A stretch of DNA of 63,981 nucleotides, the filler included, from Reticulomyxa filosa (taxonomy: Eukaryota > Protista > Foraminifera): assembly GCA_000512085.1 (NCBI GenBank). It is 23 parts of 23 records of this genome, joined end to end, with 100 filler letters (N's around TTAATTAATTAA, not from the genome) between each part and the next. Parts side by side here need not be neighbours in the genome. Positions count along the whole stretch, not along the records: positions 1 to 4,969 come from ASPP01002743.1; 22 more parts are not named here. One strand, 5' to 3'. The position numbers were made by a program, and so were the translations under genes. Below, piece by piece: positions 1 to 63,981 of this stretch. The first letter of the stretch is position 1, and every line of letters starts with the position of its first letter. The notes beneath the pieces are model-generated. The model did not search any database. It was not told the DNA's origin and saw nothing but the letters and a program-made list of their open reading frames with translations.

Positions 1-144
1 AAAACCAAAATGATATTTAAAAACTACACGATTTGTAGATATTTTTTTAAAAAATTTTTGATCAAATATTGTTTTTTTATGGAGAAACACAATCATCTCT
101 ATAAGGTGGCATTTTAGGTGTCAACTTTCTTTTTTATCTTACTG
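1..144 (+). mobile_element. Right terminal inverted repeat of a Tc1/mariner-family element
   Basis: ATCTCTATAAGGTGGCATTTTAGGTGTCAACT...TACTG followed by TA (145-146). Similar to the end of the Tc1 relic at 3400-3497 and to 35653-35702. The reverse complement begins TA|CAGT, typical of Tc1/mariner ends. Confidence 0.75.
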
Positions 145-628
145 TAGATATTAATCGTTTGTTTACTATGGATTTGCTTTAGTATAACTTGAGTACTTTT
201 ATTTTAATAGAACTTGAGCAATGAAATTCGACAAAATGTTTTTCTTCTTAAATCATCTGAGACGATCTCAAAAGAAAAAATAAAAGAAATGAAAATGACA
301 AACAAAGACAACTTTAACTCAACTAGTATTAGTAAACTTGCTGTCGATTATGCTGTTTTATTTCGATAACAATTAACATACTCAGAAAGATAATTGTAAT
401 ATGTCTTACATTTTTAAGATTGAAAAAGACATAAAGTAGAAGCAATGATAATTTTAGTTGTGATTGTACTCTGTGTTATGGTTAAAAAAATGATCTTTAT
501 TTGGGAATAGTCCCTTTTTTTAGATTTCATCACAAATCAACTTTGAGCTTTTTAAGAAAAAAGATAATACATATCTCTTTAAATTGAAAAAGAACTAAAT
601 AATACATTTTCAATTTCCTTTTTTATTA

Positions 629-1799
629 TCACATCCAAATTTGAATCGCATATCCAGATCCTGAAACAATTGTACTACCATCTGCTGAAATATCTACACA
701 TCTCATTGCATCGAAATGTAGTTCCAAGTTTTGTATTTCTTTTCCTGATTTTACATCCCATAAACGGATTGTTTTATCATGTGAGCATGACACTATCGTT
801 TGACCGTCTGGAAAATATTTCACTTCATTTACATTATCTAAATGCCCTTCGAATTTTTTAATTTCTTTTCCTAATTTTACATCTAATATACGTATAGTTT
901 TATCACAAGGACAAGATACAACATATTGACCATCTGGGGAAAATCTTGTATTTGTTATCGAGTCTATATATTCTTTTAATAATTGTGATCTTTCACCAGT
1001 TTTTACATCCCATAGAACAATTGTTTTGTCAGCAGATGATGACACAATCATTTGACCATCAGGTGAAAAATGTACACCTAATATACTATCTAAATGACCA
1101 ATCATTTTTTTAAGTTCTTTTCCAGAGTTTGTATCCCATATTCGAATGGTTTCATCAGATGAACCTGATACAATAAATTTACCATCAATTGAAAAATTTA
1201 CATCCCATATCCAACCTAAATGTCCTATTAATTTTTTTAATTCTTTTCCTGATGTTATATCCCACAAACGAATTGTATTATCATCTGAGCATGAAACAAC
1301 AATTTTTCCATCAGGTGAAAAATCTGCAAGATTCACCCAATCAGAATGTCCTTTTAAAATTTGTGTTTGTTCTCCTGATATAATATCCCATATTCGAATA
1401 GTGTGATCATTTGATGATGAAACAATGGTACGACCATTTACTGAAAATCTTACACTATTTATTTCTCTGTCATGCCCTTTTAAAACTTTCAGCAATCGAA
1501 AATACTTGGCCTTATATTAAATACAGATAAAATTTTTATTATGTAAAAAAAAGAAAAGCAAAAAGTAACCACTTAACATATTTGATAACAAATTTGTCAA
1601 AATCATTAATCCATCCCAATCCCACTTCTAAAATTCGAAGCCAATTTTGGATAATTATCTTTATCTCTTTTTCTGACTATTCGTTTTGTTTGGTAGTTCA
1701 GTCCAGATAATGAAATCCGTTTGTGCGTTAAGTGAAGAATTGGATAAATCTTACCGAGAATGATGTCAGAGCTTTGTTTTCAATGTTAATAGTATCCAT
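629..1799 (-). CDS. WD40-repeat beta-propeller protein (about 7 blades) with N-terminal 'WIR/LGWI.DFDK' module; exons 1799-1755, 1676-1578, 1510-629
   Basis: Repeated GH...V.FSPDG..IVS.S.D.TIR.WD units. Exons of 45 and 99 nt flanked by GT..AG phase-0 introns join in frame to the 629..1495 ORF (MDTINIENKALTSFS/SEKEIKIIIQNWLRILEVGLGWINDFDKFVIKY/AKYFRLLKVLKGH). Confidence 0.92.
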
Positions 1800-1992
1800 T
1801 CTACAACAATCAATTTAGAATGATTTACAAACAAACTCTTGTGTCTCCTTTTTTTTTGTGGACAAAACTAGATCTATCAAAACTAATAGTTAATGATAGT
1901 TTGGATATAAATGCAGAGAATATAATAAATATAATTGATATTATATTAAAAAAAATTGAAGCTTCTTATCTCAAGCAAAACGAGTTGAGAGA

Positions 1993-2403
1993 ATGACCTC
2001 TCCAGAGATACCAGCGCAACTACCATCAGTAAACTTCATTTTGACTTATTGTCCTTTGGCAATAATTGTATGTAATTTGTGATTGAACCAGTCAAAAGAA
2101 GAAGAGATTTCATTAATTGTTCAACATTGGATTCGAATATTAAACATAAAATTAGGATTGATCCATGACTTTGATCAAATTACTATCAAATATACTATGT
2201 TCTTTTTTTTTAAATGTGAAACAAAAAAACTCAAATGTTCATCTTTAATCACAGGCTATTAATATCTTTGTTTTTGATATCTTCAGTTCGTCTTCTAAAT
2301 TACTTAACATATTCACTGGACACACAAGCCGTGTAAATAGTATTGGCTACTCAATATTAGATAGCAAACAATTATTTTGTTATGTGTCAGATGATAATAA
2401 GGC
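1993..2403 (+). pseudogene. 5' fragment of a WD40 paralogue, truncated where the Tc1 relic begins
   Basis: ATG exon 1993-2028; exon 2092-2193 SKEEEISLIVQHWIRILNIKLGLIHDFDQITIKY whose donor reads AC instead of GT; third exon ...SSSKLLNIFTGHTSRVNSIGYS...SDDNK ends after one WD repeat. Confidence 0.8.
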
Positions 2404-3497
2404 TCAAGCTATCGTAAAGTGGTCAAAAATTCAAAGTTAGTATGATTATGTAGAAATAGTTTTTAACTTTTAAAAAAGACATAATTATTATGAAGAAACA
2501 ACGCAATGGACGCACACAAAAGATACCTTTGATATTACATTGTATTATTGTCGGGTGGATGGTAACTGGTAAACATTTTACAGCAATATATGTTATAAGA
2601 ATGTAAAGAAGAAATTTTGCTAATGCTTCGCGTCCAAGAATTGCAAACATGTTAAAGCAAAATCAGCTAAGTGCTAGTACAAAGCAGAAGAAACTATTAT
2701 TGACAATAAAACAGAAAAAAGCAAGATATACATTTGCATTGAAGTACCAAAGTTGGACGTTTGAAGACTGGAAAAAGGTTTTATTTTCAGATGAAAGTAT
2801 GATTAATTAAATTAAAGTGATATTATAATATATTTATGGAAAACACTAAGAACTATTAGATGAAAATTCAATAATAAGAAGATCAAAATTTGGCTGTTGA
2901 ATCATGTTAATCTGGTCATGCTTTGGAGAATTATAAACAGCATACGCTTGCAAGGTGGAAGGTGGAGTAAATTCATATATATAAAAAAATTTTATCTGAT
3001 GAAATGATAAAAAGTGTCAATTGCTGCTTAGAAAACAAAGATGATTGGATTTTTCAGCAAGATAATGCAACATGCCATAAATCGGAAAAAATATCAAATG
3101 GTTAAAACAAAAAAAAAATACAATATATTTTTATCTAAATTCGCCTGACTTAAATCCAATCGAAAATCTTTGTGGATAGTAAAGATAAGAATTCACAAAA
3201 AAGAACCATTTAATACCAGAGAAGAACTTTGGAACCAATTCGAACTAGAATGTGAAAAAGTATAAAAAGACTTATGTCAATGTCAAAGGAATATAAGTAC
3301 TTAAAAAAGCCAAAGGAAATTTAACACATTGGTAAACTTGAATTAAATTAAATATCAAACAAAAAAACTAAATCTTATAATACTCATGCACTATTCGTGA
3401 TATTTTTAAAAAATTTGATTAAATATTGTTTTTTCATGGAGAACCACAATTATCTCTATAATGTGGCGTTTTAGGTGTCAACTCTCTTTTTATACTG
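2404..3497 (+). mobile_element. Degenerate Tc1-like (DD34E-type) DNA transposon with right TIR
   Basis: Translations across stops and frameshifts: KARYTFALKYQSWTFEDWKKVLFSDES (D at 2790), WIFQQDNATCH (D at 3061), NSPDLNPIENL (E at 3162), EELWNQFELE. TIR ends TATACTG at 3497, followed by TA. No left TIR seen. Confidence 0.9.
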
Positions 3498-4500
3498 TAT
3501 ATATTGTGATATAGTGTAAACGGTCATATAAGACGACAACACTGAAAATAATAACATGAATTTATTTATGGAGTATTGATAAAAATCAAATTGATGCAAG
3601 ATGAAGAATTGGGTACTGCCCACAATTCGATGCAATCTTTGATCTGTCAACGGCGTATAAACACTTGAGAATAAAAATAAGCCCCCAAAAAAATGAAGGC
3701 ACTCCAATCGTACATTCTTCATTCAAAGTGTATGTACAACAATGAAAAGACAAAAACTTTCATTACTTTCTTTTTCGTTTGCTATTGCAAATACAATTAT
3801 AATTGCTCTTATTGTTTTTTCTTTGAGATGATATTTTTAATAATCATTCCTTATTTTAAAAAAAAGCTAAATTATTTCATGTGTAGTCGAAACACAACAA
3901 AAAATTTCTGAAAGGCAAGCAAATAAAAAATGAAAGTATACGTTGAAATTCTTTGATTTTAGTAAAATCAAATGACTTCGAATTTGAAAAATAAGAAAAA
4001 ATTTTAATTACCAAAGCAAACCAGAGAAATTATGGGTCAATCATAGATCAAGAGAGGTATTGATTGAATTCACTCATTTTTGTGTCCAGTGAATGATAAA
4101 TTTAGGCGTAATGTAGTAGCAATGGATAAGCTTCATTTGTATGACATGTGCTATTTATTGATAAACAGAACACTTCCAACTCTTCCTTTAGATGGATATA
4201 TCCTTTTCGAACATACTTTAGCAATAGACAATTTAAAGTTTTTACTAGGATGACAAATCATTTCTTGTATATCTGTCTTTGTAGGCAATCGTTAAATACT
4301 CATCGAATTCACTGAGATGCTTCTTTTTTTTTTTCACTTTGATATATAACGCTGCCTTTTTGATATTTGAATTGTACAAATTTTATTTGATTCAAGCATC
4401 TGACACTTTTATACGCTTACGTTACATCAACAAATTAACTTAGAAGTTCTTCGTCCCGTTTCGAAAAGAATTTTTTTTTACCTTTTTTGATCTATCTCAA

Positions 4501-4969
4501 ATGGAACAACTCCAACAATCATTTAGGACAATTGAAAAAGAGATTATCTCAAGGATATTGAATTTGTGTAAGGGTAACTTGGAGGAAACAAATATTATCC
4601 TGTGTTCCATTGTAGAGAACCAGTTAAACGTATTTCAACAAACTTGTCTGAATACCATTTTTTATAATAATACATCTAAATTATAGTACAACTTCCCAAC
4701 AACAGCAGCATTTAATGATTTTATTAGAGCATTTTGGTAATAAAATTGACAAAACAACTATTTTGAAGACATGGGGAAATTACAATCAAATTTTTATTGA
4801 TACACTCGAGAAATTAAAACAGATTTGTTCAACTTCCAGATTGAATGAGTTAAATGTAAATAAAATATCAAACAAACGTGTGTAAAAAAAATTTGTAAAA
4901 ACGATAGATTGAAAGAAGAAAATGGATTTAAAATATGCAGAGAAATGTGTTTGCATATTTTGTGGAATA
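4501..4969 (+). CDS. Partial multi-exon hypothetical protein (UBA/CUE-like helical start, then start of a PUB-like domain); cut by contig end
   Basis: Segments MEQLQQSFRTIEKEIISRILNLCKGNLEET..., QQQQHLMILLEHFGNKIDKTTILKTWGNYNQIFIDTLEKLKQIC and LKEENGFKICREMCLHILWN. Paralogous to 6200-6640. Domain labels are by eye. Confidence 0.6.
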
Positions 4970-5069
4970 NNNNNNNNNNNNNNNNNNNNNNNNNNNNNNN
5001 NNNNNNNNNNNNNTTAATTAATTAANNNNNNNNNNNNNNNNNNNNNNNNNNNNNNNNNNNNNNNNNNNN
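4970..5069. other. Artificial contig-joining spacer (44 N + TTAATTAATTAA + 44 N); first of 22 identical copies
   Basis: Identical 100-bp block with stops in all six frames, starting at 4970, 8414, 11291, 18232, 23562, 29258, 30506, 34294, 35553, 38086, 39662, 41473, 43378, 45674, 46860, 48284, 49673, 55232, 56689, 59199, 61203 and 62760. ORFs containing X-runs or ending 'LIN' run into it. Confidence 0.99.
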
Positions 5070-5149
5070 ACAGAGGCTTGAAAAGACATACTTGTTCAAA
5101 GTCAGATGACTGCTGCAAAAAAAACAACTCCAAAAATTCTTCCTTTTTT

Positions 5150-5941
5150 TTCCACTTGTCCCTTTTCTTTTTAAAAATTTGGACACGTCTAGTTCCATAC
5201 ATTTGACTTACATCAAACGCATCAAAGAAGACCAAAAAATTTTAAAGTGGCTATGATTTTACATTCTTATTTGAAAATTGAAAGTGTTGATTATAAAAAC
5301 AAAGTATACTTTGTAATTCATCCAATTCATTCATTAAAAAAAACACAAATTTTAATTGTCAACAATTTCTATTGTCTTTTTTCTAAGGTGGTAACTGAAA
5401 CAAAAAAACCGCGTGCTTCGGCTTTGGTTGTCAAAAAATGTGGAAGAGATGCTTCACCATCCAGCGAATTGGAAGGAAGCAGTTGAAGATGGTGATTTTA
5501 ATATCAAAAGTGACATGTATGATGTGGATAAAAATTGTGTCAAGAAAACTTTCAAAAAAATCCGGGCTATCTTTCAAAAGCTATCACTGTCATTTTCAAA
5601 CTAACTATACTTACTCATGCATACAAACTCAAATTTAGTTTTATGTTTTCCTATCAATCTCTTGAAAGGGGCACTAGGATACCAAAAAATTGGTACACGA
5701 GTCTTGCTCCCTTTTTTTCGGACCAGCTAACATAATCTTGCAATTCTGTCTTCAAATTTATCAACATTTTAGTTATCTATAGAAGAAGCTCGATTTTTTG
5801 AGTTTTTTGCTGAAAATAAACTTGTTTAAATTATTTTTTAAAAAATTATTGCAAAAAAAAAAATTTGCAAAAAACCCACAAAAAACCATACTTCAATACA
5901 AAACCAAAAATCTTTCAGTAATGCAAAATATTTGCACACTG
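5150..5941 (+). mobile_element. Heavily decayed Tc1/mariner-like transposase remnant
   Basis: WLSKNVEEMLHHPAN resembles the W....L.WP(A)xSPDL segment that precedes the catalytic E. Possible TIR end ...GCACACTG near 5941. Most motifs are lost. Confidence 0.35.
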
Positions 5942-6199
5942 CACAAAAAAAAAAAAAATTAAACTTCTTCAAGCAATAGACCCAAACACAACTTGCACAA
6001 TGTCTGGAACAGGAAAGGTGGGGGAACTCGATTTCGCCATCGCAAGGATCTGTTATTGTTCGTTTGATCGCTTGTGTACCTCCACATCACTGTTAAAGGA
6101 GCGTCTTCTTTGTTGGAGTTATACGTTTTGGGCGTTGCAACAACTTCGTCCTTGGAGTTGAGTTTTTGTCTTGTGGAAACGACATCGCCACTTGTTGAG

Positions 6200-6640
6200 G
6201 TATATCCTTTTTCAAATCCAATTAGTTTTAAATGATATTCGATTTGGCTGAAAAATGAATGAAGGACATTCTAATTTGAACATTTTCGCTTGAGATTGTT
6301 ATGCAATTGTTGTTTGTTGATTTGACGATATTCGATGCTGTTTGGATCATTTAACAAACAAACTTTTCTCAGTATTTTCATTTCACTTGCTTCTTTTTCT
6401 TTCATTCTATTTTCACACCATAAACATTGAATAATATTCATACAAAATATATTGTTGTTTTCAAAACTCATTCATGTCCCTTGTGTTACAAATATCTTGC
6501 AATTTCCATAATGTATCCAAAAAAATTTGATTGGATTTGATCCATGTTTCAAAAATGACTGTTTTGCCAATTCGATTTCCAAATAATTCCAGTAACTTGA
6601 TCAAAGGTGATTGTTGTTGGGAAGATTGTTCTGTTTGAAT
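6200..6640 (-). pseudogene. Pseudogene of the 4501-4969 family with a PUB-like domain
   Basis: QQQSPLIKLLELFGNRIGKTVIFETWIKSNQIFLDTLWKLQDIC aligns with 4690-4830. The next exon KILRKVCLLNDPNSIEYRQINKQQLHNNLKRKCSN*...HLKLIGFEKG has an in-frame TAG (6271-6273) and lacks the HILWN segment. Confidence 0.7.
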
Positions 6641-6679
6641 GCAGACAATTCAAATATTGAATATATTTGGGTGTTGGGT

Positions 6680-6950
6680 GATGAAACGGAGTACAGTGAA
6701 AGTTTCATCACAATAAGCCGAATTAAACAAAAACTTTGTATTCGATGCAATGAGAATTTTCCAAAAACGAAAAATGGAAGTCTACTGAAAATCGATGCAA
6801 GAAATGAAATGAAATTAGTTCGTTTGATTAAATCAAGAAAATATTCCACAGCAATTGATGTTAAGATATCATTGCAAGAAGAAGACTGAAGCATATTGAG
6901 ATAAGGATAGCGCTGAAGATGAAGGCTTTCATTGATCATCTGCAACATAA
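6680..6950 (+). mobile_element. Tc1-like transposase N-terminal (HTH) fragment
   Basis: SESFITISRIKQK...PKTKNGSLLKIDARNEMKLVRLIKSRKYSTAIDVKISLQ matches the Tc1 paired-like HTH / GRPRK-linker pattern and is followed by stops. Confidence 0.6.
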
Positions 6951-7015
6951 AAAATTATGTAACCTATTTACATTTTCAAGAGGGAATTAGAAAACTCTCA
7001 ATGAACTTAAAACTA

Positions 7016-7760
7016 CAGTAGGTTGCAAAGAAAACTGAACGCCTAAAACGAGAATTCTTTTCTGTTTAGAAGAACACTGAATATTATTTAAAAATTTGAA
7101 ATATTGTTGATGTCATTGAATCTTTTGAAGAATGGAGTGATAGATATAAAAAAAGCAAACAAACAGTAAATCATTTTAGACGGTGCATCAATCAAAACAC
7201 AATAAGATAAGGGAATATGATCATGGATTAATTGTGGCTACAAGAAAAGCATTATAGATTGACTATACGAAATAAAAGTGTTTGCTTGCATCAAATATAT
7301 TGGAAAACATCATGTGACAAAATAAAAGGTTTTTTTTATTCCAAAACCATAAAATAAGCAAATTATGAATTGCGTAAAACATCAAGTTAACTCTCAAAAA
7401 TCTGGTGTACTTTGTCTAAAGAAAATGTGTAATCTGTTGATCGTTTGTACAAAGACATTGACTGTTTAAAATAATTCCAATATCTTGATTATTACGATTG
7501 GTTTTAGATAGAACGGATTGAATAAGAAATCAATTTGGAATCTCGTTTCTTATATTCTCATTAGACAATTTTGTCAACACAAGACATATCAAACCGCATT
7601 GCATGCACAGCATCAAAATAATCAAAACAAGAAAATGTTAAAGTGATAACAGGGTGTATTACAATTGCGACAAAAAAAAATTTAGCTAAAAACTAGCCGA
7701 CCAAAATTTTGTTTTTGAGATAATACAGTAGTTTGCAAAAAAATCGTACACCAAAAAAAA
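7016..7760 (+). mobile_element. Cluster of Tc1/mariner-type left termini with decayed internal sequence
   Basis: TA|CAGTAGGTTGCAAAGAAAACTG at 7016 and TA|CAGTAGTTTGCAAAAAAATC at 7726 resemble the termini at 36700 and 37638. CAGGGTG near 7649 is another possible terminus. Confidence 0.5.
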
Positions 7761-7860
7761 AAGGGATTTTTTAGTATTTGACTTGTATATCTTTATTGAA
7801 AAGAGCTAACGTAAAAATAATTTTGTAGATGCATAGAACAAATCACAGTCTTCTTTCATA

Positions 7861-8111
7861 TATGCTGTACTATCTTATCGCTTTATTTTCCTTTTTCCTC
7901 AGAGGTTTGAAAAATGTAATGTTTAAAAAAACTATCTTACCAAATTAATTATGCTGACTAATATTAAAGTAACTAAAAAAATTCTTTACAGTTTGATAGA
8001 GATGTAATAATAAAAATTTTGTTAAAAAAAAAGGCATACTGTAAAAGCCACCTAAAAAAATTGAATGTATAACCTTTCAAATAAATACAAGAGATAAGAT
8101 AGTACAGCATA
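7861..8111. mobile_element. MITE-like element of about 250 bp
   Basis: Perfect 19-bp inverted repeat TATGCTGTACTATCTTATC (7861-7879) / GATAAGATAGTACAGCATA (8093-8111). The outer TA may be the target-site duplication. AT-rich non-coding interior. Confidence 0.7.
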
Positions 8112-8514
8112 GAAAAAAGATAGTCATTAAAGACAAAATTTGATACACTTTCAAAGTTTGATAGACAACAAAAAAAGCAATAAATGCATTTTAATGTCTT
8201 TTGGCAATACGATAATAATGATAAAATATGTTAGCGGCAACAAAAAAATAAAACTAAACATAACATAATGAACTCCTTTCATATGCAATCACAATTATCA
8301 TACAAATAAAAAAAAATCTATTTAAGTTCACTACCATTCGATTATAATGATATTGCAATTCGTTATAATGGAAGGGAAAAGCGAAAAAGAAAAAGTAAAA
8401 TAAGGCGGCGCCTNNNNNNNNNNNNNNNNNNNNNNNNNNNNNNNNNNNNNNNNNNNNTTAATTAATTAANNNNNNNNNNNNNNNNNNNNNNNNNNNNNNN
8501 NNNNNNNNNNNNNG

Positions 8515-9105
8515 GTATGTATTTTGCATTTTCATCCTTCTATGAGACGATCACCTACAATATTTAGTTGTGATGTATCATGGATATCTCCACGCGAACA
8601 TGAGCGTGAAATTTTGTTTGCAAGATCTTACATACATTATATTAATGATGATCAAAAAAATAACGAAATTGCTGCGTGGAATGCGAAAATAGAGAGTGAA
8701 GACGAACATACACAAACGATATTATTGACATGGGCAAGATACGATGAGTATATACAACAAACTCTACAAATAAGTGCAATGTGGAAGAATCCTATTGATC
8801 TAAATCTCGCTTTTGTGCTTTTATTTGAAATTTACACCGATATAGACACAGTAAATATATTGCTGGGTGGGTTTCATATTTGGAAAAAAAAAAGGAACAA
8901 TGAACAAAGATACAATGAAAAAAAGAAACAATTTATGGCTCATCGTTGTTGCAACCATAATATCAATTTATTTTCAATTTTTCTTTTTGAAAATAAAATT
9001 ATAAAAGCGACTGCTGTTGAATTTGCAACAATACATACTATTAACAGTGGATTACCGTTTGTTGCAAATGACAAAGAGATTAAAAAGAATAAAATTACTG
9101 CTTAA
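8515..9105 (+). CDS. C-terminal part of a protein with a putative mono-ADP-ribosyltransferase (R-S-E clade) catalytic end
   Basis: Open frame from the contig edge to TAA 9105. CDVSWISPREHEREILF matches the ARTC [D]IS..S....ExE(V/I)L motif (E 8602, E 8608). The upstream R and STS motifs are outside the contig. Confidence 0.55.
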   Translation, partial: VCILHFHPSMRRSPTIFSCDVSWISPREHEREILFARSYIHYINDDQKNNEIAAWNAKIESEDEHTQTILLTWARYDEYIQQTLQISAMWKNPIDLNLAFVLLFEIYTDIDTVNILLGGFHIWKKKRNNEQRYNEKKKQFMAHRCCNHNINLFSIFLFENKIIKATAVEFATIHTINSGLPFVANDKEIKKNKITA

Positions 9106-9479
9106 AGAATTGTATACTGTTTTGTTTTTTTTGTATTGCTCAAAGAATTTTATGCATTTAGAAAAATATATTGATTCTAATGGTTGCAAGTAATTGATTG
9201 CTGTATCTCTTTTGTTTGCTCTGTTGTCAAAACGTCTTTAAAAAGGTGTACTTAAAAACAAGTTAAAAAAAAACTATAAAAGTTCAAAGTTATCATCAAG
9301 ATTATTTGCTATTCTTTTGTTACAAACAAAGAAAAAAATGGATGCTGTAACGCTAAAATTAGGAATTTGGTTGCATTTCACAAAAATTTTTGTTTTGTCA
9401 CAAAGTAATACGCTGGACCGACAAACTAACCCAAAAAAAATGGCCAGAGAAAGATGTAAAAAGAATAATTCAAAATTGG

Positions 9480-10090
9480 TGTCGAAATCTTCACGTAAGA
9501 GTCGGACGGATCAACAATTTTGATACAATTATTTACAGAGTCTAACAGTGTATATTTATTATAGTATTATAATCTAAATTTTTAATCGGTTAAAAGTTTT
9601 AGAAGGACATTTCGTTAGAGTAAATAGTATAAAATTCCACTTGATGATTGTATGATTGTTTCGTCATCTGATGATAAGACAGTCCGAATATGGAATGTTG
9701 TATCAGATAAAGAAATTAAAACTTTTTAAGGACATTACTGCTTGGTTTATGGAATGTAAAAATAAGTAAAAAAGTGAAATAATTGATTGGACACTTCGAT
9801 GGCGTAGGATGTGCAAAGTTTTCTCCAAATGATAAATTCATTGTGCCAAGTTCATGAGATAAAACAATTTGAATATGGGATGTAGCATTGGGAAAATAAT
9901 TAAAAAGAATAGAAGGAAATGAAAGCGTAATGGATTATGTACAATATTTTCCAGATGGACAGACTATTTTGTCTTGTTTGTGGGATGCACAATCAGAACG
10001 ACAAATGCAGCCAGCACCCAGAACACAGCTACAGAATTACAAGAGGTGATATTTCACCAACTGGAAATACAATTGCATTAAGTTATCCAT
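9480..10090 (+). pseudogene. Decayed WD40-repeat pseudogene
   Basis: KVLEGHFVRVNSIKF...IVSSSDDKTVRIWNVVSDKEIKTF*GH, LIGHFDGVGCAKFSPNDK, S*DKTI*IWDV, VQYFPDGQTI and DISPTGNTIA, with multiple stops and frameshifts. Closest to the 629 gene. Confidence 0.85.
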
Positions 10091-10812
10091 TTAGTGGTAT
10101 TCCAAGTTTGGAGTTAACAACCTTAAAAATCAAATTTCAATCTAGAAAATGGAAGCTGATTATTTTGTTTATATATCATCTTAAATTAATTTTCAAGTGT
10201 TGTAAAACATTGTTTTTTTCCGAAATGATATCCTTTCAAATAAATTGAACCTTTTTTGATTGAGAGGAAAAAATTTCTGGATTTTCTTTTCTTTTTGGGT
10301 TTCTGAAAGCAACAGAATAATGTGCACATGACACAATTAAAATGTTTGTTTTTATAACGAACTTTTTCTCAACATAACAAAAAGATAATTTTAGGAAGTA
10401 AGAAAAAATTTTTAAATTTCGTGCATAAATTTTTTCCCCTTTTCGAACTTTTTTGCATATTGTTAATCTATTCGCAAATAAGAGTGGCGTTATTTGACAA
10501 GTTTTATTTTGTGTTATTCACAATATATAGATTCTTCATGCACCAAGTTGCATAGCGAGGTTTAACAAAAGAAAGTTTTTTTTACCTCGTGAAAACTCAT
10601 TCAAATATGATATTTTTCCCTCTCCCCACTTTTCAAAAATTCTTTATAGAATCATTTTCGAAAGATACGCGATTTCAATACGACACAGGAAGCAAATGAA
10701 ACAATTTGAGGTTAATTTTTAAGTTTATATTTTCTTTTTTTTTGGAGTAAAAAGAAAAGATGCCTTCCAATCCCTTTTTTTTAACGTACAAAAAAAAAAG
10801 ATAACTATCAGC

Positions 10813-11200
10813 AGTGTTCATTCCTTTTCAATGCTGTTCATGGAAAACCCAAGGAGATGCCATGGAAATATTGGTGCTACTGCGCTCTTTGGGGTAATTC
10901 CCTTTGACTTTCAAAATACGAGTTATCACGTAAAATATTATAATATATAAATATGAATACTCATGGAAAAAAAAGTATTGTAATTGTGTATAACAGAGGC
11001 TGTGAAATGTAAGGGAGGTATGCAAAACAACAGTAATCGTGGTAATATAAATAAAAAAGGTGGCAAAGAAATAAAGACGTTGATTCGTTTATTCGGAGAT
11101 TTGATCAACGAAGAAGAGCTGCAACAGAAAATAGAATATTATAATGGAAATATAGAATTGGTGATTAAAGAGCTTGTTCAGCAATCTATTGAAAAAGAGG
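10813..11200 (+). CDS. Partial multi-exon hypothetical protein (helical, UBA-like segment)
   Basis: Exon ...KEIKTLIRLFGDLINEEELQQKIEYYNGNIELVIKELVQQSIEKE|GT with a probable upstream exon near 10813-10893. The contig ends in an (AT)n intron. Confidence 0.45.
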
Positions 11201-11398
11201 TATTAAAATAATGTTTTATTCTATTTTATGAGTATTAATATATGTATGTGTACATATATATCTATATATATATATATATATATAGATATANNNNNNNNNN
11301 NNNNNNNNNNNNNNNNNNNNNNNNNNNNNNNNNNTTAATTAATTAANNNNNNNNNNNNNNNNNNNNNNNNNNNNNNNNNNNNNNNNNNNNTTTTTTTT

Positions 11399-11435
<37 letters not shown>

Positions 11436-11436
<1 letters not shown>

Positions 11437-12424
11437 TGTTAGGAGAACTTCGACCAGAACAAATGCAGGCCCCCGCGGGGTCGCTATGGTTCATAACGGA
11501 AGATGATATCCGAGGAGTGATGTTACGCAATCCCAATGCCGAGAACAGTGCGATAGTGTCACCACACTCGTTGACGCAAGACAATGGGATGGGCGGTGTC
11601 GGACAACACCTCGGCGGAGGGAATGATAAGAGACGCGACACGAATCAAAACAATGCGAACGTGAACATGAAGATGCGTTTGCACGAGAGACAGCGCAGCG
11701 GGTCGTGGACACAGGGCGACTTCAACACATGGATCAACGCGGCGCAGATGAACAGTAGTAACGTGACGCAGCACTTGGGTCGTAACAGTAAGGTGAAGGA
11801 CGACATGGTGGTGAAGTACAAAGAAAAAGAAAAGGAAGAGGCGTTGGATGCGGAAAGTGGACCGTCACAGCAACATCATTCGCGAAGGCGGTCTTCGATA
11901 TCAATGGAAACGCATTATCGCAATTTGGCATCAATTGCGACGATTCCCAACGTGGACTCGCTGTTCTGGGAAGACACAAACTTGCCGATCACATACGACG
12001 TGAATGAAATTGAAGAGCAAGCCTTGGACGACCCGCGAAATCATAGATTCAAAGTGGACCGATGGATACAGCCCATCTTTTTGGATGGCACGGATGAGCG
12101 AACGTTGGAAATCGTCTATGATCGCTCGGCGTGGCAGTTGTCCGAATGGCTACGCAACGAAAAATCGCTCAAGTCCACACGCACTAATCCCGTCGATAGC
12201 ACCAATAACCCTTCCGCCACGCCCAGTCAGCGCGACACATCGTTGGAAGACTTTTATGACTTTATGATCACCTTTGCGGAAAACTATGACCAGTTGTCGA
12301 TGCGAGTTATCCAACATGAGAAAAATGGATCACCTGCGGAGAATAAAGATGCCAATGCCAATAATGGTGCAAATGTAAATGCAACTACAAATACAACTGC
12401 AAATGCGACTGCAAATGCCACTGC

Positions 12425-12455
<31 letters not shown>

Positions 12456-14546
12456 GCTACTACTACTTCTCCCGCAGTCGTTGAAGATGACTTAAATGAT
12501 TTTGACACTTTGAAAAAAGATCAAAGTCCTAGCCCGTCACCACAACCCTTTGCGGAGTCCAATTTAAACAGTGCCAACAATACCTCCACTAGTCTCAATC
12601 CACAGTCCACTCTGTCCATTAACACCACCTTGAAACCCAACGACTCCAAGACCCCAATAAAGAAACCAAAGACGATGCCGAAACGGAACTCGACCCGACG
12701 GGACAACAACTGCAACCCAGTCCTTCTCCTCTCCCCTCCTCGTCCCATGCCAAGCTTCTCAACCATCCCATCATTGCCAACTTGCCAAGTGCCAACAGCA
12801 TTGAGGAAAAATTTGCCGTCTTGCTTCACATCAAAAAACTCACCGATTGCGCGTCCATAAGCAATGACACCGCTTCGTTTGCTCTTCAAATCATTGATAC
12901 GTTTAACTCGGATATACTCAAAAGTGCTCCTATCTGCCAGGTTTGGTTTTGTTTTTTTTTTTAATTTTAATTTTCATTTGTTTCTTTCTATCATTATTTC
13001 GACTCTTACCCATATATGTACATATTATATATGTATACATATATATGTTCACTACTCTTGTTACTGAATTGAACGTTAGAAAATCATCCCTCATTTAAAC
13101 AATCACATCAAATTTATGGTTGCTTTGCAAAGTTGTGAATTACCCTTGGAAGACCAAGAAAAAATTCTTAAAGTTTTGCTTTTCCTTGTGCAAGAAAAGA
13201 AAGAATGGCTTGATTTGACTTTGCAAAAATAAATAAATAAAAATATTTTAATAATAGACAATTGACAGCTATAATCAATACTTTTCTCCATTGCCGACAA
13301 TGTGGCAATTAGTGAAATTGTTACAAGGTAATGAAGAGTTGATTGATAAGGTATTGCAAATGACAAATAACGGCAAAGAAGAAGACCCCAAATTGCTCAT
13401 GAAAGGAGTTTTGGAGGCACTAAATGATGATTTGGACTTGGCTATACCTGTCTTTGATGTTTCGTTTTGCTGTTGGTTTTTTTTTTGGTTATATGATTGC
13501 TCAGCACAAAAGTCTACTTTTGTGTGCGTGTGTATGATTTTGGCTTTTGGCTCTCGCCACTATGTAAAGGCGATAACCAAATCCAACAAAGACGCAAAAG
13601 AAAGTGAACAATACATTTATAACCATGTGTTGAACGTGTTGAAATTGTGCAAACAAGGAAAAAGTGATAAGTCCATGAACTGTTCAAAAATGGTCGATAT
13701 TGCTATTAAACATCCACTTATTTCTCCCCCAGAATTGTTTTTTGCTGTGGAAACAACACAGTAGTGCGCCATTAGTGGAGCGCTTGAACTGGTTGGCTTC
13801 TCGCCAAATGATTTACGAGCAATACCAATTGTTTTTTGGAAGATATCTGTTTTATATACAAACCGATCAAAGTTCCACCAATGATGCACCTACTCAAGTG
13901 CAGTCCAATACCACCGACAGCAATGACACAACCAACCCTCAAAATTCTGTCAATAACAGCGAAAAAATGCTGATTGAAGTTACATTAGATATCGACAATG
14001 TTAATGCGCGCACTGGAAATTATGACAAAAAAGTCATTTTTAAAAAATGTCGTGCGTCTTTAAATGTCAATGAAAATGAATATGAACCAAACTATTATTA
14101 TAGCAAAGTTTTGGAAAAACGATGGGAAGTCAGTGATTTCTCAAAAAAAGAGCTGAAATTGGACGAACACAAGTTTCAATGGGTTCCAAATTTGGAAATT
14201 AACAACAAGTTGTTGTCTCAATATAAAGTTGATTAAATATCGATTGTTCATACAATAGCATATGCATATGTGTACATATATCCCGAAATCTCTTTATCGA
14301 TAGATTGTGTGAACTTTGTTTGAATCTTAACAGATCACTCCATCAAAAAATCAATTGAACGGGATGCGAGGATATTTGATATATGACGGACTGAGCAAAG
14401 ACTGGCGCAAGTTGCAAGTTTTTCTTCAACAATTGAGTGATAGTTATGCTAGTGACAAAGAAATGAAAGGCCTCATGAAACAAATTGAAGATCGGCCTAT
14501 TTTTGTTTGCGTGGAAAAATGGAATTTGTTTGACTGCAACCAGTAA
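11436..14546 (+). CDS. Large multi-exon hypothetical protein (low-complexity Asn/Thr/Pro N-region, helical C-region); 5' end missing
   Basis: 474-aa GC-richer ORF starting at a poly(A)AG acceptor (11435), followed by same-strand exons (about 13080-13230, 13291-13460, 13570-14230, 14335-14546) separated by AT-rich GT-AG introns. Apparent frameshifts near 12750 and 13740. Confidence 0.7.
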
Positions 14547-14900
14547 AACTAATTCATACCAACAAAGAAAGTTTTTGCTTGACGTGCAATGTACTGTATG
14601 ATAGTATCTTGTGCTGTATTTTGATTTTTTTTTTTGTGATTGTGGAGCACAAAGTATGCTGACGAGTGTAAAGAAAACTCTTGAACACCGTTTGTGAAAA
14701 TTTCACCCTGGTGTTGAACTTTTGAGCAGCGATCAAATGATCAAATTTTGGTTTTGTGCATTCTTCGTAAGGCTTTAACTATTGTGAGAAAAAGAACCAG
14801 TAAATTTTTTGAAATTGCTTTTAATGACTTTCAGTCATTAACAGTTTAAAAAAAACATTGGAATTTACTCATAAAATTAGAACTTCTTCGCAAACAAAAA

Positions 14901-16269
14901 CTAACCAATGTAAAACAAGGAGACAACAGAAGAGCCATCAATAGCGGCTAAAGTGTTAGGCTCATTCAAATATTCACAAAAACCTTCAGCATAATAAGTT
15001 TCTACTTGCTGAGAGATTTTTTTAGGTATTTGAGGATAACCAAGTTGATGAACAAACCAGCCATCATTTTGAAAAGTAGTGGCTTGGGGATTTTCAATGC
15101 GCTGTTGAACAATTTTCTTCAGCCAAGTTTTGATATCTGTATTACTTCCAACCAAATATGTTAAGCCTTCCACAACAATCAAAAGTTGATCCAAGGAGCG
15201 AATATAAGTGACGGAATACTTTGAAGAGTTACCAGAAAATTTGCCAGGAGTGAAATCATGAATAGGAATAAACACAATTTCATTTTTGGTTTCGGATGAA
15301 GTCTGATCTTTGTTGTCATAATTTGGAATTTGGAATAAACATATGGCGTGCAGCCAACATAGTTTCGGTGGAGGGCCACAAAAAGCAAAGAGTAAATGCA
15401 TTGAACCATCCTTATTGTTATCCTTTTCAATATTCGGATATGCAGTCAAACATCGAAGCTTCAGCAGGTCCATTTGTTGCGCTGGAACAGCCCATCGCTC
15501 ACATTCATATTTATTGGCTTGTATTTGATATCTAATATATTTAAATTCATTTATATCTTGCACATATATTGAACTGTATTTTTGATTTTCTTCCTTGTCT
15601 TGCTGTTTTTTAATTTTTGGTTCTGAGCTTGAGTTTGTATCTGAATCCGCATCTAAATATTTTTGGACACACCAATGCCGATTACCAATCCCTGCAGTGA
15701 AATCCATAACACGCTTTGATTTTCCATATATGTAATTATTATTTTCTGTTTGTTGAAGGAGAACTACGTATAATGACTCTTTGTAATACGAGGTGCCTTC
15801 AACAAAATAAATATTGTCATGCCCATCCATCTGGACACTTCCCTCCCCCCCCCAACAAAAAAAAAAGAAAAAAATAAGAAAATTTGATTTTTTTTGGAAA
15901 TTTTTATTACTTGATCAATGAATTGCGACTAGTTGCACAAGTTACGAGATTGGAATAGTTGGGTACCTCTTGATTTAAATTCGCTGGAATTAAAGTATTT
16001 TTTTGGTTCATCTTATAGACGTGTCTTAAATCTGATAAAAATACTTCGCCTTTTTCATTGCTCCATATTTTACTAATTTTTGCTGGGCTTGACGAGATAG
16101 TTTTAGCTTTAATTTGTAAGGTGCCTACCAAAACTAGCTCCGGTACAAAAGAGAATATAACCTGGCATATGTCCGCTATTACACTTGGGCTTTGTCGTTT
16201 TGCTTCTTCAAAACCACGAAGATATACTCTCTTCGAAAGTAAAGCGATCAAATTATCATAATCAGACAT
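14901..16269 (-). CDS. Hypothetical protein, probable beta-rich propeller body with short helical N-terminal module; exons 16269-15911 and 15837-14901
   Basis: The 120-aa and 309-aa ORFs join in frame through a GT(15910)..AG(15838) intron. ATG start and TAG stop are present. Confidence 0.75.
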
Positions 16270-16533
16270 TGAATTTTTTTAATGACCAATGACAAAAACT
16301 TGTTCGACCTTTTTTTAAAGAAAAATGTAGCCGTGATTTATGAAGGAAAATAAAAGATAGAATTCAGTTAGTTTCATTGTCAGATGCCAGTTAAAAAAAC
16401 AAAACACTCTTTTTGAAAATGGAAGGCGTTACTTTGACAACGAATTGGTTTGAAAACAATCTTAAAAAAATAACAATGGAAAATTAAATTGGGGTTTATG
16501 AAAAAACAAAGAAATTTTAAAACAAAAAGAAGT

Positions 16534-17865
16534 TTATTGAACACTGATAACTTCCCACTCGTCTTCAACTGCTACGCTAGGGTTACTCGGCATTTGTTCC
16601 AAAGGAGGTTTCTCATCACTTTGACCGGTAGGGTTGGGTTGACAGTCAGTAGGCTCTTCCACGATAACAAATTTTTCGTCGTCATCGTCATTATTATTAT
16701 TGTTATTATTGTTGTTGTTATTGGCCTTATTGCAGTCATTGTGATCGTCATTGACTTTGGCAGGTGCCGAATCAGTAACAGAAATGAGATCAAATTCACT
16801 GGCAATGGATGGATCAGCGAGCAAAGATGTATTTAGAATTCCAGAGCGAGACGCTGCTTTACCAAACAAAAATGTCTGCATAAGTTCAATGTGTTTGTGA
16901 TGGTTGAGTTGATCAGGAAATAGATCAACAAATTTTTGAACGAATTGAAAACAATTTGATTTAGATTGGGAAGGGTCAAATTTTTGAAGTAAAGAGACAA
17001 TTTTTTGCGCTTTGGCATCGTCATTCACAATGTACAACAAAGATATATCCAATTTTTTTTTCAGAGTATCCGCACACACGACCCAACCATAGTGTGCATT
17101 ATAGCTCGCATCATCAACCACGACTTTGGCCATATCCGAGCCAAAGTGCCATGAGTTGCACTCTAAATGACAATGCTGGTCACTCCAGTTCATCGTGTCA
17201 AAACCTGCATATTGCACCTACGCACAAAACAAAAAAAAAAAAAGGGTGTTAAAAAGGGGGGAGGTTCTTCATAAAAACACGTATACACACATCTCATTGG
17301 AAAAAAAAATTTTTGTGAGGAGAGAGAGAAAGGGGGGGGGGGAGGGGGGGAAAGACCGAAACATAACATCATCAGGTGGTTTTCGAAAACCAACAGAATC
17401 AAAGATCCCGACCAAAGGGTATGCCCATGCATGGGATACCGATTCGTCGGCAATTTCTTCTTGAAATAACCATCCTTGATACATCAAATTAAATTGATTA
17501 GTACCCTTTTCACACCCTGACACGTAAGTTGTGATTTCAAAATGACTCGTTAATTTCCATTCGTTGCCGATTTCATTTAAACTCACTGTCTTTGTTGCCA
17601 GTTGCGCTATTCTCTCATCTTCTTCAATTCCATTATTCTTTTCTATTGCCTTGTTGATATGCTCTGGGATTTTCTTCCAAAGCGATTGTGGGATACGGTT
17701 TGACATATCTTCCGATGGAAGCTTCAATACCAAGAGAGGGCGTCCAATGTTCAAATTACTTCCACCCCTGTATTCACTCAAAATTGGTGCGGCCAACAAG
17801 TCAAATTGCCACACTGAATCTGCTTTTACATTCCATTTTTCTTCATGTGACGAATCAAAGCTCAT
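16534..17865 (-). CDS. Two-exon hypothetical protein with Asn/Asp-rich acidic tail
   Basis: The 198-aa and 227-aa ORFs are separated by a low-complexity intron (about 17367-17218) ending TAG|GTG. Complete ATG to TAA. Confidence 0.75.
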
Positions 17866-18569
17866 TTTTGATTAGAATAAACAATATTCAAAGATATGCG
17901 AATTTTATAATTAAAAGGAAACTGTCTTTTAATTTGATTAGTGGTTGTCCATCGCTGATTCATGTTGCCAAAGTCTTTGCTCTTATTTTCATTATTTAAT
18001 CTTTGTGTGTTGATTATAAACATTTGATTATATTGCTAGTACTATATTTATTGCTTTGTAAATCTTTTCTTGAGTTTATCTTTGTCAGATTGTCCTTGTA
18101 AACGGCAAATTATTTTTTAAAATTTTTGTACCAATGAAACTTTGGAAAAATTTTAAAATGGTTATAAGAAGATTGAGGTAGCACCAAGTGTAATAAGAAA
18201 GTAATTATTGAAAGGTGTTTTCAAAAGGCAANNNNNNNNNNNNNNNNNNNNNNNNNNNNNNNNNNNNNNNNNNNNTTAATTAATTAANNNNNNNNNNNNN
18301 NNNNNNNNNNNNNNNNNNNNNNNNNNNNNNNAGTCGACCTAAAGACAAGTGTGTTTTTTGGTTTTTTTTTTTTTTAAGTCAACCGAATATTTTTTGTATC
18401 CGTTGTATTTGTATTGTCTATTTTTACTTGGCCCACATAACTCACAAAATCTGACTATTAACAAGCAAACAAAAAAGTGTATATATATATTTTTTTTTTT
18501 TTCCTTCGAACTGTATGGTTTATTATTATTTATGAGTAATGCATTCCTTTTTTTTTTTTTTTTTTTTGC

Positions 18570-21500
18570 TCAATCCTGTTCGACTAAGATGAAGAGTTTG
18601 ATGTGGATAGAGAAGAATACGATAAGGCAACGAACAGACGTCAAAAGTTGGCAGACATTGGCAACATATTTTCGGCGGCAAATACAACCACTTTTTTGTA
18701 ATTTTTTTTTTTTTTTTTTTTTTCCTCCTCTTTCTCTTCCTCTTCTCAAGTGAAAATAATTCGAAAGTTAAACTTGAAAATGAGAGACGACATTGGATGG
18801 GGAAAAAAAAAACAACAACAACAACAACAACAGACAAAACTTATTAAGAGACTTGGAAAACAAACGTGAAGTGGCACAACCGAACAATGAGTTTGAAGAC
18901 GAAATGAATGAAGAAAAAGGTGGTATGACACAAATAGTATTGGACCCCAGCCAATCAATTATGCATCGCTTGAGTGAATTTCAAAACAAAGAGATGAAAT
19001 ATTTGCAAAGAGAAATCAGCTTTTTGGTCCGAAACAATGACAGCTATCGCCATTTGATCGACGCTCGTTTTGATATACTCGAAAGAGCTTTTCTTGCCAA
19101 AACTCGATCACGAAAAAGACTTGAAGTTTGTTTATTCTTATTTTGTTAACATTTATATATGTTTATATATATATATATATATAAGTATATATATATGTGT
19201 GCACATACATGTATATAAGTAATATATTTTTTTGGTTGTACGTAAAATAATGTTTGTTTTAAAAAATTTTTCTTTTTTGTATACATATTTAAAAAAAAAA
19301 AAAAAATGGGAAAAGATTGAAGGGATACAATTCACATTTGCCAAAGAAACCAAAGTGCAATTCATTTGCTACTTTTTTGGGAGAAATGACTATCTTGCAC
19401 AATTTAAACCGAAAGAGCCTCCTCAACGCAAAAAAAAAGAAAGCGAGACGAGTAAGACAGACGCGATTGAAAAAGATCAGAAAATTGGCATAGCAAGAAA
19501 GAACCTTGAATCACTCTGTTTGGTAGTGAGAGTGAAAAAAAAAGGGAGGGGGGGGGGGAAGAATTAGGGAGAGAATGATGAAAAGATAGGGTCTCAAAAA
19601 ATATAATGTGCATTATTACGATTGAACAATAATAAATAAAAAAAATAAAAAAAGTAAAATTTGGTGAAGGACGGTCAAACAAAAAACGAAATGACTATGC
19701 AAACGAAAGCGAAGACATTCGCCGCATAAAATATGGAATTGTAACATTAACGGAACCCGATCATTGCAATTATTTCCGATGTAATGATGACTTGTTGGGA
19801 CAATTACTTGCGCTGGCACATTTGATCCCGGATGAACTCGAAGCCTTGGAAGAATTTGAAACGCGTGTTGAGGCAAAACGCCAAAAACTAATCGACGTTT
19901 TGGTGAGTGTATGTGTACTGTAATATCATTTTGTTGCAATTCACTAAAAAAAAAAAAAAAAAAAGCTTGAGTGACAAATAATCAAACAAATACACACTAC
20001 AAACAAACAAAATGAATGGACTTGAAACTTGCAGAAAAGCAAAACTGCAGAGAGTACGAGCGAAGCAGCAAACGCATCAACTTCGAAACCAGGTGCACCC
20101 CCTCCACCTCTTCCACAGCGTCAGAACCAAAATCAAAGCCAAAGTCAAAGTCAAAATCAAAGTCAGAATCAAAATCAAAATCAAAGTGAAAGTGAACATC
20201 GTCGAGCGGCACGTGCTGGACTATTTCAAGCTTTACAACAAAGAATGAGTGCAAATGCGAATGCGAATGCGAATGCAAATGCAAATGCAAATGCGAATGC
20301 AAATGCAAATGCAAATGCAAACAACTCAACAGCTGTCAATGATAATCTTGTTCGACGTCGACGAAGTATTAGCCCTCGTGCAAGCACACGCAGTATTGTA
20401 GTGAATATCAGTGAACCAGCATCAGCATCTCCAGAGAGGTTATCTCTTCAAGATTTCTTTGGCCCCGATTTTGATAACAATAATAACAATAATAACAACA
20501 ATAACAGCAATAACAATGCAAATGCGCAAGCACAAGCATCGGCACAAGCATCGGCACAAGCATCAGCATTAGCATCCGTATTAGCATCAACATCAGCAGA
20601 TGCACAAGCACGACATCAAGAATTGCAGGAGATGGAAAGGGAAATAAGGCGACGCGAAGAGCTTCTTCAATTGTTGAACGAGGAGGAAGAGGTTCGCGCT
20701 AGAAACAGAACAGAAATAATAGCGGAGGTAGCAGCAGCGGCAGGAGCAGATGAAGACCGTCGTCGAAGAGAGTTGGAAGAAGCAGCGGCAGCGGAAGCAG
20801 CAGCAACAGAGGCGCGTCAAAGATTAGAAACGGAACGCCGTCGACGATTGGAGACAGACCTACAGCACATTGCAGAGCAGCTCCTTCGTCAAGAGCAACT
20901 CCTCCGTCAAGAGCAAGTCCTTCGTCAAGAGCAAGTTCTTCGTCAAGAGCAACTCCTCCATCGAGAGCGAGCCCTTCGTCAAGAGCAATTTCGTCAACAA
21001 CAAGCAAGTCAAGAAGTGCTTGGAAACGCCGCGGCCAACAATGCGAGCGACTACTATGCCATTGCAGCGGACGTGGACGAGGATCCAGCCTTGTCAGAGG
21101 CCCTCGCAGCCAGTTCCAATGAGCAAGTCACGGCCATTAATGAAATCGCGCAGATGTGGAGATCGAGTATCGCACAGAGTCGAAGAGATGCCAATGATGC
21201 TTCAAGAGCATCTGGACGAGGTCGAGGCCGAGGAGCATGGGTTTGTTCTAATTATTAACAAACAAACAAACAAAGAGGATACACATATACATTTTTCTTT
21301 TTATGAATTGATCAGGGATATGCCGCGTTTGCACGCAACGACGCCGCGGAATGGCAAAATGCAGCATCGCGATCACAGCAGAGACAGGCGTCACAAGAGC
21401 GATACCAAATTAACATCAGTCGAGCCAGGGATCGCATGACGCGACAGACCGAACTAATCGAAAACGAAGTGTTTTCAGAGTCTGCCAATATGGCAGCAAC

Positions 21501-23425
21501 CAGTCAGACGGAAGCAAAGGAGGAGGAAAAAAAAGAAGAGAAGAAAGAAGAGGAAAAAGAAGCCGCCAATAATAGCTCTCTCTCGCGACTCGTCACTTTG
21601 TCTGCATCTGCACAACAACAGCAGCAAAATGCATCCAAACTTAGTCTCGACAGCGACCAGCCATTTCAATCCCAACAATTGTTATTCTTCTTGCTTCGCC
21701 ATTGCGTCGACGAAATGGTAGACGCATGCAAGCGTGTCAAGGACGTCAATCAATACAATAAAGAGATTGCCAAAAAGAAAGAGGAATGGAACGCCAAACG
21801 AATCAAAGAACCGAAATCCGAGTCGTCTGCGACAAAGGAGTTAGGATCAACCAAGACTGACACGACTGCAAATGCAAGCGAAAATGAAGAGCAGCCTGAC
21901 TTTACATTGAAACAACTGTTCCCGACCGCTTCTCCATCCACTCGTCTCTTGGTACTAATCCAACGAGAACTGATCTTAAAAGCAAACACACGAAAGCTGT
22001 CTACTCATTCCGATGTGCAAGTGCTAGAGGAGTACACTGCAAATGTTATCCGAAATACAATTCTAGTGCTGACTCAGCATTTGTATCCCCTCTTCGCCGA
22101 GTTCAAGTCCGAGTGTTTGAATATTATTCACCAAAGTTTTGTCTCCAAAGTCTTGCTGCCATTACTCACCGTCTTGTCTGGAGTTGCTTATGTCGATTTG
22201 TTCCGAACTATGATTCAAAGTTGAGTTTCAATACCTTTTACTTTCTCTTTGTCAATGCTTTATTTTTTATTATTATTATTATTATTAATTTTTTTTTTTT
22301 TTTATTACTATATATAAATCATATTTAAAAAGATGTCTGGAAAGACTTGATCGAAGTATTACGTGTATTGGACGAACTTTGCAACATGGACGAAAATATC
22401 TCCAACGACTTGGCACAACTGCGCAACTTGGAGCCCTTGCCGGGAGACAACGCCATATTGGTAGAGTCCCCACATTCGTATTTACCCAACATCTTGGATG
22501 AAAAGTTAGTGTCGATCCCAGGGGCCGACTTTTTGGTGCTGCAATTTGATGAGCGCTGCAACACAGAACGCGACCAAGACTTTTTGCAATTGTGTTTGCT
22601 GGACGGAACGCCGATATGCAACGAACTGCATGGTCCCTCCGCGGAATGGAACAAAGCGCCGTTGATTGTCCCACACAATGAAATCGTGTTCCGCTTTTTA
22701 TCTGGATTGTCTGGTCCTCAAAGTCGCAATTACTGGGGTTACGCCTGCTTAGTCACAGGACTCAAATTTGGCCATCATCCAAACAATTCCATTATGTTGG
22801 ACTTGTTGCACACTGCTGCAAATGTCGTTGGAAAAGTTGAGAAGCTGCACATATTGGATTAATTTTTTTAAACAATATATACATATCATATATATATATA
22901 TGTATATATATGATATGCAATTTGACTCTAATGTATAAAATGTGCAAATAGAGTTTGCGAAGTGTGATGGTCGGAACGGAGCCAGATGAAACCGAGAGAA
23001 TTCATGCCAAGTGGCTGCGATCACCCTTATTTAGCAAAGGCCGCGAAAAACACGCGCTTGAAGAAAAATCGGAAAAAGATAGAGACGACAGCAAAGAAAA
23101 AGATCGCAAGCAACAAGAGAAATTGGGCGTGGACACGATCAAGGATCCCACCACTCCTTCTTCCAGCCAAATCCGCGATAACGCGTCGCCATCGTGGTCG
23201 CCAGTAGTGTCGCATCAAGGCTTCCTCGAAGATCTCGCAACGATGAAAGCCAGCTCCAAAGCCGCGGAATTTGCTCGGAAAATGTTTGGACAGCTCAAAA
23301 GAGAAGTGACGGACTCCATGGGTGGGAAAATTGTTGATCAAGCAATACACTTTGCAATTGCCGCCGTGTTGAAACATTTGGGATTGGTGGAGATTGCCAG
23401 AAAAGTCGCTTCCGGTTCAGAAGCG
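18570..23425 (+). CDS. Internal part of a giant ubiquitin-system protein (ZZEF1/HECTD4/MYCBP2-like CUB-type domain plus UIM-like motif)
   Basis: At least 7 same-strand exons. 22347-22862 encodes VESPHSY...VSIPGADFLVLQFDERCNTERDQDFLQL...WGYACLVTG, the 'ESPHPY...FD.RC.TE' domain of ZZEF1/HECTD4-type proteins. DEDPALSEALAAS (21076-21114) is UIM-like. AIAAVLKHLGL helical motif. Confidence 0.65.
20881..20988 (+). repeat. 18-bp coding tandem repeat, 6 copies (xLRQEQ)
   Basis: CTCCTTCGTCAAGAGCAA-type units in tandem inside the 409-aa exon. Confidence 0.9.
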
Positions 23426-23989
23426 GTATGTCTTTTTTGTTTGTCTTGCTATTATTTGTTTTTTTGTGTGAGTAAATATTGCCAACAAAAAGCGAAAAAG
23501 AAAATATGTCATTTACCTCTTTTTTTTTTTTTCCCTCTCTCTCTCTCCTCCCTCTCTCCTCNNNNNNNNNNNNNNNNNNNNNNNNNNNNNNNNNNNNNNN
23601 NNNNNTTAATTAATTAANNNNNNNNNNNNNNNNNNNNNNNNNNNNNNNNNNNNNNNNNNNNATATATACATATATGTATACATATATGTATATATGTGCG
23701 TGTGTATACACCATTTGTAGAACTTGTGGGATTGCTGCGAAAATATTATGTTTTGACATGGGTTGCGGTAATTACTACGTTTATTGTGCAAGTGATTGTC
23801 TCTTTATTGGAGCTTCATGTCCTTATTTTAGTTGACCATATCAGTTTGAATATATGTATAACTTGACGCTCGGATATTTTTGTTGCAAAAAGAACGTATA
23901 TATATATATATATATATATATACGTATACATATATATGTATACGTATATGTATGTATGTATGTATGTATATGATTGTGCAATACAGTAA

Positions 23990-24828
23990 ATGGCTTTTGC
24001 TTGATTCTGATGAGTTCATGGAACTCGAAGAGTTATCACCGTTGCTGTTGGCCTTTCCAAGATTGTATGCTGTTTACAATGCGCTCAGCTCAGAAGACGG
24101 GTCGCGTGTTTGCTTCGACGTTTCGAGATAACCAATCTCGCACTGAAAAGAGTCGGACTTTTGTGCCGCACGACCCCTTGTATCCATACAACAGCAATAG
24201 CAATGACACTGCGAACAGCAATGGTAACAGCAATGGTAACAACAATGGCAACAGCAATGGTAACAACAATGGCAATGAAGATGTACATCTTTCTCTCGGA
24301 CACCATTCCAACGAAAACCAACTCATTCGGGTGGGGACGGCGTCATCGTCGCTCCATCCTATGACTCGACCCGATCTGCAATTGAAGATTGACTTGCACG
24401 AACATACCGCCATACCCTCAAGCACCATTGACACCCCTGTCATCACTCGAGCGCCCAGCGATCAACAATTCGACACCGATGTCAATTTCATCAAATCGAT
24501 GAGCGCCCATTCGGATAAGCTGCATCCACTCCCGTCGCTGCTCTTTGCCAATCTCGCCCTCGCTGGAGATATGGCGGTGAGCGAAAGTCCAAATAGTGCA
24601 GAACATGCGCATGTCAATCCAATTGCTGGCTCCGCAACGAATGCAGACACAACTACAAATGCGAATCAAACCATTGCTAATTCTCCTCCTATCACTCCTC
24701 ATCCGGATGTAACCGATCAAGCCACTGTCCAACTCGAACTTGTCCAGCAGACCACTCCCGTACATGGGGTAGAGGATCACCACCGGCAAGTCGTCGATAA
24801 TGGCACTGACAAAAGTATCGTTCAATGA
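23990..24828 (+). CDS. 3' part of a hypothetical protein with Asn/Gly-rich low-complexity tail
   Basis: GC-richer open frame to TGA 24828 after an (AT)n/(GTAT)n intron. Overlapping ORFs 23880-24131 and 23974-24828 suggest a frameshift near 24120. Confidence 0.55.
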
Positions 24829-26185
24829 TGGAAAATATCGTGTCACTGTCAATCTCATAGCGATGCAATAGTTCAATACAAGGCTTGGCTTTTTTTTTTT
24901 TACACGTTGTGTCCTCCCTTTAAATAAATAATAAATAATAAAAAAAACAACACAATACAAAATTAGACCCTTCCACAAAGCTTTTTTTTTTGTTATATTT
25001 TCTTTGCTTTTTTTTATGCGTGTGTATGTATGTCAATGCGAAGGGATACAAACATAAAAATGGGTTATTACAATTACCTTTGTTGTATCGTTTCTTTATT
25101 TCTTTTTTTTTTCTGTTGTTGTGTAAATCCATCGAGTATGTGATTTCTTTCGGTGTTTCATGATTGCTCTATGCAAGGATATCAAAAAGAAAAATTGTTT
25201 CGTTGTTTATGGTAAAGATTTTTTTTTTTTTGAGTGAACATGATTGTTGTTACAAATTACCTTTAACCAAGCTTTATTAACCCAAGATAAAAATTCAAGG
25301 ACGTGCTTACTTGATTCTTTTTTTTTTTCTTTCATCATTACACTCATTACACAATTCACCAGTTTTTTTTGGTGGCCACTTTTAAAACATTCATTTGAAA
25401 TTAGTGAAATAAAATGGCACAAAAGAAGTTCAATCTTTGCTCAAAGAGGTGGACCCCACGAACAAAAATTGTTACATTGCCCAAATTTTCTCTCCTAAAG
25501 ATGCTATTACTGTTCTCAATTTCACGGTTTTGATTTTTCCGGTTCGTCTGGATCACATATTCTGTGCCATATGTGTGACGATAACGTCCAATGGACGTGT
25601 GCTCGCTGTATGCGTATACTTGCACTCCAAACAAATATTGAAGCCATCCGTCTGTTTTGTACATTCATTTGAATGCTTCAATTGATTGAATCAGTTCGTT
25701 TAACAAACTTCACCACCAAACAAATCAGAGTATTTTTTTGCTTCTCAATGTGATGATTGCAACATAAATCTATTCTTTTTTTGCATAATGATAAATTATA
25801 CTCTTGCAAAAAAAGCCGTATCATAAAAACAAATTTAGATTGACATTTTTTCAGCACGAAAATACAGTAAAAATATAAAAAAAGTTGAACTATTGTGATT
25901 TTTTTGTCCTTCCTTTTACACGTGTTTGTGTATTTTATTTTCATATTAACCCTTTTCTTCTTTTGTGTGTTGTCATATAACAAAGTAATGATCGCCTTAG
26001 AAAAATTCAAAGGGTCGTAATTCAAAAAGTTAGTATTCATTTAATTGTCGAATATTTCAAATCGAATTTAATGAATGAGTGGACATGCAAAAAACAAGTA
26101 TTACTAGTGAAAAAATACAGTTAATTCAATTCAATCAAAAGAATCAAACCACTTAAAATGTTTTTTTATTTTTGGAAAAATGATA

Positions 26186-27582
26186 TTATCCCCAAATACG
26201 AATAGGACCAAGACGTGAACTATAACATAGATTAACGTCACAATTATTATTGTTTTTTTTGTTCTTTTTTAACTGTAGAAATTTAAGACATAATATTCCA
26301 TCGCCCTCTTTATCTCCATTGATAACATACAATTCTTTATTATTTGATCGAATATCCCAAAATCGAATTGTATTATCTTCTGATCCAGAACATATCACAT
26401 TTGAATTACCACCGACCTCGATATTCTTTACTACAAATGGTGAATATTCAGCAGCATATACATAAGTTGTATGTCCATTGAATATTTGAGTTTGTTGACT
26501 AGATCGAATATCCCATAAACGAATACTTTTATCCCCTGATCCTGATAATATCATATTTGTACCACCAATCATTCCTAATTCATTTGTTCCATATTTTGCG
26601 GTATTCACTGTATATTGATGTCCTTTTAATACAATTAGTTGTTTGGCCGTTTCAATATCCCATATACGAATAGTATTATCCCATGATCCAGAACAAATGG
26701 TATATCCATTACCACCAATTATACCAATATCATTACTTTTATTACCATTATTGTTGTTATTGGTTTGCAATGGTGAAAATTCCACACATCGAACAATACT
26801 TCCATGCCCTCTGAAAACATGCAATAATTCGGATGTTTCAATATCCAAAAAACGAACTGTTGAGTCAAATGACGCAGCACACAAATATCGACCACCATTA
26901 AATGATGAGAATTCAATGCCACAAACACTATGACCATGTCTATTGAATATTTGTGATTTCATATTATCTTTGATATCCCAAAAACGAATTGTCCTATCTC
27001 GTGATGAAGAACAAACGACATTACGATGATGATTGTAATAATGGTATGGTGAAAACTTCACACAATGCACTTCAGATAAATGTTCATTGGCTTGAATTTG
27101 CTTGCTTGTCTCTATATCCCATATGCGAACCGTTTTATCATCTGACCCAGAACAAAGTAAATGTTTGTCATCAAATGTCGAATAATCAATACTCCACACA
27201 TATTCCGTGTGCCCACGAAGAGTCATGGACAATTTAGATGAGAAACGAAACGTGTCAAGTATGAAGAAGATAGCAACCTATGTTAAATAGTAATTACGTA
27301 TAATAACAATAAAATATCTGAACATTTGATTAATTAAATGAAAAACAAATGAACAAAAAACATTACATAATTGACAACAAGTTTGTCAAAATCGTGGATC
27401 CATCCTAGTTTAATTTTAATTTCCAAATCCAATGTTTAATAATTAGTTGGACTTCTTCTTCTGACTGATTTAACCAAACCACATACAACAAAAACGTAAA
27501 CAACCAACTTTCTAAAGGCTTGAAATGAGCTTACCAAGGCGAGCTGTGTCGAAGTTTGTTCTTTATTGTCAAGAGTAGTCAT
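26186..27582 (-). CDS. WD40-repeat protein (ICSGS.D.TIR.WD subfamily); exons 27582-27535, 27464-27367, 27277-26186; exon 2 is 1 nt short
   Basis: 348-aa WD40 ORF plus two upstream exons homologous to those of the 629 gene. Exon 2 is 98 nt (99 or 102 in paralogues), with the indel next to an A-run, so this is either a sequencing error or a young pseudogene. Confidence 0.88.
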
Positions 27583-28109
27583 GTTTTGCACTTTTTTTTG
27601 TTTGTTATGTTGGGATTGTCCTTTAGATGATTATGACGAAAAATGTTTGAACTTTTTTTTGGGGGGCCACATAAACACGTTTAAATTCAGAACGCACTTC
27701 AAATCTAATCTCTTACATAAAAAATGTAATAGTTTTAACCAGTTTTGGTGGCATATTTTTGTAACAAGCAATATTTGTCAATGCAAATTCAAAGACAAAT
27801 ATAATTAATTTGTGTTTTTCATATAATTTCCATGTTTTTTTTTCCTTTGGTTCATATCAAATGCTTTTCCAAAAAAAAAAAAATTTGAAATCCATTGAAT
27901 GACCTTGGCGAAAACGAAAGCACAATGACAGCGGCAAAAATGAAGCAAATATGACGTGTGGAGTGAAGAATCATATCAAAATTGCATCATCAATATTTTC
28001 TTGTCATGATAAAATAGAGTACTAGATGAGACAAATACTACAACTGTTTAAATTTTTTCAAAAAAAAAAAAAAAGAGGACTTTTTTTTCAAATCCCTTTT
28101 TTAGTAATT

Positions 28110-28990
28110 AACTCTTTCAAACTTTGAGATAGAGAAAGTGGGATAGGCAAATCCTGCAATGTGTGCTACACAAACACGAACTCCTCATTTGTGGAGGTTT
28201 TTATCAAAGAGACTGTTATTTTTAACATACACTAAAAACGAACACAAGTTTATCTGTAAATATCCAAGTGATATTATACTACAAGGACACTGTGTAGTGA
28301 AGCCGGTGGATAACAAAAAAGATAGTAATGAAATTACTTTATTGTCTTTTGGTGGATTATCTAAACATACATTGACGATGAAATATGTAAGTGTTTGGAA
28401 TGATAAAAATGATAATGACAATGAAACAAATAATTCAAAGAAATCAAACAAATATAATCAATGGATTCCTTTCACAAACAATAATAATAATCCAATTCGC
28501 ATTACAAAATTTGAAGATTATTGTGATGGAATGCGTGCAGTGGTTGACAACCATTTGTTATTTATTACTTATCTTAGAAATAATATTAGTGTATTTGATT
28601 TAAATACACTTCAATTTATTAAACATAGTATTTTACCAACTAAATATGATATTCGTTATCATTGCTTTGTATCAAAATCAGAAAAAATGTATTTATTTTG
28701 AAAATACTTTGCCAATTCCATTGTATAATTGTTTTGGTATATTAAATAAGATAACATTCACACATATCATTGGAGGAAGAGATGGTAAAAATGATGTAGT
28801 AACAACTCACATAAAGACGAAAGTGATGTATGGAGAAATAACTTAACTCTGGTAATAATTTTTTTTATTATCTTGTATTTCATAATAATCTTTATTGTAT
28901 GAAACTGATTTATGAACAATTAACAGTCAAAAGAAATAAAACTCATTATTCAGTATTGAATTCGAATTTTAAAAATAAAATTACGAAAGA
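28110..28990 (+). pseudogene. Kelch-like beta-propeller pseudogene with C-terminal 'WIR' module
   Basis: QCVLHKHELLICGG, KFICKYPSDIILQGHCVVK, ITLLSFGG, HTLTMKYVSVW, YHCFV and HIIGGRDG with frameshifts. Last exon AG|SKEIKLIIQY*IRILKIKL at 28927. Confidence 0.8.
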
Positions 28991-29357
28991 AGATAATGAA
29001 ATAATTTGTTTTAAATGTATTAGATTGAAAAAAAAGATGAAACAAATAATGTTACAGATGATTTGAATTTGTGTTATGGTTCATTCAAAAGGAGCAAATA
29101 ATTGTGTTTTTTTTTAGTACATGCCAGGATCATTTGCCCAGAATTCTGGTCCAATACCCTTAGTATTCTCTTTGAATGTTTGCTCCAATCTTCTACTTTG
29201 GGTAATTGCTGACTTTCTAAGGAAGACATGATCAATTTTTTTAACTTGAAAAAAAAANNNNNNNNNNNNNNNNNNNNNNNNNNNNNNNNNNNNNNNNNNN
29301 NTTAATTAATTAANNNNNNNNNNNNNNNNNNNNNNNNNNNNNNNNNNNNNNNNNNNN

Positions 29358-29903
29358 ATTGTAATTGTTTGATTTGTTTAATTCATTGAATTGATTGAAT
29401 TTTTTTGATTTATTCGTTTCATTTTCATCATTATTGTTGTCATCACTCCAAACACTTAAATATTTCATCACCAATGTATGTCTTAGATGTGGAGATCCAC
29501 CAAAAGACAACAAAGTGATTTGATTGTTGTCTTTGTCGTTGTTACTGTTGCTATCTACCAGTTTCACTACACAGTGTCCATCTAATATAACATCCCTTGG
29601 ATACTGACAGATAAACTTGTATTCGTTTTTGAGTGTATGATAAGAATAACAAGCTCTTTCATCATTACCTCCACAAATGAGGAGTTCGCATTTGTGTAGC
29701 ACACATTGAGATTGATAAAGTGGAGCGGGCAACTCCTTCAAAGTTTGAAAGTGGGTATTAATCTGTTGATTTCGTTCAGTTTCAGTTTCAGGAGAGCTTT
29801 GTGTTGTAGGCAGCTCTTTCAAAGTTTGAGAGTGGGTAGTAATCTGTCGACTTTGTTCAGTTTCTTTTTTAGGAGCGTTTTGTGTTGTAGTTTGATTGCC
29901 CAT
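29358..29903 (-). CDS. Kelch-like beta-propeller protein, N-terminal part (cut by contig end)
   Basis: MGNQTT...FQTLKELPAPLYQSQCVLHKCELLICGG...CYSYHTLKNEYKFICQYP...GHCVVKLVD...ITLLSFGG. Paralogue of 28110-28990. Confidence 0.85.
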
Positions 29904-30605
29904 GTTGTTAATGTTTAGGAAGTTTTTTTTTTAAAAAAGGGGCTGTGACCTAACCCTTTTTGAGAAAACAAAAATATTGTACATTAGCATATTTTATTTG
30001 ATTAAACATAATTTGAACAATGAAAATTAAAATGAATGGAAGTTGAATTATTGTATCGAGAACTTTGAATGAAAAAATAATATGATTGTTATCTATGAAC
30101 CAAGACTGAGATTGTGACAGTCTTGAAATAACGAAAGTATCAGAAACATGGATATTGTACCTTTCTTTTTAAATTAAAAAATAACAAAAAATCAGTTATT
30201 AAGAATCTTGAAATGTTTTATACTTGTGTAGCTTTTACTTGTATTTGCATTTAGTCTTTGTCTATACACAATCCTTGTGATAAGAGAAATTAAAAAAGAT
30301 AGTTTTACTTCATTTCTTGATTATAAAAAGATTGGAGTTTTTAATGGTATTCTCCACTAATTTTTTTATCCTAAAACTTTTTTGTAAAGCTATGCAACTT
30401 GTAATCTCTGTTCGGCCAACATTTTGCAAAAAAAAACTTTGGGAAAAAAAAGTAAATTATTTACATATGTAAATCAACTTGTCAATTTATTCTTTATTTT
30501 ATTTGNNNNNNNNNNNNNNNNNNNNNNNNNNNNNNNNNNNNNNNNNNNNTTAATTAATTAANNNNNNNNNNNNNNNNNNNNNNNNNNNNNNNNNNNNNNN
30601 NNNNN

Positions 30606-31071
30606 CCAAAAAAAAAAAAAAAAAAACAACACCTTTCAAATCAAATTTATCAATGACCAGATCACTAAGGACCATTGCAGAAAGCTCTTCTTGCTCAATA
30701 TTGTTTCGTATACTTTTCTCTTCTTTTGTTAGGAAATGCTTAAAAAATAAAAAACCCAGCTCTTGACAAATTTTATCATCAAAACAGGGGGTATTGTTGT
30801 TGCTTGTGTTGTCGTTTCTTTTCTCGCTTTGCAATTGAGAATTTGCCTCTTCCAGTCTCACACATCGAGTTCGCTCTTCTTCCAATTGCTGCTCCAAGTG
30901 TGCTGTTCTACCGCTCAACTCGATTATCTGATCTGTCATTGCTTTTATTTGGTCCGGTGTTACTGTTGGCATACCCATGTCTTCTTCTTTGTTTGTGCTC
31001 GTCGAACGCACTCTGTCCATATTCGACTCATGTGTTTGATTATCCGTCTCTGGTGAGCAGGTGCCTCCCAT
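30606..31071 (-). CDS. N-terminal part of a coiled-coil protein with a possible N-myristoylation motif
   Basis: MGGTCS (MGxxxS) start; heptad-rich LSGRTAHLEQQLEEERTRCVRLEEANSQLQ; runs into a T-rich intron at the contig end. Confidence 0.65.
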
Positions 31072-34000
31072 CCTTTCACTATCTCTTTTCTTAAGCTCGC
31101 TTAATAATTATTCTTGATCCCTGAATCAAGGACCCTTACAAAAGAAAAGGATTTTTTACGCTTTTCACTGTGATGATAATTGCTGGAATAACAATTAACA
31201 CAAATAAATCAAACATCTCCTTTGAAATACAAAAGTTTCATGAAATTCAATTTTTTGTTTTTTAAAAAAAACTGACCAAATCGTAAAAAATGAGCACGCC
31301 AGTTACGGGTCTCGCGTTTCTAGAACTTCTGTCTAGGGTTTAGAGGCTGCACTGGGAATCAAACATCAATGGCAACTGATTTAGCTTGCCATTTGTTGAG
31401 AAAGACAAAGAGAACGACAAGCAACAAATATAAATGAAGTTTGTAAATCTATATTGTTGTGTCAAAGTTTTCGTTAAAGGTGGTAACGAGAGCAGACTAC
31501 GAACAAGAAGTTTGTGCGTCTAAAGAGGACATTAATTTGTATTGTTACAATTGTTGGACGTTTGACATTGCTGTTGAGATTTGAGTAAACCACAGGAAAT
31601 GTGTTTTGTCTGTGAAAAGAAGTGACAGAATTTCTATTACTATCCAAAGTGACGGAGATGAACAAGGGAAGAACTTTGTATGATTTTTTCAACGGTTCAA
31701 TAAAACATGTCCTAATGAATGAACAAAGTATATTTGTAAAGTATTAATTAGATAAAAAAAATAACAAATATCTAATATATTTTTAAAAAACAGTAAATAC
31801 TTTTATGTGACACTATTTTGATTTCGTTTTCGGAATATATTTCCCTAGGTTTTTGGATCAGACACAAAGTTTCATAGAATGGTTAATACAAAATTGTTGA
31901 TCAAAACATTAGAGTATGTTTCTAAATCAATTTTTTTCAATTGCATTGAAAAACAACACAAGCTTCTGGGAACAGCACGAAAAAGTTTTAGGAAAATAAA
32001 AAGGGGATGAGCTATAGAAAAAAATGTTGATGTTTTAACGTCAAGTTTCTCACTCGTTATTTGTTCATTTCATATTATTTATGTCGTTTGATTTAAATTT
32101 TGTTCGTGGACTACTGTAAGATTTTAGCAAGTTTTTTGCTAGTGTCTTTTGTTTGCACACAGACGTACAAGTTAGTTCCTATTCCGTGCACACAATAATA
32201 AAAAAGATGTACTTCACATTTCATCAATGGCGTGATCACTCTTGTTTCAGGGTCTTATTTCTTTATCCAAGTTAAGACGCGCCATCAAACAAACAAATAA
32301 AAATTATTTTTGAAACGCAGAACAAAAATGATTAACTGAAATTTCCAATTTGTTTATTAGTTTATGTTTTATTTTTTTCTTGTAACGTAATGAGTTTTGT
32401 TTTGAAATGATAGGTCGGACCAAACAGAAAATCCTCAAAGCGACAGTATTTGCATCGGGACATCGATTGACCTGGATTTGGATTTATGGCGTAAATACCA
32501 ACAATCGACGTTTAATTGGACTATCGCTGGTAATCCACAAAGTTAACATTATTTGTCTATTTTTTTTTTTTGGAATACTAAATGTTTGATTTTTTTTGTT
32601 ACAAAAATAGATATGAATACAACAAGGTGGAACAAGCATATCCGGATGAAGTTGGAGTTAAATTTTTTTGGAAGTTCCGGATATGGAACAGTAAGTACTT
32701 TAATCCTGTGCAAGAGTATTTTTTTTGTTATCTGTACATTTTTTTTTTTGTGGGATGCAACAGTTTAATTTGGAAAATTGAACCGCATACTTCGTCCAAC
32801 ACAGTTTTGATTTTTTTCTTTTTTTTGAACCAAAAGCAAACAAACAAACAAAAAAAATTATCTGTCCATTTTTTTTTTATAACGAAAATGATGCACACGA
32901 ATAATAACTGCCAAAGGGACGAGTACTAACGGGACGACTAAAGCAAATGCAATGTTGACAAACAGTGGCGGAACAAATTGCCAACCATGTAAGTGTCTGT
33001 TTGTTTAGTTTATAATGGCATTATGATTTTAATTAATTTGAATGATTGAATAGGGTAGCAACACTGATAGCTGTACCAAGTGCGTTCTCGTTATTTACTC
33101 CCTCACAAATGTATGCACTTGGACATCAAGAATATTTACTGTTGGTGAACATGCACAAAATAGAGCCACAAAAGACGAATACATAGGCTAGCTCAATTTC
33201 AGACGAAGTTCATGAAAGTAACTGACATTCATTCAAACACAATCTCAAATCTAGCCTAGTATATCATAGCACTTCCAACTTTGCCTTTAATGGTGACCTC
33301 GACTCAAAGAGGCATGCATTCTGATACTTGTGGTTCGATCAGACCACACGAATAATCTATTTTGAATTTTTCAAATATGATCCAATCAATCGATTACATT
33401 AATGGCATATGCAAATTGCGATGTAAAAAAATATCATTTTGAAACAATCAGGATATAACGCTAAATGACGACAATTGCTGTAATTTCATAGTCAATGCAC
33501 ACAACATGAATACTCTTTTCGCTTTGCAATATACCCACCTGTGGCCAAGGAATTGATGACAATGATCAGAAGTTGCAGTGCCAAGTATAAAGGTGGCAAG
33601 AAAAAACGTGCATTTTAACCTACAAAGTGCGTGCGAAAGGCTGTGCATTATTTCACAACACTACGTATGCACACACCAGATTAAAAAAAAAAAGTGAAAG
33701 CTGTGGTACGAATCGTGACAATCAACGTTGTTTTTAAAATAAATAAAAACTAAATTAATTATTGTTTGCTTGCCTCATTTGTTTTGTGCGATTTAGTGTA
33801 AAGAGTGTCATTTTTTTCAACATAAATTATTTCTTATTTAACAAAAACATCAAAAATTATTTTATCATAACTCGAATTGCATTCAATTAGCCATTTGTTT
33901 TAAAAAAAACAACAAACAAAATTATATTTATCTTTTTATTTACAACAATGCACACACTCAATTTTTTGTTATAAATACTACACACTTTTATTACACTGCT

Positions 34001-34393
34001 TTGCTTAAATAACAATAGCGCAAAAATCCAAAACCTTGCGCCACCAACGCACCACAAAAAAAATGTCTTCAACAAATATAAAAAATGTTTCGTATTTGTT
34101 TTTTTTGTTTTTATAGCTATACACTCTATTCTTTTATTTTTTTTTTTTCTTACATTCTTTTTATCATTTTTATGTGTTTGTGATGTTTTTACAGGTCTCC
34201 AACACTCCTTGCACAAAAAAAAAACAAACCGGATGTCCAACCCAGTCTCCAACAAATATAAAAAATGTTTCGTATTTGTTTTTTTTGTTTTTANNNNNNN
34301 NNNNNNNNNNNNNNNNNNNNNNNNNNNNNNNNNNNNNTTAATTAATTAANNNNNNNNNNNNNNNNNNNNNNNNNNNNNNNNNNNNNNNNNNNN

Positions 34394-34433
<40 letters not shown>

Positions 34434-34485
34434 CTAAACAAAATAAACTTTTTTGGAAAAAAAAAAAAAAAAAAAATGGGGACAG

Positions 34486-35500
34486 AGATCCATTTCAGCC
34501 AAAAGTTGGATTTCGTACCCATCATTCGGACAAAGTTGATGAAATAACACCGACCAGTGCGACTGACAAGGACAAGACAGCAATGACGACAACAATAGCG
34601 ACAGCTGCATTAGTGCCACCTGTGAGTCAATTAAAAGTGGACGTAAATGCAAGTGGTTGCCATGTGCTGCCGACGGGTGCATTAAACAGTAGCACCACAC
34701 AAAGCAATGGCCATCAAGCGAAGGGTTATGATGGTCGTATTGTGTATCACTCTCAACATCATCATCAACAGCAACAACAACAACAACAACAACAACAGAC
34801 CACTTGTGCAGAAACACAAGCACAATCTTCTTTTTCCTATCTTTGCAATGCCGACACCACCACCACATCTGACACTAGCTTTGCCAATGAACTTTCTGCC
34901 CACAAACAGAAACATGACTTGGCACTCGTGCCTCCATTGAACAATTACTATTGTTATCCAAATAATCACAAGTCCAATGAGGCCAAGTTCGAGTTTGCTT
35001 TGGACACCCAACAACAGCCATTGTTTGCAGAACAAATGTGTATGATTACTGGCTTACCGAAAACAAAAATTTTTTTTTATTTGTCCTTTTTTTTTTTTTT
35101 TTTTTTTTTTTGGCCATTAAACGTAAAATGAGAATGTTGAATCGAATGAAAGTGGACGAACAATTCAAACAAACAAACAAACAAAAAAGGTAATAATGAA
35201 ATGGCGCCCACAGAGTCACTCTACGCGTACCAAGGAATGACCGAGTTCCCATATTATGTGAACGACAGGATAGTCACTGGTGGCGACGGGAGTGACGACC
35301 GCGGTCATAATCACAATTACTTTGCTGTTCCCATGCCGACTGACTTAAGTTACATGGGACTACAGAACCATCCCTATTCGCAAGTGATGACGACCGACAC
35401 TTGGGCCGTGAACAATGATTTAGTCAACGGAGTGTATCTCAACATGTTGTCAATGAATATTTCACCTCAATTTGTTCCAACTAAAGAAAAGCTCTCTCCT
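34486..35500 (+). CDS. Internal exons of a low-complexity polyQ/His protein
   Basis: GC-richer frame 34488-35040 containing HHHQQQQQQQQQQQ, then a T-rich intron and an exon at 35191-35500. No recognisable domain. Confidence 0.55.
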
Positions 35501-35511
35501 TGTATGAACAA

Positions 35512-35552
<41 letters not shown>

Positions 35553-35652
35553 NNNNNNNNNNNNNNNNNNNNNNNNNNNNNNNNNNNNNNNNNNNNTTAA
35601 TTAATTAANNNNNNNNNNNNNNNNNNNNNNNNNNNNNNNNNNNNNNNNNNNN

Positions 35653-35702
35653 ATCTCTATAAGGTGCCATTTTAGGTGTCAACTTTACTTTGCATTCTAC
35701 TG
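35653..35702 (+). mobile_element. Tc1-family right TIR end
   Basis: ATCTCTATAAGGTGCCATTTTAGGTGTCAACTTTACTTTGCATTCTACTG|TA, nearly identical to 95-146. Confidence 0.75.
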
Positions 35703-35799
35703 TATATATATACTTTTTATCACTTGTATAGATCTACACAATACCAAATTATGTATGAACATTCTGTATTAAACTGGGTGTAAGTGTCGTTGATTTGCA

Positions 35800-36300
35800 A
35801 CAAGAATACTAATTTCAAACTTTATTTCACCTGAATTGATTCTGTTCGAAACAACTGTTCGTAATAACAATTTAGATGTTTGTGTCAAGATTGGAATCAT
35901 GACTGTCATCATATCAATAATTGACTTTCTTTCAAATAACACATCAACATCATTTTGATGATCCTTTTCAATAGTCTTTCAAAACAATAACATTATCTGT
36001 GCTTTAATCACTATCTAGTTTTGGAATTGTAATAATGTTTGCTTTCAACAATTTTGGACATGAGCAATCTTGAAATTTCATAAATATTAATGAAAATGAA
36101 TTGATAATTGTTGTTTACAATAATTGATTATGAATGTTATCTGATAATTGTGATTAAACTCATCTAAATGCCTCATAACTTCTTAATCAGTAATATCTAT
36201 TTGATAGAATTCGTTCTACATAGGACAATTCATTTAATCTTTTCTTTTCATTAATAACTGATTAGCAGTGTTATACTCTGAATAGTTTGGTAATTGGAGT
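35800..36300 (-). mobile_element. Decayed non-LTR (LINE, jockey-like) reverse transcriptase fragment
   Basis: Minus-strand pieces ITD*EVMRHL, DNIHNQLL, LLKANIITIPKLD, RLLKRIIK and FQS*H.TSKLLLR follow the order of the LINE RT N-terminal motifs (I...EV, PGPD.I, WK.A.I.PIPK, K.LERII, Q.GF). Many stops. Confidence 0.6.
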
Positions 36301-36439
36301 GATTGTGTAAATCAAGTCAGAAATAATTTAGCTGTTCAGAGTATGTTTTTGCACACCACATTGGATCCAGGAGAAATAATTGATAATATTGATTTTGTTT
36401 GAATTCATTAATTTCAAATGTGAAAATACCTTTCTTGTA

Positions 36440-36699
36440 CAGTAGAATGTAAAAAAAAGCTGATATAAAACGGCACCTTATAGAGATATAGATTTTCATC
36501 ATGAAGAAACAGTATTTAGATATAATTTTTTTTCATTTTAAAAAATATCTATAAATTGTGTAGTTTTTATATGATTTTGGTTTTTTATTAAATCTTTCTT
36601 AATTATTTGAAAAGTTAAATTCTTTTTCAACTGAATTTTCTTTCTAAGGGACTGTTTAAATTTTAATTTTTTTGGAAAATTTTTTGGAAATTTTTGATA
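36440..36699 (+). mobile_element. Left TIR and subterminal region of the Tc1 family seen at 1-144 and 3400-3497
   Basis: TA|CAGTAGAATGTAAAAAAAAGCTGATATAAAACGGCACCTTATAGAGAT...AAATATCTATAAATTGTGTAGTTTTTA is the approximate reverse complement of 1-144. Confidence 0.7.
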
Positions 36700-37638
36700 C
36701 AGTAAGCTGGAAAAAACTGACATAACTAAATGACGCATCTGTGATAGAATCAATTTTCTCCATGAAAAATGAACGTTTACATCTAATTTTTTAAAATATA
36801 TACAAATCTTGTAGTTTTTTTAATATAAAATTTTTCTTTTTTTATGTGTTTAATTCTTTTTTTTGATTTTGAAATGGTTTAATTGCAGCTAAAAAGGAAA
36901 CGCTAAACTTGGAAGATAATTCTATTAGCTGAGTTTTGAATTAATATACAGGTTTAATTGTAAATAATTTGAAAAGGATTTTTTTAGATGAAACAATGAT
37001 ATATTTTGTGGAAGTTATTAAAATAAATACTTAGAAAATGATTGAACTAAGACTTGGAAGAAAATCAAATTAAAAAAATTAGATTTAATAAAAACAATAT
37101 CACGATCTGAGATCGTTTAATCCAAAAGCTGTTAGGCATACCCGCAATGTAACAATGAAATCAATTAAAACTGATAAAAAAAGACACAATGAACAGTAGG
37201 TTTTATTGTTTCGATTATAAAAATAACAGTTGGCTCCAGCATATCAATTTTATCACAAAACTCAAAAACATAAATAATTTAAAAAACTTATATCAGATAA
37301 AATTTCAAAAAACAAAGTTTAATTTTGAATTTTTTAAAACTACAAAAGATACAATACTAATTTTTTAAAAAGTATATACATGGTTTGGAGATTCCTAAAA
37401 AAGAAACAAAAAGATTAAACATTTCATATTGATAATACAGTCTTGATTATGCGTTTTTGGGAAATTTAAAAAAACAATTAGTTTAACCAACCTAGAAAAA
37501 AGTTTATAAAACTAATTTTATATTTAAAAATTACAAGATTTGTAGATATTTTTAAAAACATTATGATTAAATGCTTACTTTTCATGGAGTAAATGGGTTC
37601 TCTTCATAAGGTATGCCAGTTTTTTTTGCAACCTACTA
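36700..37638. mobile_element. Non-autonomous Tc1/mariner-type element (about 940 bp) with long imperfect TIRs
   Basis: Left end TA|CAGTAAGCTGGAAAAAACTGACATA...CTCCATGAAAA...TACAAATCTTGTA pairs with right end TACAAGATTTGTA...TTTTCATGGAG...TATGCCAGTTTTTTTTGCAACCTACTA. No ORF inside. Confidence 0.65.
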
Positions 37639-38187
37639 ACCACTCACAAAATTAGATATTAAGAAATAAAATAAATATCTATTATGTGATAGAAAAATGT
37701 GAGTCAAGTTATGAAACATTGGTAAACTTTGCTGTGATCCAAATAGAAAAATCTAAACGCAAACCTAGGTTTACGTGAAAATACAAGACTAGTAAGATGA
37801 GAGACAAGATCGGCAAGTGATAACACAAAAAAAAGAAGAAATTGATAACAATAAAGATGAAGTACAATAAGAAAAAACTTGTTTATTTGGCAAAAAACAT
37901 TGATTCGTTTGTTTTTTTATTGGGTGCAATGTCTTGCTCTGAGTCAAGTATGAATAAACCTTTAATTTTGGAGATCGATTTTATATTTACTCTTGTACAG
38001 ATGAGATATGTGATAAAAAGGATAATCTTTTTTTAAAATATACTAACTCTAATTTCTAATTTTAGTCACTCGATTTTTTAAAGGGNNNNNNNNNNNNNNN
38101 NNNNNNNNNNNNNNNNNNNNNNNNNNNNNTTAATTAATTAANNNNNNNNNNNNNNNNNNNNNNNNNNNNNNNNNNNNNNNNNNNNAA

Positions 38188-39108
38188 GCGGATGAGGTAG
38201 CAACAGAAATTAAAGATAAGCATGTAATTTTGTTCCTTGGAGGCACCGGAAGTGGTAAATCCACATTGATACATTATCTTGCTGGATCAAAGATGGAAAA
38301 ACAAATTGTAGACGGTAACAATCATATTGCCCCTGTCGAAGTCAAAAATAAGGCTCTACGAAACGTTGTCACCAGTGCAAGAGCAGTGTCAGAGACGCGA
38401 CACATTACAGCCGTCCCAATCGATTTGAAGGAGATGAGGGTATTTACCGAGGAAGACAGTGTCGTGCTTTGTGACACTCCAGGTTTTGAAGATACAAGTG
38501 GTCCCGAAGTTGATGTTGCCAATGGCATTGGAATCATTCGGGCGCTCAAGTGTTGCAAAAGTATCAAGCCTGTGGTCTTGGTCAGTTATACTGCATTAGG
38601 GAATCGAATGAGTTGTGTTAGAGGCTTGGCTCGTACCTTAGGACAAATTATCTCATCAATTGATGATCATCTCAGTGCAGTTGAATACGTGTTTACCAAA
38701 TTTCCCAAAAAAGAAAAACAAACAATCCCTGCGTTGGTACGAGAAACTTATTTCAGCATACCCAAAGACGAGACGGACAAAGGGTACAAGTCAATTCTGG
38801 CAGATATCGCTAGAAAAACAAAGAAGTATGTGTTTGCACCTCATTTACTCGAAGATCCGCCTCTCGATTTATTGCAGGAACTTACCGATATAAGAAGCTT
38901 CATCCGCCATCCAGAAGAGGTATTTCAATCTTTCCTTACTGAAAAAGCAAACCATGCTGTCCACTTACAAGTGGAGAAACACAAGGCTAGTGTTTTGCCA
39001 GCATTCAAAAATTGCAACTTCAAATTTGTTCAAACGAAGTTGGACGAACTCGTCGCTTTAAACGCAGTTTTGGAAAATAAGTTGATTGAAAAGGATTACA
39101 AGGAATAG
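38188..39108 (+). CDS. P-loop GTPase domain, AIG1/septin/50S-ribosome-binding-like (TRAFAC); 5' missing and possibly truncated
   Basis: G1 GGTGSGKST, G2-like SET, G3 DTPGFEDT and G4-like VFTK, followed by a helical extension. Frame open from the contig edge to TAG 39108. Confidence 0.8.
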   Translation, partial: ADEVATEIKDKHVILFLGGTGSGKSTLIHYLAGSKMEKQIVDGNNHIAPVEVKNKALRNVVTSARAVSETRHITAVPIDLKEMRVFTEEDSVVLCDTPGFEDTSGPEVDVANGIGIIRALKCCKSIKPVVLVSYTALGNRMSCVRGLARTLGQIISSIDDHLSAVEYVFTKFPKKEKQTIPALVRETYFSIPKDETDKGYKSILADIARKTKKYVFAPHLLEDPPLDLLQELTDIRSFIRHPEEVFQSFLTEKANHAVHLQVEKHKASVLPAFKNCNFKFVQTKLDELVALNAVLENKLIEKDYKE

Positions 39109-41574
39109 CAAGTCTTAAACAGGTGGCAAGCAAAGGACTTGAAGTGTTCAAAAAGTCAATGAAAAGGGACTATTAACAAAAAAAAAAGTGTGGTACACGA
39201 AACTTTATAAAAGGTAAGGGACCAGGACCATAATTATGTTTATAACTACCTCAATGGTAGTACCAAAAAGACTCGTTGGTTAGACTGGTTTTTATCATTG
39301 CTAGCTTTTGTGACTGCATCTCTTTGAATCATAATTAGTTTGACTACGATCTTTTTTTTTTATTATTGATTAAAAAAAAATGTTGCTCGACGTTTTACCG
39401 ATTTTAGAATGTTTGCCATCAATTTATTGTAAACGACTATATTAAGAGCAAAAATTTGGTAGAATTTTAATATATCGAAATTTCAAACATCTCATTATTT
39501 AAAGCAAAGAGGCAACTTCCCAACAACAATGATGAAAGATATTTAAATTTTTTCAAAAAGAGGGCATATTGTTATTATGTTAAAAAATTAACTCCTTTCT
39601 CAACCCATTTTATTTTTTCAACATTTGTGTTAAAAGCACTCATAAATTGTGATAAAAAAAANNNNNNNNNNNNNNNNNNNNNNNNNNNNNNNNNNNNNNN
39701 NNNNNTTAATTAATTAANNNNNNNNNNNNNNNNNNNNNNNNNNNNNNNNNNNNNNNNNNNNTGGTTATTGGCAGTCAAAATAGTCATTTGGCACCAACGT
39801 GACACTGAGTTGAATTTCCAATCATTTTAAGAACATGTGGAGAACGCTTCCACCTGTTTAACTTAGTCCATCCTTGTGACATTAACTCTCTTGACTGAAT
39901 GGTGACAAATACAAAGTGATCCATTAACGTCAAAAGAAACAATTAATAAATGTTATTCAAATTATTAGTGCATCTTTTTGAATTATCTAATTTTTTCATT
40001 ATTTCATTCAGCATCACCATATTCACGTCATCACAGTATTACTTTTTAGTAATGTATTATCTCTTTGTGGTATAACACTTACCATGCTTTCATATTATCA
40101 ATATGGCCTTCTTTTAGTGCAGTTTCCACCTCATTTGTAAGTGCGTGAAGTATTTCATACTTTGGAGCTTTTTTGTTTGTACAATGTTGATTACTGGCAT
40201 CGCAAGTTTTGAAATGCTTTTTTTTTTTTGAAAGGACAAAACGTGAAAACTTGTAATGCATTTACTCTTTTCTTCATTCCTACAATTGATATTAACTTGT
40301 TGAATCAGATCACTAAGTTCGGTGTGCAACTGCCTACTAATTTCTTGGGTTGCAATAAATCGGTGTCAATTCGATTAACTGAAGCCTGCAAGTTCTTGAT
40401 CATATGAAGGCATAATGAGGTTTGAGCCATCTCATGCGAAGGAATTACTATCTGTTGATCGCGCGTGAGTGTCTATTTGCTGCTCCCAAGTATGTAATAC
40501 AGATTAGCACAAATAAAAAAAACTTTGTGATATTCAAAAAAAAATTTATTAGTCGAAGCAAAATTATTTGAATACATTTATAGATTAGATTAAACAGAAA
40601 TCATTGCTACTCATATTACTGATATTATTGATTTTTCTTTTGGACAGTGGGAAAAAAATAAATTGTAACGCAAAATCATTATAATGTTTGAACATTATAC
40701 TGAAAGTACCCTTTTTTTTCTCCCAAATTTGTGCAATCATATCTAGATTTAAATAAAATCAACAAAAGAAAAAACAAAACAAGCCAAAAAAAAAATTCAC
40801 AAATCATCCAACACTCACATCAAAGAAAATGTAAACTTATTTCTGCTTGTTTCCTCCTTTTTACTGTGTTTGAGGTGCGGCGGCTTTATTGTGGTTTTCT
40901 TGTGCTTGCTTTTGTTTCTCTCTTCTATTCGCGTTTTCGTTAATTGGCATCTTCTTCGTTCTCTGTCTTGACTGAGAGCCTTCTTGTCACCTTTTGCACA
41001 CTGCTCCCTGGACTTTTGCTATTCACAAAGGATATACTTTTTTTCATCAACGTTCGTTTTTATTGCGGATTTGCGTGCAATTTTATGGTTTACCACCCTT
41101 GAAAGCAAATATAACAAACAACAACAAAAATTCACACATTATACAAGCTACGAAACTCTTGTCGCTTGGGTCAAAATTCGAGCAATGTTTGCAATTCCTT
41201 CTTCAATTTTTCTAATTTTTGAATATCGTTGAGCCGGACCATAAATAACCAATCTTCCAATTATAACCTTTACATTTTATATATAAAAAAAAAAAAGAAG
41301 CCACAAGGACCTCGATATCGAGGTGCCGAATATGTAAATATAAACAGAAAAATATATGCGAGTGTGGCAGCTTGTTCATTACAAACCTGTAAGCTTCCAC
41401 ACTTTTTTTCCACAAAATAAAAAGTATTGCAGAAATTGAATAGACAGTGACATTACAAATGTCAACAAAGAANNNNNNNNNNNNNNNNNNNNNNNNNNNN
41501 NNNNNNNNNNNNNNNNTTAATTAATTAANNNNNNNNNNNNNNNNNNNNNNNNNNNNNNNNNNNNNNNNNNNNGG

Positions 41575-42045
41575 AGTGTAAAATATGCATCAAATGAATT
41601 TGTAGATACTGGTTGTGCAAATACAATATTATCTGGGTCATGGGACAACAGTGTTCGTTTATGGGATATTCGATCTGGTCAACAAATTCAAGTATTCAAC
41701 GGACATACAAGGGACACGAATGCTGTTGAATATTCACCATTTGTAGTAGATAATAATGAAGCTGGTTATATTTCAAATGTGATATGTTCTGGATCGGCAG
41801 ATAATGCAATTCTTTTTTGGGATATTCGATCAAATAAGAAGGAATTGTATGTTATTAAAGGAGATGATCAAGAGGATAATGGAATAATATCTCTTAAATT
41901 TTTCGGCTTCAAAACAAAAGAAAATGGCAAGATCCGTGATAATCGTGATTGTGGTATTAATCTGTGTTATGGCTCAGGAAACGGTTATATTCGTGTTTGG
42001 GGGGTAACACCATTTTTCAATAACAAAAAATGTTTGATGATTTGA
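41575..42045 (+). CDS. C-terminal part of a WD40-repeat protein (same subfamily as 26186-27582)
   Basis: SVKYASNE...TILSGSWDNSVRLWDIRSGQQIQVFNGH...VICSGSADNAILFWDIRSNKKELY...IRVWG. An extra G in TGGGGGG appears to bypass the family's WG* stop. Confidence 0.85.
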   Translation, partial: SVKYASNEFVDTGCANTILSGSWDNSVRLWDIRSGQQIQVFNGHTRDTNAVEYSPFVVDNNEAGYISNVICSGSADNAILFWDIRSNKKELYVIKGDDQEDNGIISLKFFGFKTKENGKIRDNRDCGINLCYGSGNGYIRVWGVTPFFNNKKCLMI

Positions 42046-43102
42046 TTTTTTTTTAAAGAATGTATTTTTCCCTCACCAATTTACAATGAGTGTATTTGTA
42101 GATTTTTTTTTTTTTGGTAATTTTGAGAAAGAAATCCTTCAAATTATAATGAATGGTCATATTCGTAACTTTAGAGTCTGTAATAATTCCTAGATGACAA
42201 AAAGAATTAATGTATGAAAGACTTGATTTTTTGTTGGTCCATTGCTTTATACTGAGAAACATGCCGACGTGTTTTTGCATGCAAAGGATGGACGCAAGCA
42301 AAGTTTCTCATTTGCTATCTTATTTTTGGTTTTTTTTTGTAGCACAGCGGGATAAAGCTAAATCCTGACATTGTTAGCAATTTTGAATTTTTCATTGCAA
42401 AGTCCTAATTCTTATGTTTTTGTTTACATTCGCACGTACAGCAAAAGAAAAATATTGCATCAATGTGAAGGAAAGTTTCAGCGCATTATCAGATCAGAAT
42501 ATAATTTCCCTTTACCCGACTAGGTACAAAGGAACATCACATAACGTTGACAGAAAAAAAAGGTACAAACGCGTTAGGTTAGTTGAATTAAGAAAACAGC
42601 AAAAGAAACAGCAACAACATGCTCAAAATCACAAAGCACAGATGACGATAAACAAAAAAAGAGAAATCATTCATTGGATGTATATAAAACGATAGCAAAG
42701 GATAATTAGAAGACGCAGCAATCACTCAAATGAAACAAATGCAAAACAAACTTTCCCTTGGTTATTTTCCTGTAGGAAAATAACAACAACAACAACAAAA
42801 CTACCCACAAAAATTCCCCATATATCGATGCACCCCTTTCAAGTTTGTTTTTCTTTTGTGTAGCAAAAAACAATGAGCAAACACGTCAACAGCCAATTGA
42901 ATGATGTATTTTTTTATCTTTACTTTGTTAATTTTTTCTGTTTGTTTTCGTTATCTTTGAAAAGGTTGCTTTGAAATACAGGGAAGGAAGACGAGAAAAA
43001 AAAAAAAGTCAAAAACAAGCAAATAACCAACAACAACAACAAAAGAAAAAAACCAACAAACTAAAAAAAAAAAAAAAAAAATAAAGATTACCATACTGGC
43101 AT

Positions 43103-43318
43103 TTATGGCAAACGAATGGACACAGACGACATAAGATTAGTCTGATTGTCACCTCGCGAATTGTTGACACGTTCTTCAGCGTTGTCACGTTTTTCTTGAG
43201 GTGCAGGAGAAGAAGTTGCATTAACGCGCGCGGGTTGTCGCATATCTTGCAATTGGCGTTGCAAATCAGCAACTTGTTTTCCCAGCACTGAATTTGCCAT
43301 CTCCAAATTTACAATGGC
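43103..43318 (-). CDS. Last exon of a coiled-coil hypothetical protein
   Basis: TAG|GCC acceptor after an (AT)n intron; AIVNLEMANSVLGKQVADLQRQLQDMRQ...LP*. Confidence 0.55.
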   Translation of the reverse strand, partial: AIVNLEMANSVLGKQVADLQRQLQDMRQPARVNATSSPAPQEKRDNAEERVNNSRGDNQTNLMSSVSIRLP

Positions 43319-44798
43319 CTAAAACATATATAATATATAATATACATATATGTATATATATTATATATGTATATATANNNNNNNNNNNNNNNNNNNNNNN
43401 NNNNNNNNNNNNNNNNNNNNNTTAATTAATTAANNNNNNNNNNNNNNNNNNNNNNNNNNNNNNNNNNNNNNNNNNNNGGAACCCACCACCAAAGACAATC
43501 AAACCACCATCTGCAATCAAATAACACCATCATCTCAATATCCACCACAATCACCATTCTATTACGACCACGACGATACTATCACGACCACACGTCGACG
43601 TCTTTACCACCAACGATCGTCGACTCTCTATTTTATTTGTAGTGTGTTTGACAACTCCAAACTTTCACTCGTTAAAAACCAAAAAAAAAAGTGTTTGTTT
43701 AACTCTCTCCGAACGAAATCAACGCAAATATCAAGCGCCATTCTCCACCACCGACATCCGGACACGAACGAAAACGAACAGTTTCAGAAAAAAGTGAAAA
43801 AGCGCTCACTTCAACTTTTTTTCTTGTACAAGTTGTTTTCTTTTAAAGAATCTGTCATCTCATTATAAGAACTTTTTCACAAAGCAAGTGTTAAACATAT
43901 TCTTTACTGAGAATGGAATAGTTATTTAACGAATGAAGTAAATGAAATGTAAACACATAAGCTTCCCAAATGGCTCCGAGTAATCTAGTTGATGAGCAAT
44001 CATTTGAAAAGATTGTAATTCATAAATTAGAATTATATAGCATAGAATTATTTGTAGAGTAATAATATGTAAAAACTGTATTAAGTGCATTCACCAACTT
44101 TGTAGTTATTTATGAATGCTGCAGACGCACAAAGACTGATCAGTTTTGTTTGGGAGTATAAATCCCAACTTTTTAAAAAAGAGAAAACCAAAAATATAAG
44201 TGAGAAGCTGTAAAACGAAAGTTTGAGTACGAGGGAATATCCACAAATAAAAATGGAGCCACGAGGCACGACAACCAACGTAACACTTTAATAAAGATTT
44301 ACAATAACGATAAAAAAATTAAGGTATTCAAATTATAAATTTTATCTTTCATTTTATTGTGAAGAGTAATTATTTGACTTGGTCAAACAAAAATTAAAAA
44401 GATTATTACATATTTATAATAAAAAACTATCGCTGACATATCTAACAAAAGGCATCTATATTAAAAGTTTTCGTCCTTTTCTTACGATTGTATAATTGTG
44501 TAGGAATATTGTAATGAAGTATTCATTAGTTGTAAATATTGTAAGATTATGTTATATTGATATTTTTATTTGATGTCACAATATATTATACACTTTCATC
44601 ATGTTATAATATTATTTTTTATTATATACGTATAGCATTGCTCAAACTTTTTAGACACTCTTGGATTTTAACCTTTGTCAATATTGAGAAAAGATGGATT
44701 GAATCGAGGCTTTGGTGTTTATTAATGATTTCGGTACTGTGATAGTGAACTAGGAAAATTTCATGAAACATATATTTTAAATTTTGTATTATAAGTAT

Positions 44799-45015
44799 TT
44801 AAGTTTTTGTTTTCAATTTAAGTTTTTTGTTTAGTTCCCACATTTTCTCAAACTTGTTTCGAACAATGAAAGTGCTTAATTTCTCAGCCACTTTGTGGGG
44901 GGTATCTTCATGGACAGCATGTCCAACGCCAAGTCCCATCACTGCGAGTTCATACTTGCCTTGCATTTGTCCAATCATTAAAGGTTTATCCAAGCGGTCA
45001 GTATCTATCAAATGT

Positions 45016-45052
<37 letters not shown>

Positions 45053-45616
45053 TTTCAGTCTACCAAACACACACACAAAAACAAAGGACCTGCCAACATC
45101 AACAATTTAGCGCAAGGGATAGTTAAAAATAAATCGCTCATTCCAACAAACCAGTCTTCCCAAAAAGGTTTTGATTTCATGATATCAGTGCGCCATTTGA
45201 AAACGCGAAGTTGTTCATCCCATCGAAACATAGGCGGGACGCTGAGCCTGGCGGACAAGTGGTTTCGAATCATGCCGCTGCTGACACAATAGTGAATGCA
45301 TTCCCAAAGGTGGGTAAATTGTTTGGGCCTGCCGTCAATGATTAGAGGCATATGTTGCAGCGAATCCAAGGCCGTGCCTTCCACCACGTCAATGACGACA
45401 ATGCCTTGCAAGGAAGGGAGAAGTTTCTGCGAAATGGCTTTATTGGCACAGTGGATCGCCAAGGCACCTCCCAGCGAATGTCCAACCAAAAGCATTGGCG
45501 GAGGACTGTCCGTTCCAAATTTTTTATTCACTACAGCAATTATATCATCGACCAGTATATCTTTTGTCCAATTGTATTCCTCTTTGTCTTCCTTCATTAC
45601 CGTATCTCCATGGCCT
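44799..45616 (-). CDS. PPME1: Protein phosphatase 2A methylesterase 1 (PME-1), 5' exons missing; exons 45616-45090 and 45004-44799
   Basis: GHGDT, nucleophile motif GHSLGG, DVVEGTA, RP..F, SARLSVP, W..WF.G.S..FL, KLL.LA.TDRLDK.LMIGQMQGK and GHAVHED.P are signature PME-1/Ppe1 segments. In-frame GT-AG intron. Confidence 0.93.
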
Positions 45617-45638
45617 CTTTTAATATATGTATACATAT

Positions 45639-45672
<34 letters not shown>

Positions 45673-46959
45673 ANNNNNNNNNNNNNNNNNNNNNNNNNNN
45701 NNNNNNNNNNNNNNNNNTTAATTAATTAANNNNNNNNNNNNNNNNNNNNNNNNNNNNNNNNNNNNNNNNNNNNAAAAAAGATAATTGAAAAAAAGGGAAG
45801 TGGGGGAAAAAAAGAGAAAGAAATTAGAAATTTTTTATGATGATAAAAAAAATAATAAAGAATATAATAATAAATGAAAAAATAAAAACGTATAAAAAAG
45901 AAAAAGAGAAAAAAGTTGGAGGAAAAAAAGAAAAAATTGAAAGTTAATTTTTTATTATTTAAATGTTGGAGATTTGACTCCAAAAATTATTGTATAAGGT
46001 GGGTATAATAATTTAAAGTTAAGTAAAATAAACAAATATATCCACTTTTCACAATTTTTTTTTGTAACATTAAAATAAACATTTTTTTTTCCATATAGGC
46101 GGCAAATGAAAAAAAGTATGTGTGGGTACGTGTGTGACAGCCTTTATAAGAAAAAGAGTATCGATCCAATCAAAAATATTTGCTACATTGGTGGGCGCGT
46201 TGTAAGACATTACAATGGATATTGTGATCGTCCCGGAGATTACATGGATTACTACACATTGGTTTTGCAGTTATTTTAATTCAAAAAAACAAAAAAACAA
46301 ATTGAAACAAAAAGTTGTTACTAAGGTATATTGTTTTGTGATATAAAGATTTGGAGACTGAGCTTTAATCGTTTGCGTTTTTGGATAGCATAGAAACATT
46401 TGTTGTGGATTGGGTTTCGAGAACACATGCATCTTTGACAACGATCGCACATTGTATCATGCACAAGTTGAACCACGCTTCAAACGGCCAAGTCCAAAGT
46501 GATGAATCCCAATTACAATCAAAAAATTTTGGAAGAAAATATTGTCTGTTATCAAAGCTGGGGAAGTAATTCATGTGTCGTTGTCAGTGGAAGTTCTATA
46601 CATTATTACAAACCAACACTCTATGCGAAGGAGTCAATCGCAAATGCCAGTGCAAAGTCCTAGTTACAATCCACACTGTCCAATCGCTGTCATGCGCAAT
46701 CACCTACTGGGACTCCTCCTTCACATCGATCTCCGTGTTGTCCATCCGACCTCAGCCCCAACTTTTTCTCACACCTCCTATCCTGCTGTGAAGTCGACTG
46801 TTGATCGAGTTATATATTCGAATACAGTTTTTATAAAATGTGCCTGCGTTGTCTCCCTGNNNNNNNNNNNNNNNNNNNNNNNNNNNNNNNNNNNNNNNNN
46901 NNNTTAATTAATTAANNNNNNNNNNNNNNNNNNNNNNNNNNNNNNNNNNNNNNNNNNNN

Positions 46960-48251
46960 TTTTTTAACTTTAGAAATTTAAGACATAATATTCCATTGTT
47001 TTCATTATCTCCTTTGATCGAATATAATTCTTTCTTATTTGATCGAATATCCCAAAATCGAATTGTCCCGTCATCCGATCCAGAGCATATTGTATTCCTA
47101 TTACCATCAACTACAAATGGCGAATATGCAACAGCGTTCACACGATAGTGACTAAATACTTGAATTTGTTTACCAGATCGATTATCCCACAAACGAACAC
47201 TGCTATCACTTGACCCAGATAATATTGTATTTGCACAACCATTAATCCACGGTCCATATTTTACACTTTTCACATAATGTTCATGTTTTTTGAATACATT
47301 CAATTGTTTGGTTGTTTCAATATCCCATATTCGAATGGTTTTATCCCATGATCCAGAACAGATTGTATATCCATTTCCACCAATCACACCAATGCTATTA
47401 CTTTCAAAATGGTTGCCATAGCTTTGCAATGGTGAAACATCAACACACCAAATGGCATCTGTATGTCCATTGAAAACATGCAATGATTTAAATGTTTCAA
47501 CATCCCATAAACGAATAGTTTTGTCATATGATCCAGAGCACAAATATCGACCATATTTAAAGGTGACACTTCCATGCAATAAATAGAATCAGTATGTTCA
47601 CCAACTACTTGTGTCTTTCGATTATCTTTGATATCCCAAAAAATTATTTTTTCATCAACTGATGAAGAACAAATCACACTGCGATAATGATTACGATAGT
47701 GATATGGAGAAAATTTTACACAATATACATCACTGGAATGTCCCTTAAACTGGGTTTGTTTGCTGGCCTCCATATTCCATAAACAAACTGTATTATCGTG
47801 TGATCCAGAACAAATGAATTGACACCATCGAATGCTGCATAATCAATACTATTCACACTACGTGTGTGTCCGGTGAATATCTTGAATAATTTCGAAAACA
47901 AACTAGATATATTAAAAACGATTGTACTTGCCTATATTAAAATAGTGATTATATATGATAAAAATAAATAAGAATTTAACATCTGGTTGACATGAATAAA
48001 AAAAAATAATGCACAAAAGAAGCATTACATAATTGACAACAAGTTTGTCGAATTCACGGATCCATCCTAATTTAATGTCGAATTTTCGAACCCAATGTAC
48101 AATAATAATTAGAATCTCTTCTTCTTCTGACTAATTCGGTCACAAATCATACACAATAATGTAAAGACAATCAACCTTTCCAAAGATTAAACTGAAGCTT
48201 ACTTACCAATGATTGCTGTATCGAGATTTGGTTTTCGTTAAAAGTAGTCAT
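46960..48251 (-). pseudogene. WD40 paralogue with two frameshifts; exons 48251-48207, 48130-48029, 47931 to contig end
   Basis: Same three-exon layout (SEEEEILIIIVHWVRKFDIKLGWIREFDKLVVNY). The WD40 frame is split across ORFs 47716-47901, 47384-47773 and 46908-47579 (shifts near 47820 and 47565). Confidence 0.8.
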
Positions 48252-48383
48252 TCTTTCAGCCCTTTTGGAGATTGCCTTAGATGNNNNNNNNNNNNNNNNN
48301 NNNNNNNNNNNNNNNNNNNNNNNNNNNTTAATTAATTAANNNNNNNNNNNNNNNNNNNNNNNNNNNNNNNNNNNNNNNNNNNN

Positions 48384-49605
48384 AGAACAAGAACAAGAAC
48401 AAGAACAAGAACAAGAACAAGAACAAGCACAAGCACAAGCACAAGAACAAGAACAAAAACAAGAACAAGTACAAGGAGAAGTACAAGGACCAAAAAAGAA
48501 ATCGAAAAAAAAAAAAAAAAAGTGAAAAAAGTGGAAATTCCGCCCCCTTGTTTGACTGTGTTACAATTGATGACGCACCCTGGTTATATAAACAAGGACG
48601 CCGCGTTAACGGAAGAGATGGTGATTGAAATATGCAACGAAGTTTTGAGCCTTTACAAACAAGAGCAATACGCAGCGTAACTGCATCCTTCCCAAAAGTA
48701 ATAACAATTGATATTAACATTCTTAACATTGACAATAATGTAACACAAAGGCATTGGAAAAGCATGAAGAATACTACAAACAAGCGAGCGATATGATAAG
48801 ACAAATGTACCCGAAAATGAATATTGGCGAGTATATCGCAAGATTCTTATTGACTGCAGATAAGACCGACGGGACAGGTGCAGTGCGAAAGAGCATCAAC
48901 GACGGTAGTTTGGGCGAGTGGATTCAGACGACATTGGAGAATCTTGCGCAGTTGTTATTATTACAACAGCAACTACTGTTGCAACAGCAACAAGAACAAC
49001 AACAACAACAACAACAACAAGAACAACAACAACAAAAACAGATGCAAAAAGATGAAGAACAAAAACAACCATTAAAAAACAAGGAAGTAATGATTGACGA
49101 AACTTTAGACAAAAATTCACAAGCGAAGAAGGAGGAGGAAGCGGAGGACTCGTACTTATACAAAGCTGCGTATGTGACGTACATGGTGCCAAGGGCGTCG
49201 GAAACGTATCACGCGGCATTAGTGCTTGGCTATTGTCTGAACAAATGTCAGTGCTTGCTTCCCAAAATTTGTATCGTTCCGACGTCGGCCATGGACTCAA
49301 ACACCCCCACCACGCTCAAGTTCGAGTTCCAATTGCTCCATCTGTTCTACGATCTCATTCTGCCTATCCCTTTTGATGATACCCGTTTTCGCACTTGCGT
49401 TCTCAAGATTTTTGCCTTTGGCATTTTATCTGCTTCTCGAGTTTCTCTCCCTTTCATACTTTTATGCTATTTTTATATGTCCGTACATTATATACATATA
49501 TACACTTTTTTTTGAATGATTAGGTTTTCTTCATTGAGCCACACAGTCTTGTGCTCAAAAATTTGGATACATTTGTGGCAGAGTACAAAGATGTCCCCTG
49601 CACTG
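48384..49605 (+). CDS. Internal exons of a polyQ/Glu-Gln-rich protein with a glycogenin-like (GT8) domain lacking DxD
   Basis: AAYVTY...YHAALVLGYCL...LKIFAFGILSASR|VFFIEPHSLVLKNLDTF parallels glycogenin AYVTL..Y..GALVLG.SL...KL..F.L..Y.RV.FLDAD.LVL.NID.LF. Intron 49441-49523 is in frame. Confidence 0.7.
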
Positions 49606-49772
49606 TGTTATCCCCATACAACACTAATTTAGCCACTCAATATATACAGTTATATACGTATATATATATATANNNNNNNNNNNNNNNNNNNNNNNNNNNN
49701 NNNNNNNNNNNNNNNNTTAATTAATTAANNNNNNNNNNNNNNNNNNNNNNNNNNNNNNNNNNNNNNNNNNNN

Positions 49773-51481
49773 GATAATAATAATGATAATAATAATGATA
49801 ATAATAATGATAATGACAATAATAGTAACAGTAATAATGACAATAACGACAATGATAATCACAATGATAGTCATAATGATAATCATTGTGATGATGACAA
49901 TGATAAGAACAATCACAATGACAATAATAATGATTGCAATCTTACAATCCAGAGTGATTGTACGTCTTTAATTAAACCTGAGAAGAGTATGAAGCGAAAA
50001 ATTTTTAATAACCTTGCGTGCGTTGAGGCAATGATCAGCCGAGTTGTGTTAATATTCCATGGCGTTACTGACTCAATTGTACCTATAGATCATTCCCTTG
50101 CATTGCAAGCGAAAATGAAAGAGGTCAGACAAAAAAGAAAAAATAGGGACGAAGGTAAAAAAAAATTTTTCTGGAGAAAGAAGGGGTCAATGACGTGTCC
50201 AATTGGTTTGTGAACGTATGCCAAAATAAAAATAAAAAAAAAATTTGAAGCTGGATCCGAGCAAGACAGTTCGTGTTTTACAAGAATTGAGTTTTTCAAA
50301 TTATACAACAGAGGTCACAATGATATAGTCCCTGAAAGAGATCTCTCAATGAGAATCTTCCGAGAACTATCGAAATTGAGAGATAGAAATGAGTTAGATG
50401 CATTTGAAAAGCTTCCAGATATGATAAGACATGCATATGATTCACTCTCGGAACAAGCGAAATCAAAGTTGCCTTCGAACAATTCTAGAGTTGGGATCAC
50501 TAGTTGTGAGTATGGTCTTTTCTTCGTCCACCATTTGCTCTAAAAATGGCTTGGACGGAAAGGAACTCTAATGGCGACAAAAGTATTCCTTTTTCTCTTC
50601 TTCACTCACTATTCATCTATTCGGTTTGTTACTTGATCGATTTTGGTGCCATTTCGTCGATTGTTCTGTTTTTCATTCAGTCTTAAAATAGTAATTTTTT
50701 AACTCAAGGAATTTATTTTATACTAATTTTTGTCGTTGTTGTTTAGTTGTAACTTTACAAACTTCCAAAAAAAAAAAAAAAAAAAAAAAGGGAATACTGA
50801 ACTAAAAACCGGTCAATCTTCACGAGATATGCAACCGACACCAGCATGCGACCATTTACGAAGATACTTTGCGGATAATCTCTTGAGACAAACAGTGAGC
50901 ATCTTGGATCAATATTGTTCATCGACAGAGCTGCTAAGCCATGTGTTTTTCACATTGAAAGCAAAGCCCACGGACTTGGTGATAATATTCCAATTGATGT
51001 TGCAAGAGAAGCAAATAACATTGGAGTACCCATCCTACCATATTTTCAGTGAGGATCGATTGAAGATTTTTAAGTTGGTAATGTACTTTTGCCAAAACCC
51101 CTGTTCGATTTCAAGTCGAAGCACAGACGCGAGAAAGCGTCAAGAGAAGTTGCAGTTCGCAGTTAAGTATTGCGAACACTTTCGAAACAATACGGCGGAG
51201 AATCTGTACACTATCATACGCAAAGTATTGCCTTTGGGGAGCGCATTGGAGCACCACAAGCTCGTAATTTGGAAAACGTTGAAAGCCAACGAACAGCTGC
51301 TGGTGATGAACACTCCAAAACATAAACACACGTTTCAAAACGTGTTCAAATATTTGGACACACTAAAAATCTTGGACAAAGTCCAAAAAACGGAGCCAGA
51401 AAATTTGAAGCAGTATTTGGCATCGCTGAGCAAAGTCAGTCATTTGGAAGAGGTCCAAACATCAACCCCACGCAATAGCTT

Positions 51482-51534
<53 letters not shown>

Positions 51535-52170
51535 GTAATAATAATAATAATAATAATAATACTAATAACAATAATAATACTAATAACAATAACAATAATA
51601 ATAACAATAACAATAATAATAACATTAGCAATAACAACAGCAATTTCAATAGCAATGCTCCTATTAATACCAGTGTTCCCATTGCAAAGTACGCGACACC
51701 ACTAATCAAAGCACACAGTGACGTATCAATGCATGACAGCAACTCGAGCATTGAACTCAAAAAAAAAAGATATCGATACGAAATGTCGTATCACCAATCG
51801 AGGTCAGATGGAAATGTGAAAAGTAGTCCGAGCCTGGAAAAATCCAAGTCACCGCCGACAAACGTGACTCAACTACTTCAATTGCAATTGTTCGAAGACA
51901 GTCTGACTAGTAACCAAAGCAGGATTGATGTATGCCTTTTCTGCGTCTCTAGCTTTGCGCTTTGTGTTCAAGTTGTCAGGGAAAGGGGAAACGCACACAC
52001 AAAAACATGAAAGGGAGTTGTGGAGAAGGCAAGGAAGGAACAAAGAAAGGAACGAATGGAATGCCAATTGAAACCGGAAAATTGCAATTTGGATATGGAA
52101 TTTGATCAGTTTTTTTGACAAAGAGTTTGACCGGTGGAAACTTGTCAAAGAAAGTGGGACCAATGAAATG
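49773..52170 (+). CDS. ABHD17/ABHD13-like alpha/beta-hydrolase C-terminal half fused to a long helical and poly-Asn extension; exons to 50154, 50251-50505, 50791-51929, then about 51980-52170
   Basis: IFNNLACVEAMISRVVLIFHGVTDSIVPIDHSLAL (catalytic Asp region) and RGHNDI (catalytic His). Phase-1 introns 50155-50250 and 50506-50790 keep the frame. The nucleophile Ser is outside the contig. Confidence 0.7.
51485..51640 (+). repeat. (AAT/AAC)n coding microsatellite, poly-Asn
   Basis: About 50 codons, nearly all Asn, within the 50791-51929 exon. Confidence 0.95.
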
Positions 52171-53724
52171 ATATGGGATTGGAAACCACAGCTTCAATAC
52201 ACAAGTAATTATCCAGATTATGGAAACGGTACTTCTTTGCCTAGAGTAAATCCACATTATATAAACGTATGATTGCCAAACAAAACATTTCTTTATTTTA
52301 TTTTTTTTTATTCGGTTCATATTTTCACAAAAATAATTTTCGCACCTATTCATCTTTGATTTTAAAATTCCCTTTGTTTTACTCCATTGTTTACAAAAAA
52401 AAACTTGAATCCATTTTTTCCACTTTGTTTGTAACTCAATTTCGTGCAACAGGACAAACCACACATTTTTGTGAGAACAACTCTTACATGAATTATTGCA
52501 GAGCAAATATTTTAATTAGTGCAAAGTTTTGATTTAAATGAAATTATTCGCAAGATAATCTTCATGCAAAAAATTTCTTTTGGAATGACACCAAGGAATT
52601 TATAATTTGTTTTTGGAAAATTTGGGGTTTTACTTGTATTTTGTATGTAACAGACCAACTGGTGCAGCTTAAAAACGATCATATTTGAATGTTTTTTTGC
52701 TCTGGTATTTGACAAATGGGTTAGAGTTTACACTCAAGCCATAGAAATATGTTATCCCTTAAAAGTTTATTTAACATACAGAAATAATTGCCGGAAAAAA
52801 AGTGTTACTCACAGCAATTTTTTCTCTACCTTTGTTACCTTTTTGGAACTTACTGTCCTTTTTCTTTCATGAATTTATATGTATTGTTCGAGTTAAATCT
52901 TAAATATAATATTAACATTATAATTAACTACAATAAATTCACACGTTAGTTTGTATCTTGGGTATCATTTCGTTGTTTTTTCTATTAAAGAAAATTAAAA
53001 AAAGTATTTTGACCATTTAACGCGCTTTTGCTTCGGTTTTTATGTTCAATTTTTACGTATCTTGTTTCATAAAATTTAATTTTTTGTCAAAAAAAAAACC
53101 AAACTCATTACAATGATAAACTTTTGTTGTATATGATAACATTTTGCAACAATATAATCTTGAATCAAATAAAAAAAAAATCAAAATAATATACAACAAA
53201 ACTTGTAATAAGCTAACGTTTACTTTGTTATTATTTAAGCCGATAGAATACTTTTGCATACAATACTGTTTTTTCCAGCTTCAATTTTTTGTGTTGTTAT
53301 ATTGTTTGAAACGAATGTACATACAGAAAAAAACTTAACTTGCTTTAGGTAGCTTAAATTATGCAGTAAAGTACTGAAAAAAACAAACAAACTTCTTTAC
53401 AATTTTTTTTTTAGAAGAATTTTTTTTTTCCTTTTCTGACAATCTTTAAGTACCCTTTTTCATGTGACACAGATACATCATTTACATAAGTTGTCATTAT
53501 TCTTATGGACCCACTAATTTTTTAATGTTTTTAAATAATATGAAAAGACAATATGTTATTTGTCATTAGTACAGTAAAAAATAACCAATATAGAGACACT
53601 TGGTTTGACAACGACTCCGGTCGGCAATAAACAGGCAACCTATTTCGAAAAGCAGACTTGTTGTAAGAAAAAAAAAGTAAAACATATCAGGGCGACTAGC
53701 TAGTTTTTTTCTGCAAGAACCTTG

Positions 53725-55079
53725 TACACTGATGTGTGAGAACGAAGTGAAAATACAAGAATTTGAGCTGGCAAAGTTCGAAGAAAGGAAAATTCGAGAT
53801 GAAGATTTGGAAGGTATGTCGTCAGGTTCAGTGTCGGACGTGTGTGGAAACGACGACGTGAGGATATCCCGCCAGACGCCAGGAGGACTAAATAATATTG
53901 TGTCAAAATCCGCTAATCACAGCAAAGAGAAAGATCGTCGAAATTCCAAAAAGCGTACCAAAAAATCCGAAACAAAAAGCAGCAAAAAATCCAAGTATTG
54001 TATTTTTAAGAAAGGGGACATACCAAAGTCAAAAAAACACCCAAAATTCAAAAACAAGAAAAAGTTGTTTGAGTCTGTTTTTTTTTTTTTGTTTTGTTTT
54101 AATAATAATAATAAAAACTAGAAAGCCAAGAGCGTCAGAAAAGAAAAGTGAGAAAGCCCGAAAGAAAAAAAAAGAAGGAAAGCACAGCAAAAAAATGTAT
54201 CCTAAAAACGGAACAAGAAAGTTCGGCCGACACCGAGACGAAAGAAGCAGCAGTGACGAGTTGAACGAGGGATCAGATTCGGAATGGCGAGACAATATGA
54301 ATCGCGAGAATGTTTGCGAGTGGAATTCGAATTTGAAGTCCGTTCCAGAAGAGCTGAGCAATCCAATGGCATTGCCATTGTCACGACTCGATATGCCCAA
54401 TATCCCAGTGTTGATGAACAATGGCGGGCCATTGTCGATCCACCCCGCATTCGACGGCCAATTGGATGGTATGATTTCGCCGGCAATGGCGTTTGTTGCG
54501 GATCATCCGTGCAATAGCATTGACAACATGCGACTGGCCCCGAGTGTCAATTTGGATATGAAGACGGGTGCAAATATGGACATGTCGTGTGGTCCGTGCG
54601 AGTCATTTCTGAAGTGTAATGGACTCTCCTTTGTGCCTTTGAATGAAAGAGAGCACAACATCATGGGATCACCTCCATTGCCCATCGCACATAGAGATTA
54701 CGGGCACGACGAACTCGACATGGTTGGCATGGACTTTCATAAGAATATTATGTGTTGCATCCCTGGTTTGTATTTTTTTATTATTATTATTATTATTATT
54801 GTTACCCATAACAGTTGTGATGCAAAAGTATCCTTTGTTTATCTATTTATTATTTTTGTTGTTGTTGTTGTTGTTGTTGTTGTCTTGCCATTAACAAAGA
54901 CACGGAGCACGAATACTTTAATGAGCCCAACCAGTTTCATAGCAGCAGCTGCTGTACCAGCTCTCCTGTGATGGATAAGCTTCGTTGCGATTGTGACAGC
55001 GGTCATGGTTACAATTGCTTCCATTGCAATTTGGACCACAACTCGAACACTTGCAGACAATGCAGAGACAGTCACTAGT
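53725..55079 (+). CDS. Multi-exon Lys/Ser-rich hypothetical protein with a Cys/His-rich C-terminus
   Basis: GC-richer exons at about 53725-53994, 54122-54765 and 54900-55079, separated by AT-rich introns. Ends ...CDCDSGHGYNCFHCNLDHNSNTCRQCRDSH*. Confidence 0.55.
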
Positions 55080-55190
55080 ATGACACACTTTTCATTGCGT
55101 GTAATTCAAACAGCAAAAAAAAAAAAAAATGTGGAGGCAAGGCACGTATACGTGCATAGACTCCATGGCTCTCAATATCTTTTTTCGTAC

Positions 55191-55231
<41 letters not shown>

Positions 55232-55413
55232 NNNNNNNNNNNNNNNNNNNNNNNNNNNNNNNNNNNNNNNNNNNNTTAATTAATTAANNNNNNNNNNNNN
55301 NNNNNNNNNNNNNNNNNNNNNNNNNNNNNNNATATATATATATAATTTTTTTTTTTTAAAAAAAAAAAAAAGGTCCTTTTACCAAAAAAAAAAAAAAAAG
55401 TAATACGTAAGTA

Positions 55414-55940
55414 CAGACTTTGCCGTGTCTTGTGGTTGTAATGGTACCAGGGTGAGTATTGGATAAACGAATGACCAGTTGAGACGGGTCGTCTTGCACC
55501 AATTTCGCGGCCTCCATTGTTTCTAAAAATGGCCAAAAGCAAGGGTCAGACCACGCCTCTTCTAATGCTTTTTTTTGTTGCATAGTGTTACCCCTTTTTT
55601 TTTTGTTTTCGAAATGCTCAAAGCAACATATTATACAAAGTCAACTTTTCAGATTTTGTTCTTTAAAAGCCACCCATTCCACCAATTTCCGGAAACGGGC
55701 TGCGTCAACGTCATGACAGCTCTTTAGTGTTTTGTCTGTAACCAACCGCTTCAACCGTTGGAGAATTTGTTCGTAATGCTTCACTACAGACTCAATGCTG
55801 TCAAATTCTTTCTCTAGTGGTGACGCTTTTTCCACAGAACAAATAGCACAATATTAACAGAATAAACAATAAAACAATATGTCATAAAAGCTACAAAACA
55901 ACGATAAGTCGGAGCACTAGGTCGTAATGATCGTCGTCCA
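55414..55940 (-). CDS. Partial protein with a putative SH2-like domain start
   Basis: Exon at about 55592-55414 encodes AWSDPCFWPFLETMEAAKLVQDDPSQLVIRLSNTHPGTITTT, resembling SH2 (F.G.L...EA..LL......FL(V/I)RFS...PG.(F/I)T). Preceded by a helical exon at 55645-55825. Confidence 0.5.
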
Positions 55941-56220
55941 TGCATTTTACTTTCCCCCCTTTTTTAACCGTTATATTTCTTCTTTATGTACCTATAATAT
56001 ATGTCGTTTTTTTTTAAGTTGTGACGTTATCGCAAAAGTAAAAAAAAAGAAAACTTGTTGATATAAGACAAATATTTCGGGCATTACTTTTGATACTCTT
56101 TGCTTATTTGTAGCAACATAACATTATCGTAACTAGTACAGAGCTTGCCAGGTAAGGACGTCAGGTCCAATAGCAATAAATAAATCCTTTCGTTGCATAT
56201 ACGAATCTGGATTAGGAGAG

Positions 56221-56605
56221 ATGAGCACACAATTCTTTGACCGACTACGTAGAAAAGTCTCTGGTCCACACAAACCATTTCATTATGGAAGCAAAGAAGT
56301 GAATTCCAGGACTAGTGCGCACGAAGCAGAGGAGGTCGAAGATGCATTGGGCGTGGACAAGAATAGTCAAAACAACCAAAAAGAAAGCAAAAAGAGTGTA
56401 AATCAGCAAAGCGTAGAAAACACAAATATGTGTACCCCATATGCGGATTGGAAAGATGAGCGAGCAGCATCGGTAATGACAATGGCCGAGCACAGCTTTT
56501 ATAAATACGAGACAGAAGAGAACACATTGGACGAAGACACCTTTGATGATTTTGATGAAGTGGAAAAGTATCACAACATATCAACAAACAACACCCCAAC
56601 GCCAG
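56221..56605 (+). CDS. N-terminal exon of an acidic hypothetical protein
   Basis: ATG-initiated 171-aa ORF running into an intron and the contig end; divergent from the SH2-like gene. Confidence 0.55.
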
Positions 56606-56788
56606 ACCATTCTGTCGGAGTTTTGAAAGCATCACAATTGAAATTTTGTTGTTGTTATAAACCTCTCTTCCTCTCCCCCCCCCCCCTTNNNNNNNNNNNN
56701 NNNNNNNNNNNNNNNNNNNNNNNNNNNNNNNNTTAATTAATTAANNNNNNNNNNNNNNNNNNNNNNNNNNNNNNNNNNNNNNNNNNNN

Positions 56789-56825
<37 letters not shown>

Positions 56826-56826
<1 letters not shown>

Positions 56827-58168
56827 AGAGAAGCCGAAGAAAGAGAAAAAAAGAAACAAGAAAACGAAGAAGAAGAACAATTCAATCAGAAGAAACAAGA
56901 CATGAAGAACAAATTGAAAGGACTAGTCTACAACGGTGCCAAGCGAGCCGCGAAGGAAAACGGTAAGTCGGTGGAGCTGAGAGCGGGGATGAAAATTGAG
57001 TTCAAAGCTCCGAAACCCTTTATTGACGGCGGCACGTCCTGGCAGTTTGTGACATGTCGGATTTTGAAAATCGGAGACCGCTACGAGATGTGGAAGAAGC
57101 GTATCCCTTTCCAAGTCGAAGCCGGGTTTCATCAGCCGGAAATGGGGGACCAAATTCATGTGTTCGACTTCGACGAGCCGTCAAACGAGACGTGGGTTTA
57201 CGTGAAGCATTGCAAACTATTGCCATCGTCTATTGAAGACGAACGTCCTGCCGAGGTGTGTCTTTGATAATTGTTTGTATGTATGTATGTATGTATGTAT
57301 GTATGTATGTATGTATGTATATATTTTATTTGTTTGTTTGTTTTTCTATTTTCCTTGCTCATCAAGGCCTCATTGTTGACTGACTTGATTGGATTGGGGA
57401 CGGAGGTTTGCTTGACAGTACGAAAAGGCAATGGAACAGATGGTGAATGACGCCTTGGAGGATGTGAAAGAAAATGCGGATTATTATCACGTGCTCAACC
57501 CACTGACGAAGAAGCATATCGATCAACGCTACAGCATGGCCGACTCCGAACAAAGACCGCGCAAGCGAAAACTCGGTGATGTCATTGACCCCAAGGAAAC
57601 AGGGAGCCATTGCTGGAAGAAACCGAAGCTAGCATTGCAACCTCACGACGATGCTAGTGCAGGTGGGAATGATAATCACCCGTTTTACAGAAAACTAAAA
57701 CAGGCCAAAATCTCCCAGTTTTTCAACGACAAACAGAGCGCCGACGACCATCCTTGTCACGGCTGTTCAAACAGTCCTTTTGTCTCCGATGACGACGCCA
57801 CGCCTCGGAAAAAGTTGGCGGCATGTAAACCTGAGATTGTGAATGAACACGAAGAGTCCAACGACTCCAGTCAAGATCAAATGACTGAAGAGACATTACC
57901 TACGCTATCGCCCTACGATTGTACTAATGATCATTGCGATAACAATCATAATAGTGATAATAAAAACAAGACTGACAATGCTGTGACTGACGCTTCACAG
58001 GGCTGTCTTTTCCCTTCTCTCAATCATATGCCTCAGGATTCACACCTCAATCTCAATTGCACTGCCAACGACTCCTCCACTGAACAAGAGCTACCATCTC
58101 TCGAACCTATACACACTGTTCTCACCACTGACGCTGTGAATTTGACTCTTGTCGGTTCACTTCAATGA
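56826..58168 (+). CDS. 3' part of a hypothetical protein (exons about 56826-57255 and 57367-58168)
   Basis: GC-richer ORFs separated by an intron containing (GTAT)n. Basic NLS-like RPRKRK; stop TGA 58168. Confidence 0.65.
57277..57320 (+). repeat. (GTAT)11 intronic microsatellite
   Basis: Direct reading of the sequence. Confidence 0.9.
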
Positions 58169-58641
58169 AAGCAAAAATATCTGTCTCGTTTGTTCATATG
58201 GCCTTGTGGTGGGTAACCACCTGGACTATAATGGTCCGGGCGTGAAGTTTGCTCTCAAAATTCGAATATTTTTAGCTGTCATTCAAAAAAAAAGCTGTTT
58301 CAGTCGCATTTTTAAAAAAATTCTTCTTGGCTTGTTTTCCTTCAACGAAATATTTAATTAAAAAACTTGAATCACGATTTTTTGATCGATGTCTTCCCAA
58401 AAAAAAAATGTAAGGAATAAATGTATTTCGTTTCTGCTAAACAAACGTCAAAACGAATGTCACCGAAACAGTTTTTAAATCCAATACAAGTGCGAGCTGG
58501 AGGCACTTGGAGAGTGTAAAAGATATTTTTGCATACTGAGATCGTGAAAGGAAAAGAAAAACAAGCGACGCTTAACAAAGTTTTTGTTAAGTTCCGGCAA
58601 ATTTTTAAAATTTTTCCCAATACGCGCGTTGAAGGTTGTGA

Positions 58642-59063
58642 AATGTCGAATCAATTGTATCCTCGTGGCCGCCCTCAACGTGTGCCAGGTGATCCTTCCT
58701 TCATACCAGGCCATAGGATGCATCAAATTCAAAATCGCTATCATACTCACCGTTCTCCAAACTACGTGGAGAGCGCGGTGCCGTCAACAGATTCAACACA
58801 ATTGCCAAGCGGAATATCGAACACAAATGTGGGTTCAGCAGTGGACAGCAACCGCCAATCGAACCCAAGCAACGGTCCAGGGATGTATGCAACCTACGAG
58901 GACAGCCATAACTATTCGAATAAATCGCCCATCTCGCAAACGCTCGAAGAGCGAGAGCCCGCGAATGCACATGTGGACATAGAAGCCTTACCAACACGGC
59001 ACATTTTTAACTTTAGCAACGAGATTGACGCTTCACACCCACACTACCGGCCTGCACTTGTTG
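58642..59063 (+). CDS. N-terminal exon of a low-complexity hypothetical protein
   Basis: MSNQLYPRGRPQRVPGDPSFIPG...; probable GTAAAG donor near 59064 followed by a T-rich intron. Confidence 0.5.
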
Positions 59064-59148
59064 GTAAAGGCAAACATTCCTTGTCTTTCGTGTTACGTTT
59101 TTTTTTGTTTTTCTGACCTTCGCGTTCATCAGGACGGGGTTCCCCTTT

Positions 59149-59187
<39 letters not shown>

Positions 59188-59298
59188 GGTTGTTTTTTNN
59201 NNNNNNNNNNNNNNNNNNNNNNNNNNNNNNNNNNNNNNNNNNTTAATTAATTAANNNNNNNNNNNNNNNNNNNNNNNNNNNNNNNNNNNNNNNNNNNN

Positions 59299-59788
59299 CA
59301 ACAACGATTAATCCTTGTTCATTACTGTGTATCATTTGTTCAACTATTTTTGATGCTTCCACATTGCATTTTCTCCAAAACTTATTCCAATGCTTTTTAA
59401 AGTCCAATGGCTCTGGGATTTCTTCTTTCTCTCTTGTCAGTTGTTCGTTTTCTTTCATTTTTGAGATGTCTTCTATTTGATATCAATGCCTGTTCTTATG
59501 TCCAAAGGCGGCATTCGTTATTAAGATATTTTACAAAATTATGAAAAAGAAACCTGATTGAACTTGAATAGTAAAATACACTGGATCTTTTTTAAATGCG
59601 TGAATCACACTTTCATCTGTTTCAATTTGCCAGCCATCCCCATCAACGATTGTTAGCAATACTTCGTCTATCTTTTTTGGACGAGTGACTTGAATCACTT
59701 GCTGCTTTAAATGTTTCATCGTCAGTTCTTGCAATATTATCATATGTGCTTTTCCTTCAGCATTAACATACGCTTTAAACGAAGTCAT
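59299..59788 (-). CDS. N-terminal part of a protein with a PB1-like (ubiquitin-fold) domain
   Basis: FKAYV...L..L...L...V...LTIVDGDGWQIETDESVIHAF resembles PB1, with a basic K in strand 1 and an OPCA-like D-x-D-G-x-x-I-x-(S/T)D motif. Second exon IPEPLDFKKHWNKFW... is cut by the contig end. Confidence 0.6.
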
Positions 59789-60000
59789 TCTTATGAAATG
59801 ATGACTAATTGAACTTTTTAACGTTTTTTTTAGTCAAAAATAGAAAGCTTCAATTGACGGAATAGATTAGCTTGAAAATTTTTTAAAGTTATTTCTTGTC
59901 GAGTGTTGAATAAACTAGAACGACAGCAATAATTTGATTTTGTCAAACCCTTTGAAATACCTAAACAATTTGTTTAAATAATTTATTGCTTCCTTTTAAA

Positions 60001-60093
60001 AGTGAGATTAAATTTATTATTCAATGTTAGATTCGAATTTCAGAAATAAAATTATGATGGATTGATGGTTTTGACAAAATTATTATAAAATAC
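60001..60093 (+). pseudogene. Isolated decayed copy of the 'WIR/LGWI.DFDK' module
   Basis: SEIKFIIQC*IRISEIKL*WIDGFDKIIIKY, with two stops at the conserved W and G positions. Confidence 0.7.
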
Positions 60094-60474
60094 CTTAAAA
60101 GTACTAATTTTGGTATAAAATAACTATGAAGAAGCACAATTGAATTATCTCTAAATAATGTCTTCTTTAAATACTTATCATAAAAGTGCAATTCTGCAGT
60201 ATTTAAAAAAATTGATTCATTACTGTAGACTTATCCGTTGTGACAAATAAAAAACAATGATATGAATAACATCACATTGACCCCAGTAACGTCAGCGAGT
60301 TCCCACTTAATAAGCGAAGCTTAAAAATCTAATTATACCCCCAACTATCATAACGCACACCTTTTATAATTATTATTTCTCATAGAAATTTTTAAATTCT
60401 TTTTTTTGATTATTTTATCAAAAATATATTGATAAATTCCATTTTTTATTGAAAAAATTGTAAATTCTCTCTAT

Positions 60475-61150
60475 TTGATTTCTTTTCTCTTTCCAAGCGG
60501 AGATTCAACTTTTGGAGGGAAGTTAATCTTTGTCACTGACTTGCAAAGCTGCAGTATGAGCAAAGGCGAGATATTGGAAGACACAGCTCGTTGTCTGACC
60601 CAATATTGCAGCGCAGTGTGTACGTCATTATACCAAAGGTGCAGCAACCGACAAGCGGTTTTAGATTTGTTTACGATGTTTGAATACAGCAAGAGACAGA
60701 AAATTGATGAATCGACTGTGATTTTCATCGGTGATTTGAAATAGAAGAACAGTGTATTCATTGGTTCAGGCTTTGCTCAAATCCAGAAATAGTAAGGTTC
60801 ACTTAGTGTCACCGAAATTTTTTGGCTTTCTGGATGAATGTAAAAGTAAGCTGATTGGGGATGAACATATCAAGAAATATAATAATGTCATTGTTGAATC
60901 GGAAGAAACACTTCTTTAAACTGTTGATGTCGTGTATCTCGTATCCAAAAGAACGCTTTTTGATAGTAGCATTTTTACGAAAAGTTTAAAGCGTCTGAGC
61001 ATAATATAATTTTAATGTATCTTTTGTAACGAGTTGACGAAATCGCTATCGAATGTGACGATTCAAGTACTTCCAACATATGAAATGTGGGATGTACATG
61101 CGAATAGCTTTACTGAGCAATCACTAACAAATGAATGAAAAAATGATCAA
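60475..61150 (+). pseudogene. Decayed coding sequence of unknown family
   Basis: Protein-like composition across several short frames interrupted by stops; no family recognised. Confidence 0.3.
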
Positions 61151-61549
61151 ATAAACAATACTATAGCAAGGCATTTGTTCTGGTTAGCTTGATAATTGTT
61201 GTNNNNNNNNNNNNNNNNNNNNNNNNNNNNNNNNNNNNNNNNNNNNTTAATTAATTAANNNNNNNNNNNNNNNNNNNNNNNNNNNNNNNNNNNNNNNNNN
61301 NNTACTATCAAAGAGCCATCATCCATTCCTCTCAATTCCAATTGAACAATTGAACAGGGTCTCTTCCCAGCCAAAACTTCACCACAATAGAAAGCCCTCA
61401 TTCATCTCTTTTTTGTCACTGTGAATGTTTTGATATCGAAGAAAAAAGAAGAAAAGAAAAGAAACGATTTCCACATTAATCTAGCCCAGTATAATACTGT
61501 GGTATGTTATCTTTTGCTTTCTCCTCTCTCCCCTCCTTCACAAGACAAC

Positions 61550-62730
61550 GCTACAAACTGAATTGACATAGAACGGATTGTGTTGCATATTTGTATGGAT
61601 CAGACTTGATGAAACTGCTGGAGTCGCTGTTGCATGAAACGAGCATGTGATCAACACCTTTGCTGAAGAAATATTGTGTGGTATTAACGAAACAAAAATA
61701 TTTGGCAATCTTCGCTTTGCAACAAAAGCGATACATTTCACAATTGCATAAACTTTGTGAGATTTGATATGCTCAAGGAATCTTCAAATCATCACAAGAA
61801 AGTATTACATGTTCGTATCTTTAGTAGGAATATGTACAAGTGAATCAAGCAATATCCAACTATTTATATCAACTGTAAATAGTGAACAATGCTTTATGTC
61901 AATCGCTGATTAATATCGGCATTTGCTTCTTCAAAGTGTTGAGATTTGGATGTTACTTGTGTTCAAGACAATTTATTTACTAGTCTTCATATTTTGTTGC
62001 TCTTTTTTTTTTTTTGTGACCGAAACACTGTTATTCTAAACAAGTATTAAATTATGTAATAGTTTCCTGTGCTTTTGAAAAAAACTTTTGAGAAAAAATA
62101 CTTGCATATGATACAATATGCTATCGTCGTTTGACATACGGTAAAATCCACTTTATTTTGAAGATATCTTCTGTTTTTGTTTTTTTGCATCGTCAATTAT
62201 TTCTATCTTTTCAATGCTATTCACCGATAAAGTACTTTGAAATAAATTTTATTCAATTGGTTTCAGTCATATTTATTAAGGAGAAGTACTTTAATACCTA
62301 AATTAACACGCTATCTCCAGTGATTTGGTAATGGAAAAAATAGTATCGTGTATACTCTATGCACTGGCTAATTTCTTCATGTGGATTGTCAGGCTTCACT
62401 GAATATGTTTTGGACCAGAAAAAGTAGTTTGAAAGATCTGGAACGGGACATACGGCAATAAAGTGTAGCTAGCAATAGGATTTGTGATAAGAAAGAGCCG
62501 GTTAGTTGAATAAAATTAAGTAACACTTAGTGTTACCAATGCCAAGACTCGCTGAGTAAAGAAGCACGAACTTGTTATCAAAGTACGTATCATCATTGAC
62601 AGACGGGCATAGGAACGAGTTGGTGAAGACATTAAACTTTGTGTGGAGATGTTTTTCAATGAGGGAATTGATGTTCATGTAGAGAGTTTTTTGTTTGCCG
62701 TCCGTCAATATGTCACACAAAACAATAGCA
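61550..62730 (-). pseudogene. Decayed coding sequence of unknown family
   Basis: Moderately GC-richer stretch with short protein-like frames (e.g. 62502-62720) broken by stops; strand uncertain. Confidence 0.25.
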
Positions 62731-62859
62731 TATTTATACTCGTTGAATTATATGCACGTNNNNNNNNNNNNNNNNNNNNNNNNNNNNNNNNNNNNNNNNN
62801 NNNTTAATTAATTAANNNNNNNNNNNNNNNNNNNNNNNNNNNNNNNNNNNNNNNNNNNN

Positions 62860-63981
62860 CAATGGCAATGGCAATGGCAATGGCAATGGCAATGGCAATG
62901 ACAGCAACGGCAACGGCGACGGCGACGGAGTCACTGGTGCTAGCTTGGACACTTCCTTGCTGCGCTTGGCCACTATGTCGCCACCACATTCCCCTGCGTC
63001 ACGAACCCGGGGGGTCTCCGCGCTTCAGCCCATGCCTGCTTTGAGCCTGCCTTCTGCCTCTACGCCTGGTACACAAATTCACTTTCTTTTTTTTTTTTTT
63101 TTTTAAACGAGCATACATATACATATACATATACCCTAAAAAAATAAAAAAAAAAAAAAGGGAACGGCAGGGTCAGCACGGGTAGCATTAGCAAGATAAC
63201 TCCGAGTCGCAACCGCTCAGTGACCAACAGCACTGCTGCTTCACCAATTGGAGTGGGCAAAGCCAATGGCTCTCAACGTAGTCGGACTGCCACTGTCGCC
63301 TCCATGACAGAGTTGCCCCAACAAGTAGTTGAAGAAATCGGACAGTACGAAATGCGAATTCAAGAATTGGAAACTGCAGTTATTTAATACTCATTTGTGT
63401 TACTCGCGTTATAGTCTTTTGTGTGGTAAATAATTTGTGTGTGTGTGTGTTAATGTATTTGGTTGAATCGAAAAGCTAAACCTAGAACGCAAACGGACGA
63501 TGACGCTGTCAGTGCATCGGGAACAAAATGAACAGCTGCAAAACCAAGTGAAGGAAGTGGAGAAGAAAGCGCAGCTGTCTGCGAAAAAAGAAGAAACGTC
63601 AAAAATCAGATCAACTTCTTTCAAAAAGAATTGCACGACTGCAATTTGATTACTATGATTTGTGGCTGGGAAGATGTACGTATGTGTGTATATGTCATAT
63701 ACATATATACACATATATATATATATATTTTTTTTTTTTTTCTCTCCTCACTCTATTTACACGTAGACATATGTGGGTAGGAAGTACACATCACTCAATT
63801 ATTCCTCTTTTTTTAAAAAAAAAAAAAAAATGAAAAAAAAAAGGGGATCTAAATTTGGACATTGAGCAAGCGAAAGAAGACGCACGAATGTACAAAACGA
63901 AATGGAGCACAAGCCAAAAACAACTGTTTGGAGCCAAACGTGAAATTGATCAATTGCAAGAGCGCGTAGATGCGCTGACAA
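62860..63981 (+). CDS. Internal exons of a Gly-Asn-repeat, coiled-coil hypothetical protein
   Basis: (GGCAAT)n start; in-frame intron 63069-63160; coiled-coil segments IGQYEMRIQELETA and EQNEQLQNQVKEVEKK. Confidence 0.6.

Follow-up and report, generated by a model that had tools for sequence, protein, structure and literature searches.

The foraminiferan Reticulomyxa filosa appears, as judged from its sequence, to encode a large receptor repertoire evolving by birth and death, the members of which share an unnamed and constant docking module attached to WD40 or Kelch propellers. The module was found in a window of 63,981 nt, which consists of 23 AT-rich short contigs of this species (GCA_000512085.1) with spacers between them. 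In the mechanism that we propose, the constant 33-residue module would tie WD40 and Kelch propellers, hypervariable and numbering in the hundreds, to one common partner, most likely an adaptor of cullin-RING ubiquitin ligases (CRLs), and the targets bound by the propellers, possibly foreign proteins, would be ubiquitylated; we assign a probability of roughly one half to this reading. Expanded receptor families that combine a variable binding face with a constant adaptor module and are linked to defence occur in nematodes and plants, and the same pattern is now seen in a member of the Rhizaria, whose module no library names. The receptor logic is of a known kind, and what is new is the module, its placement between two propellers, and the lineage.

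The motif S.EEI..IIQHWIRIL.IKLGWI.DFDK.V..Y, which a first-pass annotation of the window had placed at six sites, was recovered by a profile search at all six, and the search added a seventh copy (c7; profile match 9447-9533 (+), 21.2 bits). The window copies scored 7.9-68.6 bits, the three copies that seeded the profile scoring high by construction, and no score above 4.1 bits was reached in any of 30 block-shuffled windows, so that chance matching was rejected as the origin of the copies. The loci are presented in Table 1. As proposed in the first-pass annotation, the motif in WD40 genes is an exon of its own ahead of the propeller, with phase 0 on both sides in c1, c3, and c4 and 5' phase 0 in c2, as also in the Kelch copy c5. 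The first exons of c1-c4 (36-48 nt) have phase-0 ends throughout, and the reading frame is taken up again by the WD40 exon in the same phase. The acceptor AG|TCA was present in c1, c2, c3, and c4 and also in the Kelch pseudogene c5, in which the motif follows the Kelch part as had been stated, and the donor TAT|GT was present in c1, c3, and c4. The 5' phase-0 intron is, hence, common to both gene types; that of c5 is 75 nt long and begins at a phase-0 donor (28851|28852), and the 3' end of the c5 motif is unreadable because the motif is truncated.

Table 1. Exons and remnants of the seven motif-bearing loci in the window.
Feature	Position	Strand	Description
c1 first exon	1755..1799	-	15 codons, phase-0 donor
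c1 motif exon	1578..1676	-	33 codons, phase 0/0, intact, 64.6 bits
c1 WD40 exon	629..1510	-	subtype II, seven repeats, open up to stop
c2 first exon	1993..2028	+	12 codons
c2 motif exon	2092..2193	+	34 codons, 3' GT donor gone, 68.6 bits
c2 WD40 subtype I exon start	2255..2398	+	broken off; Tc1/mariner-like remnant next
c3 first exon	27535..27582	-	16 codons
c3 motif exon	27367..27464	-	98 nt, one base missing in A-run; two frames, 25.6 and 7.9 bits
c3 WD40 subtype I exon	26186..27277	-	open
c4 first exon	48207..48251	-	15 codons
c4 motif exon	48029..48130	-	34 codons, phase 0/0, 65.9 bits
c4 WD40 subtype I exon	46960..47931	-	at least 2 frame changes, contig end cuts exon
c5 Kelch-like pseudogene	28112..28851	+	frameshift, internal deletion, stops; terminal phase-0 donor
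c5 motif after Kelch	28927..28986	+	AG|TCA acceptor, one stop, truncated; profile match 28930-28983, 10.9 bits
c6 orphan motif	60001..60093	+	two stops, acceptor absent, no propeller nearby; profile match 60004-60093, 26.3 bits
c7 motif	9441..9536	+	decayed splice sites
c7 WD40 remnant	9587..10077	+	carries stops and frameshifts

Only c1 splices to a stop-free open reading frame (341 aa), seven stretches of which are matched by Pfam WD40. Thus, the estimate that half of the copies are dead was too low, with one of the seven intact and six carrying lesions. Splice-site loss, stops, frameshifts, or a transposon insertion affect c2, c4, c5, c6, and c7, and the one-base loss in c3 may be a sequencing error. 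The assignment of the copies to propeller genes held for c1-c5, and c7 also lies on such a gene; it failed for c6, which has no propeller match nearby. The element that interrupts c2 is a decayed Tc1/mariner-like transposase at 2500-3360 (+), with a match to HTH_Tnp_Tc3_2 at 2607-2807 (E 2.5e-6, below cutoff). Two further propeller pieces, the N-terminus of a Kelch gene at 29358-29930 (-) and the C-terminus of a WD40 subtype I gene at 41575-42042 (+), are both cut by contig ends.

Relatives were found in Reticulomyxa filosa wherever a match was named, that is, in 40 of 40 named matches of the motif search, 42 of 42 of a profile of divergent motifs, and, in the search with the Kelch part, all 120 matches listed out of 276. 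A search of representative sequences gave 204 clusters (50% identity, E<=0.001), the best 150 of which were considered, the other 54 being weaker and possibly including other taxa; the 10 clusters looked up all belonged to Reticulomyxa filosa. Pattern matches in metagenome, viral, and prokaryotic genome contigs (97, 19, and 46, respectively) yielded no confirmed relative. The published assembly of this species consists of 50,809 scaffolds with 39,965 genes (PMC13746701), and because of this fragmentation many gene models are partial. Among listed papers and abstracts on Reticulomyxa or foraminifera in combination with WD40 or Kelch domains, F-boxes, cullins, or caspases, none was seen to describe the motif. 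The genome paper of the species, which is not among these, reportedly deals with amplified gene families, and the WD40 and Kelch expansions may already be included there.

Across 213 motifs, W12 was conserved in 100%, W22 in 98%, G21 in 97%, and Y33 in 96%, and the near-invariant positions as a whole were W12, R14, I18, G21, W22, I23, F26, and Y33. An AlphaFold model of P0142, a protein with the order Kelch-motif-WD40, was built from 70 sequences and contained a Kelch-like all-beta propeller (residues 27-333) and a WD40 propeller (381-667), both confident, joined by the motif as two helices (344-361 and 364-375; pLDDT ~44-50). The motif of P0006 was likewise modelled as a helix-loop-helix with low confidence, the pLDDT of the block being ~32-64 over the two models, and both predicted helices are amphipathic (moments 0.58 and 0.55). 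The motif lay outside the blades in these predictions, as expected for a module of its own, and a propeller blade was, thus, rejected as an interpretation at the level of the models. Foldseek with both models returned propellers only, and the WD40 part is further identified by PDB WD40 matches and its confident model, and the Kelch part by Pfam Kelch_1 in P0128 (31.7 bits; cutoff 20.1). The low confidence of the motif could reflect folding upon a partner. A homodimer prediction from two copies of P0128 residues 370-412, run with no family alignment or control folds, scored 0.01 against a mark of 0.32, a value that speaks neither for nor against a dimer.

The module is more conserved than the propellers it adjoins in several comparisons. 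Between WD40 subtypes I and II, the identity was 52-56% in the motif and 32-35% in the propeller, and between subtypes I and IV, it was 43% and 22-23%, respectively; between subtypes II and III, the values were about equal (48-51% and 47%), and in Kelch-linked proteins, the motif (0.98 bits) varied slightly less than the whole Kelch domain (1.1). The variability of the propellers is concentrated on one face. Over 30 subtype-I proteins, the 17 columns at the hot-spot positions that we take to mark the WD40 top face averaged 2.85 bits (p=1e-11), compared with 0.81 for the remaining 252 columns and 0.71 for the motif, and hot spots made up 15 of the top 25 columns by variability. In the Kelch propeller, for which the loops were assigned by hand and the top loops are longer, the top loops had 2.2 and 1.65 bits and the bottom loops 1.05 and 0.79 (p=6e-6); these values, like those for WD40, are column entropies and not dN/dS tests. 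The view of a large birth-and-death family is, hence, well in line with the 204 clusters, the lesions in six of seven window copies, the hypervariable propeller faces, and the constant module.

To describe domain architectures, we assembled 313 proteins, 248 of which carried the motif in 249 instances, a set that is biased by the searches and is not a genome count. The motif was followed by WD40 in 152 of the 249 instances, by nothing recognised in 97, and by Kelch in none, and it was preceded by Kelch in 88. Of these 88, 64 had nothing after the motif, 15 had WD40 subtype II, and 9 combined a coiled segment with subtype III, so that Kelch-motif-WD40 accounted for 24 of the 249. The module is, thus, not limited to one propeller family, as it occurs on one family of Kelch propellers and on WD40 propellers of at least four subtypes. 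Among the 120 Kelch matches listed, of 276, 55 models included the motif, and many of the motif-less models end by reading into the intron that precedes it. Kelch proteins keep the motif at the extreme C-terminus, with 33 models ending within 6 residues of it. The motif consensus tracks the WD40 subtype of the same protein, and the motifs that terminate Kelch proteins were nearest to those of the Kelch-motif-WD40-II proteins (0.59 as against 0.48-0.53). Three gene models, some of which may be merged ones, depart from these orders, namely, P0308, with a calponin-homology domain ahead of motif-WD40-I; P0159, with two motifs (WD40-I, Kelch, WD40); and P0248, a WD40-motif-WD40 fusion.

The first-pass annotation had regarded the motif as a symmetric exon shuffled independently to N- and C-terminal positions. 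Such shuffling is the less likely reading, given the absence of the motif ahead of Kelch (0/249) and the proximity of the Kelch-terminal motifs to those of Kelch-motif-WD40-II. A fusion followed by the loss of WD40 is favoured instead because Kelch-motif-WD40 proteins exist, the motif never precedes Kelch, and the motif tracks the WD40 subtype. In this history, WD40 genes would have been the source of the module, as their N-terminal piece. On at least two occasions, a Kelch gene would have become joined to the upstream side by way of the phase-0 intron, and later loss of the WD40 exon would have left Kelch-motif genes. Both motif positions would, therefore, be explained without moving the exon alone, and the motif behind Kelch is better explained by this simplest history, insofar as sequence comparison can tell. 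The Kelch tree was star-like with the architectures intermixed, and its internal support was too low to order the fusion events. Identical-codon fractions across classes (0.55-0.71) were close to the ~0.55-0.62 expected from codon bias, by which measure the movement of the exon is undatable, and intron similarity across classes was weak (z ~2 at best).

Turning to the identity of the module, Pfam searches of 24 members at E<=10 gave one weak unrelated match, although the filters of HMMER may drop weak matches, and no F-box, LisH, or RIIa/Dpy-30 family was among the matches. Searches of PDB sequences gave three chance-level matches and later none, and the Atlas named no family for the motif, which is, thus, unnamed as had been supposed. 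Helix 1 of the F-box begins with LP-x-E; neither the dipeptide LP nor this start, flanks included, was found in any of the 213 motifs. The module resembles F-box/WD40 proteins in being a short helical module ahead of WD40 and in the hydrophobic spacing of its helix 2, which by eye resembles that of helix 1 of the F-box, but it differs from F-box/WD40 and F-box/Kelch proteins in the lack of the LP start and of a Pfam match, in having only two helices, and in standing C-terminal to Kelch. The SOCS-box (BC-box and CUL5-box) and the VHL-box (BC-box and CUL2-box) are carried at the C-terminus by WD40 and Kelch receptors. Receptors with these boxes share with the Kelch-motif proteins a short helical module C-terminal to the propeller; however, the motif lacks the box prolines, and a BC-box-like pattern occurred in 0 of 213 motifs. 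The CUL5-box pattern, as given in PMC13061254, was found in 0 of 213 motifs, and the CUL2-box pattern from the same text in 2 of 213, or 5 with flanks. As a result, a canonical F-box, SOCS-box, or VHL-box was ruled out by the Pfam search and the failure of the patterns, and the motif does not fit the F-box and SOCS/BC-box modules that the first-pass annotation had brought forward.

A less constrained type of docking is offered by CRL4, whose receptors are described as binding DDB1 via a helix-loop-helix, the sequences of which resemble each other very little; WDxR makes no direct DDB1 contact and is not universal (PMC13061254). The Reticulomyxa proteins may resemble DCAFs in a predicted helix-loop-helix directly N-terminal of WD40, a compatible hydrophobic and basic spacing, and, in subtype I, paired WDxR (two motifs in 14 of 18 long proteins); WDxR was missing from 11 of 11 Kelch-motif-WD40 proteins. 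The H-box spacing taken from the DCAF1 segment in PMC3928422 was present in 165 of 213 motifs in one register, a match that barely exceeds chance because 41% of shuffled motifs show the spacing somewhere. Unlike DCAFs, the motif also terminates Kelch proteins, and the high-confidence human set consists of 49 sequence-diverse proteins, whereas that of Reticulomyxa is a single expanded motif family (PMC13061254 and PMC3928422). We infer that DDB1 is the best-fitting candidate, with about half of the probability given to CRL adaptors, because the shape and position of the module fit the CRL4 helix-loop-helix (PMC13061254); Skp1 would come next, and Elongin C would be least likely. Docking on one shared partner is proposed because the pattern is that of the nematode F-box and MATH-BTB adaptors, which expand by birth and death and in which the substrate domain is variable and the short module that binds the partner is conserved (PMC4334554), just as the propellers of Reticulomyxa are variable and its module constant. 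Unlike either of these boxes, the Reticulomyxa module can separate two propellers, matches neither of them, and has only a putative link to cullin.

The main alternative, possible although unlikely, is that the motif is an oligomerisation module, like LisH or a four-helix bundle of the RIIa/Dpy-30 type, in a signalling repertoire resembling innate immunity, in which propeller sensors would be paired through it, either among themselves or to effectors of caspase- or ADP-ribosyltransferase-like type. Two amphipathic helices, a Gly-Trp turn, and a length of ~33 residues near that of LisH, all adjoining propellers, are reminiscent of LisH-WD40 and RIIa/Dpy-30 proteins in a by-eye comparison with the family patterns, and double-propeller proteins do occur; however, no member out of 24 matched LisH or RIIa/Dpy-30 in Pfam, the first helix is longer in Reticulomyxa, and a dimer is only putative. 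With respect to effectors, 8 of the 120 Kelch matches listed, of 276, are fused to a caspase domain, and this fusion in the same Kelch family suggests signalling rather than degradation, yet all eight are without the motif, and because of this, the homotypic link to a caspase effector is missing. These proteins (P0059, P0065, P0086, P0096, P0099, P0108, P0119, and P0138) consist of Kelch, a charged helical linker, and a caspase, listed as PF00656 in seven and by name in P0086. A caspase-like protein of Reticulomyxa filosa has already been published (PMC10959488). Both P0310 and the region upstream of c7 contain a domain without a name that has weak ADP-ribosyltransferase structural neighbours, and it could be counted in favour of effectors, except that these neighbours are below the Atlas bar. 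It was noted in an open reading frame at 8515-9102 (+), 340 bases upstream of c7, which has no Pfam or PDB match, shares 52% identity, across 189 aa, with the N-terminal part of P0310 (a protein with the order unknown domain-Kelch-coil-motif), and has ADP-ribosyltransferase clusters among its Atlas structure neighbours, again below that bar. A broader proposal, which we regard as doubtful, is that a new ligase or signalling box, unrelated to the F-box, BC-box, BTB, and H-box, joins several hundred hypervariable receptors with one or two propellers in one complex and, with the Kelch-caspase and ADP-ribosyltransferase-like fusions, forms a modular innate immune repertoire of this giant foraminiferan, a single-celled organism.

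It is improbable that the family is the product of selfish or neutral amplification, with the motif riding along as a passenger exon that has no particular role. Such an origin is consistent with the lesions in the window copies, the star-like Kelch tree with its intermixed architectures, and pairwise dN/dS values that are mostly below 1 but reduced only to a moderate degree (WD40-I bodies, 0.50-0.74; 15 motif pairs, 0.26-1.33; all from short window pairs that are mostly pseudogenes); however, all five motif pairs that include the intact c1 had values of 0.26-0.62, the residues W12, W22, G21, and Y33 are nearly fixed in the 213 motifs, and variation clusters in the ligand-face columns, a pattern not expected from neutral decay. 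Hardly probable either is a structural cap or a membrane or cytoskeleton anchor, packed against the bilayer or the propeller of the same protein and without an enzymatic partner, given that the motif, although it adjoins the first WD40 strand in the 152 instances noted above and has amphipathic helices with two near-invariant tryptophans, is kept across propellers of 22-35% identity and a different propeller class and was modelled by AlphaFold without confident packing on either propeller.

If the module does dock onto a shared adaptor, one bait of 33 residues would be enough to identify the partner for hundreds of unannotated genes, and the module would be revealed either as a new cullin-adaptor box or as a highly divergent form of a known one. 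Proteins of the Kelch-motif-WD40 order would then be receptors with two heads.

The window also contains other coding sequences. Recurrent short pieces of helical open reading frames without a Pfam match, at 4444-4882 (+), 6464-6649 (-), and 10984-11208 (+), probably represent another expanded family. A gene at 14904-16278 (-), with no Pfam match and no motif-profile score, encodes a short N-terminal helical segment with F-box-like spacing by eye and then a beta-rich domain. A 306-codon open frame at 38188-39105 (+) encodes a P-loop NTPase with a weak match to MMR_HSR1/RsgA, and fragments of an alpha/beta hydrolase and of a carbamoyltransferase-like protein are located at 45058-45672 (-) and 60436-60741 (+), respectively.
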